DNA of 64,000 nt, taken from an uncultured Gemmatimonadaceae bacterium (lineage in GTDB: Bacteria > Gemmatimonadota > Gemmatimonadetes > Gemmatimonadales > Gemmatimonadaceae). Shown here piece after piece: positions 1 through 64,000 of this stretch. The DNA is taken from NCBI GenBank assembly GCA_963751275.1, contig CAVVTZ010000007.1, positions 192,001 through 256,000 on the forward strand, in the 5' to 3' direction. The stretch's first letter is position 1, and each line of letters begins with the position of its first letter. The notes under the pieces were generated by a model. That model was given only the letters and a program-made list of their open reading frames with translations. It made no database searches and was not told the DNA's origin. Made by a program: the position numbers and the translations under genes.

Positions 1-2024
1 GCTGGATCAGGCGCGCCACGCGGTTCGCCGTCTCGGTCTGCGGGATCACGGCGACGCCGGCGTTCTTGGCGTTCGACGCCGACTCGACCAGCATCGCGCA
101 GTAGGCGAAGCAGGCGGGCAGGACCATCGTGTCCACCATCTCGCGGAGCATGGTGAGCTCGATCAGCATGTCCTTCACGTATCGCTCGATGCGCACGTGG
201 TAGCGCGACTCGAGCTCTTCCTTCGAGAGAATGCCGAGCTTCTGGAAGAGCGCCCGCGATTGCTTGGTCAGCATCTGACCGAGCGCTTCGGGCGTGCGGC
301 GGAAGTTCGGGAGGCCGCGCTTCTCGGCTTCCTTCACCCACTCGTCGGAGTAGTTGTTCCCCTCGAAGCGGATCGCGGCCGTCTCCTTGAACACCTCGCG
401 CACCACCTTGAGCACCGCGTCGTCGCCCGACTTCGCGTTCTTGAGCAACGGCGGAGCGTGGCCGTGATCTCGCTGAGCGCCTCGGCGACCGTCGCGTTGA
501 GCAGCATCACCGGGAAGGCGATCGAAGGCTCGCCGCCCACCGCGCGGAACTCGAACTTCGCGCCGGTGAACGCGAACGGCGACGTGCGATTGCGGTCGGT
601 GTTGTCCTTGTCGACTCCGGGAGCTTCGTTCACGCCGAGGCTGGATCAGCGCCTGCGCGGCGCTGGTGGTGCCCGTCTTGCCGGCGACGATGTCGTCGAT
701 CATGCGCGTGAGCATGTCGCCCATGAACACGGAGATGATCGCGGGCGGCGCTTCGTTGGCGCCGAGCCGGTGCTCGTTGCCCGAGGTCGCGATGCTCGCG
801 CGCAGGAGACCCGGCATGCTTGTGCACCGCCTTGAGCACGGCGGCGAGGAAGAGCAGGAAGCGGATGTTCTGGTGCGGCGTCTTGCCCGGCTTGAGCAGG
901 TTCACGCCGTCGAGCGCGTCGTTGTCGGCGTGATCGCCATCGACCAGTTGCAGTGCTTGCCCGAGCCGTTGATGCCGGCAAAGGGCTTCTCGTGCGAGCA
1001 GCGCCTGGAGCCCGTGGCGCAGCGCGACGCGGCGGAGCACCGCCATGACGAGCTGGTTGTGGTCGACGGCGATGTCGGACTCCTCGAACATCGGCGCCAT
1101 CTCGAACTGGCAGGGCGCGACTTCGTTGTGCCGCGTGACGATCGGCACGCCGAGCTTGTAGAGCTCGTGCTCGACTTCGCTGATGCAGGCCAGGATGCGC
1201 TCGGGGATCCCGCCGAAGTAGTGGTCCTCGAGCTGCTGGCCGCGCGGCGGCGGCGCGCCGAGGAGCGTGCGGCCGCCCATGACGAGATCCGGGCGGAGCG
1301 CGAAGTGCACGCGGTCGATGAGGAAATATTCCTGCTCGGGTCCGAGCGTGGTGTACACGCGCTGTACGCCCTTGTCGCCGAGCAGCTCGAGGAGCTCGAT
1401 CGTCTTCTCGGAGAGGACGTCGGAGCTGCGGAGCAGCGGCGTCATCTCGTCGAGCGCTTCGCCGTTGTAGCCGATGAAGACCGACGGGATGCAGAGCGTG
1501 CGCGTGTTGCCGCCCTCGACGATGAAGACGGGGCTGGCCGGGTTCCACGCGGTGTAGCCGCGCGCTTCCCACGTGGCGCGCAGTCCGCCGGAGGGGAAGC
1601 TCGAGGCGTCGGGCTCGCTCTGGATGAGCTGCGCGCCGGAGAAGCTCTCCATGGGGGAGAGCTTCTCGTCGAAGCTGAGGAACGCGTCGTGCTTCTCGGC
1701 GGTGAGGCCGGTCTGCGGCTGGAACCAGTGCGTGAAGTGCGTGACGCCGCGCGACATCGCCCATTCCTTGATGACCTGCGCGACCGTGGGTGCGATCTCG
1801 ACGTCGAGTTTCTTCCCGAGGCGGATGGCGGCGACGAGCTTGGTGTAGACCTCCTTCGGGAGCTTCGCCTTCATCTGGCGAACGCCGAAGGTGTTGATGC
1901 CGAAGTATTCGGAGGTGGGCGGGAGCGTCGCTTTCCCGTTGGAATGCGGGAGTTCGATCCGTGGGAGGCGGCGCGCGAGATCCTGCACGGCGGCCTTCCG
2001 CGGATTCGAGATGAACGAGGGCAT
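1..2024 (-). CDS. glnA: Glutamine synthetase type III (3' end runs off window; several 1-bp frameshifts in 1-1000)
   Basis: GSIII motifs [55 protein letters not shown]; downstream frames give RLGANEAPP and [21 protein letters not shown]. Confidence 0.93.
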
Positions 2025-2078
2025 GTGAGTGGGGCTCCGGCTGGCGTGGAGGGAGGCGCGAGTACCGTGCGCGGAAAT

Positions 2079-2165
2079 TTGCATAAACGACAGAATTTAT
2101 GCAACAGGGGAAACGGGAAACGGGAATCGGGAGCAAAACGACTGCAAAAACCGGCAAGTTTTGCA
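2079..2165 (-). promoter_or_regulatory. Two TGCA-ended palindromes upstream of GSIII (candidate operators)
   Basis: TTGCATAAA-N8-TTTATGCAA (2079-2104) and TGCAAAA-N9-TTTTGCA (2143-2165), AT-rich for this genome. Confidence 0.45.
2108..2135. repeat. 7-bp tandem array GGGAAAC/GGGAATC x4
   Basis: gggaaac gggaaac gggaatc gggagca. Confidence 0.7.
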
Positions 2166-2199
2166 CAAGCAGCCGTCGCTTAGTAGCTCTTGGGCATAG

Positions 2200-2238
2200 A
2201 AAAGCGGGGCGGCGGGCCGATACGGCCCGCCGCCCCGC
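2200..2238 (-). terminator. Rho-independent terminator of M28 peptidase gene
   Basis: 16-bp stem GCGGGGCGGCGGGCCG-ATA-CGGCCCGCCGCCCCGC followed by TTTT on minus strand. Confidence 0.8.
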
Positions 2239-2261
2239 GTTCGTGGCGCCTTACGGGCGGG

Positions 2262-3947
2262 CTACTGCCGGCAGGGGGCCGTCGGGTCGGGGAGTGGGTG
2301 ATCGACCACCACGCGGTGGTCGAGGTCGGCGACGGTGAGGGCGACATCGAAGACGAACTGTGTCACGTGCGCGAAGTGCTGGTAATCGATGTACTGCGGC
2401 TCATCGGTGAGCTGGTGGTAGTCCTGGTGCGTGCCGGTGGTGAAGAAGGTGATCGGGATGCCGTAGCGCGCGTAGTTCGCGTGGTCGCTGCGGCAGTAGA
2501 TGTTCTCGGGGTGGCCGTTCGCATCGAACGTGTAATCGAACACGAAGGGCTGTTTGCGCTTCTTGTTCTGCGCTTCCACGATGTCGCCGAGTTCGGTCGA
2601 GAGGCGCCGGGAGCCGATCAGCTGCAGATACAGCGGGCCGCCACCCTTGAGATCGGCGGCGTCGCCGCGGCCGATCATGTCGATGTTGAGCTGGGCGACG
2701 ATCGAATCGCGCGGCACGGTGGTGTGGTCGGTGAACCAGCGCGAGCCGAGGAGACCGAGCTCCTCGCCCGTGTGCCAGACGAAGAGCATGGAGCGCTTGG
2801 GGTGCGGTCTCGTGGCGGCCATCGCCTGCGCGATCTCGAGCACGGCCATGGAGCCGGAGCCGTCGTCATCGGCGCCGTTGTTGATCGAATCGGGGCGCGG
2901 CGGGCGGATCTTGCGCAGGCTGTCGACGTTCACGTGAATGCTTGAAATGGCCTGCGCGGATGGGGCGGGCGCTTCAACATCGCGGCCGCGCAGCTCCCAC
3001 GCGGCGGTGAGCGCGGCGCGCAGGGAATCGTGGTCCACCGCGTGGTCGCGCACGCCGATGTGATCGCTATGGGCGCCGATCGCGACGTACTCACCCTTCA
3101 CCTTCTTGTCGCTGCCGGGCAGCACGGCGACGACGTTGCGCGCGAGGAGCGGCTGTTCGTTCAGGCGGATGGCGCCGTGCACGGTCACGCCACTGTCGCC
3201 GGCGCGTGCGCTGTCGAGCGGGTGGCCGAGGAGCAGCTGCGCGGTGCGCGGCGTGATGAGCATGATCTGCGGCGTACCGACGCCGGTCGATGCGGTGGAG
3301 GCCATGCCGATCGACGAACGCGAGAGCAGCGCGAGCGCGCCGGGGGTGGCGCGCTCGAGTCCGGGCATCGCGACGCCGGCCGCGCCGGCGAAGCGGCTGT
3401 TGCCGCGCAGGAAGGGGATCGCGATGCGCTGACCGGCGGCGGCCGGCGCCATGCCGAACACGACGAGCTTGCCGGCGGCCTGGGCGGCGGAGATCCACGT
3501 GGTGGAGTCGGTCCAGATGCCGCCGTACACGGCACGTACGCCCTCGAGCGGGCGCGGTGTGCCGCGCGTACCGAGCGGGACGAAATCGGCCGGCGCGATG
3601 AGCACCGTCGTGTCGGCACGGAGGGTGTCCACCGGCGCGAAGCTGCGGCGCACGAGGGGCACGTACTGGAAATACGTCCCGCTGTCACCCGCGGGCACGA
3701 GGCCGATCTTCTTCAACTCAGCGGCGATATACGCCGTGGCCTTGAGATTGCCTTCCGTGCCGCCCTGGCGGCCGGCCATCGAATCGTCGGCGAAGATGTA
3801 GAGCCGCGTCATGAGATCGGCGGCGGTGATGGCGGCGGTGGTGGGCTTGGGCGTGTGCTTGAGCGGCAGCGCGGGCGGCGCAGCCTGCGCCGCGGCGAGA
3901 GCGGGGAACGCGGCAAGGGCCGCGAGGATTACGAATCGACGATGCAT
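2262..3947 (-). CDS. Secreted M28 family aminopeptidase
   Basis: Signal peptide; IGAHSDH, NGADDDGSG, TGEELGLLGS, LNIDMIGR, RSDHANY, DYHQLTD. Confidence 0.9.
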   Translation of the reverse strand: MHRRFVILAALAAFPALAAAQAAPPALPLKHTPKPTTAAITAADLMTRLYIFADDSMAGRQGGTEGNLKATAYIAAELKKIGLVPAGDSGTYFQYVPLVRRSFAPVDTLRADTTVLIAPADFVPLGTRGTPRPLEGVRAVYGGIWTDSTTWISAAQAAGKLVVFGMAPAAAGQRIAIPFLRGNSRFAGAAGVAMPGLERATPGALALLSRSSIGMASTASTGVGTPQIMLITPRTAQLLLGHPLDSARAGDSGVTVHGAIRLNEQPLLARNVVAVLPGSDKKVKGEYVAIGAHSDHIGVRDHAVDHDSLRAALTAAWELRGRDVEAPAPSAQAISSIHVNVDSLRKIRPPRPDSINNGADDDGSGSMAVLEIAQAMAATRPHPKRSMLFVWHTGEELGLLGSRWFTDHTTVPRDSIVAQLNIDMIGRGDAADLKGGGPLYLQLIGSRRLSTELGDIVEAQNKKRKQPFVFDYTFDANGHPENIYCRSDHANYARYGIPITFFTTGTHQDYHQLTDEPQYIDYQHFAHVTQFVFDVALTVADLDHRVVVDHPLPDPTAPCRQ

Positions 3948-4051
3948 GCGCTATGAGTTGGGGGAGGAAGGGCTGACGACTCCGGATGCAGCACGAGTCG
4001 CGCTTGGAAGATACGCGGCCTGATCGCACTTCGTTGTCATTGGGAGGAACC

Positions 4052-4531
4052 ATGACCGCACCGGCGAACGACGTTCCTGCATTGATCTCCGCGTTGGAGG
4101 GCGTGCCGAAGCTGATCACGCCGATGCTGCGAGACATGCCGCCCGAGAACCTGAAACGGCGGCCGTCGCCGAAGAAATGGAGCGCGCACGAGCACGCGTG
4201 CCACCTGGGCCTGGTGCATGGTCTCTTCTTCGACCGTCTCGAACGGATGCTGCACGAGGATGGCGCGCAGGTCGTACCCTACGATCCGGAATCCGAGCCG
4301 GAGGACATGCTGATCACGATGGACCTCGACGCGACGCTCGCGAAGTTCGCCCGGGAGCGCACGGAGATCCTGGCGAAGATCCGGGCGCTCACGCCGGCGC
4401 AGTGGGGGCGCACGGCGCGCCACCCGGAATACCGCACATACACCGTGTACATCATGTTCCGGCACCTGCTGCTGCACGACATGCTGCACGGGTACCGCAT
4501 CGAGGAGCTGGCGTACAAGACGAACTGGTAG
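4052..4531 (+). CDS. DinB/YfiT family protein
   Basis: WSAHEHACHL and HLLLHDMLH metal His triad; GGAGG RBS before ATG 4052. Confidence 0.8.
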   Translation: MTAPANDVPALISALEGVPKLITPMLRDMPPENLKRRPSPKKWSAHEHACHLGLVHGLFFDRLERMLHEDGAQVVPYDPESEPEDMLITMDLDATLAKFARERTEILAKIRALTPAQWGRTARHPEYRTYTVYIMFRHLLLHDMLHGYRIEELAYKTNW

Positions 4532-4533
4532 AG

Positions 4534-4568
4534 CGGCACTCGGCGCTCGGACCTCGGCGCTCGGCGAC
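4534..4568. repeat. 7-bp tandem array CGGCGCT-like x5
   Basis: cggcact cggcgct cggacct cggcgct cggcgac. Confidence 0.6.
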
Positions 4569-4626
4569 CGCGCACGGCGAAGGGCGGACACCGATTACAT
4601 TTCCGGTTCCTCAAACCCGGCGTCCC

Positions 4627-6303
4627 GTGGCTCCCCAGTTCATCTACGTCATGAAGGACCTGCGCAAGGTCGTCCCGCCCAGCCGGGAGATCCTGCGCGG
4701 CATCTGGCTGTCGTTCTATCCCGGCGCCAAGATCGGCGTACTCGGCGGCAACGGCGCGGGCAAGAGCACGCTGCTGCGCATCATGGCCGGCATGGACCAT
4801 GATTTCCAGGGTGAAGCGTGGCCGGCGCAGGGGACGAAGATCGGCTATCTGCCGCAGGAGCCGCAGCTCGATCCCAAGCTCGACGTGAAGGGGAACGTCG
4901 AGCTCGCGGTGTCGGCGCAGCGCGCGCTGCTCAAGAAGTTCGAGGACATCAGCGCGAAGTTCGCCGAGCCGATGAGCGATGACGCGATGGCGAAGCTCAT
5001 CGATGAGCAGGGGCGCGTGCAGGAACAGATCGACACGCAGAACCTGTGGGAGCTGGACCGCCAGATCGACATCGCGATGGATGCGTTGCGCTGTCCGCCC
5101 GCCGACGCGAACGTGACGAAGCTCTCCGGCGGCGAGCGCCGCCGCGTGGCGCTCTGCCGCGTGTTGCTCGAGCATCCCGACATGCTGCTGCTCGACGAGC
5201 CGACGAACCATCTGGACGCCGAGAGCGTCGCGTGGCTCGAGCGGCACCTCGCGGAATTCCCGGGTACCGTGGTCGCGATCACGCACGACCGGTATTTCCT
5301 GGACAACGTCGCGAAGTGGATCCTCGAGCTCGACCGCGGCTCCGGCATCCCATGGGAAGGGAATTACACGAGCTGGCTGGACCAGAAGAGCACGCGGCTC
5401 AAGCAGGAGGAGAAGCAGGCGAGCGCCCGGCAGCGCACGCTGGAGCACGAGCTCGAATGGGTGCGCATGGCGCCGCGCGCGCGGCAGGCGAAGAACAAGG
5501 CGCGCATCCAGAAGTACGAGGAGCTGGCGGCCGCCGACACGTTCGAGCGCGTGTCCAAGAACGAGATCGTGATCCCGCCCCCGCCGCGGCTGGGCAACGA
5601 TGTGGTGATCGCGAAGGACCTCAAGAAAGGTTATGGCGACCGGCTGCTGTTCGAGAATCTCTCCTTCGCGCTGCCGCGCGGCGGGATCGTGGGCGTGATC
5701 GGCGCGAACGGCGCGGGGAAGACCACGCTCTTCCGGTTGATCACGGGGCAGGAGAAGCCGGACGGCGGCACGCTCACTGTGGGCGACACGGTGCACATCG
5801 CGTACGTGGATCAGGGGCGCGAGCTGAATGCCGCGAACACGGTGTTCCAGGAAGTGTGCGGCAACCAGGAGACGATCGCGGTGGGCAACAAGGAGATGAA
5901 CGCACGCGCGTATCTCGCGAGTTTCAACTTCCGCGGCGCCGACCAGCAGAAGAAGGTGAAGGACCTCTCCGGCGGCGAGCGCAACCGGCTGCACCTTGCG
6001 AACGTGCTCAAGGCCGGCGGCAACCTGCTGCTGCTCGACGAGCCGACGAACGATCTGGACGTGGACACGCTGCGCGCGCTCGAGGATGCGATGCTCGACT
6101 TCGCCGGCTGCGCCGTGATCATCTCACACGACCGGTGGTTCCTCGACCGCGTGGCGACGCACATGCTCGCCTTCGAGGGGGACAGCGAGGTGGTGTGGTT
6201 CGAGGGGAACTACGCGGCGTACATCGAGGACCTGCACCGCCGCAAAGGAACGGACGCGGATCAGCCGCACCGGCTGAAGTACAGGAAGCTCGTTCGAAAT
6301 TGA
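4627..6303 (+). CDS. ettA: Energy-dependent translational throttle protein EttA (ABC-F)
   Basis: Two ABC domains, LSFYPGAKIGVLG, ELEWVRMAPRARQAKNKARI linker, C-terminal PHRLKYRKL. Confidence 0.95.
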   Translation: MAPQFIYVMKDLRKVVPPSREILRGIWLSFYPGAKIGVLGGNGAGKSTLLRIMAGMDHDFQGEAWPAQGTKIGYLPQEPQLDPKLDVKGNVELAVSAQRALLKKFEDISAKFAEPMSDDAMAKLIDEQGRVQEQIDTQNLWELDRQIDIAMDALRCPPADANVTKLSGGERRRVALCRVLLEHPDMLLLDEPTNHLDAESVAWLERHLAEFPGTVVAITHDRYFLDNVAKWILELDRGSGIPWEGNYTSWLDQKSTRLKQEEKQASARQRTLEHELEWVRMAPRARQAKNKARIQKYEELAAADTFERVSKNEIVIPPPPRLGNDVVIAKDLKKGYGDRLLFENLSFALPRGGIVGVIGANGAGKTTLFRLITGQEKPDGGTLTVGDTVHIAYVDQGRELNAANTVFQEVCGNQETIAVGNKEMNARAYLASFNFRGADQQKKVKDLSGGERNRLHLANVLKAGGNLLLLDEPTNDLDVDTLRALEDAMLDFAGCAVIISHDRWFLDRVATHMLAFEGDSEVVWFEGNYAAYIEDLHRRKGTDADQPHRLKYRKLVRN

Positions 6304-6431
6304 AACTGCCGGGAACCGATTGCCGGGAACCGGTGTGGCATGACAACAGATTCCCTAACGACATCGCGCGACGTCGTTAGGGAATTTGTTCTTATGCCAC
6401 ACCTGTTCCCGGCAATCGGTTCCCGGAAGTT
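6304..6431. repeat. 128-bp near-perfect palindrome between convergent genes
   Basis: 64-bp arms, 58/64 matched by hand, centre 6367/6368. Confidence 0.9.
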
Positions 6432-8128
6432 AGTGAGTCCAGCCGGGTCCTCTCACCGCGACTCCCGGCTTCGCCCCCGTCGGCGCCGAGTTCTTCACGA
6501 CCTGGACGCCGTTCACCCACACATCCGTGACCCCCACCGAGATCTGATGCGGCTGCTCGTAGGTCGCCTTGTCGATCACGGTGGCGGGGTCGAAGAGCAC
6601 GAGATCGGCGAACATCCCCTCCCGGATCAGGCCGCGGTCGAAGAGCGAGAGCCGCGCCGCCGGGCCTGAGCTCATCTTCCGGATCGCATCCTCGAGTGTG
6701 AGCAGGTGCTGCTCGCGCACGTAGCGGCCGAGGATCTTCGGGTAGCTTCCATAGCTGCGCGGAATGCACGATGTCGTGCGAGCTGTCGGGATCGGTGCCG
6801 CCGGCGTCGGTGCCGATCAGCACCCACGGGCGCACGAGCTGCATCGCGACGTTCTCCTCGGTCATGCTGAACGTGATCTTGCCGGTCTGATTGTTCTCGG
6901 CGATCACGATGTCCACCAGCGCGTCGGCCCACGGCTTGTTCATCGCGGCGGCGATCTTGTCGAGGCGCCAGCCGTCGTACTGCTTGAGCGCCGGCGCGAG
7001 CAGGCCGACCACCATGATGCGGTCGGCGAGTCCCTGGCAGAGATCGAGCGCGCCCGGGCCCGTGTCGGTGGCAGCCGCTATGATCTTCGCGCGCATCGCA
7101 GGATCCTTCAGATTCGCGAGGAGTTTGCCGTCGGCGCTCGCCCACTGCGGAAGGCACGCGGAGAGATTGTTGGCGCTCGCGGAATACGGGTACATCGTGG
7201 CGCCCACGTCCTGCCCGGCGCTGCGCGCGGAATCGATCTTTGCGACCGCGGCCGGCGCCTTGGCCCAGTTCTTCGGACCGGCGGCCTTGAAGTGGTAGAT
7301 CTCCACCGGCACGCCGCCGTTCCGGCCGATCGCCATCGCTTCATCCATCGCCTCGAGCAGCGTGTTCTCCTCCGAGCGCATGTGCGTGATGTAGACGCCG
7401 TGGTACGGCGCCATGGCCTTCGCCATCTCGGTGAGCTCGTCGGTGCCCGCGAACGATCCAGGCGGGTAGATGAGCGCGCTCGCGATGCCGAAGGCGCCGT
7501 CCTGCATCGCGCGCTGGACCACGGCGCGCATCGTGTCGAGTTCGGCGGCGTTCGGCGCGCCCGTCGTCTCGCCCTTCGCATAGACGCGCACCGTCGCGGC
7601 GCCGAGGAAGGAGCCGACGTTCACCGACATCCCGTGCCGCTGCATGGCGTCGAGCCAGTCGCCGAATCCGTGCGGGCCCATGAACTGCAGCGCGATGCGC
7701 CGGTCAGCGGTGTCGGAGGCGGGAATGGTCGCGAGGATCTTGTCATTCACCGGCGCCGGGGTGTCGCCCTCGCCGAGGATCTCGGTGGTGACGCCCTGGG
7801 TGACCTTGCTCACGTCGCGGCCGTCGCCGGTGAGCAGTTCGTACGATTGTCCCTGCATGTCGATGAAGCCGGGGGCGAGCACCTGCCCGTGCGCGTCGAT
7901 GCGCTGGTCGGCGCGCGCATCGGCGAGGGCGCCGTCGGGCGCGACGCGGGCGATACGGTTGCCGCGCACGCCGACGTCGCCGTAGAACCATGGATTCCCG
8001 GTGCCGTCGACGATCCTGGCGTTCGAGATCACGAGCGAATAGCTGTCGCCGTCGCCGGAAGGGGAGTGGCCGGCGGAGGCGCAGGCAGCGAAGAGGGCGG
8101 AGGCGATGATGAGCGCGGATCGGTTCAT
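6430..8128 (-). CDS. N-acyl-D-amino-acid deacylase family amidohydrolase, probable lipoprotein (frameshift ~6764)
   Basis: ARIVDGTGNPWFYGDVG, LAPGFID, YITHMRSE; removing one T restores HPRSYGSYPKILGRY. Confidence 0.88.
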
Positions 8129-8267
8129 TGAGGCACGCGGGCTGAAGTGGGTGGACGCGGAATTGGCGTCGATTCCCGCGCGAGCGCAAGCGGCGCGCGC
8201 GCCACAGGTGCTGGTCGGGGCGCCAGGCGCGCGGTAGACTCCCGTCGTCCCTTTGCCGGAAGACCGC

Positions 8268-9932
8268 ATGCGCCGCCGGACCACGCTCGTTCTCGTCACG
8301 CTCACGATCGGCACCGCACTGGCCGCCCAAGGCACGACGCCGGTCGCGGTCGCCGAAATGCAGTATCAGACCGTGCGCGCGCTCAAGGACGCGATGGATG
8401 TCGCGCGCGCCCGCGGCGTGGACCGTGTCGAGAACGGTGACTCGCTCGCCGCGGTGGCGCGTGCGTACGCCCATGAGCGCGACCTGCTCGGCGCGCTGCT
8501 GCGCGCGGTGGACAGCACCCAGCTCGACACGCTCTCGCGGCGGGCGCTGCGCACGATGCGCCGCACCGACGCGACCGAGCTCGCCGCCGACGCGGCGCCC
8601 GAGGTGCCCGACACGGCGCGCCCCGCCTGTGACTACGATCCCGCCGCGATCGCCGCACGGCCCAATGGGCTCGACTCGCTCTCGGCGCGCATCTACGCGT
8701 GCTACGGCTACGCTGCGCGCAACGTGATGTTCGATGGCGAGCGCCTCGACCGCCTCACAGTGCTGGGGCGACTCACGATCACGCCGGACTCGGCGCTGCG
8801 AAAGCGGATCTTCCTCTCCTTGGCGCCGATGTTCGCGACGATGAACGGCGACGATGGACCCAAGAGTCCGTACCGTGTCCTGGTGCCGCTGAGCGCCGCG
8901 CGATGGCGCGCGCGCGGTTCACCGGTGGCCGAGGCGGCGAGCGCGGTGGGAGTGGACCCCGCCGTGATGGAGCAGTGGCTCGTGTCGCTGCTGCAGCGCT
9001 GGCACGACGTGACGCCGGATTCGATGATCGAGCCGTGGGACTACGACTATCTCGCGGGACGCGCCGACCGCCGGCTGGATGCGCGCATCACCCGGCAGGG
9101 ACTCGCCGCGATCAATGCCGCGTACTACCGCTCCCTGGGCGCCGACCTCGACACGCTGCAGGTGCATTACGACCTGGCGCCGCGCGAAGGGAAAACGCCG
9201 GTGGCGTACACCACGTTCGGCCGCCGCGCGCGGCGCGACGGCGCGAGCTGGGCGCGCGGCGACGAATGGATCTTCGCCACGTACCGCTACGGCGGACTCG
9301 GCAATCTCAACGAGCTCATGCACGAGAGCGGCCACGCGATCCACATCGCCGCGATCCGTACGCGGCCGGCGTTCATGGACTGGCCCGACGATGATGCGTT
9401 CACCGAGGGGATCGCCGACATCGCCGCGCTCGAAGTGGATGAGCCCGCGTGGCAGCAGAAATGGCTCGGCGACGCGGCGCCGCTGGCGGACGACATGCGC
9501 TCGCGCTACGCCGCGATCATGATGGATGTCTGCTGGTCGCTGTTCGAGATCCGGATGCACGCGCGGCCGGCGTCGGACCCGAACGCGGTATGGACGCGGC
9601 TCACCTCGCAGTATCTGCGCATCACACCGCATCCGGAGCTCTCGTGGTGGGCGCGGCGCGGGCAGCTGGTGGACATCCCGGGCTACATGTCGAACTACGC
9701 GATCGGCGCGATCATCATCGCCGACATCCGCGCGCGGCTGATCGCGCAACACGGCGACTTCGCGCTCGGTGATCCAACATGGTACGGCTGGCTCTCACCG
9801 CGGCTCTATCGGTACGGGCTGCAGAAGTCGTCGCGCGAGGTGATCGAGGAGTTCCTCGGGCGGCCGCTCTCGCCCGACGCGCTGCTGGCCGATCTCGCCC
9901 GGATGAACGCCGCGCCGCCCCCGGCGCGCTAG
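8268..9932 (+). CDS. Secreted M2/M3-like gluzincin metallopeptidase
   Basis: Signal peptide; HESGH plus downstream AFTEGIAD; PWDYDY; YMSNYAIG. Confidence 0.7.
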   Translation: MRRRTTLVLVTLTIGTALAAQGTTPVAVAEMQYQTVRALKDAMDVARARGVDRVENGDSLAAVARAYAHERDLLGALLRAVDSTQLDTLSRRALRTMRRTDATELAADAAPEVPDTARPACDYDPAAIAARPNGLDSLSARIYACYGYAARNVMFDGERLDRLTVLGRLTITPDSALRKRIFLSLAPMFATMNGDDGPKSPYRVLVPLSAARWRARGSPVAEAASAVGVDPAVMEQWLVSLLQRWHDVTPDSMIEPWDYDYLAGRADRRLDARITRQGLAAINAAYYRSLGADLDTLQVHYDLAPREGKTPVAYTTFGRRARRDGASWARGDEWIFATYRYGGLGNLNELMHESGHAIHIAAIRTRPAFMDWPDDDAFTEGIADIAALEVDEPAWQQKWLGDAAPLADDMRSRYAAIMMDVCWSLFEIRMHARPASDPNAVWTRLTSQYLRITPHPELSWWARRGQLVDIPGYMSNYAIGAIIIADIRARLIAQHGDFALGDPTWYGWLSPRLYRYGLQKSSREVIEEFLGRPLSPDALLADLARMNAAPPPAR

Positions 9933-10699
9933 CTGGTCATGCTGAAGCGGTCGAGGGTCGCGCGCTCTTCGGGGGAGAGGCTGCGCGCGCCGCTGGTCTG
10001 CACCTTCTGCAGGAGGCGCACGACCTCGCCGCGGTTGATGGGGTGCAGATCGTCGAGACGGATCGCGCCCCAGCGTTTCTGCGCCTCGCCGTCGGCCGCG
10101 ACTGGCGGGGCGGCCGCGGTCCTCTTGAAACGCGCGGCGCCGCTCTGCTGGCGCAGCCACGACATGTAGACCCAGCCGACCACGATCCCGCCAAGGTGCC
10201 CGAGGTGCGCGGTGCCCGCTCCGACGTTCTTGTTGAGCGCGCCCAGCAGGGAATATCCCACGTAGATGGTGACGAGCAGCCAGACCTGCACCGGGAGGAT
10301 GCCCCAGATGTAGAGGCGGTCGCGCGGCCAGAGGCGCGCGTAGGCGGTGGTGACGCCGAAGATCGCGCCGGACGCACCGATGATCGGCGTGTAGTAGAAG
10401 GGCGGCATGAAGGAGAGCAGCCCGCCGCCGATCCCGCTGAGCAGGTAGAGCGTGATGAACCGGGAGCCGCCGAGCACGGTCTCGAGGCGCGGGCCGAAGA
10501 TGTACAGCGCGAGCATGTTGAAGCCGATGTGCGCGAGGCCGCTCGGGTCGTGGAGGAACATGTAGGTGATGAGCGTCCAGGGCGCCTGCAGCGCGTGCGC
10601 CGGCACGAGCCAGAACGTGGGCGTGATCCACGGTGCGGCCTGCTGAAGGATCCAGACCGCGATGTTGGTTCCGATGAGGATCGACACCCATTTCGTCAT
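9929..10699 (-). CDS. Rhomboid family intramembrane serine protease
   Basis: TYMFLH, HIGFNMLAL, GASGA, AHLGHLGG. Confidence 0.92.
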   Translation of the reverse strand: MTKWVSILIGTNIAVWILQQAAPWITPTFWLVPAHALQAPWTLITYMFLHDPSGLAHIGFNMLALYIFGPRLETVLGGSRFITLYLLSGIGGGLLSFMPPFYYTPIIGASGAIFGVTTAYARLWPRDRLYIWGILPVQVWLLVTIYVGYSLLGALNKNVGAGTAHLGHLGGIVVGWVYMSWLRQQSGAARFKRTAAAPPVAADGEAQKRWGAIRLDDLHPINRGEVVRLLQKVQTSGARSLSPEERATLDRFSMTS

Positions 10700-10797
10700 G
10701 GGGGGAAAGATGAACCGGCACCGGCGCGAAGGGCAGGGTGGCGTGGCGCGCACCTCGCGCCGCGTGCCTCGCGCCCCGGCTGTATGTTGATGGCACC

Positions 10798-12396
10798 ATG
10801 AGTGAGAATCGGTCCTCGGCGCGGTGGGTGATCGTGGTCGCGGCGTTCGCGGTGGTGCTCGCGGCGGCGCCGTACAAACTGTTCGATCTCGACCGCTTCT
10901 TCGTGCCGAAGGAGCTCGTGCTGAATCTCGCGGCGCTCATCGCGGCGCTGCTCGTGCTCCGCCGCGTGGGCGAGATCGCGCTGACGCGCGTGGACCTCCT
11001 GCTGGGCGCGTATCTGGCGCTCAGCGCGCTGAGCGCGCTCTTCGCGGTGAATCACTGGCTGGGCGCGCGTGCGCTCGCGGTCACACTCGCATCGGCCGCG
11101 ATCTTCTGGGCGGCGCGCGCGGCGTCCGGCGGCGGCGCGGGGCGCGCGATCGTCGCCGCGTGTGCGTTCGCCGCGGTGCTCGGCGCCGTCACGTCGCTCG
11201 CGCAGGCGTACGGCGTGACGAGCGAGTACTTCAGTCTCAATCGCGCGCCGGGCGGCACCTTCGGCAACCGCAACTTCATGGCGCACCTCGCGGCGATCGG
11301 CGTGCCGGCCATCGTGCTGTGCACGATCACCGCGCGGCGGGCGTGGGCGGCGGCGCTCTTCGCCGCGGGGATGGCGGTGCTCGCGGGCGCGCTCGTGATG
11401 TCGCGCACGCGGGCGGCGTGGCTCGGACTCGCGGCGGCTGCCGTCGTGCTCGTGGCCGGGCTGTGGCGGGCGCACCACCGGTGGAGCGATCCGCGCGCCG
11501 CGCGCCGCATGCAGATGCTCGGCGCCGCCGCCGTGCTCGGCGTGGTCGCGGCGCTCGTGCTGCCGAACACGCTCGAGTGGAAGAGCGATTCTCCGTATCT
11601 CGACACCGTGACCGGCGTGGTGAACTACCGCGAAGGGAGCGGGCGCGGCCGCGTGGTCCAGTACGCGAACACGATGCGCATGGCGGTTGCACATCCGCTG
11701 CTCGGCGTGGGGCCGGGCAATTGGGCGGTGGCGTATCCGCGCGTCGCCGCGGTGAACGATCCGTCGCTCGACCCGGACGACGGCATGACCTCCAATCCGT
11801 GGCCGAGCAGCGACTGGATGGCGATCGCCGCGGAGCGCGGGGTCCCGGCGCTCGTGGTGTTGACGCTCGTGCTGTTCGGGCTGGCGATGGGTGCCTGGCG
11901 GCGTGCGGACCACGCGGCGAGCGCGGAGCAGTATGTGGAGGGGCTCGCGCTGGCGAGCGCACTGGTGGTGACCGTGATCGTTGGCGCATTCGACGCAGTG
12001 CTCCTGCTGCCGGCGCCGGCGCTCATCGCGTGGGCGCTCTTCGGCGCGCTGTCCGGTCCGTCGGCGGCGCGTCGCACGACCGCGATCGGCAGTCCGGCGC
12101 GCCGGCGTGTGATGATCGCGGTGTTCCTGATCGGCGCCGCCGCGGTGATCCGATCGGCGGCGCAGGTCGCGGCGATGGCGGTGTTCAGCGACGCGCGCGA
12201 GCTGCGTCAGTTCGAGACCGCCGCGCGGCTCGACCCAGGGAGCTACCGGATCCAGATGAGACTGGCGTCGCTGTACGAGGCGCGCGGCGACTGCGAGCGA
12301 ATGCGCGAGGCCGCGATGGCCGCGCGATCGCTCTATCCGAATGCGTCCGATCCGCGGCGGATGATCCGCGCCTGCGGCCGCCGGACGGCCCGCTAG
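10798..12396 (+). CDS. O-antigen ligase (Wzy_C) family membrane protein
   Basis: Multi-TM; GTFGNRNFMA, SRTRAAW, HPLLGVGPGNW. Confidence 0.8.
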   Translation: MSENRSSARWVIVVAAFAVVLAAAPYKLFDLDRFFVPKELVLNLAALIAALLVLRRVGEIALTRVDLLLGAYLALSALSALFAVNHWLGARALAVTLASAAIFWAARAASGGGAGRAIVAACAFAAVLGAVTSLAQAYGVTSEYFSLNRAPGGTFGNRNFMAHLAAIGVPAIVLCTITARRAWAAALFAAGMAVLAGALVMSRTRAAWLGLAAAAVVLVAGLWRAHHRWSDPRAARRMQMLGAAAVLGVVAALVLPNTLEWKSDSPYLDTVTGVVNYREGSGRGRVVQYANTMRMAVAHPLLGVGPGNWAVAYPRVAAVNDPSLDPDDGMTSNPWPSSDWMAIAAERGVPALVVLTLVLFGLAMGAWRRADHAASAEQYVEGLALASALVVTVIVGAFDAVLLLPAPALIAWALFGALSGPSAARRTTAIGSPARRRVMIAVFLIGAAAVIRSAAQVAAMAVFSDARELRQFETAARLDPGSYRIQMRLASLYEARGDCERMREAAMAARSLYPNASDPRRMIRACGRRTAR

Positions 12397-12923
12397 CGCT
12401 CGAGCGTGTCGCGCAGCGTGTCCAGCCGCTGCGACCAGAAGGATTTCGCGCCGCGCACGGCAGCCGCGCTCTTCAGCTTGTCGTGCTGCACGGCGAGCAC
12501 GCACTTGTCCTTGCCGCGCGCGGTGATGGTCACGTCCACGTTCGTCTCGTCGGGCCACGTGATGCGCAGCGCCTTGCCGGCGGTGGACGTGCGCACCGTG
12601 AAACGCTGTCCCGCGAGCCACTTCGCGCGGATCTCCGCGTCGGTCCAGGCCTTGTGCGCCTTGGCGGCGGAGGAGGCGATCGTACGGCTCACGCTCGCGC
12701 TGAATCCGCGAGTCGTCTGGTTCACGGCGCGCTTGCCGCGCGAGCGCTCGTAGCCGACGGTGACCATCTGGCACCACCACTCGCCGACGGCGAACTTCGT
12801 CTCGAGCAGCGCCGCGATCTCCTTGTGCGATTTCTCCCCCGCCTTCTCCTTGTCCAGCAGCGCGCACCACTGCGCCCACGTGCGGCCGGTCTTGGCCTTC
12901 ACGGCGATATCGCTGACGGGCAT
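12393..12923 (-). CDS. Hypothetical protein, DUF4287-like N-terminus plus SRPBCC-like domain (start uncertain)
   Basis: KAKTGRTWAQWCALLD, WWCQMVTVGYER, LAVQHDKL. Confidence 0.6.
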   Translation of the reverse strand: MPVSDIAVKAKTGRTWAQWCALLDKEKAGEKSHKEIAALLETKFAVGEWWCQMVTVGYERSRGKRAVNQTTRGFSASVSRTIASSAAKAHKAWTDAEIRAKWLAGQRFTVRTSTAGKALRITWPDETNVDVTITARGKDKCVLAVQHDKLKSAAAVRGAKSFWSQRLDTLRDTLER

Positions 12924-13091
12924 CTTCGCCGGGACGGCGGTCTTGGGGGGAGTGGAGCGGTCGGTGGGAGTCACGGAGCCCTTCGCTGATAGTTTTCCAC
13001 GTGCCGACTGACGCTCGGATGGAAGCGCGCGTCTGTCAAGCGGCGGCGCGGAGACCGGCGCCACCCTAGGAAGCTAATCAGCGGCGGGGTG

Positions 13092-13127
13092 AAAAGAATG
13101 CGGGGCCGCCGGATCCGGCGGCCCCGC
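13092..13127 (-). terminator. Rho-independent terminator
   Basis: GCGGGGCCGCCGG-AT-CCGGCGGCCCCGC then ATTCTTTTC on minus strand, just after the OMP gene. Confidence 0.75.
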
Positions 13128-13152
13128 GTCACATCCGGTGTGGCGCTCGAGG

Positions 13153-13839
13153 TTACTTGAACGCCACGTACGTCAGGCCGCCCGTGAGCTCGCCCGCGCC
13201 GTAGTAATTGCTGCTGTAGCCGTAGCAGTAGTAGTAGCAGCCGACGCCCGAGCTGGTCTGGTGGTTCGTGGACGTCCAGCGATAGCGCGCATCAAAGCGG
13301 AAGTAGAGGTGCGGATTGATGAACGCCTTCATGCCCAGGGCGGTGTTGCCGGAGAAATAGTCCTGGCTGCTGATGTCCTGCGGCACGCCCGCGTAGGTCA
13401 CGGTCGGATTGAACGATGACCAGCCGATACCGAGGGCGAGGTAACCCCAGACGCGCTGCTGTCCGAAATTGAACATCGCGTCGAAATCATAGTTATTGAC
13501 GTTGACCGAACCCTTGAGTCCTGCGGCGCCCGCGCCCGAGAAGCTGAGGCTGGGGCTCGTGCCGGACCAGGAGAACTCGACGCCGAACGTGCGGGACACG
13601 TCGTAACCGAGCCGCGCGCCCCACAAGCCCGAGCTGTTCACGCTCACGTACACGATGCCGTTGCAACCTTCGCAGCCGCCGGACGGCGTGCCCTGATAGA
13701 TCTGACTTCCGAAGTACCAGCCGCCGAAGCCGCTGACCTCGACCGCCTGAGCGCGCTGCGCCATTGCCGGCACTGCGGTCAGCATGGCGAAGCCGAGCGC
13801 GAGCAGCGCGGCACGCCCTACGAATTTGCGACTAGACAT
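13153..13839 (-). CDS. Small outer-membrane beta-barrel protein
   Basis: Signal peptide AMA, alternating beta strands, aromatic C-terminus GGLTYVAFK. Confidence 0.75.
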   Translation of the reverse strand: MSSRKFVGRAALLALGFAMLTAVPAMAQRAQAVEVSGFGGWYFGSQIYQGTPSGGCEGCNGIVYVSVNSSGLWGARLGYDVSRTFGVEFSWSGTSPSLSFSGAGAAGLKGSVNVNNYDFDAMFNFGQQRVWGYLALGIGWSSFNPTVTYAGVPQDISSQDYFSGNTALGMKAFINPHLYFRFDARYRWTSTNHQTSSGVGCYYYCYGYSSNYYGAGELTGGLTYVAFK

Positions 13840-14000
13840 GTTGGCTGGCCTCTCCGTGGAAATGGTATTTGTCGTGCAAGTGGCGAAAGGATAACTAAGG
13901 GGATTCTAACGCGCCAGTTGGCCGCCCTCCTAACGCCGCGGATTGCACAGCATACCCCAGGGCACCGGGAGGTTCCGAGAGGGATTCCCTTACAGTGCGA

Positions 14001-17000
14001 TCAGCGCGCCGGCGGAGCCGTGGGCGGGACGGGTGCGCCGTGCGCGCGCTGCGCCTTGTCGGCCGCGATCATGTAGGAGACGATCAGCAGGGACCGCACT
14101 TGGTTGTCCGCGCGCGCGCCGCGTTTGCCGAGCGAGCGCCAATACGTGTGGGCGCCGGCGATGTCGCCCGTGCGGATCTTCGCGATGGTGCCGCCGTCGC
14201 GCAGATCGTCGAGCGCCATCCACGGGGTGCCGGTCTCGCCGGGATCGAGCGTGTCGGCGAGCGCGGCGGCCGCCTTGAAATCCTGCAGCGAGAACGCGCG
14301 AATGAACGCGAACGTCTGCCGCGCACCGGCCGGCGCGTGCTGCGATGCCAGGTAGGCGTTCACGGTACGGAAATAATCCTCATCGACCACGCCGGCGGTG
14401 CCGCCGTCGAGATCCTTCTCGACCGCGAGCGCGTCGGCCATCCAGATCCGCCAATCGGACGGCGGGCGCCCCGACGCCATCCCGTTCTCGACGCGCGACC
14501 GGCGCTGCATCGCGTTCAGCACGTCGAGCGCGCTCAGGCTGTCCTGCGCGATCGCGGTGCGCCGGGCGTGCAGCACGGCGCCGACGGCCAGCGCGTGGCT
14601 GTGCGGGATCGACGGCACCGGCGTGATGGTGCCCGTGTCGAACGGCACCTTCTGGCCGTAGATCGCGGAGATGACGTCGAAGCGGCCGGCGCGGAGGTCG
14701 GCGAACCCGTCGGCGCTCTCGTGCATGAACCGCGCGCGCTCGGCGCCAATGTCGAGGATCGGCATGTAATCGGAATTCACCGAACCGACGAGGCCGAGCA
14801 GCGGCGTGAGCTGCTCGCGCGTGCCCACGCGGTACGACTCGAGCACCGGCGGGCGGAAGCGCACGAGGGGCCGCAGATCCTCGGCGATGAGCGGGTAGTC
14901 GAACACCGACCAGTCCGGCGTCGGGAGCGTGGAACGGTTGCTCGCGACGATGAGGATGTCCGCATTCGACGTCATGAAGATGTCATACGACGCGAAATTG
15001 CGGTGGATCGCGGCGAGCACGCTCATCACGAGACCGTCGTTGATCTCGTAGAGGTGCAGCCACTGGCCGAAGACGCCGTTCGGCGTGAGATAGTTCTTCA
15101 CGCGCGCATAGAACTCCACGGTGAAGAGGCTGGAGACGCCGCTCACCCACGGATTCGACGGCTCCGAGACGATGAGGTCGAACTTGCTGCCGTTCGTCGC
15201 GAAGAAGGACTTCGCATCGTCGATCGCGAAGTGCGACCGCGCCGTGTCGGCGAAGACGCGCCAATTCGCCTTCTTGAAGGCACGCGAGCCCTCGATCATC
15301 GCGGGCTCGATCTCGATCGTCGTGAGGTGCTTGATGTACGGGCTGCCGAGCAGCAGGTGCGACGTCATCCCCGACCCCTCGCCGATGACGGCGGCGTTCG
15401 TGCCGCGCGGCGCGTGCGCGAGCACCATGAGCGGCAGCAGGATCTGCGTGGACACATCGCCGCCGGCCCAGTGGCGCGGTCCATTGCGGTCGTAGCTGTA
15501 CCAGAGCGTGTCGAGCGAGGCGTCGGGCTTGCCGTTGGTCGAGATGAACAAGCTCTTGTCGCGGCTGACCTGGCCGACGGTCACGGTCGCGGTGCGGCCG
15601 TCCTTGTAATACACGATCGACCGCGAGCCCGGCTCGGGCAGTCCGCCGTGGCGGAAGACGCCGCTCGAGAGGATGGTCTTGTCGAAGGTGTTCAGGAGGG
15701 CCGTGCCCGTGGTCACGACGAACACGCCGACCGCCGCGATGTACGCCCAGTTCTGCGCGCGCCTGGAATCGCCCGCGGCCCGGTAGAGCAGGTAGACGCC
15801 GAGCGCCATGTCGAGCACGGCACCCGAGATGAGCAGCGTCTTGAGCCCGAGCAGGGGCATGAGCACGAGGCCGGCGATGATCACGCCCACGATCGAGCCC
15901 AGTGTGTTCACGGCGTACACGGTGCCCACCGCCTTCTCGCCACGTCCGGAGTCGATCAGCAGCTTGGTGATCACCGGGAGCGTCATGCCCGCGAAGAATG
16001 TCGCGGGCACCATGACGAACACGCAGATCACATAGCGCGCGATGCTGAAGAGATCGTACGCGCCGTTGGATTCCGAGAGCGAGGTGACCAGCACCTGCAT
16101 CCCCCGGAACGACAGGAGATACAGCGGAATGGTCGCCATCGCCGCGGCTCCCATGAGCCATTGCACGATGCCGAGCGCCCGCAGCGGATCCTTGAACCGG
16201 TCGGCCCACCAGTGCACCATGAGCGCGCCGAGCGCGAGCCCGAGGATGAACGCCGAGAGCATGAGATCGAACGAATGCGTCGCGCTGCCGAGCACGAGCG
16301 ACAGCAGGCGGATCCAGGAGATCTCATAGACGAACGACGCGATCGCGGTGCCGAAGGCGATGAGGAGCAGCAGGCGCCAGAGACGGTCGCTGCCGAGCGG
16401 CATCGGGTACGATGGCGCCGGCTCGGTGGCGGGCGTCGCGGCACGCAGCATATCAGCCTCGACCTCACTGCGCGACGCGAGCATCTCGGGGATGCGAATG
16501 ACGCACAGCGTCGCGATGAACACGAGCCAATTGATGATCGCCGCGGTGAGCAGCGTATCCTCGAGGCCGAAGGTCGGCAGGAGATAGAACCCCGCGAAGA
16601 GCACGCCGGCCGACGCGCCTAGGCTGTTCGCGAAGTAGAGCAGCGACAGCACGCGCCCGGGCTGGTGGCGCACGAGCCGGAGCACGCCGGCGCTCATGAG
16701 CGGAAAGGTCGTGCCGAGCAGCACCGATTGCGGCAGGATGAGCGCGCTGGCGATCGACCACTTCACCACGGTGAGCAGCACCGGGCTCCCCGCGAGATGC
16801 GGGAAGATGGAATCGTACGCGAGGGCGGTGCTCCCCACGAACACGTCGTGGAAGATGAAGCCGATCCCGCCGATCGTGAGTTCGATCAGCGCGTAGGCGA
16901 GCAGCGGCTGCTTCAGCCTCTCCGAGCGGCGGCTCGTGGCCCACGCGCCGAGCGACATGCCGCCGAGGAAGATCGTGAGGACGATGATCTGCGCGTAGGC

Positions 17001-17105
17001 GCTGTGCCCCACGAAGAGCCCGAGATAACGGCTCCAGATCGACTCGTAGATCAGGCCCGCGGCGCCCGACAGCACGAACACCAGGTACAGCGCGATTTGC
17101 GTCAT
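14001..17105 (-). CDS. Fused multi-TM/spermidine synthase-like protein
   Basis: LSGAAGLIYE, LLYFANSLG, YAVNTLG TM repeats; VIGEGSGMT, IEIEP, FDLIVSEPSNPWVSG. Confidence 0.85.
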   Translation of the reverse strand: MTQIALYLVFVLSGAAGLIYESIWSRYLGLFVGHSAYAQIIVLTIFLGGMSLGAWATSRRSERLKQPLLAYALIELTIGGIGFIFHDVFVGSTALAYDSIFPHLAGSPVLLTVVKWSIASALILPQSVLLGTTFPLMSAGVLRLVRHQPGRVLSLLYFANSLGASAGVLFAGFYLLPTFGLEDTLLTAAIINWLVFIATLCVIRIPEMLASRSEVEADMLRAATPATEPAPSYPMPLGSDRLWRLLLLIAFGTAIASFVYEISWIRLLSLVLGSATHSFDLMLSAFILGLALGALMVHWWADRFKDPLRALGIVQWLMGAAAMATIPLYLLSFRGMQVLVTSLSESNGAYDLFSIARYVICVFVMVPATFFAGMTLPVITKLLIDSGRGEKAVGTVYAVNTLGSIVGVIIAGLVLMPLLGLKTLLISGAVLDMALGVYLLYRAAGDSRRAQNWAYIAAVGVFVVTTGTALLNTFDKTILSSGVFRHGGLPEPGSRSIVYYKDGRTATVTVGQVSRDKSLFISTNGKPDASLDTLWYSYDRNGPRHWAGGDVSTQILLPLMVLAHAPRGTNAAVIGEGSGMTSHLLLGSPYIKHLTTIEIEPAMIEGSRAFKKANWRVFADTARSHFAIDDAKSFFATNGSKFDLIVSEPSNPWVSGVSSLFTVEFYARVKNYLTPNGVFGQWLHLYEINDGLVMSVLAAIHRNFASYDIFMTSNADILIVASNRSTLPTPDWSVFDYPLIAEDLRPLVRFRPPVLESYRVGTREQLTPLLGLVGSVNSDYMPILDIGAERARFMHESADGFADLRAGRFDVISAIYGQKVPFDTGTITPVPSIPHSHALAVGAVLHARRTAIAQDSLSALDVLNAMQRRSRVENGMASGRPPSDWRIWMADALAVEKDLDGGTAGVVDEDYFRTVNAYLASQHAPAGARQTFAFIRAFSLQDFKAAAALADTLDPGETGTPWMALDDLRDGGTIAKIRTGDIAGAHTYWRSLGKRGARADNQVRSLLIVSYMIAADKAQRAHGAPVPPTAPPAR

Positions 17106-17194
17106 CGAGGACCGTCGGTGGAAGGCCGGGCGCGCGGCACCTCGCCGCCCACGCAGCTAGGACGGCGCGGGCGCGCGGAAGGAAACGAAAACGC

Positions 17195-18010
17195 TCAGCG
17201 GACCTGGAAGGTGAGCGAGGCCCAGCGCGACTCGTAGTCGATCTCGCCGCCCGTGAGCCGGACCATCTTCACGAACTTCACGTACCAGCGTCCCTTCCGC
17301 GTGATGTGCACGCCGATGACACCGTTCGCGTCGGTCACGAGAGCGATCTGGTGCGGCTTCTCGTTCGCGAGCTGGCTGCCGACGAGCACGGTCATCCCCG
17401 CCACCGGCTTGCTGCCCACCAGGCACAGGAAGCGCACGACGCCGGTGCGCTGGCCGACGTACGGATTGTCGAGCGGCACGACCTCCGCGGAGGAACCGAA
17501 GGGCATGTTCACCTGCGGCGTGCGGTCCTCACCCACCTGGAAGATGGCCTTCACGTTCTTCGAGTACCGCTCGCGCGCCGGCCACTTCATCTGGCCGTTC
17601 TTCTTGCGGAGCGCGAGGATGTCGGTGATCCCCTCCTCCTGCAGATACTTGTTGAAGGCGTCCGCCGTCTGCGCGAGTTCGCGCGGCTTGGTGGACACAC
17701 CGAGCGCATAGGTGCCGGGCTTGGCCACCACGACCCCGAACCGGGTCGTGGAATCCCCGCGCTCGATGGTCCACGCGAGCGGCGCCGGTGTCGTAAAGCC
17801 GTCGGGCGAGAGCAGGAGCACCTGGCTCACGCGCTCGAACCCGATCCCGTTCTCGCTCTTCGTGAAGGTGCCGTTGAGGATCGGGACCTGGAGCGTGTCG
17901 CCCGGCGCGAGGAAATACGAATCGAGCTTGATGAACATGTCGTGCGCCGAGAGGCTCGCGGCGAAAACGACGGTCAATACGAGTGCGACCACGGCGATCC
18001 GTGCCTTCAT
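17195..18010 (-). CDS. DUF4198 family periplasmic protein
   Basis: Signal peptide ending AHDMFI, ERYSKNVKA, EVVPLDNPY, WASLTF C-terminus. Confidence 0.75.
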   Translation of the reverse strand: MKARIAVVALVLTVVFAASLSAHDMFIKLDSYFLAPGDTLQVPILNGTFTKSENGIGFERVSQVLLLSPDGFTTPAPLAWTIERGDSTTRFGVVVAKPGTYALGVSTKPRELAQTADAFNKYLQEEGITDILALRKKNGQMKWPARERYSKNVKAIFQVGEDRTPQVNMPFGSSAEVVPLDNPYVGQRTGVVRFLCLVGSKPVAGMTVLVGSQLANEKPHQIALVTDANGVIGVHITRKGRWYVKFVKMVRLTGGEIDYESRWASLTFQVR

Positions 18011-18187
18011 GAACGGCCTCCGCGCGCGGGGGCGATCGAGGGAGATGCCGCGTAGATGATCGCCTGCGGGAAGGCGCGTCCGCAACGTCCCGCCATGGCC
18101 GGCTAGCCCGCCGCCCTCACCCGGCGTTATCTTTGCCCCCGTCACGGAACGCGCAGTGCAACCCCATCACGTGCACGAGGCCCGGCG

Positions 18188-18409
18188 ATGAATCGGAAGA
18201 TCCAGGGCGCGGCGGTCGCGCTCGGTTGGCTCGGATCGGCGGCGCTGTTCGCCTTTCTGTTCGTCACCTATCACGGGACGAAGCTGTCGTACCACGAGGG
18301 CTTCCCCGGCATGCCCTTCTACGGGGCGATGTCCTGGTGGTTCTTCTTCACGATCCCGGTCATCGGCTTCACGTGGGGTTTCTTCAACGATCTGAAGAAG
18401 CCGAACTGA
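18188..18409 (+). CDS. Small two-TM membrane protein
   Basis: 73 aa, two hydrophobic segments, high-GC3 codon usage. Confidence 0.6.
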   Translation: MNRKIQGAAVALGWLGSAALFAFLFVTYHGTKLSYHEGFPGMPFYGAMSWWFFFTIPVIGFTWGFFNDLKKPN

Positions 18410-18421
18410 CGTCGCCGGCCG

Positions 18422-19357
18422 CTACGCCGTCGCCCGTGCGGGCGGCGCGAGGGTGATCAGCGCGACGGCGCTCACGATCATCGCCGCCGCGATGATCGTG
18501 CGGGGCGTGACGGGTTCGTGCAGCACGATCCAGCCGAGGAAGACCGCGACCACCGGGTTCACGAACGCATAGGTGGACACCCGGGCCGGTGTGGAGACGC
18601 GCATGAGCCAGAGGTACGCGGTGAACCCCACCAGCGCGCCGAAGAGCGTCAGATAGAGCCAGGCGAGCATCGACGCCGTCGAGAGCGCGTGGATGTTCAC
18701 GCGCGCGGGCTCGCCGGTGATCACGCCCAGGAGCGTGAGCAGCACGCCGCCCGCGAGCATTTCCATCCCGATCGCGAGGAAGGGCGAGGCCGGCAGCGCC
18801 GCGTGGCGTGAGTACAGCGACCCGATGGCCCACGTGATCGATGCGAACAGCAATACCGCGGCGCCGACGGGATTCACGCCGCCCCCGCCAGCGATCTGGC
18901 CGGGGCCGATGAGGAACGCCACGCCCGCGAGGCCCAGCGCGATGCCCGCGGCGACGCCGAGCGAGGGCCGGTCGCCGTTGTGCCGCAGCCAATGGAGCAG
19001 GACCATCCAGAGCGGCACCGTGGTGACGAGCAGCGAGGTGATGCCGCTCGGGACGAGCTGCTCCGACCAGACGACGCCGCCGTTGCCGCAGACGAGCAGC
19101 AGGAACCCGGTGATCGCCGCCGCGCGCCAATGGAGCCGCGTGGGCCGCGCGGCGCCGCGGCCGCGCGCGAAGAGATACAGGATCGCCCCGGACGTGAAGA
19201 AGCGCGTGCCGGCCATGAGGAAGGGGGGCATCGTCTCGAGCGTGATGCGGATCGCGAGATAGGTGGAGCCCCAGATGATGTAGACGGCGGCGAAGGCGGA
19301 GAGAACGAGCGCCCGCGAGGGCGGCGCAGCGGGGGCATTCGGTGAGGCGGCGGTCAC
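18422..19357 (-). CDS. EamA/DMT family transporter (YedA-like)
   Basis: VYIIWGSTYLAIR, PPFLMAGTRF, STYAFVNPVVAVFLG. Confidence 0.9.
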   Translation of the reverse strand: MTAASPNAPAAPPSRALVLSAFAAVYIIWGSTYLAIRITLETMPPFLMAGTRFFTSGAILYLFARGRGAARPTRLHWRAAAITGFLLLVCGNGGVVWSEQLVPSGITSLLVTTVPLWMVLLHWLRHNGDRPSLGVAAGIALGLAGVAFLIGPGQIAGGGGVNPVGAAVLLFASITWAIGSLYSRHAALPASPFLAIGMEMLAGGVLLTLLGVITGEPARVNIHALSTASMLAWLYLTLFGALVGFTAYLWLMRVSTPARVSTYAFVNPVVAVFLGWIVLHEPVTPRTIIAAAMIVSAVALITLAPPARATA

Positions 19358-19415
19358 TCGCGGCTCGCGATCATGCGAGAAACATCGCGCGCGGATGGGC
19401 GCCAGTCAAAGCGCG

Positions 19416-19626
19416 CGGCGAACGACGCTAAACGGATCGGGCGGATTGAGCGGATCACTCGGATCCGTTCCGAGAGGAATTCGAGCTCCATCGAGTCGTG
19501 GCAAGGACATGAACTGTTGTTCACAACAAGAACACAGTCTTGACCGCGCCGCGGTACTCTCCCGGCGCATGGAACGGATCCGAGTGATCCGCTCAATCCG
19601 CCCGATCCGTTTAGCGTCGTTCGCCG
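19416..19626. mobile_element. MITE-like element with perfect 56-bp terminal inverted repeats
   Basis: 19416-19471 is the exact reverse complement of 19571-19626; CGGAT recurs every 9 bp; 99-bp core. The repeat is certain, mobility is inferred. Confidence 0.55.
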
Positions 19627-19644
19627 TTGCCGTTGTTCAGGATC

Positions 19645-20718
19645 TCACTTCCAGCGAAACAGCTTCAGCGCGGTCCCGAAACAGACGACCAGCCACGCGC
19701 CCAGCAGGAGGAACTGCGGCGCGACCGCGCTCCAGCCGACGCCCTGCAGCATCGTTGCGCGCAGGGCGTCGTTCGCGGCGGTGAGCGGGAGCGCGCGAAT
19801 GAAGGGCTGCATGGCGGCGGGGTAGCGCGTCCAGGCGAAGAAGACGCCGGAGAAGACCCACATCGGGAGCATCACGAGGTTCGAGAGCCCCGACACGCCT
19901 TCAATGGTGCGCACGCGTGAGGCGACGAGCAGGCCGAGCGAGCTGAACGCGAAGGCCGCGATCAGGCAGATCGCGAAGAGCTGTATGTACGAGCCGCGCA
20001 TCGGCACGCCGAACACCAGGCGGCCGAATCCGAGCAGCGTGATCACCTCGAGCACGAGAAAGGTGAGCCGCGAGAGGATGAAGCTCGCGAGATACTCCCA
20101 GCGCGACATCGGCGTCGCGATCAGGCGCTTGAGCAGTTTCTTCTTGCGCGCATCCACGATCGCGAAGCCGACGCCCCAGATGCCGCTGCCCATGAGATTC
20201 ATGCCGAGCAGGCCGGGGATCACGAAGTCGATGTAGCGCGCGCCCTTCTCGCGCACGGTGCTGTCCTGAACGCCAACCGCATCGACGCGACCGGCCGCGC
20301 GCTGCAGCGCGTCATCGGCGAGCATGCGCGCCGTTCTCGATTCTGGGCGCGTGTCGTCGTAGCGGTAGGTCGCCTGCGTGGCGCTCGAGGGCGTGACGAG
20401 CAGTGCGACGGCTCCCGTGCTGAGCGCGCGCTGGCCGGCGCTGTCGTCCACCAGCACCGGCTCGAGGGACTTCTCCGCCTTGAGTGCCGCCATCGCGGCC
20501 GGCGCACCCGGAGCGTTCGCGATGACGCCCACCTTCACGGTCTCCTGCGGGCGGTTCCGGAACGCGACGCCCAATCCGGTGGCGAGCAGCACCGGGAAGA
20601 CGAATACCCAGAACACCGCCTCCGGCTCACGGAGGAATTCGCGGTAGCGGATGAGCGTGAGCTGTGCGAGCGGCCGCTCGAACCAGCGGCGCGCACGGGG
20701 AGGGCGCGCGTCATTCAT
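19645..20718 (-). CDS. ABC-2 type exporter permease
   Basis: REPEAVFWVFVFP, YIDFVIPGLLG, FSGVFF. Confidence 0.88.
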   Translation of the reverse strand: MNDARPPRARRWFERPLAQLTLIRYREFLREPEAVFWVFVFPVLLATGLGVAFRNRPQETVKVGVIANAPGAPAAMAALKAEKSLEPVLVDDSAGQRALSTGAVALLVTPSSATQATYRYDDTRPESRTARMLADDALQRAAGRVDAVGVQDSTVREKGARYIDFVIPGLLGMNLMGSGIWGVGFAIVDARKKKLLKRLIATPMSRWEYLASFILSRLTFLVLEVITLLGFGRLVFGVPMRGSYIQLFAICLIAAFAFSSLGLLVASRVRTIEGVSGLSNLVMLPMWVFSGVFFAWTRYPAAMQPFIRALPLTAANDALRATMLQGVGWSAVAPQFLLLGAWLVVCFGTALKLFRWK

Positions 20719-21631
20719 CGCGGAGATGCCTCCCGGTGAGCTTCACGAACACGTCCTCGAGCGTGGCCGAATGCGTGCGGAGTTCGGTGAGCGCCAAGTG
20801 CTGCCGCTGGAGCTCGGCGAGCAGCGCGGGCACCGCCCGGTGGAGCTCCGCCACTTCCAATTGCCATCCGCCGCCCGACGCGCGCACCGCGCTCACTCCC
20901 GGCAGCGCGCGCAGCGATGCCTCGTCCACGGCGCCGCTGCCGAGGGAGAATTCCACGAGGTGCTCGGCGATGATCTCGGCGATGAGCGCGCGCGGTGTGC
21001 CCAGCGCGATCACATGGCCATGATCCATGATCGCGACGCGGTCGCAGAGACGTTCCGCCTCGTCCATGTAGTGCGTGGTGATGAGCGTCGTGCGGCCGTC
21101 GGCGCGGAAGCGGTCGATCAATTCCCAAAGCTGGCGCCGCGCCTGCGGATCGAGTCCGGTGGTCGGTTCGTCGAGGAAGAGCAGCTCGGGGTCGCCCACG
21201 AGCGCGCACGCCAGGGCGAGCCGCTGCTTCTGGCCGCCGGAGAGCGTGCCGACGCGCGCGTCGCGCTTCTCCTCGAGCTGGACCATCGCGATGACCTCAT
21301 CCACCGCGCGCGCCTGCCGATAGAAGCTCCGGAAAAGATCGAGCGTCTCGCGCACGGTGATCTTCTCGGAGAGCTGTGTGTCCTGCAGCTGGATGCCGAG
21401 CCGCTCGCGCAGCTCGTGCTCGTCGCCGCTCCACCGCCGGCCCAGCAGTTCCACGTCGCCGCTGTCGGGTGCGGTCAGCCCCTCGCAGATCTCGATGGTG
21501 GTGGTCTTCCCGGCGCCGTTGGGGCCGAGCAATCCGAAACACTCGCCCGCGCGCACTTCGAGGTCGATGCCGTCCACCGCGACGACATCGCCGAAGCTCT
21601 TCCGGAGCGCGCGCAGGGCGAGTGCGCTCAC
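20711..21631 (-). CDS. ABC exporter ATP-binding subunit
   Basis: GPNGAGKTT, LSGGQKQR, LDEPTTGLD. Confidence 0.93.
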   Translation of the reverse strand: MSALALRALRKSFGDVVAVDGIDLEVRAGECFGLLGPNGAGKTTTIEICEGLTAPDSGDVELLGRRWSGDEHELRERLGIQLQDTQLSEKITVRETLDLFRSFYRQARAVDEVIAMVQLEEKRDARVGTLSGGQKQRLALACALVGDPELLFLDEPTTGLDPQARRQLWELIDRFRADGRTTLITTHYMDEAERLCDRVAIMDHGHVIALGTPRALIAEIIAEHLVEFSLGSGAVDEASLRALPGVSAVRASGGGWQLEVAELHRAVPALLAELQRQHLALTELRTHSATLEDVFVKLTGRHLRDE

Positions 21632-23037
21632 TGCGCGTAGAGGATCAGATCGTACAGGAACTTCACGCCGAAGCCGACGTTCTCCACAGACAGGCGCTCG
21701 TCGTTGCCGTGCACGCCCTTTTGCGCATCGGCCATCTCCACCTTGAACGGGCTGAAGCCGTACGTGATGAGTCCCGCCTCGCGGTACGCCGGACGATCGG
21801 TGGCGCCGGCGAGCATGATCGTGGTCACGAGTGCATTCGGGTCGCGGTCATGCGCGGCCTTCTCGATGGCCCTGTACAGATCCGTCGCGATCGGACTCTC
21901 GAGCGGCGGCTTGAGCGGCAGGGTCTGCTCGAAATGCACCGCGGTGTCGTTCACCACCTTCTTGAGCTCGGCCAGGAATGCCGCGGGATCCTGGTCGGGG
22001 AGCAGCCGGATGTCGAGCTCGGCCGACGCTTCCGGCGGGATCACGTTGGTCTTGTTCGAACCCGTGAGCACGGTGAGCGAGATCGTGTTCCGGATGATCG
22101 CGTTCCACGCGGTGTTGTCCGTGATGAACGCACGGCCGGCCGGCGTCTTCACCGCGGCCGACGCATCCGCCAGCCACGCGCGCTGCTGGCCAGTGTACTC
22201 CACGGAAATGTCCTTCATGAACTTCTGCACGCCGGGCGTGACATGGAGCGGCGTCTCATATTTCGCGATCTTGTCGAGCGCCGCGACCAGGCGCGGCACC
22301 GGGTTCTGCTTGGTGGGACGCGACCCGTGGCTCGCCACACCGTGCACGGTGAGCTTCTGCCAGAAGGGGCGCTTCTCGGACACGCTCACGCCGTAGTATT
22401 CGAGCTTGCCGTTGTTCAGCGGATTGCCGCCGCCCTCGGTGATCAGGTACTCGACGTCCTTCAGCAGATCGCGATGGTTCTTCACGAAGTCGATCGCGCC
22501 GAGCCCGCCGAGTTCTTCGTCGCTGTTGCCGATGAACACGATGTCACGGTTCAGGAGCGCGCCGCTCCGCTTGAGCGCGAGCATGGCGTAGAGTTGCGCG
22601 ATCGTCTGCCCCTTCATGTCGAGCGCGCCGCGTCCCCAGATGTAGCCGTCCTTGATCGCGCCGGAGAACGGATCCACGGTCCAATAGCTCGCGACGGCGG
22701 GCACGACATCCATGTGACCGACCAGCGCGATCGCTTTCTTGCTGCCGTTCCCCTTGAGCCGCGCGTAGATGTTGCCGCGCGTCGGCCCGAGCTCGGAGGC
22801 CGCGGTGTCGAGCACCTGCACTTCGAAGCCCTCGGCCTGGAGGATATCCTTCAGGAAGTTGATCGTGCGCATCTCGTTGCCCGGGGGATTCGTCGTGTTC
22901 AACTGCAGATAGTTCGACAGCGTCCTCACCGCTTCCTGGGACGTCGCCGCCCAATCCACCGGGCGGGGCGCGGGGTTCTGTGTCGACGCGGTGGCGGCGA
23001 ACAGCGCGAGTGCGAGAACGGACAGGGAGGAGCGCAT
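21628..23037 (-). CDS. Secreted M20/M25/M40 family metallohydrolase
   Basis: Signal peptide; GHMDVVP, WGRGALDMKG, SDEE, TEGG, HGNDER. Confidence 0.9.
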   Translation of the reverse strand: MRSSLSVLALALFAATASTQNPAPRPVDWAATSQEAVRTLSNYLQLNTTNPPGNEMRTINFLKDILQAEGFEVQVLDTAASELGPTRGNIYARLKGNGSKKAIALVGHMDVVPAVASYWTVDPFSGAIKDGYIWGRGALDMKGQTIAQLYAMLALKRSGALLNRDIVFIGNSDEELGGLGAIDFVKNHRDLLKDVEYLITEGGGNPLNNGKLEYYGVSVSEKRPFWQKLTVHGVASHGSRPTKQNPVPRLVAALDKIAKYETPLHVTPGVQKFMKDISVEYTGQQRAWLADASAAVKTPAGRAFITDNTAWNAIIRNTISLTVLTGSNKTNVIPPEASAELDIRLLPDQDPAAFLAELKKVVNDTAVHFEQTLPLKPPLESPIATDLYRAIEKAAHDRDPNALVTTIMLAGATDRPAYREAGLITYGFSPFKVEMADAQKGVHGNDERLSVENVGFGVKFLYDLILYAQ

Positions 23038-23175
23038 GGGGTGGGCCGGGGTTCGGGGAATGCGCGCGCGAGCGGGAACCGAAAATGAGGCGCGCGCCGC
23101 AGTGCGCGCAATCCCCGGAGCGAAACCCATCCCGCGGGCCGGGCGTAGGGTCCGGCACACTCTCGCCTCCGGGAA

Positions 23176-25638
23176 ATGATCTCTCTTCTGTCCGCGCTCG
23201 TCCTGCTGCAGCAGCCCATCATCTCGGTCTCGCGGGACACCACGCGGGACACGACGGAGATCCGGCGCGACTCGACGCGGCATTGGGAGGCGATGCGCGA
23301 CTCGCTGCGCCGCGCGAAGATGCGCGCGATGCACGACGTGACGATCACGCCCGAGATGATGGCGAGCGCGTACAAGGATCCCGATGCCAGGTCGCTCATC
23401 GCGCGCGCGCGCGTCGCGCGGCTGGAGCAGGATTCCACGCTCATCGCCTACGACGCGACCGCGCGCGAACGCGTGACCGCCGGCATGAGCCTGAGCGCCT
23501 CCGGCCCCGACAAACTCCTCTTGCGCAGCGAGACCGCTTCGCGCGTGCGTTGGCAGCGCGGGCGCGGTGTGCTCATCGATGTCCTCGGCGCGCGCACGGT
23601 GTTCCCGATGTTCTTCCCGGGGCCCCGCGTGCTCCCCGATTTCCTCGAGATGGACCCGGTGCCGTATTTCCCGGGACGCGAGCAGCTGCCCAGTTTCGAA
23701 GGCAGCAAGATGACCAGCAAGACCACCGAAGGGATCTTCCTGCATCCGCTCGATCGCGGCGCCGAGGCCTACTACACGTTCCGCTCCGGCGACTCGATCA
23801 CCTTCCGGCTCCCCGACGGCAAGACCATCCGTCTCCGCGCCGTGGAGGTGCAGGCGCGCAAGCCGGACGCGCAGCTCATCGTGGGTTCGCTCTGGTTCGA
23901 CGTGGCCACCGGTCATCTCGTGCGCGGCGCGTTCCGCCCCGCCGCGCCCTTCGACATCGTGAAGTTCGTGGAGGAGGAGGATCCGCACGCCTTCGACGAC
24001 GTGCCGAAGGTCGTCAAGCCGATCATCTTCCCGATGGAGCTCAACGTCGCCGCGTTCACGGTGGAGTACGGCCTGCACGAGCAGCGGTGGTGGATGCCGC
24101 GCGTGCAGACGGTGGAAGGCCGCGCGCGCGTCGGCGTCATGCGCGTGCCGTTCTCGATGGAGCAGAGCTTCTCCTACGCGAGCGTCAACGGCACCGACAC
24201 CATCCCGCGGCTCTTCGCCTCGCTGGAAGACTCGCTGGCGCACAAGCCGGGCGACTCGCTCTACAAGGCGCGGCAGGACAGCATCCACGCCGTGAACAAG
24301 GCGCGACGCGACAGTCTCCGCGCCGAGCGCGAGACCGACTCGATCACCACCAAGGACGGCCGCCGCGTTCGCTATAGCCGCCGTAACCGCGGCATGACGA
24401 TCGACGACGACCCCGATTTCCAGAGCTTCTCCTGCTCCGGCAAGGACACGACGATCACAAAAAGCTTCCGCTACGACGGCACGCTCCCGGTGCGCATCGT
24501 CGTCCCGTGCGACACCACCGCGCTGTTGCACAGTGCCGAACTCCCGCCGTCGATCTACGATCCGGGCGAGCAGCTCTTCGACCTGAAGGAGCGCGACCAG
24601 CTCGTGCAGGAACTCACGATCGGGATCCAGCCCGGCTGGGACCCGCAGCCCATCGAATGGCACTACGGCATCGAGAACTCGCTGATCCGCTACAATCGCG
24701 TGGACGCGCTCGACGCCGGCGTGCAGGCCACCCGCGATTTCGGCAGCGGCTACACCGGCTCGCTCGAGGCGCGCGTCTCCACCGGCGGCCCGTACCTCTG
24801 GGGCGAAGCGCACTTCGCCCGCAGCGACGGCTACCGCAAATACGACATCGGCCTCTACAACCGCCTCACCTCGGTGAACGATTGGGGCGATCCGCTCACC
24901 TTCCGCGCCTCGCTCAACGCGTTCATCCTCGGACAGGACCTCGGCTTCTATTACAAAGCCTGGGGCGGCGAGCTCACCTCCACCACGCTGAGCAACACCG
25001 GCTTCACGTGGCGCGTGTTCGCCGAGCAGCAGACCAACGCGCCGGTGGCGACGAACACGTCGATCCCGAACTGGATCAACGGGCACGAATTCAGCTACAA
25101 CGTCGAGACGCCGATGACGAACGCGTTCGGCGCGCAGGTGCGCCTGCGCGACCAGATCGGCCTCGACCCGCACGGTTGGCGCGAATCGTACGATGCGCGC
25201 GCCGAGGGCGGGCTGGGCACGTTCCAGTACGGGCGCGTCGCGGTGGACGGGACGATCGGTCACGGACTCGGCAAGTATCTCGACTGGCAACTCGGCGCGG
25301 GCGGCGGCACGTCGTTCGGCGACCTCCCGCCGCAGCGTGACTGGTTCCTCGGCGGCGCGTGGACCATTCGCGGCCAGCAGCCGGGCACCGCGGCCGGCAA
25401 CGCCTACTGGCTGGGGCACGCCGAGCTCGGTTCGAGCTTCGTGGCCGTGCGTCCGACGCTGTTCTTCGACATCGGCTGGGCCGGCGACCGGAACGACTGG
25501 CAGCACATCGGCATCCCGACGAGCGGCGTGGGGGTGGGGCTGTCGTTCATGGACGGTCTCTTCCGGGTGGATCTCGCGCACGCCGTGCAGCCGACCGGCG
25601 GGTTCATCCTGGATTTCTCCACGAGCGCGCGGTTCTAG
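23176..25638 (+). CDS. Large hypothetical outer-membrane protein with C-terminal Omp85-like barrel end
   Basis: Short signal peptide; RYNRVDAL, LGGAWTIRG, LFFDIGWAG, GVGLSFMDGLFRVDLA, terminal F. Confidence 0.65.
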   Translation: MISLLSALVLLQQPIISVSRDTTRDTTEIRRDSTRHWEAMRDSLRRAKMRAMHDVTITPEMMASAYKDPDARSLIARARVARLEQDSTLIAYDATARERVTAGMSLSASGPDKLLLRSETASRVRWQRGRGVLIDVLGARTVFPMFFPGPRVLPDFLEMDPVPYFPGREQLPSFEGSKMTSKTTEGIFLHPLDRGAEAYYTFRSGDSITFRLPDGKTIRLRAVEVQARKPDAQLIVGSLWFDVATGHLVRGAFRPAAPFDIVKFVEEEDPHAFDDVPKVVKPIIFPMELNVAAFTVEYGLHEQRWWMPRVQTVEGRARVGVMRVPFSMEQSFSYASVNGTDTIPRLFASLEDSLAHKPGDSLYKARQDSIHAVNKARRDSLRAERETDSITTKDGRRVRYSRRNRGMTIDDDPDFQSFSCSGKDTTITKSFRYDGTLPVRIVVPCDTTALLHSAELPPSIYDPGEQLFDLKERDQLVQELTIGIQPGWDPQPIEWHYGIENSLIRYNRVDALDAGVQATRDFGSGYTGSLEARVSTGGPYLWGEAHFARSDGYRKYDIGLYNRLTSVNDWGDPLTFRASLNAFILGQDLGFYYKAWGGELTSTTLSNTGFTWRVFAEQQTNAPVATNTSIPNWINGHEFSYNVETPMTNAFGAQVRLRDQIGLDPHGWRESYDARAEGGLGTFQYGRVAVDGTIGHGLGKYLDWQLGAGGGTSFGDLPPQRDWFLGGAWTIRGQQPGTAAGNAYWLGHAELGSSFVAVRPTLFFDIGWAGDRNDWQHIGIPTSGVGVGLSFMDGLFRVDLAHAVQPTGGFILDFSTSARF

Positions 25639-25723
25639 CGCGGGCGGTGGCGTGAGCGCGCCGGAGCGCTAAGTTTGGGCGCGCGCATGTCGCGCGAACC
25701 CAACCGCACCGGAGAGCACCGCC

Positions 25724-26095
25724 ATGTGGAAGGAATTCAAGGACTACCTGCTGAAGCAGAATCTCCTCGCGCTGGCGCTCGCCGTCGTCATCGGCGTGGC
25801 GCTGAACCGGGTGGTGCAGGCGATCGTGAACGACGTCATCATGCCGGTCGTGTCCTTCGCGACACCGGGCGGCGAATGGGAGAAGATGAAGCTCCCAGTG
25901 GGGCCCATCCAGTTCGGCGTCGGTGATCTGCTCAGCGCGTTGCTGAACTTCATCATCATCGGCTTCGTCGCGTGGCGCATCAGCAAGCTCATCCCGCAGC
26001 CTCCGGCGCCAGCCACCAAGAGCTGCCAGTTCTGCAAGAGCGCCATCGACCCGGCGGCCACGCGCTGCCCGCACTGCACCAGCCAGCTCGCGTAA
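25724..26095 (+). CDS. mscL: Large-conductance mechanosensitive channel with C-terminal zinc ribbon
   Basis: MWKEFKDYL..N.LALALAVVIG, DVIMP; CQFC...CPHC tail. Confidence 0.85.
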   Translation: MWKEFKDYLLKQNLLALALAVVIGVALNRVVQAIVNDVIMPVVSFATPGGEWEKMKLPVGPIQFGVGDLLSALLNFIIIGFVAWRISKLIPQPPAPATKSCQFCKSAIDPAATRCPHCTSQLA

Positions 26096-26161
26096 GGAGA
26101 CGTCGGACAACGGCTCGGCCCTCGGCGTGGCGGTAGCTAGCGAGAGTCGTCTCCCTTCCGT

Positions 26162-27416
26162 ATGACCGGGCCCCTGAAGGCGCCGCGTGCGCCGCGCACG
26201 ACCTCCACCGAGCAGGCGACCGCCGAACTGCTGCTCTGGCAGATGCGCGCGCGCCTGAGCGCCGCGCTCGTTGGCGCACTGCTGATCATCGGGCGGATGC
26301 TCGGCGATCACGCCACCGAAGCCGCCAAACGCGGCCTCGGCGTGCTGCTCGTGTACTTCGTGGCGACGCTGTTCATCGCCTTCCTCATCAATCGCACGGG
26401 ACGCGCCGGCCCGGTCTGGGTGTGGCTCTCCATCGGCACGGACCTCTTCGCGATCTTCGAGGTGACCTACGTCAGCACGCCGCCAGCGGACTATCCGCAG
26501 GCGCTGATCCTCGGGTTCGTCGTGCTGCATTTCACGGAGTACCATTTCGGCCGGCGCTACGCGCAGGGCGCGCTCGCGACGATCATCGCCGCGTACCTCG
26601 TGCTGATCGCACCCGTCACCGGCATCGGGCGCATCCTCGAGTGGTCGTCGCAGCTCATGTCGCTCGCCGTGTTCGCCTTCGCGGGCGCGGTGTTCGTGGT
26701 GCTGTATGGGAGCTACAAGGAACGGCTCGCCGAGATCGTCGAGCTGTTCACCCGCACGGAGCAGGGCGACTTCACCGCCGAGTTCCCGACGAGGCTGGAC
26801 TCGCCCCCCGACAGCGTGACGCTCGTGGGCAGCGCGTACAATCGTGTGCGCGCGCAGCTGGGCAACCTCGTGCTCACCGACCCGTTGAGCGGCCTGCTCA
26901 ACCGCCGCGGACTCGAGCGCGACCTCGCGCGCGAGATCGCGCGCGCGGTGCGCAGCGGGAAGGAACTGGCCCTCGTGGCCATGGATGTCGATCACTTCAA
27001 GACGATCAACGACACGCTCGGCCATCTCCGCCGGCGACGGCGTGATCAAGGAGATCGGCGAGCTGCTCCGCCAGCTGAAGCGCGGCGGCGACGTGGTGGC
27101 GCGCACCGGCGGCGATGAATTCACCCTGCTGCTGCCCGAGACCGGCGCAGCGGGCGCATTCCGCCTCGCGTCGCGGATCCGCGAGATGGTGCGCGCGCAC
27201 GAATTCCCGACGGTGCGCGGCCGTGTTCCCGTGACGGTGAGCATCGGCCTCGTCGCCGATCGCGTGATGGACGAGGATGTCGCGCACGACCTGCATTCGC
27301 GCGCCGACGAGGCGCTCTACGCCGCCAAGGAGAGCGGACGTGACCGGGTGACGATATGGAACGCGAACATGCGGGCCTTCGTGCTCACGCGCACCGGCGA
27401 GATGGTCAAGCCGTAG
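26162..27416 (+). CDS. Membrane-bound GGDEF diguanylate cyclase (frameshift ~27028)
   Basis: TM region, TDPLSGLLNRR, DVDHFKTINDTLGH; next frame RGGD..ARTGGDEF, RADEALYAAK. Confidence 0.88.
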
Positions 27417-27422
27417 TTCCGG

Positions 27423-28334
27423 CTACGCCGAGATCGCGCCCTCGGACATCAGCACGCACTCGCCGCCCACGCGCACCGCGAGCACCTCCCCGCCGGCCTT
27501 GTCCACCTCGATGTGCAGGATGCTCGGCCGGCCCATCTCGACGCCCTGCTCCACCACGTACTGGAGCTTCGCGTCGGCCGCGCTCTCGCGCGCCGCGAGA
27601 TAACCGCCGAGCGCCGCCGCGGCGCTGCCGGTGGCCGGATCCTCGGGCACCGCGAGGCCGGGCACGAACACGCGCGCATGGATGTCCACGCCCGGCTGCA
27701 GCGCGTCGCGCGAGAAGACCATCACCTGCGGCGCCCAGTACGACTTGAGCGCCGACTCCCAATGGTCCATGCGCACGCGGGCCTTCCCAACGGCGTCGCG
27801 ATCGCGCACCGGCACGAACAGGAACGGCAGTCCGCAGCTCACCGCCTGCGGCGAGGACATGCCGCCGAGGATATCGGTCGCGTCGAGTCCGAGCACGTCG
27901 GCGAGATGCGTGCGGCCGGGTGCGGGCGGTCCGATCTCGGGAAGCTTGGCGACGCTGAGTTGCGCGAACGTCGGCGCGTGTCCCTCGCCGCGGATCATGA
28001 CCGTGACGGGGCCGACGCCTTCTTCGAGGATGATGCGCGTCTCGGGGCCGGTGAGCTTGATCTCGCCGGTGGCCGCGAGCGCGTACGCGGTGCCCACCGT
28101 CGGATGGCCGGCGAAGGGGAGTTCCTCGGCGGGCGTGAAGATCCGCACGCGGCGCGTGTGCTTCGGATCCGCGGGCGGATAGACGAACACCGTTTCCGAG
28201 AGATTGAACTCGCGTGCGATGTCGGCAAGCGCGCTCGTCGGGGATCGCGCGCGCGTCGGGAAAGACCGCGAGCTGGTTCCCGGCGAAGGGCCGGTTCGTG
28301 AAGACGTCGAGCGTGAGGTAACGGTGCCGTGCGC

Positions 28335-28338
<4 letters not shown>
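27423..28338 (-). CDS. PhzF family isomerase (frameshift ~28230)
   Basis: LDVFTNRPFAGNQLAV, NLSETVF, ELPFAGHPT, EDPATGSA, QGVEMGRPS. Confidence 0.9.
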
Positions 28339-30001
<1,663 letters not shown>

Positions 30002-30086
30002 TGTGCGTTCCTTGTGCGTGAGAGCGGACTGGAAAGATAGTCGGGTGGGAAGGTGTCTGGAATCGTGCGCCAGGATTGCGGTACCC

Positions 30087-30163
30087 ATCTTGGTAATCAT
30101 GTGCATCCTGTCAAAGCAGTTCTGAGAACTGCATTCTGACAGGATGCACATGATTGACGTGAT
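30087..30163. repeat. Palindrome with 9-bp periodic arms in divergent intergenic region
   Basis: AATCATGTGCATCCTGTCA (30095-30113) / TGACAGGATGCACATGATT (30137-30155), plus inner GCAGTTCT-G-AGAACTGC. Confidence 0.85.
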
Positions 30164-30221
30164 ATGATCGAGGGGGTCTCCATCATCGCCTATTGCGTAT
30201 CCCTCGTAATAACTTGGGGCC

Positions 30222-31025
30222 GTGCGAATATCCGGTCTGATCCTTATCGGTTGCATCATCCCGTTGGCGTCCTGCGAGCGCGCGCCGATCGATTGGCTCG
30301 AGCCACAGCGGCTCGACTCGGCGTCGGTCGCGGCGGCGGGGCCGGGGTGGGTGCTGGTGGTGGATGCGCGGGGCGCGGCGCGCGCCGTGCGGCCGGTTGC
30401 GCCGGAAATGGCCGCGGCCGCGGGCGTCTGTCCGGGCTCGACCGTCGCGGCGCATGTCCGCGGCGGCGAATGGTACGCGGGATGGTTCACGGCGCGCGCG
30501 GACAGCAGCGTCGTGCTGATGGTGTCGCGTTCGACGGACGGCGGCGCCAAGTGGACGAAGGCCGTCGCCGCCGATGCGCGCGATGCGGGCCGCCGTGGGT
30601 GCGCGCGGCCGGCGCCGGCCATCGCCGGTGACTCCGCCACGGGGTTCGTGCACCTCGCGTATTTCCTCGAGCCGCCCGACGGCGCGGGCGTCTGGTTCGT
30701 GCATTCCATGGAGCACGGCCTGGTCTGGCATCCGCCGGTGGCGATCGCGTACGGCGCGGACCCTGCGGCGGCGAGCGTCGCCTCGCTCGGCGACACGGTC
30801 GCGATCGCCTATCAGGCGCCGAACGCGGGCGACGGCTGGATCGGTCTCGCGCTCTCGAGCACCGACGGTCATATCATTGACGACATGCTGCCGGCGGTGT
30901 CAGGGCGCACCGTGCCGGCGGCGGCGCCGCGCGTCGCGATGCGTGGCGCGCGGATCGCGGTGGGGTGGGTGTCGGTGCGGGGTGGGATGCCGATGGTCCG
31001 GACCGGAACGCGGAGCACACCATGA
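30222..31025 (+). CDS. Hypothetical lipoprotein with Asp-box/BNR motif
   Basis: Lipobox-like LASC; SRSTDGGAKW; stop overlaps nfo start. Confidence 0.6.
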   Translation: MRISGLILIGCIIPLASCERAPIDWLEPQRLDSASVAAAGPGWVLVVDARGAARAVRPVAPEMAAAAGVCPGSTVAAHVRGGEWYAGWFTARADSSVVLMVSRSTDGGAKWTKAVAADARDAGRRGCARPAPAIAGDSATGFVHLAYFLEPPDGAGVWFVHSMEHGLVWHPPVAIAYGADPAAASVASLGDTVAIAYQAPNAGDGWIGLALSSTDGHIIDDMLPAVSGRTVPAAAPRVAMRGARIAVGWVSVRGGMPMVRTGTRSTP

Positions 31026-31912
31026 AGCATTTCCTGGGCGCGCACACGATCGACAATGGTGGCATCGATCAGGCCGCGCGCCGCGCCGGCGCCGGCGGGA
31101 TGACCGCCATGCAGCTCTTCACCGCGATCCCGAAGTTCTACGGCGACAAGTCATCGATCAAGCCCGAGCGCGTGGCGAAGTTCCATGCGGCGCTCCACGA
31201 GACGGGGATCGCGCCGAAGCACGTCGTCGCGCACGCGGCCTACGTGCTCAATACGGCCACGCACGAGGACGACAAATGGATCCGCGCGAGCGCGGGCCTC
31301 ACGAAGGAACTCGAGCGCTCCACGGCGTTGGGCATCGGCGCAGTGTGCTTCCATCCGGGCGCCGCGAAGGATGGCGACCGCGACGCCGCCGTCGAACGCG
31401 TCGCGCGCGCGATCATCGCGGCGCTCGAGTCCGTCGAGGGCGGCACGCGCCTCCTCGTGGAGAACACCGCCGGCGCCGGCGCGACGATCGGCAAGACGCC
31501 CGAGGAGGTGGGCGGCATCCTGCAAGCCGTACCCAAGAAGCTCCGCGCGCGCACCGGCTACGGACTCGACACCTGCCACCTGTTCGCCGCCGGCCACGAC
31601 ATCGCGTCCTCCCGCTTCTCGCTCACGGAAGTGCTCGATGCCTTCCAGGAAGCCACCGGCGAGGCGCCCGGATTCTTCCATCTCAACGACAGCAACGGCG
31701 CGCTCGGCTCCAACCTCGACCGCCACGCGCTCATTGGCGAGGGCAAGATCGGCGCCGATCCCTTCGGCTGGCTCCTCGAGGACGCCCGCTCGCACCAGGT
31801 GCCGATGATCCTCGAGACGCCGCAGGAGCACCCGGACATCGCTGACGACAATGTCTCGCCCGATCCGTACGACGTGAAGATGATGAAGCTGCTCCGTTCA
31901 ATGGAGCGCTGA
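31022..31912 (+). CDS. nfo: Endonuclease IV (AP endonuclease)
   Basis: LGAH, HAAYVLN, FHPG, ENTAG, DTCHLF, HLNDS, DRH, ILETP. Confidence 0.93.
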   Translation: MKHFLGAHTIDNGGIDQAARRAGAGGMTAMQLFTAIPKFYGDKSSIKPERVAKFHAALHETGIAPKHVVAHAAYVLNTATHEDDKWIRASAGLTKELERSTALGIGAVCFHPGAAKDGDRDAAVERVARAIIAALESVEGGTRLLVENTAGAGATIGKTPEEVGGILQAVPKKLRARTGYGLDTCHLFAAGHDIASSRFSLTEVLDAFQEATGEAPGFFHLNDSNGALGSNLDRHALIGEGKIGADPFGWLLEDARSHQVPMILETPQEHPDIADDNVSPDPYDVKMMKLLRSMER

Positions 31913-31941
31913 CCGTTCCCCCCGCCGGAGTCCAACGCCTG

Positions 31942-33345
31942 ATGTTCACTCGCACTCGCGCCGCGATCGCGGCGATTCTCTTCGCGCTCGCCGCGCCCGC
32001 TCGCGCGCAAGGCGCGCCCATCGACTACGCCGCGCTGCAGGACGAGACCGTCGAGGCGCTGCAGGAGTATCTCCGCATCAACACGACCAACCCGCCCGGG
32101 AACGAGCTCGCCGCGGCCAGATTCCTGCAGGCGTTCCTGCAGAAGGAAGGGATCGAAGCGGAGATCCTCGATACCGCGGAGCTGGGACCGGGGCGCGCGA
32201 ATCTCTACGCGCGCCTCAAGGGGAACGGCACGAAGCGCGCCGTTGCGCTCGTGAACCACATGGATGTCGTGCCCGCCGACCCGGCGACGTGGAAACAGCC
32301 GCCCTTCTCCGGCGCGCTCGTGGACGGCGACGTCTGGGGCCGCGGCGCACTCGACATGAAAGGGATCGGCATCGTGCAGCTGATGACGATGGTCGCGATC
32401 AAGCGCGCCGGCATCCCGCTCACGCGCGATCTGGTCTTCATCGGGAACGCCGACGAGGAATCCGATGGCTCGGGCGCGATCGTCTTCGTGGCGAAGCACA
32501 AGGACAAGCTCGCCGACGTGGAGTTCCTGCTCACCGAGGGGGAAGGGACGCTCGTCGAGAACGGGAAGGTGAAGATGTTCGCGATCGGCGTCGGCGAGAA
32601 ACGCCCGTACTGGATGACCCTCACCGTGCACGGCGTTCCGTCGCACGGTTCGGTGCCCACGCCGTACAATCCGGTGCCGAAGCTCGCGCAGGCGGTGGTG
32701 CGCCTCGCGCAGTGGCAGACGCCGGTACACATGCTTCCCGCGGTGGACAACTATTTCAAGGCGCTCGCGACGCTCTACACGGGCCAGCAGCGCGCCTGGC
32801 TGCTCAACGCTGCGAACGCACTGAAGGATCCCAAGGGGCGCGCCTTCATCCTCAGCGATCCGTACCGCAACGCGATCCTGCGGAACACGGTGGTGCCCAC
32901 GGTGCTCAAGGGCTCGAACAAGACGAACATCATCCCCGGCGAGGCGAGCGCGGAGCTCGATATCCGCCTGCTGCCCGACCAGGACACCGCGGCGTTCCAC
33001 CGCGACCTCGATCGCGTGATCGGCGACACGAGCGTCCACAGCGCTGTGTTCGCCGAGGTGACGCCCGAGTATAGCGCGAGCATCAACACGGACATGGTGC
33101 GCGCCGTGGAGAAGGTGATCGGGCAGATGCTGCCCGGCGTCCCCGTCGCGACGCCGCTCGCGGCGGGCGCCACCGACCGGCCCACCTACGCCCAGGTCGG
33201 CATCCAGGCCTACGGCCTCGAGCCGTGGCTCGTGGAGATCACCGACGAGATGTCCGAGGTGCATGGCAACAACGAGCGCCTCTCGGTGAAGAACATCGGG
33301 TTCGGGCTCAAGTTGATGATCGGCGTCATCGAGGCGGTGCAGTAG
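31942..33345 (+). CDS. Secreted M20/M25/M40 family metallohydrolase (paralog of 21628-23037)
   Basis: NHMDVVP, WGRGALDMKG, ADEE, HGNNER. Confidence 0.9.
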   Translation: MFTRTRAAIAAILFALAAPARAQGAPIDYAALQDETVEALQEYLRINTTNPPGNELAAARFLQAFLQKEGIEAEILDTAELGPGRANLYARLKGNGTKRAVALVNHMDVVPADPATWKQPPFSGALVDGDVWGRGALDMKGIGIVQLMTMVAIKRAGIPLTRDLVFIGNADEESDGSGAIVFVAKHKDKLADVEFLLTEGEGTLVENGKVKMFAIGVGEKRPYWMTLTVHGVPSHGSVPTPYNPVPKLAQAVVRLAQWQTPVHMLPAVDNYFKALATLYTGQQRAWLLNAANALKDPKGRAFILSDPYRNAILRNTVVPTVLKGSNKTNIIPGEASAELDIRLLPDQDTAAFHRDLDRVIGDTSVHSAVFAEVTPEYSASINTDMVRAVEKVIGQMLPGVPVATPLAAGATDRPTYAQVGIQAYGLEPWLVEITDEMSEVHGNNERLSVKNIGFGLKLMIGVIEAVQ

Positions 33346-33638
33346 CGGGCCGGGACTACGGCGATGAGCCGGTGTGCTCCAACGGGGAATCCGCCGTCAT
33401 AGGGGCCGTGTGCGCCTCGGGCGCCGCGCCGCAGAGCGGAAAACGGGCGTTTCCCCTATGAGAAAACGGCCCGAAAACGGCCGGTCGGCTCATTTCCCCT
33501 CTGGGGCGGGCCCGGCCCCCCATGAGAAAACCGCATCTTCCCTATTGCGTTGTAGAGGGAGCGGCGTAGTATTTGGCGCGTCGGACCGGCGTTCCTTCGC
33601 CCGACGGCGAATCACTCACCACTCCGGAGAGGGCATCG

Positions 33639-33944
33639 ATGGCCACCAAGAAGAAGGCGAAGAAGAAGGTCGCGAAGAAGGCGGGCAAGAAGCGGAAGCC
33701 CAACGCAGCGTTCATGAAGCCGATGATGCCGGACGCCGCGCTCGGCGCCGTCGTCGGCAACAAGGCGATGCCCCGCACCCAGATCACGAAGAAGCTCTGG
33801 CAGTACATCAAGAAGCACAAACTGCAGGACAAGAAGAACCGCCGCATGATCAACGCGGACGACAAGATGCTGAAGGTGTTCAACGGCAAGAAGCAGGTCT
33901 CGATGTTCGAGATGACCAAGCTGGCCAGCAAGCACATGAAGTAG
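33639..33944 (+). CDS. Stand-alone SWIB/MDM2 domain protein with Lys-rich N-tail
   Basis: PNAAFMKP, PRTQITKKLWQYIKKHKLQD..NRRMINAD, VSMFEMTK. Confidence 0.92.
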   Translation: MATKKKAKKKVAKKAGKKRKPNAAFMKPMMPDAALGAVVGNKAMPRTQITKKLWQYIKKHKLQDKKNRRMINADDKMLKVFNGKKQVSMFEMTKLASKHMK

Positions 33945-34067
33945 TTCGCGACGACAGTCGCGTGCTCGACGGGGCGGCTCGCTCGCGGGCCGCCTTCGTT
34001 GTCTTCGCTCTTCGTGCTGCCGGGCGCTGTCCGCAGCGCCGAACGCCTCTCAACGCCCCGAGCCGCT

Positions 34068-34835
34068 GTGGCCGATCCCGCCCGTACCGCCGCCAAGAAG
34101 TCGCTGCCCAAGAAGCCGGACCCCCCGATGACGCCCGCGGCCGTCGCGCGCCTCATCCTCGAAGTGGTCGCGATCTGGGCCGTCGTCCACACGCTCCTCC
34201 TCGCCGGCTACCGCATCCCCAGCGGCAGCATGGAGCCCACGCTGCAGACGGGTGATTTCCTCTTCGTCACGCCGCTTCCCTACGGACCGCACATCCCGTT
34301 CACGCAGTGGAACCTGCCGGGATTCTCCGACCCGCCGCGCGGCAAGATCTCCGTCTACGATTCGCCGCCGCAGCACTGGACGCCCGAGACGCCGTTCTTC
34401 GACAAGAACGACTCGATGCTCACGGTGGTGAAGCGCATCGTGGCCACGCCCGGCGACACGATCTACATGCGCGCCGGCGTCCTCTACGTGAACGGTGTCG
34501 AAAGCCTGCCGCCGGTGGTCCCCGCGCCCGGACCGCAGCAGCCCGGCGAGACGAGCGTCGCCTTCGAGTGGCAGAAGAAGTTCACGGTCGCCGCCTCGCG
34601 CTTCGGCCCCGCCCCCGCGGTGCCCACGCACGATGACTGGGGCCCGCTCCTCGTGCCCGCCGGCCATTACTTCTCCCTCGGCGACAACCGCTACAACTCG
34701 ATCGACGCGCGCTACTACGGGTTCATCCCGCGCAAGAATTTCCGCGGCCGCCCGCTGTTCATCTATTTCTCCTTCGACGTCGACGATCTGCGCCTGCGCT
34801 GGCGCCGCCTATTGAAAGGTCTGTGGAACGCGTGA
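34068..34835 (+). CDS. lepB: Signal peptidase I
   Basis: IPSGSMEPTL, VKRIVATPGD, GDNRYNSIDARY. Confidence 0.9.
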   Translation: MADPARTAAKKSLPKKPDPPMTPAAVARLILEVVAIWAVVHTLLLAGYRIPSGSMEPTLQTGDFLFVTPLPYGPHIPFTQWNLPGFSDPPRGKISVYDSPPQHWTPETPFFDKNDSMLTVVKRIVATPGDTIYMRAGVLYVNGVESLPPVVPAPGPQQPGETSVAFEWQKKFTVAASRFGPAPAVPTHDDWGPLLVPAGHYFSLGDNRYNSIDARYYGFIPRKNFRGRPLFIYFSFDVDDLRLRWRRLLKGLWNA

Positions 34836-36176
34836 CGCCCGGCGACGGCGCGCCCCCCGCGCCGCGCGCCGCCAGCTTCGTCCGTGGCCTCTCGCTCGCC
34901 GGCGTCGTCGCGCTCATCGCCGGCAACATGCTCGGCACGTCGCTCTACACGCTGCCGGCCTCGCTCGCCCAGCAGGTCGGACCCATCGGCCTGCTCTCCT
35001 GGCTCATCACCGCCGCGGGCTTCTTCCTGCTCGCCATCCTCTACGGCTCGCTCGGCACGCGCTTCCCGCGCACCGGCGGACCATACGTCTTCGCGCGCGA
35101 AGCGTTCGGCGACTTCGCCGGATTCCAGACGGTGTGGATGTACTGGCTCAGCGCCGCCGTCGGGAACGCCGCGATCGTCACCGGCGGGATCGCGTACTTC
35201 ACACGGCTCTTCCCCGTGCTCAACGCGAGCCTCTGGTACCAGTTCTTCCTCGCCGAGGGGATCCTCTGGACGCTCTGCACGCTGAACGTGCTCGGCATCA
35301 AGATCGGCGCGCGCGTGCAGATGGCGATCCTGCTCTTCAGCCTCGTGCCGCTCACGCTCCTCGGCCTGGTGCTCTTCCACTTCGATCCAGCGAACCTCCA
35401 CCCCTTTGCGCCCAAGGGCATTGGCGCGCTCGCCACCGGGTCAGCGCTCCTCGTGTGGGCGTTCTCCGGCATCGAGTCGGCCACCGTGCCCGCCGAGGAG
35501 GTGGACCAGCCCGGCAAGATGATCCGCCTCGGCACGATGCTCGGCTTCGGCGTGGCCACGCTGGTCTTCTTCGTCTTCGCGCTGGCGGTGACGGGTGTGC
35601 TGCCGAACGATGTCGTCGCGTCCTCGGCGCATCCGCTGGAACTCGCGGCGCAGCAGGTGCTCGGCCCGCGCGCCGCCTTCTGGGTGAGCGTCGGCGCGGT
35701 GTTCGCCTCGCTCGGCGTGCTCAATGGCTGGACGCTCATGGTGGGACGCATCCCATTCAGCGCCGCCGAGGACGGCATCTTCTTCCGCGCCTTCGGCGAA
35801 CTCCATCCTCGCTTCGGCACGCCGCATGTGGCGCTCATCACCGGCACGATGGTCGCCGCGCTGCTCATTCCGCTCTACTTCGTGAAGGGCACGCTGCTGG
35901 ATGTCTTCACGCTGCTGATCCTGCTCGCCAATCTCGGCGCGCTCTTCCCGTACCTGTACAACTCCGCGGCCGCGCTGATGCTGGCGCGCCGGCCCGGCGG
36001 GGATTGGAGCCCGGCATTCCGCCTGCGCACTCAGGCGATCGCGCTGGTCTGCTTCCTCTTCATGCTGTGGGCCACGTACGGTGTCGGGCAGGAAGTGATC
36101 TTCTACGGGTTCCTGGTGATGATGGCGGGGGTGCCCCTGTACATTCTGGTTCAAGACCTCCGAACGGGCTCCGTAA
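34823..36176 (+). CDS. APC family amino acid permease (frameshift ~36144)
   Basis: GNMLGTSLY, TGGPYVFAREAFG, WAFSGIESA, HPRFGTPH; removing one T gives PLYIWFKTSERAP* at 36176. Confidence 0.88.
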
Positions 36177-36238
36177 CCCGCGCGCCCCTGTTGCCCTGGC
36201 GCCCCTCCAGTCGTAGGAAATGGAGGAGGAATCGCGCC

Positions 36239-36520
36239 ATGAACGAGAAACAATTGATGGGGCTGGGCCTGGTCTTCGTCGTGCTCATGATCGTCGCGCT
36301 CTTCATCGCGTGGCGCCTGCAGCGCTTGGCCAAGCAGAAGGAGGACGCCGAGAAGCGCGCGGTGGTCGCCTTCGAACAGATGAACCTGCTCACCAAGCAG
36401 CTCCGCGAGCGCGCCACGAGCGGGACGGTCGCGTTGCCCCCCGAGTCGCTGCCTCCCGGCGAGCGGCTGCAGCAAATGTATCCGGGGCCGAAGCGCCAGA
36501 CCGGGGCGGCGGGTTCCTGA
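36239..36520 (+). CDS. Small single-TM hypothetical protein
   Basis: GGAGGAGG RBS, ATG 36239, N-terminal TM helix then coiled-coil-like segment. Confidence 0.65.
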   Translation: MNEKQLMGLGLVFVVLMIVALFIAWRLQRLAKQKEDAEKRAVVAFEQMNLLTKQLRERATSGTVALPPESLPPGERLQQMYPGPKRQTGAAGS

Positions 36521-36567
36521 CCCGTCCGGCCGCGCCGCACACCGGGCGTGGCGCGTTAGATTGAACT

Positions 36568-37110
36568 ATGAGCTTCTTCCCGCGCCATACGGAGACTCTC
36601 ACCGCGGAAGACGCGCTCCCGCGGCGCTTCGCGCACTCGCTCGCGGGCATGGCGGTCATCACAGCCGTGCTCGTGTATGGCTTTCGCCTGGTCGCCTTTC
36701 ACAACGGCGCCGGCCGATCATTGTTGCTGCTCTCCCTGGGCGTGCTCGGCCAGCTCGGCCTGCTGATCGCCGGCACCACGATCCACCTGGGCAGCCATCC
36801 GGTGCATCAATGGAAATGGCGCGCGCCGGTGTTCGCGCTGGTGGAGAGCCTCACGGCGATCACGATCAGCGCCATCCTCATCTTCTTCGGCGTGGAGATC
36901 ATCGGCGCCGAACACGCCGGCTGGGCCGACTGGACGACGCTCGCCTTTCGCACGGTGATCCTGCACACGGGCGCGATCGTCATCTTCGCGCTGATCCTGG
37001 GTTTCGTGGTGCAGCGCGTCCGCTACGCGATGCTCAAGCACGAAAACCGCGAGAGCACGGCGCAACTGATCCACGCCGACCACGTGAAGCAGGAAGAGTC
37101 CGCTTCCTGA
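36568..37110 (+). CDS. Four-TM hypothetical membrane protein
   Basis: Four hydrophobic segments, high-GC3 frame. Confidence 0.65.
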   Translation: MSFFPRHTETLTAEDALPRRFAHSLAGMAVITAVLVYGFRLVAFHNGAGRSLLLLSLGVLGQLGLLIAGTTIHLGSHPVHQWKWRAPVFALVESLTAITISAILIFFGVEIIGAEHAGWADWTTLAFRTVILHTGAIVIFALILGFVVQRVRYAMLKHENRESTAQLIHADHVKQEESAS

Positions 37111-37135
37111 CGGCGCCGCGAGTATCTTTCCCCTT

Positions 37136-37501
37136 ATGCCGCGCAAGGACAAGCAGCTGATCGTCGTGGGCGACCGCGTGCTCATCGCCATTGAAGCGGG
37201 CGAGGAGCGCAGCAAGGTCGGCCTGTACCTGCCGCCGAGCGCCGTGGACACGCAGGCGGTGCAGGGCGGCCGCATCGTCGCGACGGGCCCGGGACTGCCG
37301 ATGCCGGATCCCGCCGACGCGAGCGAAGAACCCTGGCGCACGGCTGCGCGCGAGACGCGCTTCGTGCCGATGCAGGCGCGCGAAGGCGACTACGCGCTCT
37401 TCTTCCGCCGTGCCGCGGTGGAGATCTCCTTCGAGAACGACCGCTATCTCGTCGTCCCGCAGACCGCGATCCTCGCGCTCGTGCGCGGCGGCGCTCCATG
37501 A
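37136..37501 (+). CDS. GroES family co-chaperone paralog
   Basis: VGDRVLI, GLYLP, GRIVATGPG, YLVVPQTAILA. Confidence 0.85.
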   Translation: MPRKDKQLIVVGDRVLIAIEAGEERSKVGLYLPPSAVDTQAVQGGRIVATGPGLPMPDPADASEEPWRTAARETRFVPMQAREGDYALFFRRAAVEISFENDRYLVVPQTAILALVRGGAP

Positions 37502-37512
37502 GAGGGTTGCCC

Positions 37513-37929
37513 ATGATGTACGACGAACGCTTCATCGCGCCGATGCGCGCGGAACTCACCCGCATCGGCATCACGGAACTGAAGACGCCGGCCGAGGTGG
37601 ACGGCGCGCTGAAGGATGCGCCCGGCACCACGCTGCTGGTGGTGAATTCGATGTGCGGCTGCGCCGCGCGCAACGCCCGTCCGGCGATCACGCTCGCGCT
37701 CGCGAACGCGAAGAAGCCCGCGAAACTGACGACGGTCTTCGCCGGCCAGGACGCCGAGGCGACGGAGCGCGCGCGGAGTTACATCACGGGCTACCGGCCG
37801 AGTTCGCCGAGCATCGCACTGCTGAAGGACGGGAAGGTCGCGTTCATGCTCGAGCGGAGCCAGATCGAAGGGCGGGATGCGGCATCCATCGCGGCGGATC
37901 TGACGGCGGCGTTCGAGGCCAACTGCTGA
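37513..37929 (+). CDS. BrxA/BrxB family bacilliredoxin
   Basis: PMRAELT, VNSMCGCAA..ARP, TVFAGQD.EAT, PSSPS. Confidence 0.92.
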   Translation: MMYDERFIAPMRAELTRIGITELKTPAEVDGALKDAPGTTLLVVNSMCGCAARNARPAITLALANAKKPAKLTTVFAGQDAEATERARSYITGYRPSSPSIALLKDGKVAFMLERSQIEGRDAASIAADLTAAFEANC

Positions 37930-37934
37930 CTTCG

Positions 37935-39215
37935 TCAGTTAGAGCTTCTCACCCATCTCGCGACTTCGCCCAGCGATGGCCGCTTCCCGTACATGAGCAG
38001 TCCTACCCGGTAGATCCTCGCCGCGAGCCACACGGCGCCGGCGCACGCGGCGAGCACCCCGAGCAGGGTGAGCGCCACCTCGAGCCACGGCACGCTGGTC
38101 ACGATCATGCGGAGCGGCATGATGATCGGCGCCGAGAAGGGGAGCCACGAGAGCACCTCGGCGGTGCGGCTCGATGGGTTCAGCAGGATCGTCTGCAGGA
38201 AGATCATCGGCGTGATCAGCAGCAGGATCACCGGGGTCGCGGCTTGCTGCGCGTCCTGCTCGTTGCTCACCATCGCGCCGACGGCCGCGAACAGCGACGA
38301 ATAGAAGATGTAGCCGAGCACGAAGAAGAGGACGAGCACGATCGCCGCGGCCAGGCTCACGTGCGGCAGCGGCGAGGCATTGGGCTTCGCGCCGAGCGCG
38401 AGCAGGATCGGGGCGCGGAACCTCGCCATGAGGACCAGGCTCGTGAACCAGACGATCTGCTGGGTGATGCCCACCGCGCCCACGCCGAGCACTTTGCCGG
38501 CGAGCAGCGTGTCCGTGGACACGCTCGACACCACCACCTCGGCCACGCGCGTGTTCTTCTCCTCGATCACGCCGCGCAGCACGGTCTGCCCATAGAGGAT
38601 GATCGACATGTAGAGCAGGAACGCCATGCCGAACCCGGCGAAGGCGTTCACCAATCCCGATCCGGCGCGCCCCTGCTCGGACAGCCGCTCGGTGACCAGC
38701 TGCGGCTTGAGCGCGGCGATCGCCGCGGCCTGCGCCGAATCCACATGCGCCTGCGCGAGCCGCGTGCGCAGCACGCTCTGGCGCACGACACCGGTGAGCG
38801 TCTCCATGTCGCCGATGGAGCTGGCGTTGCGGCCCGCGTACCGCGCCGAGTCGCCGGACATCGTGAAGTTGTCGAGCACGAGATAGCCGCGCGTCGCGTC
38901 GCGCACGACCTCGTGCGTGGCCGTGCTCTCGGCGCGCGTGAGCGTGTCGAGCGACACCACGCGCACCACCGGCAGGGGAGCGCCGAACGGACGCGGGATC
39001 GCGGCGGCCACGCGGTCGCCGAGCCCGGCGCCCGTGGCGTCGAGGATGACGATGTTCGCGACGTCCTCGGAGGCCTTGGTGCGCAGCGCGAGCAGCGGCG
39101 GGACGATGAGCAGTGCGCCGAAGAGCACGGGGCCGAAGATCGTCGCGAAGAGGAACCACTTGCTGCGCACACGCTCCATGTACTCGCGCGTGATCACCGC
39201 CCAGAGCTTAGCCAT
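37935..39215 (-). CDS. ABC-2 permease (NatB/YhaP-like)
   Basis: REYMERVRSK, VIEEKNTRVAE, GKVLG, IYRVGLLMYGK. Confidence 0.88.
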   Translation of the reverse strand: MAKLWAVITREYMERVRSKWFLFATIFGPVLFGALLIVPPLLALRTKASEDVANIVILDATGAGLGDRVAAAIPRPFGAPLPVVRVVSLDTLTRAESTATHEVVRDATRGYLVLDNFTMSGDSARYAGRNASSIGDMETLTGVVRQSVLRTRLAQAHVDSAQAAAIAALKPQLVTERLSEQGRAGSGLVNAFAGFGMAFLLYMSIILYGQTVLRGVIEEKNTRVAEVVVSSVSTDTLLAGKVLGVGAVGITQQIVWFTSLVLMARFRAPILLALGAKPNASPLPHVSLAAAIVLVLFFVLGYIFYSSLFAAVGAMVSNEQDAQQAATPVILLLITPMIFLQTILLNPSSRTAEVLSWLPFSAPIIMPLRMIVTSVPWLEVALTLLGVLAACAGAVWLAARIYRVGLLMYGKRPSLGEVARWVRSSN

Positions 39216-40173
39216 GGCCGGTCACCCCCTCTTCCACGCCGGTGGCGCCCACCGCGTCGAGGAAGATCCGGTGGAGCGAAGGCTGCACGAGCTCGAAACG
39301 CTCGATGCCGACGCCCGCGTCCACGAGGCGCTGCAGGAGCCGTTGCGGGTCCGCCCCGCGCGCGAGCTCGATCTCCAGCGAGCGGTTCGAATCATCGGCG
39401 CGGGCGACGAGCGATGCGTCGGCGAGCACGGCGGCGGCCGCCTGCGCGCCGTTGCCGGAGAGGGAGAGCGCCACGAAGCGCCCGCCGTGCTGCGCCTTCA
39501 CGGCCGCGACGCCGCCATCCAGTACCTTCTCGCCGCGCGCGATGATGCACACGGCATCGCACATGCGCTCGGCGCTGTCCATGAGATGGGTGCTGAAGAT
39601 CACCGTGCGCCCCGCGTTGCGGAGATCGATCATGATGTCCTTCAGCGCCTGAGCGTTGATCGGGTCGAGCCCGCTGAACGGCTCGTCGAGGATCACGAGC
39701 TCGGGCTCGTGCAGCAGCGTGCCGATGAACTGCACTTTCTGCTGCATGCCGCGCGAGAGTTCATCGACCTTCGCGAGCCCCCAATCCTTGTCGGCGGTCT
39801 TGAGCTCCAGGCGCTCGAGCCACGTGGTGATCCGCCGGTCGGCCTCGTGGCGCGGCACGCCCTTGAGCGCGGCGAGGAACCGCAGCACGCGGCGCACTTG
39901 CATCTTCTTGTAGAGGCCGCGCTCCTCGGGCAGGTACCCGATCCGGTCGGTGCTGCCGAGTTCGTTATGCGCCTTGCCGAAGAGCTTGATCGATCCCTCG
40001 TCGGGCTCGATGATCTCGAGGATCATGCGGATGGTGGTCGTCTTCCCCGCGCCGTTCGGCCCAAGCAGGCCGTACACCGAACCGCGGGGCACCGTGAGCG
40101 ACAGGTCCTTCACGGCCGCGTGACCGGCGTAGCGCTTGACGACGTGCGAGATCTCGACGGCCGGATCGGGCAT
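39208..40173 (-). CDS. ABC transporter ATP-binding subunit (YhaQ-like)
   Basis: GPNGAGKTT, IGYLPEERGLY, LSRGMQQKVQF, LDEPFSGLDP. Confidence 0.92.
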   Translation of the reverse strand: MPDPAVEISHVVKRYAGHAAVKDLSLTVPRGSVYGLLGPNGAGKTTTIRMILEIIEPDEGSIKLFGKAHNELGSTDRIGYLPEERGLYKKMQVRRVLRFLAALKGVPRHEADRRITTWLERLELKTADKDWGLAKVDELSRGMQQKVQFIGTLLHEPELVILDEPFSGLDPINAQALKDIMIDLRNAGRTVIFSTHLMDSAERMCDAVCIIARGEKVLDGGVAAVKAQHGGRFVALSLSGNGAQAAAAVLADASLVARADDSNRSLEIELARGADPQRLLQRLVDAGVGIERFELVQPSLHRIFLDAVGATGVEEGVTGHG

Positions 40174-40177
40174 GCAC

Positions 40178-40328
40178 GGCTCGGGATTCGGGATTCGGGA
40201 CTCGGGGACGACCAAAGCTACTCGCGCGACCGAGCGGCAGACAACGGCGTGGTCGGTTGCTCTCCGGTCGGTGCGTGGCGAACTTCTTCCACTCGCCCGC
40301 GAATCCCGAATCCCGAGTCCCGAACGCC
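40178..40328. repeat. Inverted pair of 7-bp tandem arrays, (GGGA[T/C]TC)n ... (GA[A/G]TCCC)n
   Basis: gggattc gggattc gggactc at 40183-40203; gaatccc gaatccc gagtccc at 40301-40321. Confidence 0.85.
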
Positions 40329-40329
40329 A

Positions 40330-41260
40330 ATGCGACTGGTAGCGAGCGTGCTGCTCGGTCTTGCCCTCACGGCGAGTCGAGTTTCAGCCCAGGAGCTGAC
40401 CATCTTCAACGCCGACGCCCTCGGCGCGTCCTTGCGCGCCGCGGCCGACAGCTTCGCCGCGCGGGAGCACATCACGGTCGCGCAGGAGAATGCCGGCAGC
40501 CTCGAGACCGCGCGCAAACTCACCGAACTCGGGAAGATCCCGGACGTCATCGCGCTCGCGGACCGTGACGTGTTCCCGAAGCTGCTCATGCCGAGCTACG
40601 TGACGTGGTACGCGCTGTTCGCGCGCAATCGCATGGTGATCGCGTACAGTTCCAGGTCGCGCTTCGCCGCGGAGATGACCGCGCGGAATTGGCCATCGAT
40701 CCTTCTTCGCCCGGGCGTCGAGACCGGACGCGCGGATCCGGACCGCGATCCGAATGGCTACCGGACGTTGCTCGTGCTGCAACTCGCCGAGGGCTTCTAC
40801 CATCAGCCTGGATTCGCGGCGCAGCTGCTGGCCGCGATCCCCGTGCGGAACATCCGCCCGCACGCCATGGATCTCGTCGCGCTGCTCCAGTCCGGCGACC
40901 TCGATTACATTCTGGTCGTACGAGTCCGTGGCGCAGACCGCTTCGCTCTCGTATCTGACGCTGCCGCCAGAGATCGACCTCGGCGACCCCGCGGAGAGCG
41001 TGCGCTACGCCACGGTCTCGGTTCGCGTCGCCGGCAACACGCCGCACGATTCGGTGACGTTCCGCGGTGCGCCCATCGTGTTCGCGCTCTCCATTCCGTC
41101 AGGCGCGACGCACGCCGCGCTGGCGGCGCGCTTCGTCGCCTATCTCTTCTCGCCCGACGGCCAGCGGGTGCTCCGCGCGGCGAAGCTCGACGTACTCCTG
41201 CGGCCGGTGATCACCGGCGCCGGCGCGCCCGACGCCGTCGAGCGAGCGGCCGCGCCGTGA
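40330..41260 (+). CDS. wtpA: WtpA-type tungstate/molybdate ABC substrate-binding protein (frameshift ~40910)
   Basis: GSLETARKLTELGKIPDVIALAD, DPDRDPNGYRTLLVLQLAE, IRP..DL..LLQSGDLDY, LPPEIDLGD. Confidence 0.8.
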
Positions 41261-42058
41261 ACGGCACCCGCGCGACGCACCGCGCCGCCTCGGTGATCGC
41301 GGCGCTCGCCGGCTCGCTCTTCCTCCTGTTCCTGCTCGCGCCGCTCGCCCGGCTCGTCGTCGCAGGGGGGCCATCCGGCGCGGCGGGCCTCTTCACCGAC
41401 GCCGAGCTCCGCCGCTCTCTCGCCCTCACGGCGCTCACCGCCACCGCCGCGACGGTCCTCGGAATGCTCGGTGGTGCACCGCTCGCGTACCTCCTCGAGC
41501 GCCGCCGGTTCCGCGGCCGCTCGCTGCTGGCCGCACTGCTCGACCTGCCCCTGATCGTGCCGCACCCCGTGGCCGGCATGGCGTTGCTGCTCGTGCTCGG
41601 CCGGCAGAGTGCGGTGGGCGGCGCGCTGCTCGCGGCCGGTCTCCGCGTGGTGGGTTCGCCGGTGGGCATCATCTGCGGCGATGCTGTTCGTCTCGGCGCC
41701 GCTCTTCATCAGCGCGGCGCGCGAGGCATTCGGCGGCGTGAACGCGCGCTACGAGAACGTGGCGCGCACGCTCGGAGATCCGCCGTGGCGCGCCTTCCGC
41801 CGCGTGACGCTCCCGCTCGCGACGCGCGGGCTCATCGCCGCCGGCGTCGTGATGTGGGCGAGGGCGGTGAGCGAGTTCGGTGCGATCCTGGTGCTCACGT
41901 ACAACCCCAAGGTCGCGAGCGTGCTCAGCTACGACCGTTACTCGAGCTACGGACTCACCGAGGCGCTGCCGGTGGCGGCGATCCTCGTCCTGCTGGCGCT
42001 CGTGCCGCTCGTCGCCCTGCGCGCGCTGCGCCCCGAGCGCGGCGCGGTGGACGCATGA
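41257..42058 (+). CDS. wtpB: Tungstate/molybdate ABC permease (frameshift ~41678)
   Basis: LDLPLIVPHPVAG, YENVARTLG, WARAVSEFGA...YNP. Confidence 0.82.
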
Positions 42059-43080
42059 TCGAAGCGAGGGGATTCGGCGCGCGGGCGGGCGCATTCGAGC
42101 TGCGCGACATCACCTTCACCGTGCCGCGCGGCGCGTACGGCGTGGTGATCGGACCGGCCGGCTCGGGCAAGACCACGCTCCTCGAAGCGATCGCCGGCAT
42201 CGTCCCCTCCGATGCCGGCTCGCTCCTGCTGGACGGCAAGGACAGCGCCGGCGCGCCGCCGGAGCGCCGCGGCATTGGGCTCGTCTACCAGCACGGCTAT
42301 CTCTTCCCGCACCTCTCGGTGGAAGCCAACATCGCGTACGGCGCGTCCGACCCCGCCTTCGCGCGCGCGATCGGCGAGCGGCTCGGCGCCGGCGCGCTCG
42401 CCGCGCGCGATGTGCGCACGCTCAGCGGCGGCGAACGCGCGATCGTCGCGATCGCGCGCGCCATTGCCGCGCGGCCGTCCATCCTGCTGCTCGACGAGCC
42501 GTTCAGCGCGCTCGACCCGCGGCGGCGCGCGCTGGTGCGCCGCGAGGTGCGCGCGCTCCACCGCGAACTCGGGTCCACGGCGCTCCAGGTGACGCACGAC
42601 TTCACCGAGGCCGGCCTGCTCGGCGATGTCGCGATCCTGCTCGATGCGGGCCGCGTGCTGCAGTGGGGACCACCGGACCGCGTATTCCGCGCGCCCGCCT
42701 CGCCGTACATTGCGGAGTTCCTTGGCGCCGAGAACGTGTTCGCGGGCGAGGTGCGCGCCGGCGCGGATGGCATCGAGTTCCGCGCCGGCGCGCTGACGTT
42801 CCACGCGGTGGGCGACGCGCCGGCGGGCGCGGGCCACGCGGTGATTCGCGCCGAAGAAGTGATGGTCGCGATGGAAGCGTCGGTGTCGTCCGTGCGCAAT
42901 CAGTTCCAGGGCCGGATCACGGAGCTCGCGTCGCTCGGGGCGCTCACGAGAGCGACCGTGGATGTGAATGGCGTTCCGTTGGTGGCCGTGCTCACAACGC
43001 GCTCGGCGCAGGATCTCGTTCTCTCGGAGGGACGGCTCGTATGGGTCTCATTCAAGGCCATGGCGGTGCATCTGTGTTGA
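42055..43080 (+). CDS. wtpC: Tungstate/molybdate ABC ATPase with C-terminal TOBE domain
   Basis: GPAGSGKTT, LFPHLSV, LDEPFSALD, SSVRNQFQG, FKAMAVH. Confidence 0.85.
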   Translation: MIEARGFGARAGAFELRDITFTVPRGAYGVVIGPAGSGKTTLLEAIAGIVPSDAGSLLLDGKDSAGAPPERRGIGLVYQHGYLFPHLSVEANIAYGASDPAFARAIGERLGAGALAARDVRTLSGGERAIVAIARAIAARPSILLLDEPFSALDPRRRALVRREVRALHRELGSTALQVTHDFTEAGLLGDVAILLDAGRVLQWGPPDRVFRAPASPYIAEFLGAENVFAGEVRAGADGIEFRAGALTFHAVGDAPAGAGHAVIRAEEVMVAMEASVSSVRNQFQGRITELASLGALTRATVDVNGVPLVAVLTTRSAQDLVLSEGRLVWVSFKAMAVHLC

Positions 43081-43267
43081 CGTCCGCGCGCGGGGCGCTG
43101 GCCGCTTCGACGAAGCGCTGGTGAACTGGCTGCTGGGCGTTCCGTGACGAGCTGGCGCCAAGGACTGGCGCCGCTTTGGCGTTTAGGTTTGTTATGGGCA
43201 TACACCATAAGAGCGAAGCTGCGTCGGACGGTCCGGTTGGTCGGCGTTTCAGATCCAAACCAGCTTC

Positions 43268-43333
43268 TGTAATTGTTATCATTGTTATGATATATTATCA
43301 TAACGAATAGATATTATCATAAATAACCAATAA
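43268..43333 (+). promoter_or_regulatory. AT-rich promoter/operator array upstream of ATPase gene
   Basis: TTATCAT at 43276, 43295, 43314 (19-bp spacing); palindrome GTTATGATA-TAT-TATCATAAC. Confidence 0.65.
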
Positions 43334-43348
43334 GCAAGCCGGCGTTCC

Positions 43349-44545
43349 ATGGATCGAGCGAAGAACCCCTTTGCACCCGGCGCCGGGACCCGCCCTCCGG
43401 AACTGGCAGGCCGCGATCAGATCATCGAGGATGCGACGGTCGCGCTCAAGCGCGTTCTCGATGGCCGGCCCGCAAAGAGCCAGCTACTGCTCGGCCTTCG
43501 CGGGGTCGGCAAGACAGTCCTGCTGAACCGCATCGGCGAGATCGCCGAGGAGGAGAACTTCCTCACGGTGGTGCTGGAGGCGCCCGAGAGCCGGCGCCTG
43601 GCGGAAATGCTTGTTCCTCCGCTGCGCGCGACGCTATTCAAGCTCAGCGGTATTGCGCACGCTCGCGATCTGGCGAATCGGGGGATCCGCGTGCTGCGAT
43701 CGTTCGCAAGCGCGTTCAAGGTCAAGTACGGCGGAGCCGAGTTCAGCGTCGAAGCCGAGAGCGGCGTCGCGGACTCCGGCGACCTGGAATCCGATCTGCC
43801 CGCGCTGCTCGAAACGGTGGCGCGCGCCGCGAAGGCGGCCGGCCGCGGTGTGGCCATCCTCATCGACGAGGTCCAGTATCTCTCGCAGGCGGACCTGAGC
43901 GCGCTCATCGTCTCGATCCACCGGATCGCGCAACGTGATCTGCCGCTGCTCGTCTTCGGCGCGGGTCTTCCGCAGCTCGCGGGGTTGGTGGGCGAGGCGA
44001 AATCCTACGCGGAGCGGCTGTTCGACTTCCCGGATGTGGGTCCGCTGTCGCCAGCGGCGGCCGCGCAGGCGATCCGCCAGCCGCTCCTCGAAGAGGGCGC
44101 CGAGATCGAACCGGCCGCGCTGGCGCTCGTGGTGGAGCGCACGCAGCGCTATCCGTACTTCCTGCAGGAGTGGGGCTCGCAGGCGTGGAACGTCGCCGCC
44201 GCGTCGCCGATCACTTTCGCCGATGTCGAGCGCGCCACCGAGAATGCGCGGACCGCGCTGGACAACGGATTCTTCCGCGTTCGCTTCGACCGGCTCACGC
44301 CCAGGGAGCGCGACTACGTGCGCGCGATGGCGGAGCTGGGGCCCGGCTCGCACCGCTCGCCGGCGATCGCGGCGCTCCTCAAGCTGCACGTGACCGCGGC
44401 GGCGCCGATCCGGGGCGACCTGATTCGCAAAGGCATGATCTACAGCCCGGCCCGCGGCGACACGGCGTTCACGGTGCCGATGTTCGATGACTTCATGCGG
44501 CGGATGATGCCCGACTGGAAACCGCCGGCGCACCGCCGGCGCTGA
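43349..44545 (+). CDS. AAA_16-like P-loop ATPase with probable C-terminal winged helix
   Basis: NPFAPGAG..P.ELAGRD, Walker A GLRGVGKT, Walker B ILIDEVQ, YPYFLQEWG, LIRKGMIY. Confidence 0.85.
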   Translation: MDRAKNPFAPGAGTRPPELAGRDQIIEDATVALKRVLDGRPAKSQLLLGLRGVGKTVLLNRIGEIAEEENFLTVVLEAPESRRLAEMLVPPLRATLFKLSGIAHARDLANRGIRVLRSFASAFKVKYGGAEFSVEAESGVADSGDLESDLPALLETVARAAKAAGRGVAILIDEVQYLSQADLSALIVSIHRIAQRDLPLLVFGAGLPQLAGLVGEAKSYAERLFDFPDVGPLSPAAAAQAIRQPLLEEGAEIEPAALALVVERTQRYPYFLQEWGSQAWNVAAASPITFADVERATENARTALDNGFFRVRFDRLTPRERDYVRAMAELGPGSHRSPAIAALLKLHVTAAAPIRGDLIRKGMIYSPARGDTAFTVPMFDDFMRRMMPDWKPPAHRRR

Positions 44546-44839
44546 CTACAGCTTCTCGATCCCCTCGCGGCCGATGCCCGGCACCCACGGCAGGATCTCC
44601 CACTGCGCGATGCCGGCCTTGATGTAGGGATCGCCATCGCGCACGGCATTGAGCGCGGCCGACGCGCCCTCATCGGGCACGCGCAGGATCGCCGCGCCGC
44701 CGTGGCGCGGCTCGAAGGGTCCGGACACCAGCAGGATCCCCTTCGCCTTGAGCCCGCCGAGGTACGCGCGGTGCTCGTCCACCACCTTCAGGATCTCCTC
44801 GAGCGGCCGCCGGTAGCGGATGATCGCGATGGCATACAC
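44546..44839 (-). CDS. YciI family protein
   Basis: EHRAYL, LVSGP...GG, DPY. Confidence 0.8.
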   Translation of the reverse strand: MYAIAIIRYRRPLEEILKVVDEHRAYLGGLKAKGILLVSGPFEPRHGGAAILRVPDEGASAALNAVRDGDPYIKAGIAQWEILPWVPGIGREGIEKL

Positions 44840-44841
44840 CG

Positions 44842-45288
44842 CTACTTGAGTTCTTCGGCGAGCGCTTCCGCGAGCGCGCCCCATGCCAGCAGCGCGCACT
44901 TGAGCCGCACCGGCAGCCGTGACACGCCGGCGAGCGCGCGCAGATCGCCGAGCGCCGCATCGCGCGCGGCCGCGTCATCGCCATGGACCATTTCCGTGAA
45001 ACGGCGCGCGAGGCGCTCCACCTGCTCGCGCGATTTCCCCTTGAGCTGCTGCGTCATCATCGACGCCGACGCCTGCGAGATGGCGCAGCCCTGGCCCGTG
45101 AACTTCACGTCGTGCACGGTGTCGCCGGCGAACTCGATCTGGAGCGTGATCTCGTCGCCGCATAGCGGGTTCTTCTTGTCCACCGACACGTTCGCGCACG
45201 GCAGCTCCCCGCGGTTCCGCGGGCGCCGGTAGTGGTCCAGCAGCACTTCCTGGTAGAGCGCGCTCAGCGCGTCGTCAGACGGAGGCAT
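44842..45288 (-). CDS. sufU: SUF system NifU/SufU family protein
   Basis: LYQEVLLDHY, NPLCGDEI, GCAISQASAS, RLKCALL. Confidence 0.93.
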   Translation of the reverse strand: MPPSDDALSALYQEVLLDHYRRPRNRGELPCANVSVDKKNPLCGDEITLQIEFAGDTVHDVKFTGQGCAISQASASMMTQQLKGKSREQVERLARRFTEMVHGDDAAARDAALGDLRALAGVSRLPVRLKCALLAWGALAEALAEELK

Positions 45289-46504
45289 GGCCGAAGAGTT
45301 CGAGTGCGGCGCGAAGGCCGCCGATCAGCGCATCCACATCCCGCTCGTCGTTGTACACCGAGAAAGATGCACGCGCCGTCGAGCCCACGCCAAGCCGGCG
45401 CATCAGCGGCTGCGCGCAGTGGTGCCCCGCGCGAATGCGATGCCCCGCGCATCCAGTATGGACGAAAGATCGTGCGGATGCACGTCCGCGAGCGTGAAGC
45501 TCACCACCGCGCCGCGCCCCGTGCCCGCGGGCGGACCGTACACCCGCACGCCCTCCACCGATGCCATCTGCCCGATCGCTCGCGACGCCAGCGCGCTGCC
45601 GTGCGCGTGCACCGCGTCCATGCCGAACGTCGCGAGATAGTCCGCCGCCGCGGCGAGCCCCACGGCGCCCTCCACGTTCGGCGTGCCCGCCTCGAACTTG
45701 TGCGGCAGCACGTTCCAGGTGCTGTGGTCATCGTGCACGAACTCGATCATGTCGCCGCCAGTCTTGTATGGCGGCATCGCCTCGAGCAGCGCGCGCCGGC
45801 CCACCAGCGCGCCCACGCCCATCGGGTCCGAACATCTTGTGCCCGCCGAAGGCGTAGAAGTCCACGCCGAGCGCGTCGATCGACACGGGCATGTGCGGCG
45901 CCGCCTGCGCGCCATCGCACACGCTGATCGCACCCGGCGCCGCCTCGCGCACCAAGGCGGCGATCTCGCGCACCGGGTTCACCGCGCCCAACACGTTCGA
46001 CACGTGATTGAACGCCACCACGCGCGTGCGCGCGGTCACCAGTCCGCGAAGCTGCTCGAGGTCCACGGAACCATCCGCGCCCAGCGGCGCGATCGTGAAC
46101 TCGGCGCCGCGCTCGAGCGCCAGCTGCTGCCAGGGGACGAAGTTGCCGTGATGCTCCGCCGCCGTCACGATGATCCGGTCGCCGGCGCGCACGTTGGCGC
46201 GCCCCCACGTGGCGGCCACGAGGTTCAGCGACTCGGTGCATTCCCCCGTGAAGAGGAACGTGTCGGGATCGGCCACGCCGAAGAAGCGCGCCAGCCGCTG
46301 GCGGGCGTTCCGGTACGCCGACGTCGCGCGCGCCGAGAGCGCGTATGCCCCGCGATGCGGGTTCGCGTAGTCGCGCGTGTAGAACTCGGCGATCGCGTCG
46401 AGCACCACGCGGGGCTTCTGTGATGTCGCCGCCGTGTCGAGGTACACGAGCGACGGATCCGCCGCGAGCAGCGGGAAATCCGACCGCGGCGCGAGCGCGC
46501 TCAT
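45275..46504 (-). CDS. sufS: SufS cysteine desulfurase (frameshifts ~45827, ~45435)
   Basis: YLDTAATSQKP, EHHGN, HVSNVLG, DGAQ, GHKM, FEAGTP, RAGHHCAQP. Confidence 0.9.
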
Positions 46505-46824
46505 GTGCGGCGCGGCCCCACGCAGATCATGCCGCCGATCACCATCACGCGATACACCGCGATCGGCTCCTCAGCGGGCGGATGCACCGGCGTGCCGGTG
46601 GTCAGGTCGAACTGCGCACCATGCCAGGCGCATTCGAGCCGGCCGCCGGGCAGCAGCGTGCCATTGTCGAGCGGGAATTCCTGGTGGGAACAGTGGCCGG
46701 CCACCGCGCGGATGGTGCCGCGGTCGTTGATCAGGCACACGTGCTCGCCGGCGGACGTTCGGGCGGCGAGCAGCGTACCGAGCGGCAGGTCATCCGCGGG
46801 CACCAGCGGCTCGTAGCCTTCCAT
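46501..46824 (-). CDS. Rieske [2Fe-2S] ferredoxin
   Basis: CSH...CAWHGAQFD. Confidence 0.9.
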   Translation of the reverse strand: MEGYEPLVPADDLPLGTLLAARTSAGEHVCLINDRGTIRAVAGHCSHQEFPLDNGTLLPGGRLECAWHGAQFDLTTGTPVHPPAEEPIAVYRVMVIGGMICVGPRRT

Positions 46825-48140
46825 CAGGCGCCGGCTCCGGCCCCGGCGAATCGCGCGAGCGAGAGCGACTCGAGGCGGTCGCGCACCGGCGCGAGCTCGA
46901 TCGTCTCGATCACGTCGGCCGCGAACGCGTACGTGAGCAGCCGGCGCGACCGTCGGCGCCGATGCCGCGGCTCTCCAGATAGAACAGCGCCATCTCGTCG
47001 AGCCGGCCGACGGTCGCGCCGTGCGTGCACTTCACGTCGTCGGCGAAGATCTCGAGCTGCGGCTTGGTGTCCACCCGCGCGCGCTCGGAGAGCAGCAGGT
47101 TCGTCGTTGGTCTGCTTGCCGTCGGTCTTCTGCGCCTCGGGATGCGACGTACACCTTGCCGTTGAACACGCCGTGCGACGCGCCGTCGAGGATCCCCTTG
47201 TAGAGTTCGCGGCTGCGCAGCGGGCGCGAGGTGCTCGATGCACGTCTGATGGTCGACGTGCTGCGTGCCGTCGGTCATGTACAGGCCGTTGAGCGCGTCG
47301 CCGCATCCCGGCCCGGCGAGCTGCCGTGTAGATGTTCGTGCGCGAGAGCGCCGCGCCGCTCGCGAACGAGAAGGACTGGTAGTGGCTGTCGCGCCCCTGC
47401 ACGGCTTCCACCGTGGCGACGTGAAAGGCCCGCTCGCTCTCGCGCTGGATCTTGTAGTGTCGCAGCGTCGCGCCATTCGCCCACGTGCGATCTCCGTGAC
47501 TGCATTCGTGAGGTACGCGCGCCGCGCCGGTGGACACGTAGCTCTCCACCATCGCCGACCTGCGATCCGCGCTCCGCCACGATCAGGTTCCGCACATGCG
47601 CCGCGCCCTCGGCGGCGTTCGCATCGGCGAGAAGAGGAGATGCACCGGCGACGCCGCCTCGACGTTCGCGCCAATGTGCACCACGGCGCCGTCGTCCAGG
47701 AAGGCGGTGTTGAGGGCCGTGAACGGCGCGTTCTCCGCCTTGGCGATGCGGGTGAGGTGCCGTTCGAGCAGCTCCGGCGCTTCGCGCCACGCGCGCGGCA
47801 TGTCCATCACGCGCACGCCGGCGCTCGCGGTGCCGGTGGAGAGCTCGGCGCGGAAGCGGCCGTTCACGAACACCATCACCGGCCACGACGGGTCGAAGCG
47901 ATGCGCCGCGAGCGCCAGGGCATCCACCGTGGTCGCGACGCCGTGCAGCAGCCGGAACTCCGCCGCCGCGATCGGCGGCGGCGTTCGTGAAGTGCCAATC
48001 TTCGTTCTTCATCGTGGGGAAGCCGAGCGTCTCGAAGCGCGCGATCGCGGCGCGGCGCGCATCGCGCAGCCACGACGGCGCGGCGGCCCCGCCGTTCTTC
48101 GCGAACACCGCGTGCTGCTCGACGTAGTCCTGCACCGTCG

Positions 48141-48144
<4 letters not shown>
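46824..48144 (-). CDS. sufD: Fe-S assembly protein SufD (multiple frameshifts)
   Basis: [52 protein letters not shown] spread over several frames. Confidence 0.88.
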
Positions 48145-48894
<750 letters not shown>

Positions 48895-48922
48895 GGAATG
48901 CCTGTTCTAAGAAATGGTATGG

Positions 48923-49027
48923 CGCGGGACTCGGGACTCGGGACTCGCCGCGGGACGCGATAACACAGAGAGCGTGCTTTCGTCAGTTGTCGCGTCCCGC
49001 GGCGAGTCCCGAGCCCCGAGCCCCGCG
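48923..49027. repeat. 42-bp inverted repeat with GGGACTC 7-mers between sufB and sufC
   Basis: 48923-48964 vs 48986-49027, 39/42 matched. Confidence 0.9.
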
Positions 49028-49031
49028 TAGT

Positions 49032-50465
<1,434 letters not shown>

Positions 50466-50505
50466 ACGGGCTCCGGATCCGCGCACGCGTGGCGTTGGTG
50501 TCTTA

Positions 50506-50533
50506 AGCCTAGCGATTCTATCGGAATTGTCAA
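50506..50533 (-). promoter_or_regulatory. Sigma70-type promoter of suf operon
   Basis: TTGACA-N16-TAGGCT on minus strand about 40 nt upstream of sufB ATG. Confidence 0.55.
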
Positions 50534-50617
50534 CGTCGCAGCTTCGCGGACTTCCCCTGCGTAATGTCTTGCGGCGGAATGCGTTACGTGGATGGCGCCG
50601 GGTAAGGTGTTTCCTGA

Positions 50618-50666
50618 CGCAGTGCGGCATTTCTCCCTTGCGCGCCATGCCGCACTGCGGTATAAT
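50618..50666 (+). promoter_or_regulatory. Sigma70 promoter of phaR-like gene overlapped by a 13-bp inverted repeat
   Basis: TTGCGC-N17-TATAAT (50638-50666); CGCAGTGCGGCAT (50618-30) / ATGCCGCACTGCG (50647-59). Confidence 0.75.
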
Positions 50667-50672
50667 CCGCCT

Positions 50673-51140
50673 GTGAACACTCGCCACATCACCCGCTACG
50701 GGAGCCGCAAGCTGTACGACAGCTCCGCCCGGCAGTACGTGTCGCTCGATGACCTCGCGCGCCACGTACGGGCCGGGGAACACCTGCGGGTGATCGACAA
50801 GAAGACGGGGCACGATGTCACCGCCCAAACGCTCGCGCTGGTGCTGTACGAGCAGGCGCGCCAGGGCGAGCAGCTCCTCACGAGTGAACTGTTGCACGAC
50901 GTGATCCGCTCGGGGATCGGGCAGCTGCAGGAAAAGGTCGATGAGATCGTCACCGCCGGCGTCGATCGGGTGAAGCCGCTGCTCCATGCCCGCGAAGAGA
51001 TGGCGCGGCTGCGTGCCGGGATCGCGGGGATCGAGAAGTCGCTGAGGGAGTTCGCGAAGGAGACGAAGAGCGGACCTCGGCGCACAACTCCCGGCGCCCG
51101 GCAACGGCGGACGGCGAAACGCAGGAAACGGGAAGCCTAG
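50673..51140 (+). CDS. phaR: PhaR-type PHA accumulation regulator (DNA-binding domain)
   Basis: [39 protein letters not shown]. Confidence 0.82.
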
Positions 51141-51208
51141 ATGATCCCGGTGATGTGACACAGGCACGCACTCGGGATGAACCACTTACCTGCTGAGAGG
51201 AACCAGTT

Positions 51209-51694
51209 ATGAAAAAGACCAACGCATTCGCACCCAAGGCGATCATCGCCAAGACGGCCGAGATGGCGCAGGAGCGCGCGCTGCAGGTGCAGGAGACGGC
51301 GCAGAACGTATGGTTCGCCGGACTGGGCGCGCTCGCGCTCGCCGAGGACCGCAGCGGCAAGCTGTTCAAGGAGCTGGTGAAGAAGGGCGAGGCCGTGGAT
51401 CTCAAGAACAAGAAGATCTTCAGCGGCATGGTGAAGGACGTCGAGGCCCGCATCGAGTTCGCGAAGGAGACCATGGTGGACGCGACCAGCGGCACGTACG
51501 AGAAGGTGAGCGGCGGCCTGGAGAACGGCATGGCGAGCGTGATGCACACGTTCGGCGTTCCCACCCGCAATGAGATCAAGACGCTGACCAAGAAGGTCGA
51601 CCTGCTCACGCAGAGCGTCGACAAGAAGTCCAAGCGGGCGATCAGCGCCGGCACCAAGCGGGTGCGTAAGGCGACCGCCGCCGCGCGCAGCTAG
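51209..51694 (+). CDS. Phasin, PhaF/PhaI-like granule-associated protein
   Basis: AQNVWFAGLGAL, KLFKELVKKGE, FGVPTRNEIKTLTKKVDLL, basic tail. Confidence 0.85.
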   Translation: MKKTNAFAPKAIIAKTAEMAQERALQVQETAQNVWFAGLGALALAEDRSGKLFKELVKKGEAVDLKNKKIFSGMVKDVEARIEFAKETMVDATSGTYEKVSGGLENGMASVMHTFGVPTRNEIKTLTKKVDLLTQSVDKKSKRAISAGTKRVRKATAAARS

Positions 51695-51711
51695 CAACCG
51701 ACGGGAGCGAG

Positions 51712-52965
51712 ATGCGCCGCATGCGCCGGCACGCCAGCCGCAAGATCGGGCTGGCGCTTGCCGGCGGCGGTCCGGAGGGCGCCGTGTACGAGATCGGCGC
51801 CCTGCGGGCCCTCGAGGAAGCGCTGGACGGGATCGACTTCAATGATCTCGACAGCTATGTGGGGGTGAGCGCCGGCTCGTTCGTCGCCGCCCTCCTCGCG
51901 AACGACATCCCCATCTCGCAGCTCGTGCGGATGATCGTCACGCACGAGCCCGACGAGCAGCCTTTCCACTTCGAGAAGTTCTTCGCGCCGGCATACGGCG
52001 AGCTCGCGCGGCGCGGCCTCATGCTGCCCGGCCTCGTCGCGGAATCGATCCTGAAATTCGCACAGAAGCCCGGCGACCAGAGTCTGCGGGAGGCGTTCAC
52101 GCTGCTCGGCCGCGCGATCCCCGTTGGACTGTTCGACAACGATCCGATCCGCCGGTATCTCGAGCGGACCTTCGCGCGCAAGCACCGCACGAACGATTTC
52201 CGGAAGCTGCGCCGCAAACTGATCGTGGTCGCGGCGGATCTCGACTCCGGCCGGCCGATCCTGTTCGGCGGCAAGGGATGGGACCACGTGCCCATCTCGA
52301 AGGCCGTGCAGGCGAGCACGGCACTGCCCGGCCTCTATCCGCCGGTGCAGATCGATGGCTCCGATTGCGTGGACGGCGTGCTGCTGCGTACGGTGCACGC
52401 CTCGGTGGCGTTCGAGCAGGGCGTGGAACTGCTGCTGTGCGTGAACCCGATCGTGCCCACGGATGTCCGGCAGGCGGTGGGGCAGGGCCTCATGCCGAGC
52501 GGCATCCTCACGCGCCGCGGGCTGCCGTCGGTACTGTCACAGACGTTCCGTACGCTCATCCATTCGCGGCTGGAGGTGGGATTGTCGCGCTACGCGACGC
52601 ATTTCCCCGGCGCGGACCTCGTGCTCTTCGAGCCGGGGCGGGACGAGTACGCGATGTTCTTCTCGAACATGTTCAGCTTCTCGTCGCGGAAGGACGTGTG
52701 CGAGCTCGCGTACCGGCACACGCGCCGCGAGTTGTGGTCGCGCCGCCGCGTGCTCGAGCCGCTCTTCAAGAAGCACGGCGTGACGCTGCGGCTCGATGTG
52801 CTCAAGGACGAGACGCGCTCCGTGTGGGAGAGCGCCGGCGTGTCGACCAAGCGCCGCGCCAAGGTGTCCGCCAAGCTCCACCGCGCGCTGGCCGCGCTCG
52901 AGGACTCGGAGCGCTCCGTGAATGGCAAGCGGCGGCTCGGGCGCAAACGGAAGGTCGCGGTATAG
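51712..52965 (+). CDS. Patatin-like phospholipase/lipid hydrolase
   Basis: LALAGGG, GVSAG nucleophile, ASTALPG, VDG. Confidence 0.9.
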   Translation: MRRMRRHASRKIGLALAGGGPEGAVYEIGALRALEEALDGIDFNDLDSYVGVSAGSFVAALLANDIPISQLVRMIVTHEPDEQPFHFEKFFAPAYGELARRGLMLPGLVAESILKFAQKPGDQSLREAFTLLGRAIPVGLFDNDPIRRYLERTFARKHRTNDFRKLRRKLIVVAADLDSGRPILFGGKGWDHVPISKAVQASTALPGLYPPVQIDGSDCVDGVLLRTVHASVAFEQGVELLLCVNPIVPTDVRQAVGQGLMPSGILTRRGLPSVLSQTFRTLIHSRLEVGLSRYATHFPGADLVLFEPGRDEYAMFFSNMFSFSSRKDVCELAYRHTRRELWSRRRVLEPLFKKHGVTLRLDVLKDETRSVWESAGVSTKRRAKVSAKLHRALAALEDSERSVNGKRRLGRKRKVAV

Positions 52966-53023
52966 GCTTCGCGCCCATGGTGGTCGAGTCCCGCGCACCC
53001 GCGCGACCATCACGGTTCAAGCT

Positions 53024-53199
53024 TTGAACGGATGAGACGGATGAATCCGGATGACACGGATCGCTCCCGCGGCGCGGGAGCTCTCCATTCTCCGGCACCC
53101 TTGTATCGCAGTATCCGCCAGATCCGTAAGCAGTTTGCGCGATGTCCTTTGGCGTGCGCATCGTGCCCGTTCACGCGGTCTCCGTCAGATCCGTTCCAA
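53024..53199. repeat. Degenerate inverted element with periodic CGGAT/ATCCG units
   Basis: ttgaaCGGATgagaCGGATgaatcCGGATgacaCGGAT ... tccgtcagATCCGttccaa. Confidence 0.6.
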
Positions 53200-53230
53200 C
53201 AGCTGTACCGCGATCTCCCCTTGCGGATCC

Positions 53231-54416
53231 CTACTTCCGCGGCGGCAACGGCCGGTCCTTCAGCCGCCAGATGAACTCGCCGCGGATCTCGCGCGCGCGC
53301 TCCTTCGGGATGCCGCGATAACCATACGGCGGTTTGCGCCACGCCCGGCAGAGCGAGAGGATCGGCCAGCCGAAGGGCAGGTAGTACCCGATCAGATCGA
53401 GGTCCCGCAGGAAGGCGTGCAGCCGGTTCTTCGGCGGCGCGCGGCGCGCGTCCCGCTCGTGGCGCACGAACGCCAATGGCCAGCCGAGCGGCACGATCTT
53501 CCAGAATTGCCCGCGCGCTTCCTTCATCTTCTTCCAGAGCGTGTCCACGCGGTACGGCTTGCGTCCGTGCAGCTGCACCAGCTCGTTCAGCTCCACCTGC
53601 ATCCGGTGCCGCACCTTCACGGCCACGGTGCGCAGCTTCTCCCGGTCGGGCTCCTCGAGATCGCCGCACTCCTCCTCGCGCACGAGCTTCGCCATGTCGA
53701 TGGGCTCGCCGACCACGAAGATGAGGTTCGCCGGCAGCGCCAGGTACCACATCCACGGGAAGATGATCGCGAGGATCCCGATCGGCAGCGGGAGGAACGG
53801 CACGGTGAACACCCGCTGCATGAACTTGTCGAGCGGCTTGAAGGGGAACCCGAACGGGTTGATCCACTCGGCGTTGATCATGTACACCGGCAGCACCGGC
53901 GTGCGGTTGCGCGCGCCGAGCAGCACGAAGCTCGTGCTGAAGCGCTGCAACTGATAGCGGCGGTGGAATCCCTTGCCGATGCCCGGCACGCCCTCGGGGA
54001 AATACAGCACCCGCTCCTTCCGCTTGAGCAGGATGTCGAAGTTGTCGAACAGCATGTCCACGCCGCCGCCGCGGCGCCAGAAATCATCCAGCCCGAATGG
54101 CCGCATCCACCATGCGAAGCTCAACTCCTTCTCGTACACCGTGCGCAGCTTCGACTCCTTCGTGTAGCCGTAGTGCTTCCAGAGCAGGCTGTCGAAGACG
54201 ATCGCGTCGAAGGGGAAGGCGTTGCCGCTGTGGTTACCGGCAAGGATCACGGGGCCGTGGTCGGGGATGTGCTCGAGCCCGAAGATCTGCGCGCGGAACC
54301 AGAATGTCGTTGATCGGCCCCATGACGTGCGCGCAGATGTCGTGCGCGAACGCGGGCTGGAACGGCTCCCATTCGTGCGTGGGCAGCGGCGGCGGCGCGG
54401 GGTCGTTGCGGCTCAT
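53231..54416 (-). CDS. LPLAT superfamily (MGAT/DGAT2-like) acyltransferase (frameshift ~54303)
   Basis: WFRAQIFGLEHIP..GPVILAGNHSGNAFPFD, YFPEG..GIGK...RYQLQRF, VGEPI. Confidence 0.85.
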
Positions 54417-54420
54417 CGCG

Positions 54421-56082
54421 CTACCGCCGCGTGGCGAGGATGAAGGCCAGCCCGAACAGCGGCGCCCAGGCGTACCACGGCGCGTGGAACGCGACGAGGA
54501 TCGCTCCGGCGACGAGGCACGCCCCCGCGATCAGCGTGCCGCGCAGTCCGGACAGCGGATTCTCCGCCGGCCGTTTGATCGACCGCTCGAGCACGCGCAC
54601 GCCGTCCGTCACGAGCGACGGCATCTTCAAGAGCGCATCCACGAGGTCCGGCGCGCCGCGCAGTTCCTCCTGGAAGAGCCGCACCGGGCTGAACTGCCCG
54701 ATGAACACCCGCCGCACGTGCGAGCGCGATTTCTCCGCCACGTCGAAGCCCGGCAGCAGCATGTGCCCCACGCTCTCGTACGTGATGAGCGACTTCACCA
54801 TCAGCACCAGCTCCACCGGGAAGTACATCCGGAACTGCGCGCCCTTGCTCACGCTCTCGAGCGTCAATTGCGCGAGCGAGAAACCCTCGAAGCTCGCCGC
54901 GCGCTTCCACCGCCCGGAGATCTCGGCCACTTCGCGGCGGAACCCTTCCGGATCGCCGCGGCGCCCGGGCTCGGCCACCGATGCGAGGTACCGCGCCGCG
55001 TTCTCCGCGTCGCCCATCACGAGCGAGTAGTAGTAATAGAGCAGCCCACGCCGGAGCTCGTTGTCGAGTCGACCGACCATGCCGAGATCGATGAAGCCCA
55101 CCTGCGGGCCCGGCAGCACCACGAGATTTCCGGGGTGGAGATCGGCGTGGAAGAAGCCGTCCTTGTAGATCATCTGGATGATCGAGCCCGTGCCGAGGTC
55201 CACGAGACGCTCGCGGTCCTCGAGCGGCAGCGCCTGCGCCCTCTTGGAGTCCGGTCGCTCGCCGTCCAGGAACTCCATGGTAAGCACGGTGCGCGAACTG
55301 TAGTCCCGGAAGATCGTGGGGAAGATGATGTCGGGCTGGTCCGCGAAGTTCGCGTGGAAGGTGTCGCAGTTGTCCGCTTCGCGGCGAAGATCGACTTCCT
55401 TCAGCGTGTAATCGCAGAATTCCTTGATGATCCGCTGCGGCTGGTAACGGCTGAAGAAGAGCTGCAGCGTGGCGCCCACTCCCCGAAGCAGCTTCGCGTC
55501 GGTGATCAGCGTCTCGCGGATGCCCGGCTTCACCATCTTGATCACGACGTCGTCGCCGTGGATGGTGGTGGCCCGGTGGATCTGCGCGATCGACGCGGAG
55601 CCGAGCGGCACCTCGTGCACGTCCGCGAACATCGCGGCGATCGGACGGTCGAGGCTCTTCTCCACCATCTCGCAGAACACCGGGTACGGCACGATCGGCA
55701 AACGGTCGAGCAGATTGCGCAGCTCGTCGGTGATCGGCTTGGGGAGGATGTCCTCGCGCAGGCTCAGGATCTGTCCGAGCTTGATGTACGTGGGGCCGAG
55801 CAGTTCGAGCCGCCGCCGCAACTGCACGGGGAACGGCTGGTCGCGCAGGTCGCGGCGGATGAACGGCCGCACGAGGAAGGCGCCTGTGCCGGCGATCGCG
55901 CGCAACAGATAGCGCGGATCACGCGCATCGCGCAGGCTGTGCGAGTACGAGACCAGTCCGCCCGCGAGCAGCGCGGTCGTCTGGTGCACGGTCACCACGA
56001 AGCGGCGCGCGAGGCTCGGCGCCCGCGTGTCCGTCATGAACGTGAAGCCCGGCGGCGCGCCCTCCGCCGCGGTCGCCGTCAT
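54421..56082 (-). CDS. AarF/ABC1/UbiB family atypical kinase
   Basis: LGPTYIKLGQ, GSASIAQIH, FHADLHPGN, IDLGMVG, two C-terminal TM helices. Confidence 0.93.
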   Translation of the reverse strand: MTATAAEGAPPGFTFMTDTRAPSLARRFVVTVHQTTALLAGGLVSYSHSLRDARDPRYLLRAIAGTGAFLVRPFIRRDLRDQPFPVQLRRRLELLGPTYIKLGQILSLREDILPKPITDELRNLLDRLPIVPYPVFCEMVEKSLDRPIAAMFADVHEVPLGSASIAQIHRATTIHGDDVVIKMVKPGIRETLITDAKLLRGVGATLQLFFSRYQPQRIIKEFCDYTLKEVDLRREADNCDTFHANFADQPDIIFPTIFRDYSSRTVLTMEFLDGERPDSKRAQALPLEDRERLVDLGTGSIIQMIYKDGFFHADLHPGNLVVLPGPQVGFIDLGMVGRLDNELRRGLLYYYYSLVMGDAENAARYLASVAEPGRRGDPEGFRREVAEISGRWKRAASFEGFSLAQLTLESVSKGAQFRMYFPVELVLMVKSLITYESVGHMLLPGFDVAEKSRSHVRRVFIGQFSPVRLFQEELRGAPDLVDALLKMPSLVTDGVRVLERSIKRPAENPLSGLRGTLIAGACLVAGAILVAFHAPWYAWAPLFGLAFILATRR

Positions 56083-56083
56083 G

Positions 56084-57631
56084 TCAGCGATTCCGCCCGT
56101 ACTTCTCGTGCGAGCTCACCCACTCGAGCGATGAGATCGCCGCGGCCAGCGAGATCTCGCCGGCGAGCACGACCCCGGCGATGATCTCGGCCAGCTTGTG
56201 CGCCTTCCCCTTGCCCACGCAGCCCAGGATCTCGAGGCACTCGCGCTGGGTGGGGAGCGCCGTGCCGCCGCCGTGCGTGGCGACGATGAGCGACGGGATG
56301 GTGATCGAGATGTACAGGTCGCGCGCCGGCGTCAGCTCCGAGTAGATGATGCCGGCGGCGCCCTCGGAGACGTTCGCCACGTCCTGCCCGGTGGCGATGA
56401 ACATCGCGGTGATGCCGTTCGCCGAGTGGAGCCCGTTGTTGTTGGCCCCGGAGAGCAGCGTGCCGACGTTCGCGACGCCGCCGTGATAGGTCAGGCTCTC
56501 CGGCTCCACCCGCAGTTCGCTCATCAGCACTTCGCGCGGGATCGTCGCCTCGGCCGTCACGCGCTTGCCGCGCGTGCGCATGACATTCACCTGCGAGGCT
56601 TTCTTGTCCGTGGCGAAATTCGATTCGAGGAAGAAGCGGCGGATCGTGGGCACCTGCTCCAGGATCCAGCTGCACGCGGCGAAGGTGGCGCGCCCCGTCA
56701 TGTTCTGCCCGGCGGCGTCGCCCGTGCTGAAGTTGAAGCGCAGGTACGCGAACTTGCTCGCGAGATAGATGTCGATGTAGAGCATCTTCGCGACGCTGGA
56801 GGTGGCCTCCGCCTCCTTCGCGATCTCCGGCAGATGCGCGTTCACCCACGTGCGGAACTCGCGCGCCTCGCGCGCGGAATCGAAGATGAACACCGGCGCG
56901 CGCTGCATGCAGTCGTCGCTCACCGTGCACGTCACGCCGCCCGACAGGTTGAGCACCTTCATGCCGCGGTTGTAACTCGCGACGAGCGTGCCCTCCGTGG
57001 TGGCGAGCGGGATGAGGAACTCGCCCTGCGCGTGCTCGCCGTGCACCATCAGCGGGCCGGCGAGGCCGAGCGGCACCTGCGCGACGCCAATGAAGTTCTC
57101 GATGTTCCCGCGCGTCAGCTCCGGATCGAACGACGGCTTGTTGACGTGCTTCAGATCCTTGCCGCTCGCCTTGGCGAGGAAGCGGTGCCGTTCGGTGATG
57201 ATCTTCGGCGAATAGTTGAGCGCCGCGTCCTTCTCGTACGGGATGGAGGTGCGCTTGGTCTGCGCATCGTGGAGCGCGTCCTTCACCGCGATCTCGAGCT
57301 CGCCGAAGCCGCTCGCTTCCACGAGCAGCTTGATCTCGTGCGACCCGTGCGTGAGCGGGCGCGCCTTGGCGTGCAGGTGCGCGATCTCCTTGAGCGGGAA
57401 GGGCACGGCCTGCTGCGGCGTCAGGTCCGCCGCTGCCATGTCGCGGCCGGCGCCGAACTGCACGCGCACGTTCTGGAGCGGCACCTCATCCCCATCCACG
57501 CGCAAGCGCACGAGACGCGTCAGCGTCACGTCGCTCAGCCGGTTGCGCAGGCTGAACGCGAATCCGTCAGCGGTGTTCTCCAGCGAACCGAAGGTGTACA
57601 ATTGCCGCAGCAGGAGCGAAGGGATCTTCAT
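56084..57631 (-). CDS. Class I-like HMG-CoA reductase with about 120-aa extra N-terminal domain
   Basis: ENFIG..QVPLGLAGPL, PLATTEGTLVAS.NRG, TGDAAGQNM, NFATDKK, GQDVANV, GGGT, LAGEISL, C-terminal His. Confidence 0.9.
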   Translation of the reverse strand: MKIPSLLLRQLYTFGSLENTADGFAFSLRNRLSDVTLTRLVRLRVDGDEVPLQNVRVQFGAGRDMAAADLTPQQAVPFPLKEIAHLHAKARPLTHGSHEIKLLVEASGFGELEIAVKDALHDAQTKRTSIPYEKDAALNYSPKIITERHRFLAKASGKDLKHVNKPSFDPELTRGNIENFIGVAQVPLGLAGPLMVHGEHAQGEFLIPLATTEGTLVASYNRGMKVLNLSGGVTCTVSDDCMQRAPVFIFDSAREAREFRTWVNAHLPEIAKEAEATSSVAKMLYIDIYLASKFAYLRFNFSTGDAAGQNMTGRATFAACSWILEQVPTIRRFFLESNFATDKKASQVNVMRTRGKRVTAEATIPREVLMSELRVEPESLTYHGGVANVGTLLSGANNNGLHSANGITAMFIATGQDVANVSEGAAGIIYSELTPARDLYISITIPSLIVATHGGGTALPTQRECLEILGCVGKGKAHKLAEIIAGVVLAGEISLAAAISSLEWVSSHEKYGRNR

Positions 57632-57695
57632 GGGTCCGCGGACGGTCAGGTCGGCGGCCGCGAGACCCGAATGTGGGGGCGGCGCCGGACGGTGA

Positions 57696-57738
57696 GTATG
57701 GGCAGTCGCCCTACACGGTGCAGGGCGACTGCCGATAC
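57696..57738. repeat. GC-rich hairpin between FHA gene and HMG-CoA reductase gene
   Basis: GGCAGTCGCCCT (57701-12) / AGGGCGACTGCC (57722-33) with GTAT/ATAC extension. Confidence 0.7.
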
Positions 57739-57778
57739 GCGTACGCTACCGTGCGACCCGCGAGCGGGGAAGAGCGCG

Positions 57779-58597
57779 CTACCGGAAGACCAGGTAGAGC
57801 ACCAGCAGGATGCTGGCGATCGCCGCGCCGATGAGCATCGGCATCAGCGGCAGGCGCCGCGAACCGTCCACCGGATATTTCCCGCCCTCCATCGTGACGG
57901 CGCGCTGCGCGAGCTGCGTGCTGCGGCGGCTGAACGCGTCGTCATCGTGGTCCTCGAACTGCACCGGGCGCACGCCCGGGGGCAGCGGCTGGCGCGTGAA
58001 GGTGAAGATCGTGTCGCCCACCTGGATCTGGTCACCCTCCACCAGGATCTTGGGGTCCTTCGCGGGCTGGTTGTTGATCTTCGTGCCGGACGAACCCATC
58101 GAGTAGATGACGAATTCGCCCGCTTCGCCGCGCACGTCCGCGTGGAAGCGCGACACGGTGGGATCCTTGAGCACGATGCTGCAGCCGATCTCGCGCCCGA
58201 TCTGCACGACGCGCTTGCGCAGCGTGTAGCCCTTTCGGCTCGAGGTGTCGATCAGGTGTGCATCGGCCGGCGGCTTCGCGGCGGCGGGGCGCGCCGTGGC
58301 GGCGTCCTTCAGGAAGACGAATCGCGCGTTGCCCGCCGCGATCACATCACCCGAATTGATCGGTGTGCCCGATGGCGGCACCTGCTTGCCGCTCACGACC
58401 ACCACATTCTGCGGCGACGCGGGCACGACGGCCCCCGTTCCATCGATCGATCCGCGGACCTTGAAATGCCGCGCCGCCAGGTCCAGTCCCGCGAGACGCC
58501 ACTCCGCCTGCGATCCGCTCCCGACCATCAACTCGCCGTTGAATTCGCGCGGGTTGCCATCGAGGTCGGGCTTTCCTTCGAGCTCAAGAACGGGCAT
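57779..58597 (-). CDS. Tandem FHA-domain protein with C-terminal TM anchor
   Basis: QIGR...IVLKDPTVSRFHA...GSSGTKIN...LVEGDQIQVG; degenerate first FHA (LAARHF). Confidence 0.85.
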   Translation of the reverse strand: MPVLELEGKPDLDGNPREFNGELMVGSGSQAEWRLAGLDLAARHFKVRGSIDGTGAVVPASPQNVVVVSGKQVPPSGTPINSGDVIAAGNARFVFLKDAATARPAAAKPPADAHLIDTSSRKGYTLRKRVVQIGREIGCSIVLKDPTVSRFHADVRGEAGEFVIYSMGSSGTKINNQPAKDPKILVEGDQIQVGDTIFTFTRQPLPPGVRPVQFEDHDDDAFSRRSTQLAQRAVTMEGGKYPVDGSRRLPLMPMLIGAAIASILLVLYLVFR

Positions 58598-58615
58598 TGG
58601 TCCTTACCAGGGAAG

Positions 58616-59623
58616 TCAGGTCGGCATGTCGGTCATCGCCCGGCGCAACAAGGCCGCCGCAAGCGTGACTTTATAGTAATTGTCGCGCAACGGCCGTGCA
58701 TCGTATAACGCGCGGTCGGCCAGGGTCGCAACATCTTCGGGGCCGATCCCGCCGCTCGCGACATCCTGTTCCACGGAATGATCCACCCGCCACGGACGCG
58801 GGGCGACGCCGCCGAGCACCAGCCGCACGTCGCCATCGGTGCGGCGAACGGCGGCGAGGCTCGCGAGCGCGAAGTCCCACGCGCCGCGCGCCATCACTTT
58901 CTCGTAACGCTGCCAGCCGCCGGCGCTTCCGGGCGCGAGCAGGATCGCGGCCACGATCTCACCGGGGGCGAGGACATTCTCGCGGGCCACACCGCTCGCC
59001 GGCAACGTGAAGAACGCGTCCAGCGGCACCTGTCGCGCGCCGGCCGCTCCCGCGATCTCCACCATCGCGTCGAGCGCCACGAGCGCGACGGCCGGATCGG
59101 ACGGGTGCACGACGAAGCACGGTCCGCCGCCGAGGATCGCGTGGTAGCGGTTCTCTCCCTGCTCCGCCGGGCAGCTATTGCCGCCGTTCTTGAGGCAGGA
59201 GACACCCTGCCGCAGGTACCAGCACCGCGGCCGCTGGCAGAGGTTCCCGCCGATCGTACCCATGTGACGCAGCGCCGTGGTGCCGACCGCTTCGCAGGCT
59301 TGCGCGAGCATCGGCCAATGCGCGCGCACGGTTGCGTGCGCGGCGATCGCGGCCAGGCGCGTGGCGCCACCAATGCGCAGACCGAGCGTGGCGTCGCCCT
59401 CGATGCCATCGAGGCGCCGGACGTGCCGCAGATCGACGAGCGCATCGGCCTGCTCGAGGTCTTCTTCGAGCGCGGTGAGCAGATCGGTGCCGCCGCCGAG
59501 CGGGCGCGCGCCCGCGAGCGCGAGCCGGTCGAGCGCGTCGCGCAGCGAATCAGGGCGGGAGTATGTGAGGTCCGAGAATGGGCACGGAGAGGCGGCGACT
59601 GTCGAAGAACGGTGCTTGAGCAT
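58616..59623 (-). CDS. Xanthine dehydrogenase family FAD subunit (PaoB/YagS-like; start uncertain)
   Basis: LGGGTDL, RHMGTIGGNLCQRPRCWY, four-Cys insert, HPSD, LGGVAPRPWR. Confidence 0.9.
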   Translation of the reverse strand: MLKHRSSTVAASPCPFSDLTYSRPDSLRDALDRLALAGARPLGGGTDLLTALEEDLEQADALVDLRHVRRLDGIEGDATLGLRIGGATRLAAIAAHATVRAHWPMLAQACEAVGTTALRHMGTIGGNLCQRPRCWYLRQGVSCLKNGGNSCPAEQGENRYHAILGGGPCFVVHPSDPAVALVALDAMVEIAGAAGARQVPLDAFFTLPASGVARENVLAPGEIVAAILLAPGSAGGWQRYEKVMARGAWDFALASLAAVRRTDGDVRLVLGGVAPRPWRVDHSVEQDVASGGIGPEDVATLADRALYDARPLRDNYYKVTLAAALLRRAMTDMPT

Positions 59624-59692
59624 ACCCTTGGTCGTCCCTTAATTCCAGAGCATCGCGCGCGCCGCGCGACTCCTTCCATTCGGATCTCCCGC

Positions 59693-60898
59693 ATGTCATT
59701 CGCGTTCCGCCGAATCGCCGTCGTCTCCGGGTGCGCCGTGGCGCTCGCGCTGGGCGCGTGTCCATCGAAGGGCGGTGACAAGGCGAACACGGCCACGACG
59801 GACACGCTCTCGAGCGCGCTCACGAAGGCGTCGGAGCATGACACGGTCGCGCGCGAGCAGCAGCTGCAGGCCGCGGATACCGCGACGATCGCGCGCGGCA
59901 CCGACACCACGGTCACGAACGCGAAGCCGGGCACGCTGCGCATCGCCTCGCTCGACCCGCTCGCCGACTCGATCTCCGACCGCATGGTGTTCTACGCGCT
60001 GATCCAGACGAAATTCGTCGCGGCCACGCGCGGCAAGCGCCTGCTCATGGACCTCGGCCGCTACGACGGGACGCTGAACGGCGCGAAACAGCGGAAGGCG
60101 TTCGAGGAGGCGGCGAAGGTGCTCTCGCCCGTGCACGCCGGCGACCGGTTCCTGCTGCACGGGCCGTGGGGCGCGGACTCGGCGACGGTGACCGGGTTCA
60201 CCGTGTGGAACGGCCGCATCGTCGCGACGCTCGCGCTCCCAGCGCTGATCGATTCCATGGCGCGCAGCGGGATGACACTCGTGGCGCTCGCGACGAAGAT
60301 CGAACCGGACACCGCGCACGCCGACAGCGCCGCGGCCGCTGCCGTGGTGGTGCCGGGAGCGGCGCCGGCGCCGGTCAAGGCGCCCACGGCGAACCCCGAT
60401 TCGATCGCGCTCCCCGATTCCGCGACGCTCGCCGCCGCGCTCGCCCCGGGCTGCAACCGCGATTCGATCTCGCTGGAGCTCGCACTGCGCGTGTCAGAGT
60501 TGGCCGACTCACTCACGGTGGTGCTCGAAGCGGACACCGCGAAACTCACCGACCGGCTCAAGAAGACGGTGAAGGTGCAGAAATCGCAGGCGATCGGATG
60601 CTTCGCGCACTGGCGCGTGATCCTCCTCGTGAACCAATCGGCCGGCGACTACGAATATGTCCACCAGATCGGCCTGCTCGTGGACACCGCTGGCGTCGCG
60701 GCACCGCTCAGCGTGCGCGACCTGCGATTCAAGGCGCACGAGGTGATCAAGGCGTTCGATGCGGACGGCGACGGCGTGGATGACCTCGCCGTGCGCGGCC
60801 ACGGCAACCGCATCGGCGCTACGGTCATCCTGCATTACGATCCGGCTAAACGGAGGCTGGAGTACGTCATGGAAGGATTCGCTTGGGAAGTATTCTGA
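59693..60898 (+). CDS. Hypothetical lipoprotein
   Basis: Lipobox LGAC; DADGDGVDD FG-GAP/Ca-binding-like motif. Confidence 0.65.
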   Translation: MSFAFRRIAVVSGCAVALALGACPSKGGDKANTATTDTLSSALTKASEHDTVAREQQLQAADTATIARGTDTTVTNAKPGTLRIASLDPLADSISDRMVFYALIQTKFVAATRGKRLLMDLGRYDGTLNGAKQRKAFEEAAKVLSPVHAGDRFLLHGPWGADSATVTGFTVWNGRIVATLALPALIDSMARSGMTLVALATKIEPDTAHADSAAAAAVVVPGAAPAPVKAPTANPDSIALPDSATLAAALAPGCNRDSISLELALRVSELADSLTVVLEADTAKLTDRLKKTVKVQKSQAIGCFAHWRVILLVNQSAGDYEYVHQIGLLVDTAGVAAPLSVRDLRFKAHEVIKAFDADGDGVDDLAVRGHGNRIGATVILHYDPAKRRLEYVMEGFAWEVF

Positions 60899-60930
60899 CG
60901 GCGCGTCTAGGGCCTAGTACCGCTGTAACG

Positions 60931-61025
60931 GCGCGTCTGGGAGGCAGCGTGTGGTAGTGCAGGGCGGGAGTAGCTGCCGCCGCAACTCCCGCCCGGCCCT
61001 ACCACACGCTGCCTCCCAGACGCGC
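60931..61025. repeat. 95-nt hairpin upstream of yhbY
   Basis: Perfect 27-bp outer stem plus 10-bp inner stem. Confidence 0.9.
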
Positions 61026-61066
61026 TCCTCAAGCGGTACTTGTCCCTACACGCGCCCCTCATAATT

Positions 61067-61378
61067 ATGACCATGACCGGTAAAGAACGCGCCGCCCTTC
61101 GCGCCGAGGCTCATCACCTGAAGGCTTCCGTGCACATCGGCCACCAGGGGCTCACCGTCGCGCTCCGCGATTCGCTCGACGACGCGCTGCGCACGCACGA
61201 GCTCGTGAAGGTGCAGCTCGTGAAACGCGCCGGGATCAGCACGAAGGAGGCGGCCAACGAACTCGCCGCCGCGCTCAGCGCGGACGTCGTGCAGGTGATC
61301 GGGCGCACGACCTCGCTCTATCGCGAGAACCCCGAGCTGGACCACAAGCGCGACAAGGCGCCGGCCTGGCGCCGCTGA
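61067..61378 (+). CDS. yhbY: YhbY/CRM-domain RNA-binding protein (start 61067 or 61073)
   Basis: TGKERAALRAEAHHL, IGHQGLT, HELVKV, VQVIGR..LYR. Confidence 0.92.
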   Translation: MTMTGKERAALRAEAHHLKASVHIGHQGLTVALRDSLDDALRTHELVKVQLVKRAGISTKEAANELAAALSADVVQVIGRTTSLYRENPELDHKRDKAPAWRR

Positions 61379-61381
61379 CGG

Positions 61382-63688
61382 TCAGCCGCGGCTGATCGCG
61401 TCCAGCACGCGCCATGGCGCGAGCGGGATCTCGCGCACCTCGCAGCCCAGCGCATCGGCGACGGCGTTCGCGATCGCGGGTGCGGTGGGAATGATCGGCG
61501 GCTCGCCCACGCCCAGCACGCCGATGTGGTTCGCCACGGTATCGGCGCGCTCCACGAAGCGCGCGTCGATCGCGGGGATGTCGGCCAGGGTCGGGATCTT
61601 GTAGTCGTGCAGATTGCGGTTCATCTGCAGGCCGAGGGCGCGGTCCATCACGCGCTCCTCGAAGAGCGCGTAGCCGAGCCCCTGGATGATCCCGCCTTCG
61701 AGCTGGCTCCCCGCGAGCGCGGGATTCACGATGCGGCCGCAGCTGTGCGATGCGACGATCCGGATCACGCGCACGACGCCGGTCTCGGCGTTCACTTCCA
61801 CTTCCGCGAACTGCGCGCCGAAGGTGGCGAGCGAGGTGGCGGATGGGTTCGGCCCGCGCGTGCCGCGTCCGATGATCATCAGCTTGCCGAGCTTCTGGCC
61901 GATCTGCGCGAAGGTGATCGCGCGCTTCCTCCCGCGCACGCGCACGGACCCGTCGCGCGCCTCGAGGCGCTTCGCGGATACATCGAGCAATCCTGCGCAC
62001 GCATCGAGCAGCTGCCGCTTGGCGTCCTCCGCCGCCATGCGCACCGCCGGCCCCACCGAAGCGGTGGTCATCGAGCCCCACGAATTCCCGGTGTAGGGCG
62101 TGCGCTCCGTGTCGCCGAGGATGACGCGCACGTTGCCGAGCTTGGCGCCGAGCGCCTCGGCCGCGATCTGCGCGAGGATGGTGCGCGATCCGGTGCCGAG
62201 GTCCTGCGTGCCGGCGAGCACCTCGGCGGTGCCGTCGGGATTGAGGCGCACGAAAGCGTTGGCGGGCGGGCCGCCGCCGGCGCTCCACGTTTGCGCGGCC
62301 ATGCCGAATCCGCGGCGGATCGTGCCGGTGCGCTGCGGCTTGCGCTTCGCCCACTGGAACCGCCTCGCGCCGTCGCGGTAGCATTCCGCGAGCAGCGGCG
62401 ACGAGAAGCGCTTGCCGCTGCCCGGGTGCTTCTTCGCGACGTTCTTGAGGCGCAGTGCGAGGGGATCGATCCCCAGCGCGCGCGCGAGCTCATCCATCGC
62501 GCGCTCGAGCGCGAAGGCGCCCTCCACGTGGCCGGGCGCGCGGAAGCTCGCCATGGGCGATGTGTTCGTGAGCACGAAGCGCTCGCGCGTGCGCACGTTC
62601 GCGCAGGCGTAGAGGTCGTGATAGAAGCCGGCCGGCCCTTCGTCCACGCCGTTCGTGCCCATCGTGACATTGGCGTCGAGTGAGATCGCGACGAGACGCC
62701 CGTCCTTCGCGGCGCCCAGCGTCACGCGCTGCACCGTCGCGGGACGGTTGCCGGCGTCGCTCTGCTCGGCGGCGCGGTCGTTCACGCAGCGCACCGGCCG
62801 GCCGGCGGCGCGCGCGAGCAGGGCGGCGACGTACGCATTCGTGCTCGCGCCGGTCTTCGCGCCGAAGCCGCCGCCCATGTGGTCGAGCAGCACGCGCACG
62901 TGCGTGTGCTGCAGCTTGAACGCGCGCGCGAGATCGTCGCGCGTGTGGAAGATGCCCTGCGTGGACTCCCACACGGTGAGCCGCTCGCCGACCCACTCGG
63001 CGACCGCCGCGTGCGGCTCGAGCGCCGAGTGAAGCGCGGTGGGCGTGCGGTACTCCCGCGTGATGACGAGGTGGGCGGTCTTGAGCGCCTTCGCGGCGTT
63101 CCCGCGCTCGATGATGCGTGGATCCACGAGCAGGTTCCGCCCGCCGAGCACGCGCGGCGCGTTGGGGGCGAGCGCATCCTCGGCAGTCACCGCATGCGCC
63201 GCCCGCTCGTACTGCGCGACGATCGCGGCGAGCGCGCGGTGCGCGATGCGCGGCGTGTCGGCGCACACGGCGGCCACCGGCTGGCCGGCGTAGCGGATGT
63301 CGGGGGAGAAGAGGACGCCGCCCGGCGCGTCGATGGCGGGAATGCCGGCGCGCGATATCGCGCCGCGGACGCCGGGCATCGCGAGCGCGGGGGCGAGGTC
63401 GAGGTGCGTGAGCCGGCCGCGCGCGATGGGTGCGCGGAGGATCGCGGCGTGCAGCGTCCCGGCGGGTCGCGCATCCACCGTGTAACGCGCGCGGCCGGTG
63501 ACCTTGTCCGCGGCATCCACGCGGGTCGCGCGGCGCCCGACCACGGCGAGCTCGGCGCGATCGGTCCACGGCGCGGGCTCGAAGGCGGGGATCGCGACGA
63601 TCTTCGTCTCGATGCGCCCTTCCACCTCCACCGTGGTGGTGACGAAGCTTCCGGGCGCCGGCTTCTTCTTCGTCTTCTTAGCGGCCAC
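61382..63688 (-). CDS. Xanthine dehydrogenase family molybdopterin-binding subunit (PaoC/YagR-like)
   Basis: KVTGRARY, STQG, MGGGFGAK, FRAPG, QDLGTG, QLEGG, GVGEP. Confidence 0.92.
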   Translation of the reverse strand: MAAKKTKKKPAPGSFVTTTVEVEGRIETKIVAIPAFEPAPWTDRAELAVVGRRATRVDAADKVTGRARYTVDARPAGTLHAAILRAPIARGRLTHLDLAPALAMPGVRGAISRAGIPAIDAPGGVLFSPDIRYAGQPVAAVCADTPRIAHRALAAIVAQYERAAHAVTAEDALAPNAPRVLGGRNLLVDPRIIERGNAAKALKTAHLVITREYRTPTALHSALEPHAAVAEWVGERLTVWESTQGIFHTRDDLARAFKLQHTHVRVLLDHMGGGFGAKTGASTNAYVAALLARAAGRPVRCVNDRAAEQSDAGNRPATVQRVTLGAAKDGRLVAISLDANVTMGTNGVDEGPAGFYHDLYACANVRTRERFVLTNTSPMASFRAPGHVEGAFALERAMDELARALGIDPLALRLKNVAKKHPGSGKRFSSPLLAECYRDGARRFQWAKRKPQRTGTIRRGFGMAAQTWSAGGGPPANAFVRLNPDGTAEVLAGTQDLGTGSRTILAQIAAEALGAKLGNVRVILGDTERTPYTGNSWGSMTTASVGPAVRMAAEDAKRQLLDACAGLLDVSAKRLEARDGSVRVRGRKRAITFAQIGQKLGKLMIIGRGTRGPNPSATSLATFGAQFAEVEVNAETGVVRVIRIVASHSCGRIVNPALAGSQLEGGIIQGLGYALFEERVMDRALGLQMNRNLHDYKIPTLADIPAIDARFVERADTVANHIGVLGVGEPPIIPTAPAIANAVADALGCEVREIPLAPWRVLDAISRG

Positions 63689-64000
63689 GCTGCTCCCGCA
63701 TCGTGGCGGCAGCCGCGAGCACGGCGCGCCGGATCTTGGGGTACGCGCCGCAGCGGCAGAGGTTACCGCTCATCCAGCGCGTGACGTCATCTTCCGTGGG
63801 ATCCGGATTCCGCTCGAGCAGCGCGAGCGCGGCCATGATCTGGCCCGGCGTACACATGCCGCACTGGAGCGCATCGTGCTCGACGAACGCGGTTTGGAGC
63901 GGGTGGAGCTTGCCGCCGGCGGCGAGCCCCTCGATGGTGGCGACCTGGGCGCCCTCGCACGCGGCGGCGAGCGTGAGGCAGGCGTAGGCGGGATCGCCAT
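63678..64000 (-). CDS. [2Fe-2S] subunit of xanthine dehydrogenase family (PaoA/YagT-like; 5' end off window)
   Basis: Hand translation: ACLTLA, TIEGL, QCGMCTPG, GNLCRCGAY; not called in the ORF track. Confidence 0.9.
   Translation of the reverse strand, partial: GDPAYACLTLAAACEGAQVATIEGLAAGGKLHPLQTAFVEHDALQCGMCTPGQIMAALALLERNPDPTEDDVTRWMSGNLCRCGAYPKIRRAVLAAAATMREQRGR

Follow-up and report, generated by a model that had tools for sequence, protein, structure and literature searches.

Among the closest described counterparts of the locus reported here is a wax-ester pathway that combines WS/DGAT with the fatty acyl-CoA reductase FcrA (Grossi et al. 2025, PMC11948995). FcrA is defined by three changes in the HMG pocket relative to class I HMGR, with an N-terminal Lad domain in some members, and Pb-FcrA, the sole member assayed, catalyzed the NADPH-dependent reduction of C14+ acyl-CoA and none of HMG-CoA (PMC11948995). 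WS/DGAT serves as a survey marker for bacterial wax-ester potential (methods of PMC11948995; PMC10351704), and bacterial wax synthases were described as WS/DGAT-type in a 2022 review. DGAT2-like neutral-ester synthases, namely cyanobacterial Slr2103/MFAT and plant PES, occur alongside ABC1 kinases in cyanoglobules and plastoglobules and use plastoquinol, phytol, and DAG; Slr2103 makes phytyl esters (PMC12048435). Vertebrate wax synthases are DGAT2-related (PMC9113324), and the PHA granule system comprises PhaC, PhaP/PhaF, PhaR, and a depolymerase.

The window analyzed here, a stretch of 64,000 nucleotides from an uncultured Gemmatimonadaceae bacterium, carries a cluster of six genes (Table 1), which are interpreted, with a probability of roughly 0.7, as a PhaC-free wax-ester storage module in which a PF01553 acyltransferase would replace WS/DGAT. 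This reading draws on gene identities, motifs, conserved linkage, the lack of a detected phaC, the residues typical of FcrA, and the way in which the acyltransferase and WS/DGAT are reciprocally distributed among genomes. In the proposed scheme, the FcrA-type reductase would convert long-chain acyl-CoA to fatty alcohol, an activity known from the literature for a different FcrA member, and the acyltransferase would join the alcohol to a second acyl chain, while the phasin may coat the resulting droplet, the PhaR-like regulator may regulate it, and the patatin would mobilize the stored wax ester. All six ORFs and their arrangement as a plus-strand triplet facing a minus-strand triplet, as given in the initial annotation, were confirmed, as were the gaps of 1 bp (reductase to ABC1) and 4 bp (ABC1 to acyltransferase); the two convergent units are separated by 265 bp. 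The GTG start was taken for the PhaR-like gene, with an in-frame ATG also present upstream at 50592. A promoter and terminator scan returned no promoters and three terminator-like sites, which did not exceed shuffled sequences.

Table 1. Features of the predicted storage cluster (positions counted from the first letter of the window)
Feature	Position	Strand	Evidence
PhaR-like transcription regulator, N-terminal DNA-binding domain	50673..51140	+	PF07879 E=9.8e-19; TIGR01848 67.9 bits, below cut-off 109.45
Phasin, predicted droplet coat	51209..51694	+	PF05597 E=1.1e-24; TIGR01837 77.1 bits, below cut-off 94.7
Patatin-like lipase, predicted stored-ester mobilization	51712..52965	+	PF01734 E=2.1e-25
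PF01553 acyltransferase bearing H-x7-D, predicted to be a wax ester synthase not related to WS/DGAT	53231..54416	-	PF01553; fold match; WS/DGAT exclusion
ABC1/UbiB-family atypical kinase/ATPase, putative role	54421..56082	-	PF03109 E=7.7e-59; TIGR01982 below cut-off
FcrA-type fatty acyl-CoA reductase (predicted), class I HMGR fold	56084..57631	-	PF00368 and PF25653; PDB alignments; family columns; FcrA definition in PMC11948995
Lad (long-chain alkyl carrier) domain, reductase N-terminus, residues 7-120	57272..57613	-	PF25653 E=4e-33; described in PMC11948995

The locus resembles the FcrA and WS/DGAT pathway in the Lad domain of its reductase, in all four catalytic residues and all three altered pocket positions, and in that no mevalonate pathway was found, but differs in that WS/DGAT was not detected in the source genome and a PF01553 enzyme sits in the WS/DGAT slot. 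Slr2103/MFAT and PES belong to the same acyltransferase superfamily, whereas the present family is set apart from them, by description, through its H-x7-D motif, helical C-terminal region, near-zero PF03982 signal, and predicted phasin coat, as well as through their substrates. Compared by description only, vertebrate AWAT1/AWAT2 resemble the present enzyme in its predicted reaction of acyl-CoA with fatty alcohol on a non-WS/DGAT scaffold, one that is DGAT2-related in the vertebrate enzymes and putatively so here, although they are eukaryotic and the bacterial proteins group in a separate clade. As in the PHA granule system, a single unit of the cluster encodes a PhaR-type DNA-binding domain, a hydrolase, and a phasin (PF05597), whereas here PhaC was not found, PhaR and phasin fell under the NCBIfam cut-offs, and the linkage is to wax-ester genes.

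The acyltransferase frame is split in this assembly by an extra base at about 54304-54306, probably an assembly error. The family carries H-x7-D, whereas the spacing in PlsC/AGPAT is H-x4-D; among the four further PF01553 genes of the source genome, three have H-x4-D and one has H-x5-D. With these four genes present, the cluster enzyme is not needed as a housekeeping PlsC. By score, too, the enzyme falls outside PlsC/AGPAT (TIGR00530, 18.7 bits versus a cut-off of 102.95). An identity as WS/DGAT was rejected, since none of the 72 family members matched PF03007 or PF06974 and the family consensus lacks the HHxxxDG motif. PF03982 (DAGAT) matched only one of the 72, weakly (E=0.16), but reached E<=0.001 in nine of the 26 more distant matches scanned, three of them over the cut-off, and the neighbor cluster of the family in the Atlas is 91% PF03982. 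In a tree built without any characterized DGAT2/MGAT/MFAT member, the family formed its own clade. A PDB sequence-profile search with the family alignment gave only two chance matches, and the fold had to be recognized by fold search: the model of a relative (pLDDT 90.1) matched GPAT1 (8e50; Z 13.6, rmsd 4.0, 235 aligned) and PlsC (5kym; Z 12.6, rmsd 3.1, 188 aligned), with no fold match for the barely probed helical C-terminal region beyond about residue 297 (about 297-380). The acyltransferase is taken as a PlsC-fold protein nearest to DGAT2/MGAT-like proteins. Because of this fold, the H-x7-D motif, the proximity to DGAT2/MGAT-like proteins, and the position in the WS/DGAT slot, it is predicted to be a bacterial wax synthase unrelated to WS/DGAT, and probably is one. 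No report of this family was found in a literature search, and the acyltransferase appears to be the new element of the cluster.

Judged from gene content, the acyltransferase and WS/DGAT replace each other in the cluster. Among the best 80 of 579 confirmed reductase loci in GTDB, the slot directly after ABC1 held WS/DGAT in 13 cases and the acyltransferase in eight, and no locus had both. One apparent WS ORF (L068) proved to be an artifact of overlapping frames and disappeared when the loci were recounted by tblastn. A phylum sample of 301 genomes, chosen irrespective of trait, contained 24 with a close FcrA, of which 14 (seven genera) carried the acyltransferase, 10 (two genera, with nine of the ten genomes from one genus) carried WS/DGAT, and none carried both; neither enzyme was found in any of the 277 genomes without a close FcrA. 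A cross-phylum set of 56 FcrA genomes was composed of 50 of the 80 GTDB loci (9/9 with the acyltransferase, 19/19 with WS/DGAT, and 22 others) and six further genomes. In this set, the acyltransferase (E<1e-50) was present in 14/14 genomes without an above-cut-off WS/DGAT and in 1/42 with WS/DGAT, and the 22 genomes with neither gene in the FcrA locus proved to be WS-only (20) or acyltransferase-only (2) genome-wide. WS/DGAT was likewise found at none of 80 metagenome loci retrieved with the acyltransferase, nor in the source genome, which is 83% complete. The class-level sample around genome G061 (251 genomes) was less clean than the phylum sample with respect to mutual exclusion: its 58 FcrA carriers comprised 49 with WS only, three with the acyltransferase only, one with both, and five with neither, and 55 further genomes had WS without a close FcrA. 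Genome G596 combined the acyltransferase cluster with a WS/DGAT elsewhere, a close FcrA being absent. The WS/DGAT searches had no control genome with a match, yet returned matches in 43/56, 10/301, and 104/251 genomes. On a quickly built FcrA tree of 67 rows, 11 changes of the acyltransferase/WS state were counted. An independent-pairs test on this tree, with the 'both' and 'neither' rows taken in, did not reach significance (p=0.0625): 186 of the 200 pairings gave five opposite, zero same, and three unchanged pairs.

The replacement pattern by itself cannot separate wax from triacylglycerol (TAG). As WS/DGAT is bifunctional, its substitute could act as a DGAT/MGAT in a droplet of mainly TAG, with the FcrA alcohol as a minor or separate product, in keeping with the PF03982 DAGAT domain in the nearest outside relatives of the acyltransferase and with the TAG that Slr2103 is reported to produce besides esters. 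Such a role is considered unlikely, given the coupling of the acyltransferase to FcrA across gaps of a few base pairs, the close FcrA in all 14 acyltransferase carriers of the phylum sample, and the lack of a prominent phosphatidate-phosphatase-like family among the neighbor families (27 of 71 representatives scanned). Alternatively, the FcrA alcohol and a PlsC-fold enzyme could yield alkyl-ether or other membrane lipids, with the storage genes merely neighboring a related pathway. Pairs of FcrA and PlsC-like proteins were named for ether lipid in PMC11948995, the fold is that of GPAT/PlsC, and ElbD combines FAR and AGPAT-like domains (PMC9131029), a likeness by description only; however, an ether-lipid enzyme has no cause to exclude WS/DGAT or occupy its slot, nor to be found so often beside phasin, PhaR, and patatin genes, and this explanation is regarded as distinctly improbable.

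The window reductase is predicted from its residues to be an FcrA-type fatty acyl-CoA reductase and no isoprenoid enzyme. In PDB alignments, the catalytic residues of class I HMGR were intact (Glu213, Lys343, Asp417, and His508), and all four were kept in 207-209 rows of a family alignment of 212 rows, some of them duplicates. In contrast, the HMG pocket is altered as in FcrA: the position of human Ser684 is Glu (E336; Glu in 208/208 non-gap rows), that of Leu862 is Trp (W504; Trp in 206/209 rows), and that of the HMG-carboxylate lysine, printed as Lys795 in PMC11948995 and taken here as Lys735, corresponds to V386/A387, with Lys in 0/209 rows. A homolog from Promineifilum sp., the genus of the assayed FcrA, is 65% identical with these residues unchanged. 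The source genome gave no match to HMG-CoA synthase and no mevalonate kinase above the cut-off, and encodes the MEP enzyme Dxr; a PF03015 (FarA) search matched nothing anywhere, the control genomes being equally blank, and was thus uninformative. The initial annotation had named the gene HMG-CoA reductase, a label right for the fold and wrong for the function. It had also offered isoprenoid ester, wax ester, or acyl-quinol as the stored product, of which wax ester is retained, while the other two lack support as main products because the reductase is unsupported as a mevalonate HMGR. A plastoglobule-like body in which a true HMGR supplies an isoprenoid alcohol or quinol for esterification would agree with the HMGR fold and catalytic residues, with the acylation of plastoquinol by Slr2103, and with the presence of Slr2103 and ABC1 kinases in cyanoglobules, but the altered carboxylate pocket, exactly as in the FcrA that left HMG-CoA unreduced, together with the mevalonate and MEP results, makes this version very improbable, and a true HMGR role was rejected on these grounds.

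In the storage half, the patatin retains its motifs (Gly-rich at residue 18, GxSxG at 51, and DGx at 221), and phasins adjoining WS/DGAT have already been reported (PMC10351704). No phaC was found in the source genome, none exceeded the cut-off in the 56 FcrA carrier genomes, and none was detected in five acyltransferase-type genomes that are 96-99% complete (PF07167; control match in Caulobacter), in agreement with the PhaC-independent neutral-lipid storage suggested initially. Hence, although phaR, phasin, and patatin match PHA-associated families and a PhaC could be missing from the 83% complete source assembly or too divergent for detection, ordinary PHA granules are barely credible in view of these genome-wide results and the known WS/DGAT-adjacent phasins, and a PHA role was discarded.

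Moreover, the reductase half and the storage half are kept together in relatives of at least two phyla, the recurrent co-location on which the initial proposal of a single system depended. Among the best 80 of 579 GTDB reductase loci, ABC1 was present in 55, phasin in 26, phaR in 22, and a close patatin in 22, and phaR, phasin, and patatin all occurred in 19 of the 50 loci with at least 8 kb downstream. The 80 metagenome loci found by the acyltransferase included 55 close ones, with ABC1 in 44, FcrA in 30, and phasin in 26 of these, and distant-clade loci from the same set, with FcrA nearby in only 4/25; none of five relatives without FcrA carried a phasin. The main text of PMC11948995 mentions neither phasin, patatin, ABC1, nor Gemmatimonadota, and a literature search returned no report of phasin, patatin, and wax-synthase clusters with FcrA, the supplement of the FcrA paper, which may show neighborhoods, lying outside its scope.

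More broadly, there is a reasonable case that the H-x7-D acyltransferase is a WS/DGAT-unrelated wax ester synthase repeatedly swapped with WS/DGAT in a widespread lipid-body module that adopted phasin and PhaR, the coat and regulator of PHA, but no PhaC, and employs a dedicated ABC1 ATPase. In that case, wax storage would have gone unnoticed in those Gemmatimonadota, Acidobacteriota, Calditrichota, KSB1, and probably Bacteroidota in which the WS/DGAT marker is lacking. If the acyltransferase makes wax, surveys based on WS/DGAT would miss 14 of the 24 FcrA genomes of the phylum sample, more than half, and a new enzyme scaffold would become available for wax biotechnology. The DGAT2-like group has received little attention so far (PMC10156143), and a two-gene test also becomes possible for one of its bacterial relatives; in addition, the cluster offers a simple genetic setting for phasin function without PHA and for ABC1 kinase function at lipid droplets.

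With regard to the latter, ABC1 kinases and the DGAT2-like Slr2103 are both cyanoglobule proteins, making 'plastoglobule-like' a fair analogy for the predicted droplet. By analogy with UbiB/ABC1K proteins, the ABC1 protein likely performs ATP-driven lipid handling between membrane and droplet; its kinase/ATPase motifs are intact, and hydropathy analysis revealed a hydrophobic C-terminal segment.

The six convergent genes in the window are best read as a wax-ester module with a substitute synthase, a prediction to which we assign a probability of about 0.7. All six open reading frames described in the initial annotation are present, and its gaps of 1 bp (reductase/ABC1) and 4 bp (ABC1/acyltransferase) are right; 265 bp separate the two units. 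The genome holding the window (G000; 3.1 Mb, 83% complete) has its closest named homologs in Gemmatimonadales/Gemmatimonadota. The extra base in the acyltransferase was absent from the contigs of all four runs of related strains (85% threshold), and the suf-like Fe-S assembly genes directly upstream (labelled by eye) also lie in pieces, which fits indel errors in the window assembly; thus, the frameshift is likely an assembly error, with a strain-specific lesion as the less likely source. Upstream of the reductase, an FHA-domain gene is followed by molybdopterin-dehydrogenase genes, and comparable genes precede FcrA in several relatives.

Coordinates of the six-gene locus and neighbouring genes in the window
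Feature	Position	Strand	Remark
suf-like Fe-S assembly genes	45400-50440		several broken frames
phaR-like	50673-51140	+	
phasin	51209-51694	+	
patatin	51712-52965	+	
acyltransferase	53231-54416	-	frame shifts ~54304-54306
ABC1	54421-56082	-	
reductase (FcrA-type)	56084-57631	-	
FHA-domain protein	57779-58597	-	same strand as FcrA

Alignment to solved class I HMG-CoA reductases (HMGRs) revealed that the catalytic residues of the window reductase were intact, with Glu336 at the Ser684 position, and that lysine was missing from the carboxylate-binding position, which we take to be Lys735 in human HMGR (numbering inferred from the 1dq8 chain). Across the 212-row family alignment, Glu occupied the Ser684 position in 208/208 rows and Trp504 was present in 206/209, with Lys at 386/387 in 0/209. 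The accessible text of PMC11948995 defines FcrA, a fatty acyl-CoA reductase, by these three pocket changes plus an N-terminal Lad domain, and reports that one member reduced C14+ acyl-CoA with NADPH and did not reduce HMG-CoA. The whole-genome search proposed in the initial annotation found dxr in G000, no HMG-CoA synthase match and no mevalonate kinase over the cut-off; among 56 FcrA carriers, HMG-CoA synthase exceeded the cut-off in 12 (three strongly). Given the FcrA-defining changes and this gene content, the window reductase is, as judged from its residues, a further member of the published FcrA family. The true HMG-CoA reductase of the initial annotation is judged unlikely from the same pocket changes, the missing mevalonate-gene matches in this 83% complete genome and dxr.

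In the best 80 of 579 confirmed GTDB reductase loci, with genes recounted by tblastn, ABC1 was detected in 55, phasin in 26, phaR and close patatin in 22 each, GMC oxidoreductase in 20, WS/DGAT (the standard bacterial wax synthase) in 19, and the window-type acyltransferase and FadD in 9 each. Among the 50 of these loci whose downstream sequence reached 8 kb or more, phaR, phasin and patatin occurred together in 19, indicating that the two halves, earlier proposed to form one system, are indeed co-located in relatives. Loci with phasin, patatin and ABC1 among these 80 belonged to Acidobacteriota (14) and Gemmatimonadota (7), and rearranged versions were found in KSB1 (locus L092) and Calditrichota (L096). 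The two ArsA-like ATPases of a tandem pair accompanied the module in 15/80 and 14/80 of the same loci and SCP2 in 4/80; both recur beside the module with GMC oxidoreductase and FadD at locus L011 (208-5821) and similar loci. G000 carries its GMC gene on contig C2 (67%) and FadD on C9 (45%), and the ArsA-like pair was not found in this 83% complete genome.

Directly after ABC1, WS/DGAT stood at 13 and the window-type acyltransferase at 8 of the best 80 of 579 loci, none of which held both. No WS/DGAT match was found in G000. In the 56-genome FcrA set, partly chosen by locus content, WS/DGAT exceeded the cut-off in 42 genomes, the acyltransferase was present (E<1e-50) in 14/14 without it, and both occurred in one (G065); 22 genomes picked with neither gene at the locus comprised 20 with WS/DGAT only and 2 with the acyltransferase only. 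Among 301 genomes spread evenly across the window's phylum, 37 had a reductase match (24 in the close clade, E<=2.4e-169; 13 distant, 38-43% identity); 14 genomes from 7 genera carried the acyltransferase and 10 from 2 genera carried WS/DGAT. Every one of these belonged to the 24 close-FcrA genomes; no genome had both genes, and neither gene was found outside this group. At 80 of 128 confirmed metagenome acyltransferase loci, many short and two apparent duplicates, WS/DGAT was detected in 0/80; the 55 close loci carried ABC1 (44), FcrA (30), phasin (26), patatin (26) and phaR (22), and the 25 distant ones ABC1 (7), FcrA (4), phasin (6), patatin (0) and phaR (6). On this gene content, the acyltransferase is predicted to replace WS/DGAT in the FcrA module.

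Some evidence speaks against a clean exchange. In the class of genome G061, 58/251 genomes had close FcrA, comprising 49 with WS/DGAT only, 3 with the acyltransferase only, 1 with both and 5 with neither (Fisher p=0.007, uncorrected). Genome G596 lacks close FcrA and has WS/DGAT elsewhere; its locus L216 (contig C1) holds an ABC1-acyltransferase-patatin-phasin-phaR-ArsA cluster with a stop inside the acyltransferase match. On a quick 67-row FcrA tree each trait changed 11 times, and eight independent pairs gave 5 opposite, 0 same and 3 unchanged in 186/200 pairings. The exchange pattern recurs across lineages but, with a kinship-corrected sign test of p=0.0625, falls short of formal significance.

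The 72 aligned acyltransferase members all matched PF01553, none matched WS/DGAT families and one matched PF03982 weakly; no NCBIfam model reached its cut-off. For an intact relative, the modelled structure (pLDDT 90.1) resembled GPAT1, PlsC, plant GPAT, PatA and LpxM in a fold search. The family carries H-x7-D as its catalytic motif; the remaining four PF01553 genes in G000 have H-x4-D or H-x5-D instead, and the nearest outside relatives H-x6-D. Among such relatives, 9/26 scanned matches had PF03982 (one Atlas cluster, 91%). In the tree, the family formed a supported clade separate from these relatives and from the long-branched PlsC-like genes of G000. The acyltransferase is predicted to work like the DGAT2/MGAT group, of which it is at most a possible member. 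Vertebrate wax synthases belong to that group (PMC9113324), as does cyanobacterial Slr2103, an enzyme that makes acyl-plastoquinol and, reportedly, phytyl esters and TAG (PMC10156143, PMC12048435). A distant clade (33-41% identity; L182, L186, L193, L197, L203, L204) neighbours alpha/beta-hydrolase esterases, FadD with a short-chain dehydrogenase, small phasin-like proteins and DUF445, so that a lipid-storage context reaches past the close family. Two acyltransferase homologs, P0248 and P0256, are fused to a TAtT/BstC-like and a PilZ domain, respectively.

In the proposed wax-ester route, FcrA would convert acyl-CoA with 2 NADPH to fatty alcohol, as described for its homolog, with the Lad domain possibly carrying the acyl chain, as PMC11948995 proposes in its accessible text. 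The acyltransferase, which has one hydrophobic segment, is predicted to join this alcohol to an acyl chain at the membrane, as its apparent replacement of WS/DGAT suggests. Family knowledge suggests roles for three further proteins: droplet coat for the phasin, sensor or repressor for the PhaR-like protein, and hydrolase for the patatin, whose motifs are intact. ABC1 retains its nucleotide-binding motifs and a hydrophobic segment at its C-terminal end; its probable site of action is the interface between membrane and droplet. The earlier plastoglobule analogy may hold in part, since cyanoglobules contain three ABC1 kinases and Slr2103 according to the accessible text of PMC12223511, whereas its isoprenoid HMGR component is not supported. 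In line with the proposed independence of PhaC, and with Caulobacter controls positive, G000 had nothing with PF07167 or TIGR01836, TIGR01836 exceeded the cut-off in 0/56 FcrA carriers (one weak 67-position match), and PF07167 was found in 0/5 acyltransferase-type genomes 96-99% complete. Phasin was found in 0/5 complete relatives without FcrA. FcrA itself (PMC11948995) and phasins next to WS/DGAT (PMC10351704) appear in the accessible texts of earlier work; the mostly open-access literature covered, including accessible parts of bioRxiv 10.64898/2026.07.24.740503 and PMC9131029 and with the FcrA supplement outside it, yielded nothing on this acyltransferase family or on its exchange with WS/DGAT.

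FcrA variants were also observed. A different unit lies at locus L018 (G018:C118, 3667-11087). Its first gene is FcrA-like but distant (42% identity, comparable to the 38-43% of distant homologs in 13/301 phylum genomes), with Glu at the Ser684 position and the HMG lysine missing, and the unit presumably also encodes UbiA-like membrane, PEP-utilising kinase-like, DUF3419-like and phytol-kinase/cytidylyltransferase-like proteins, which suggests another possible fate for the fatty alcohol. In acyltransferase-type clusters, FcrA apparently lacks Lad at L015, L127, L158 and L160 and in genomes G168, G289 and G350, as read from matches starting at about residues 115-128 (L127, L158 and L160 by spacing). 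At locus L228 (G364:C1, ~9755), WS/DGAT and a full-length FcrA flank a Lad-like domain that stands on its own (38% to residues 7-120).
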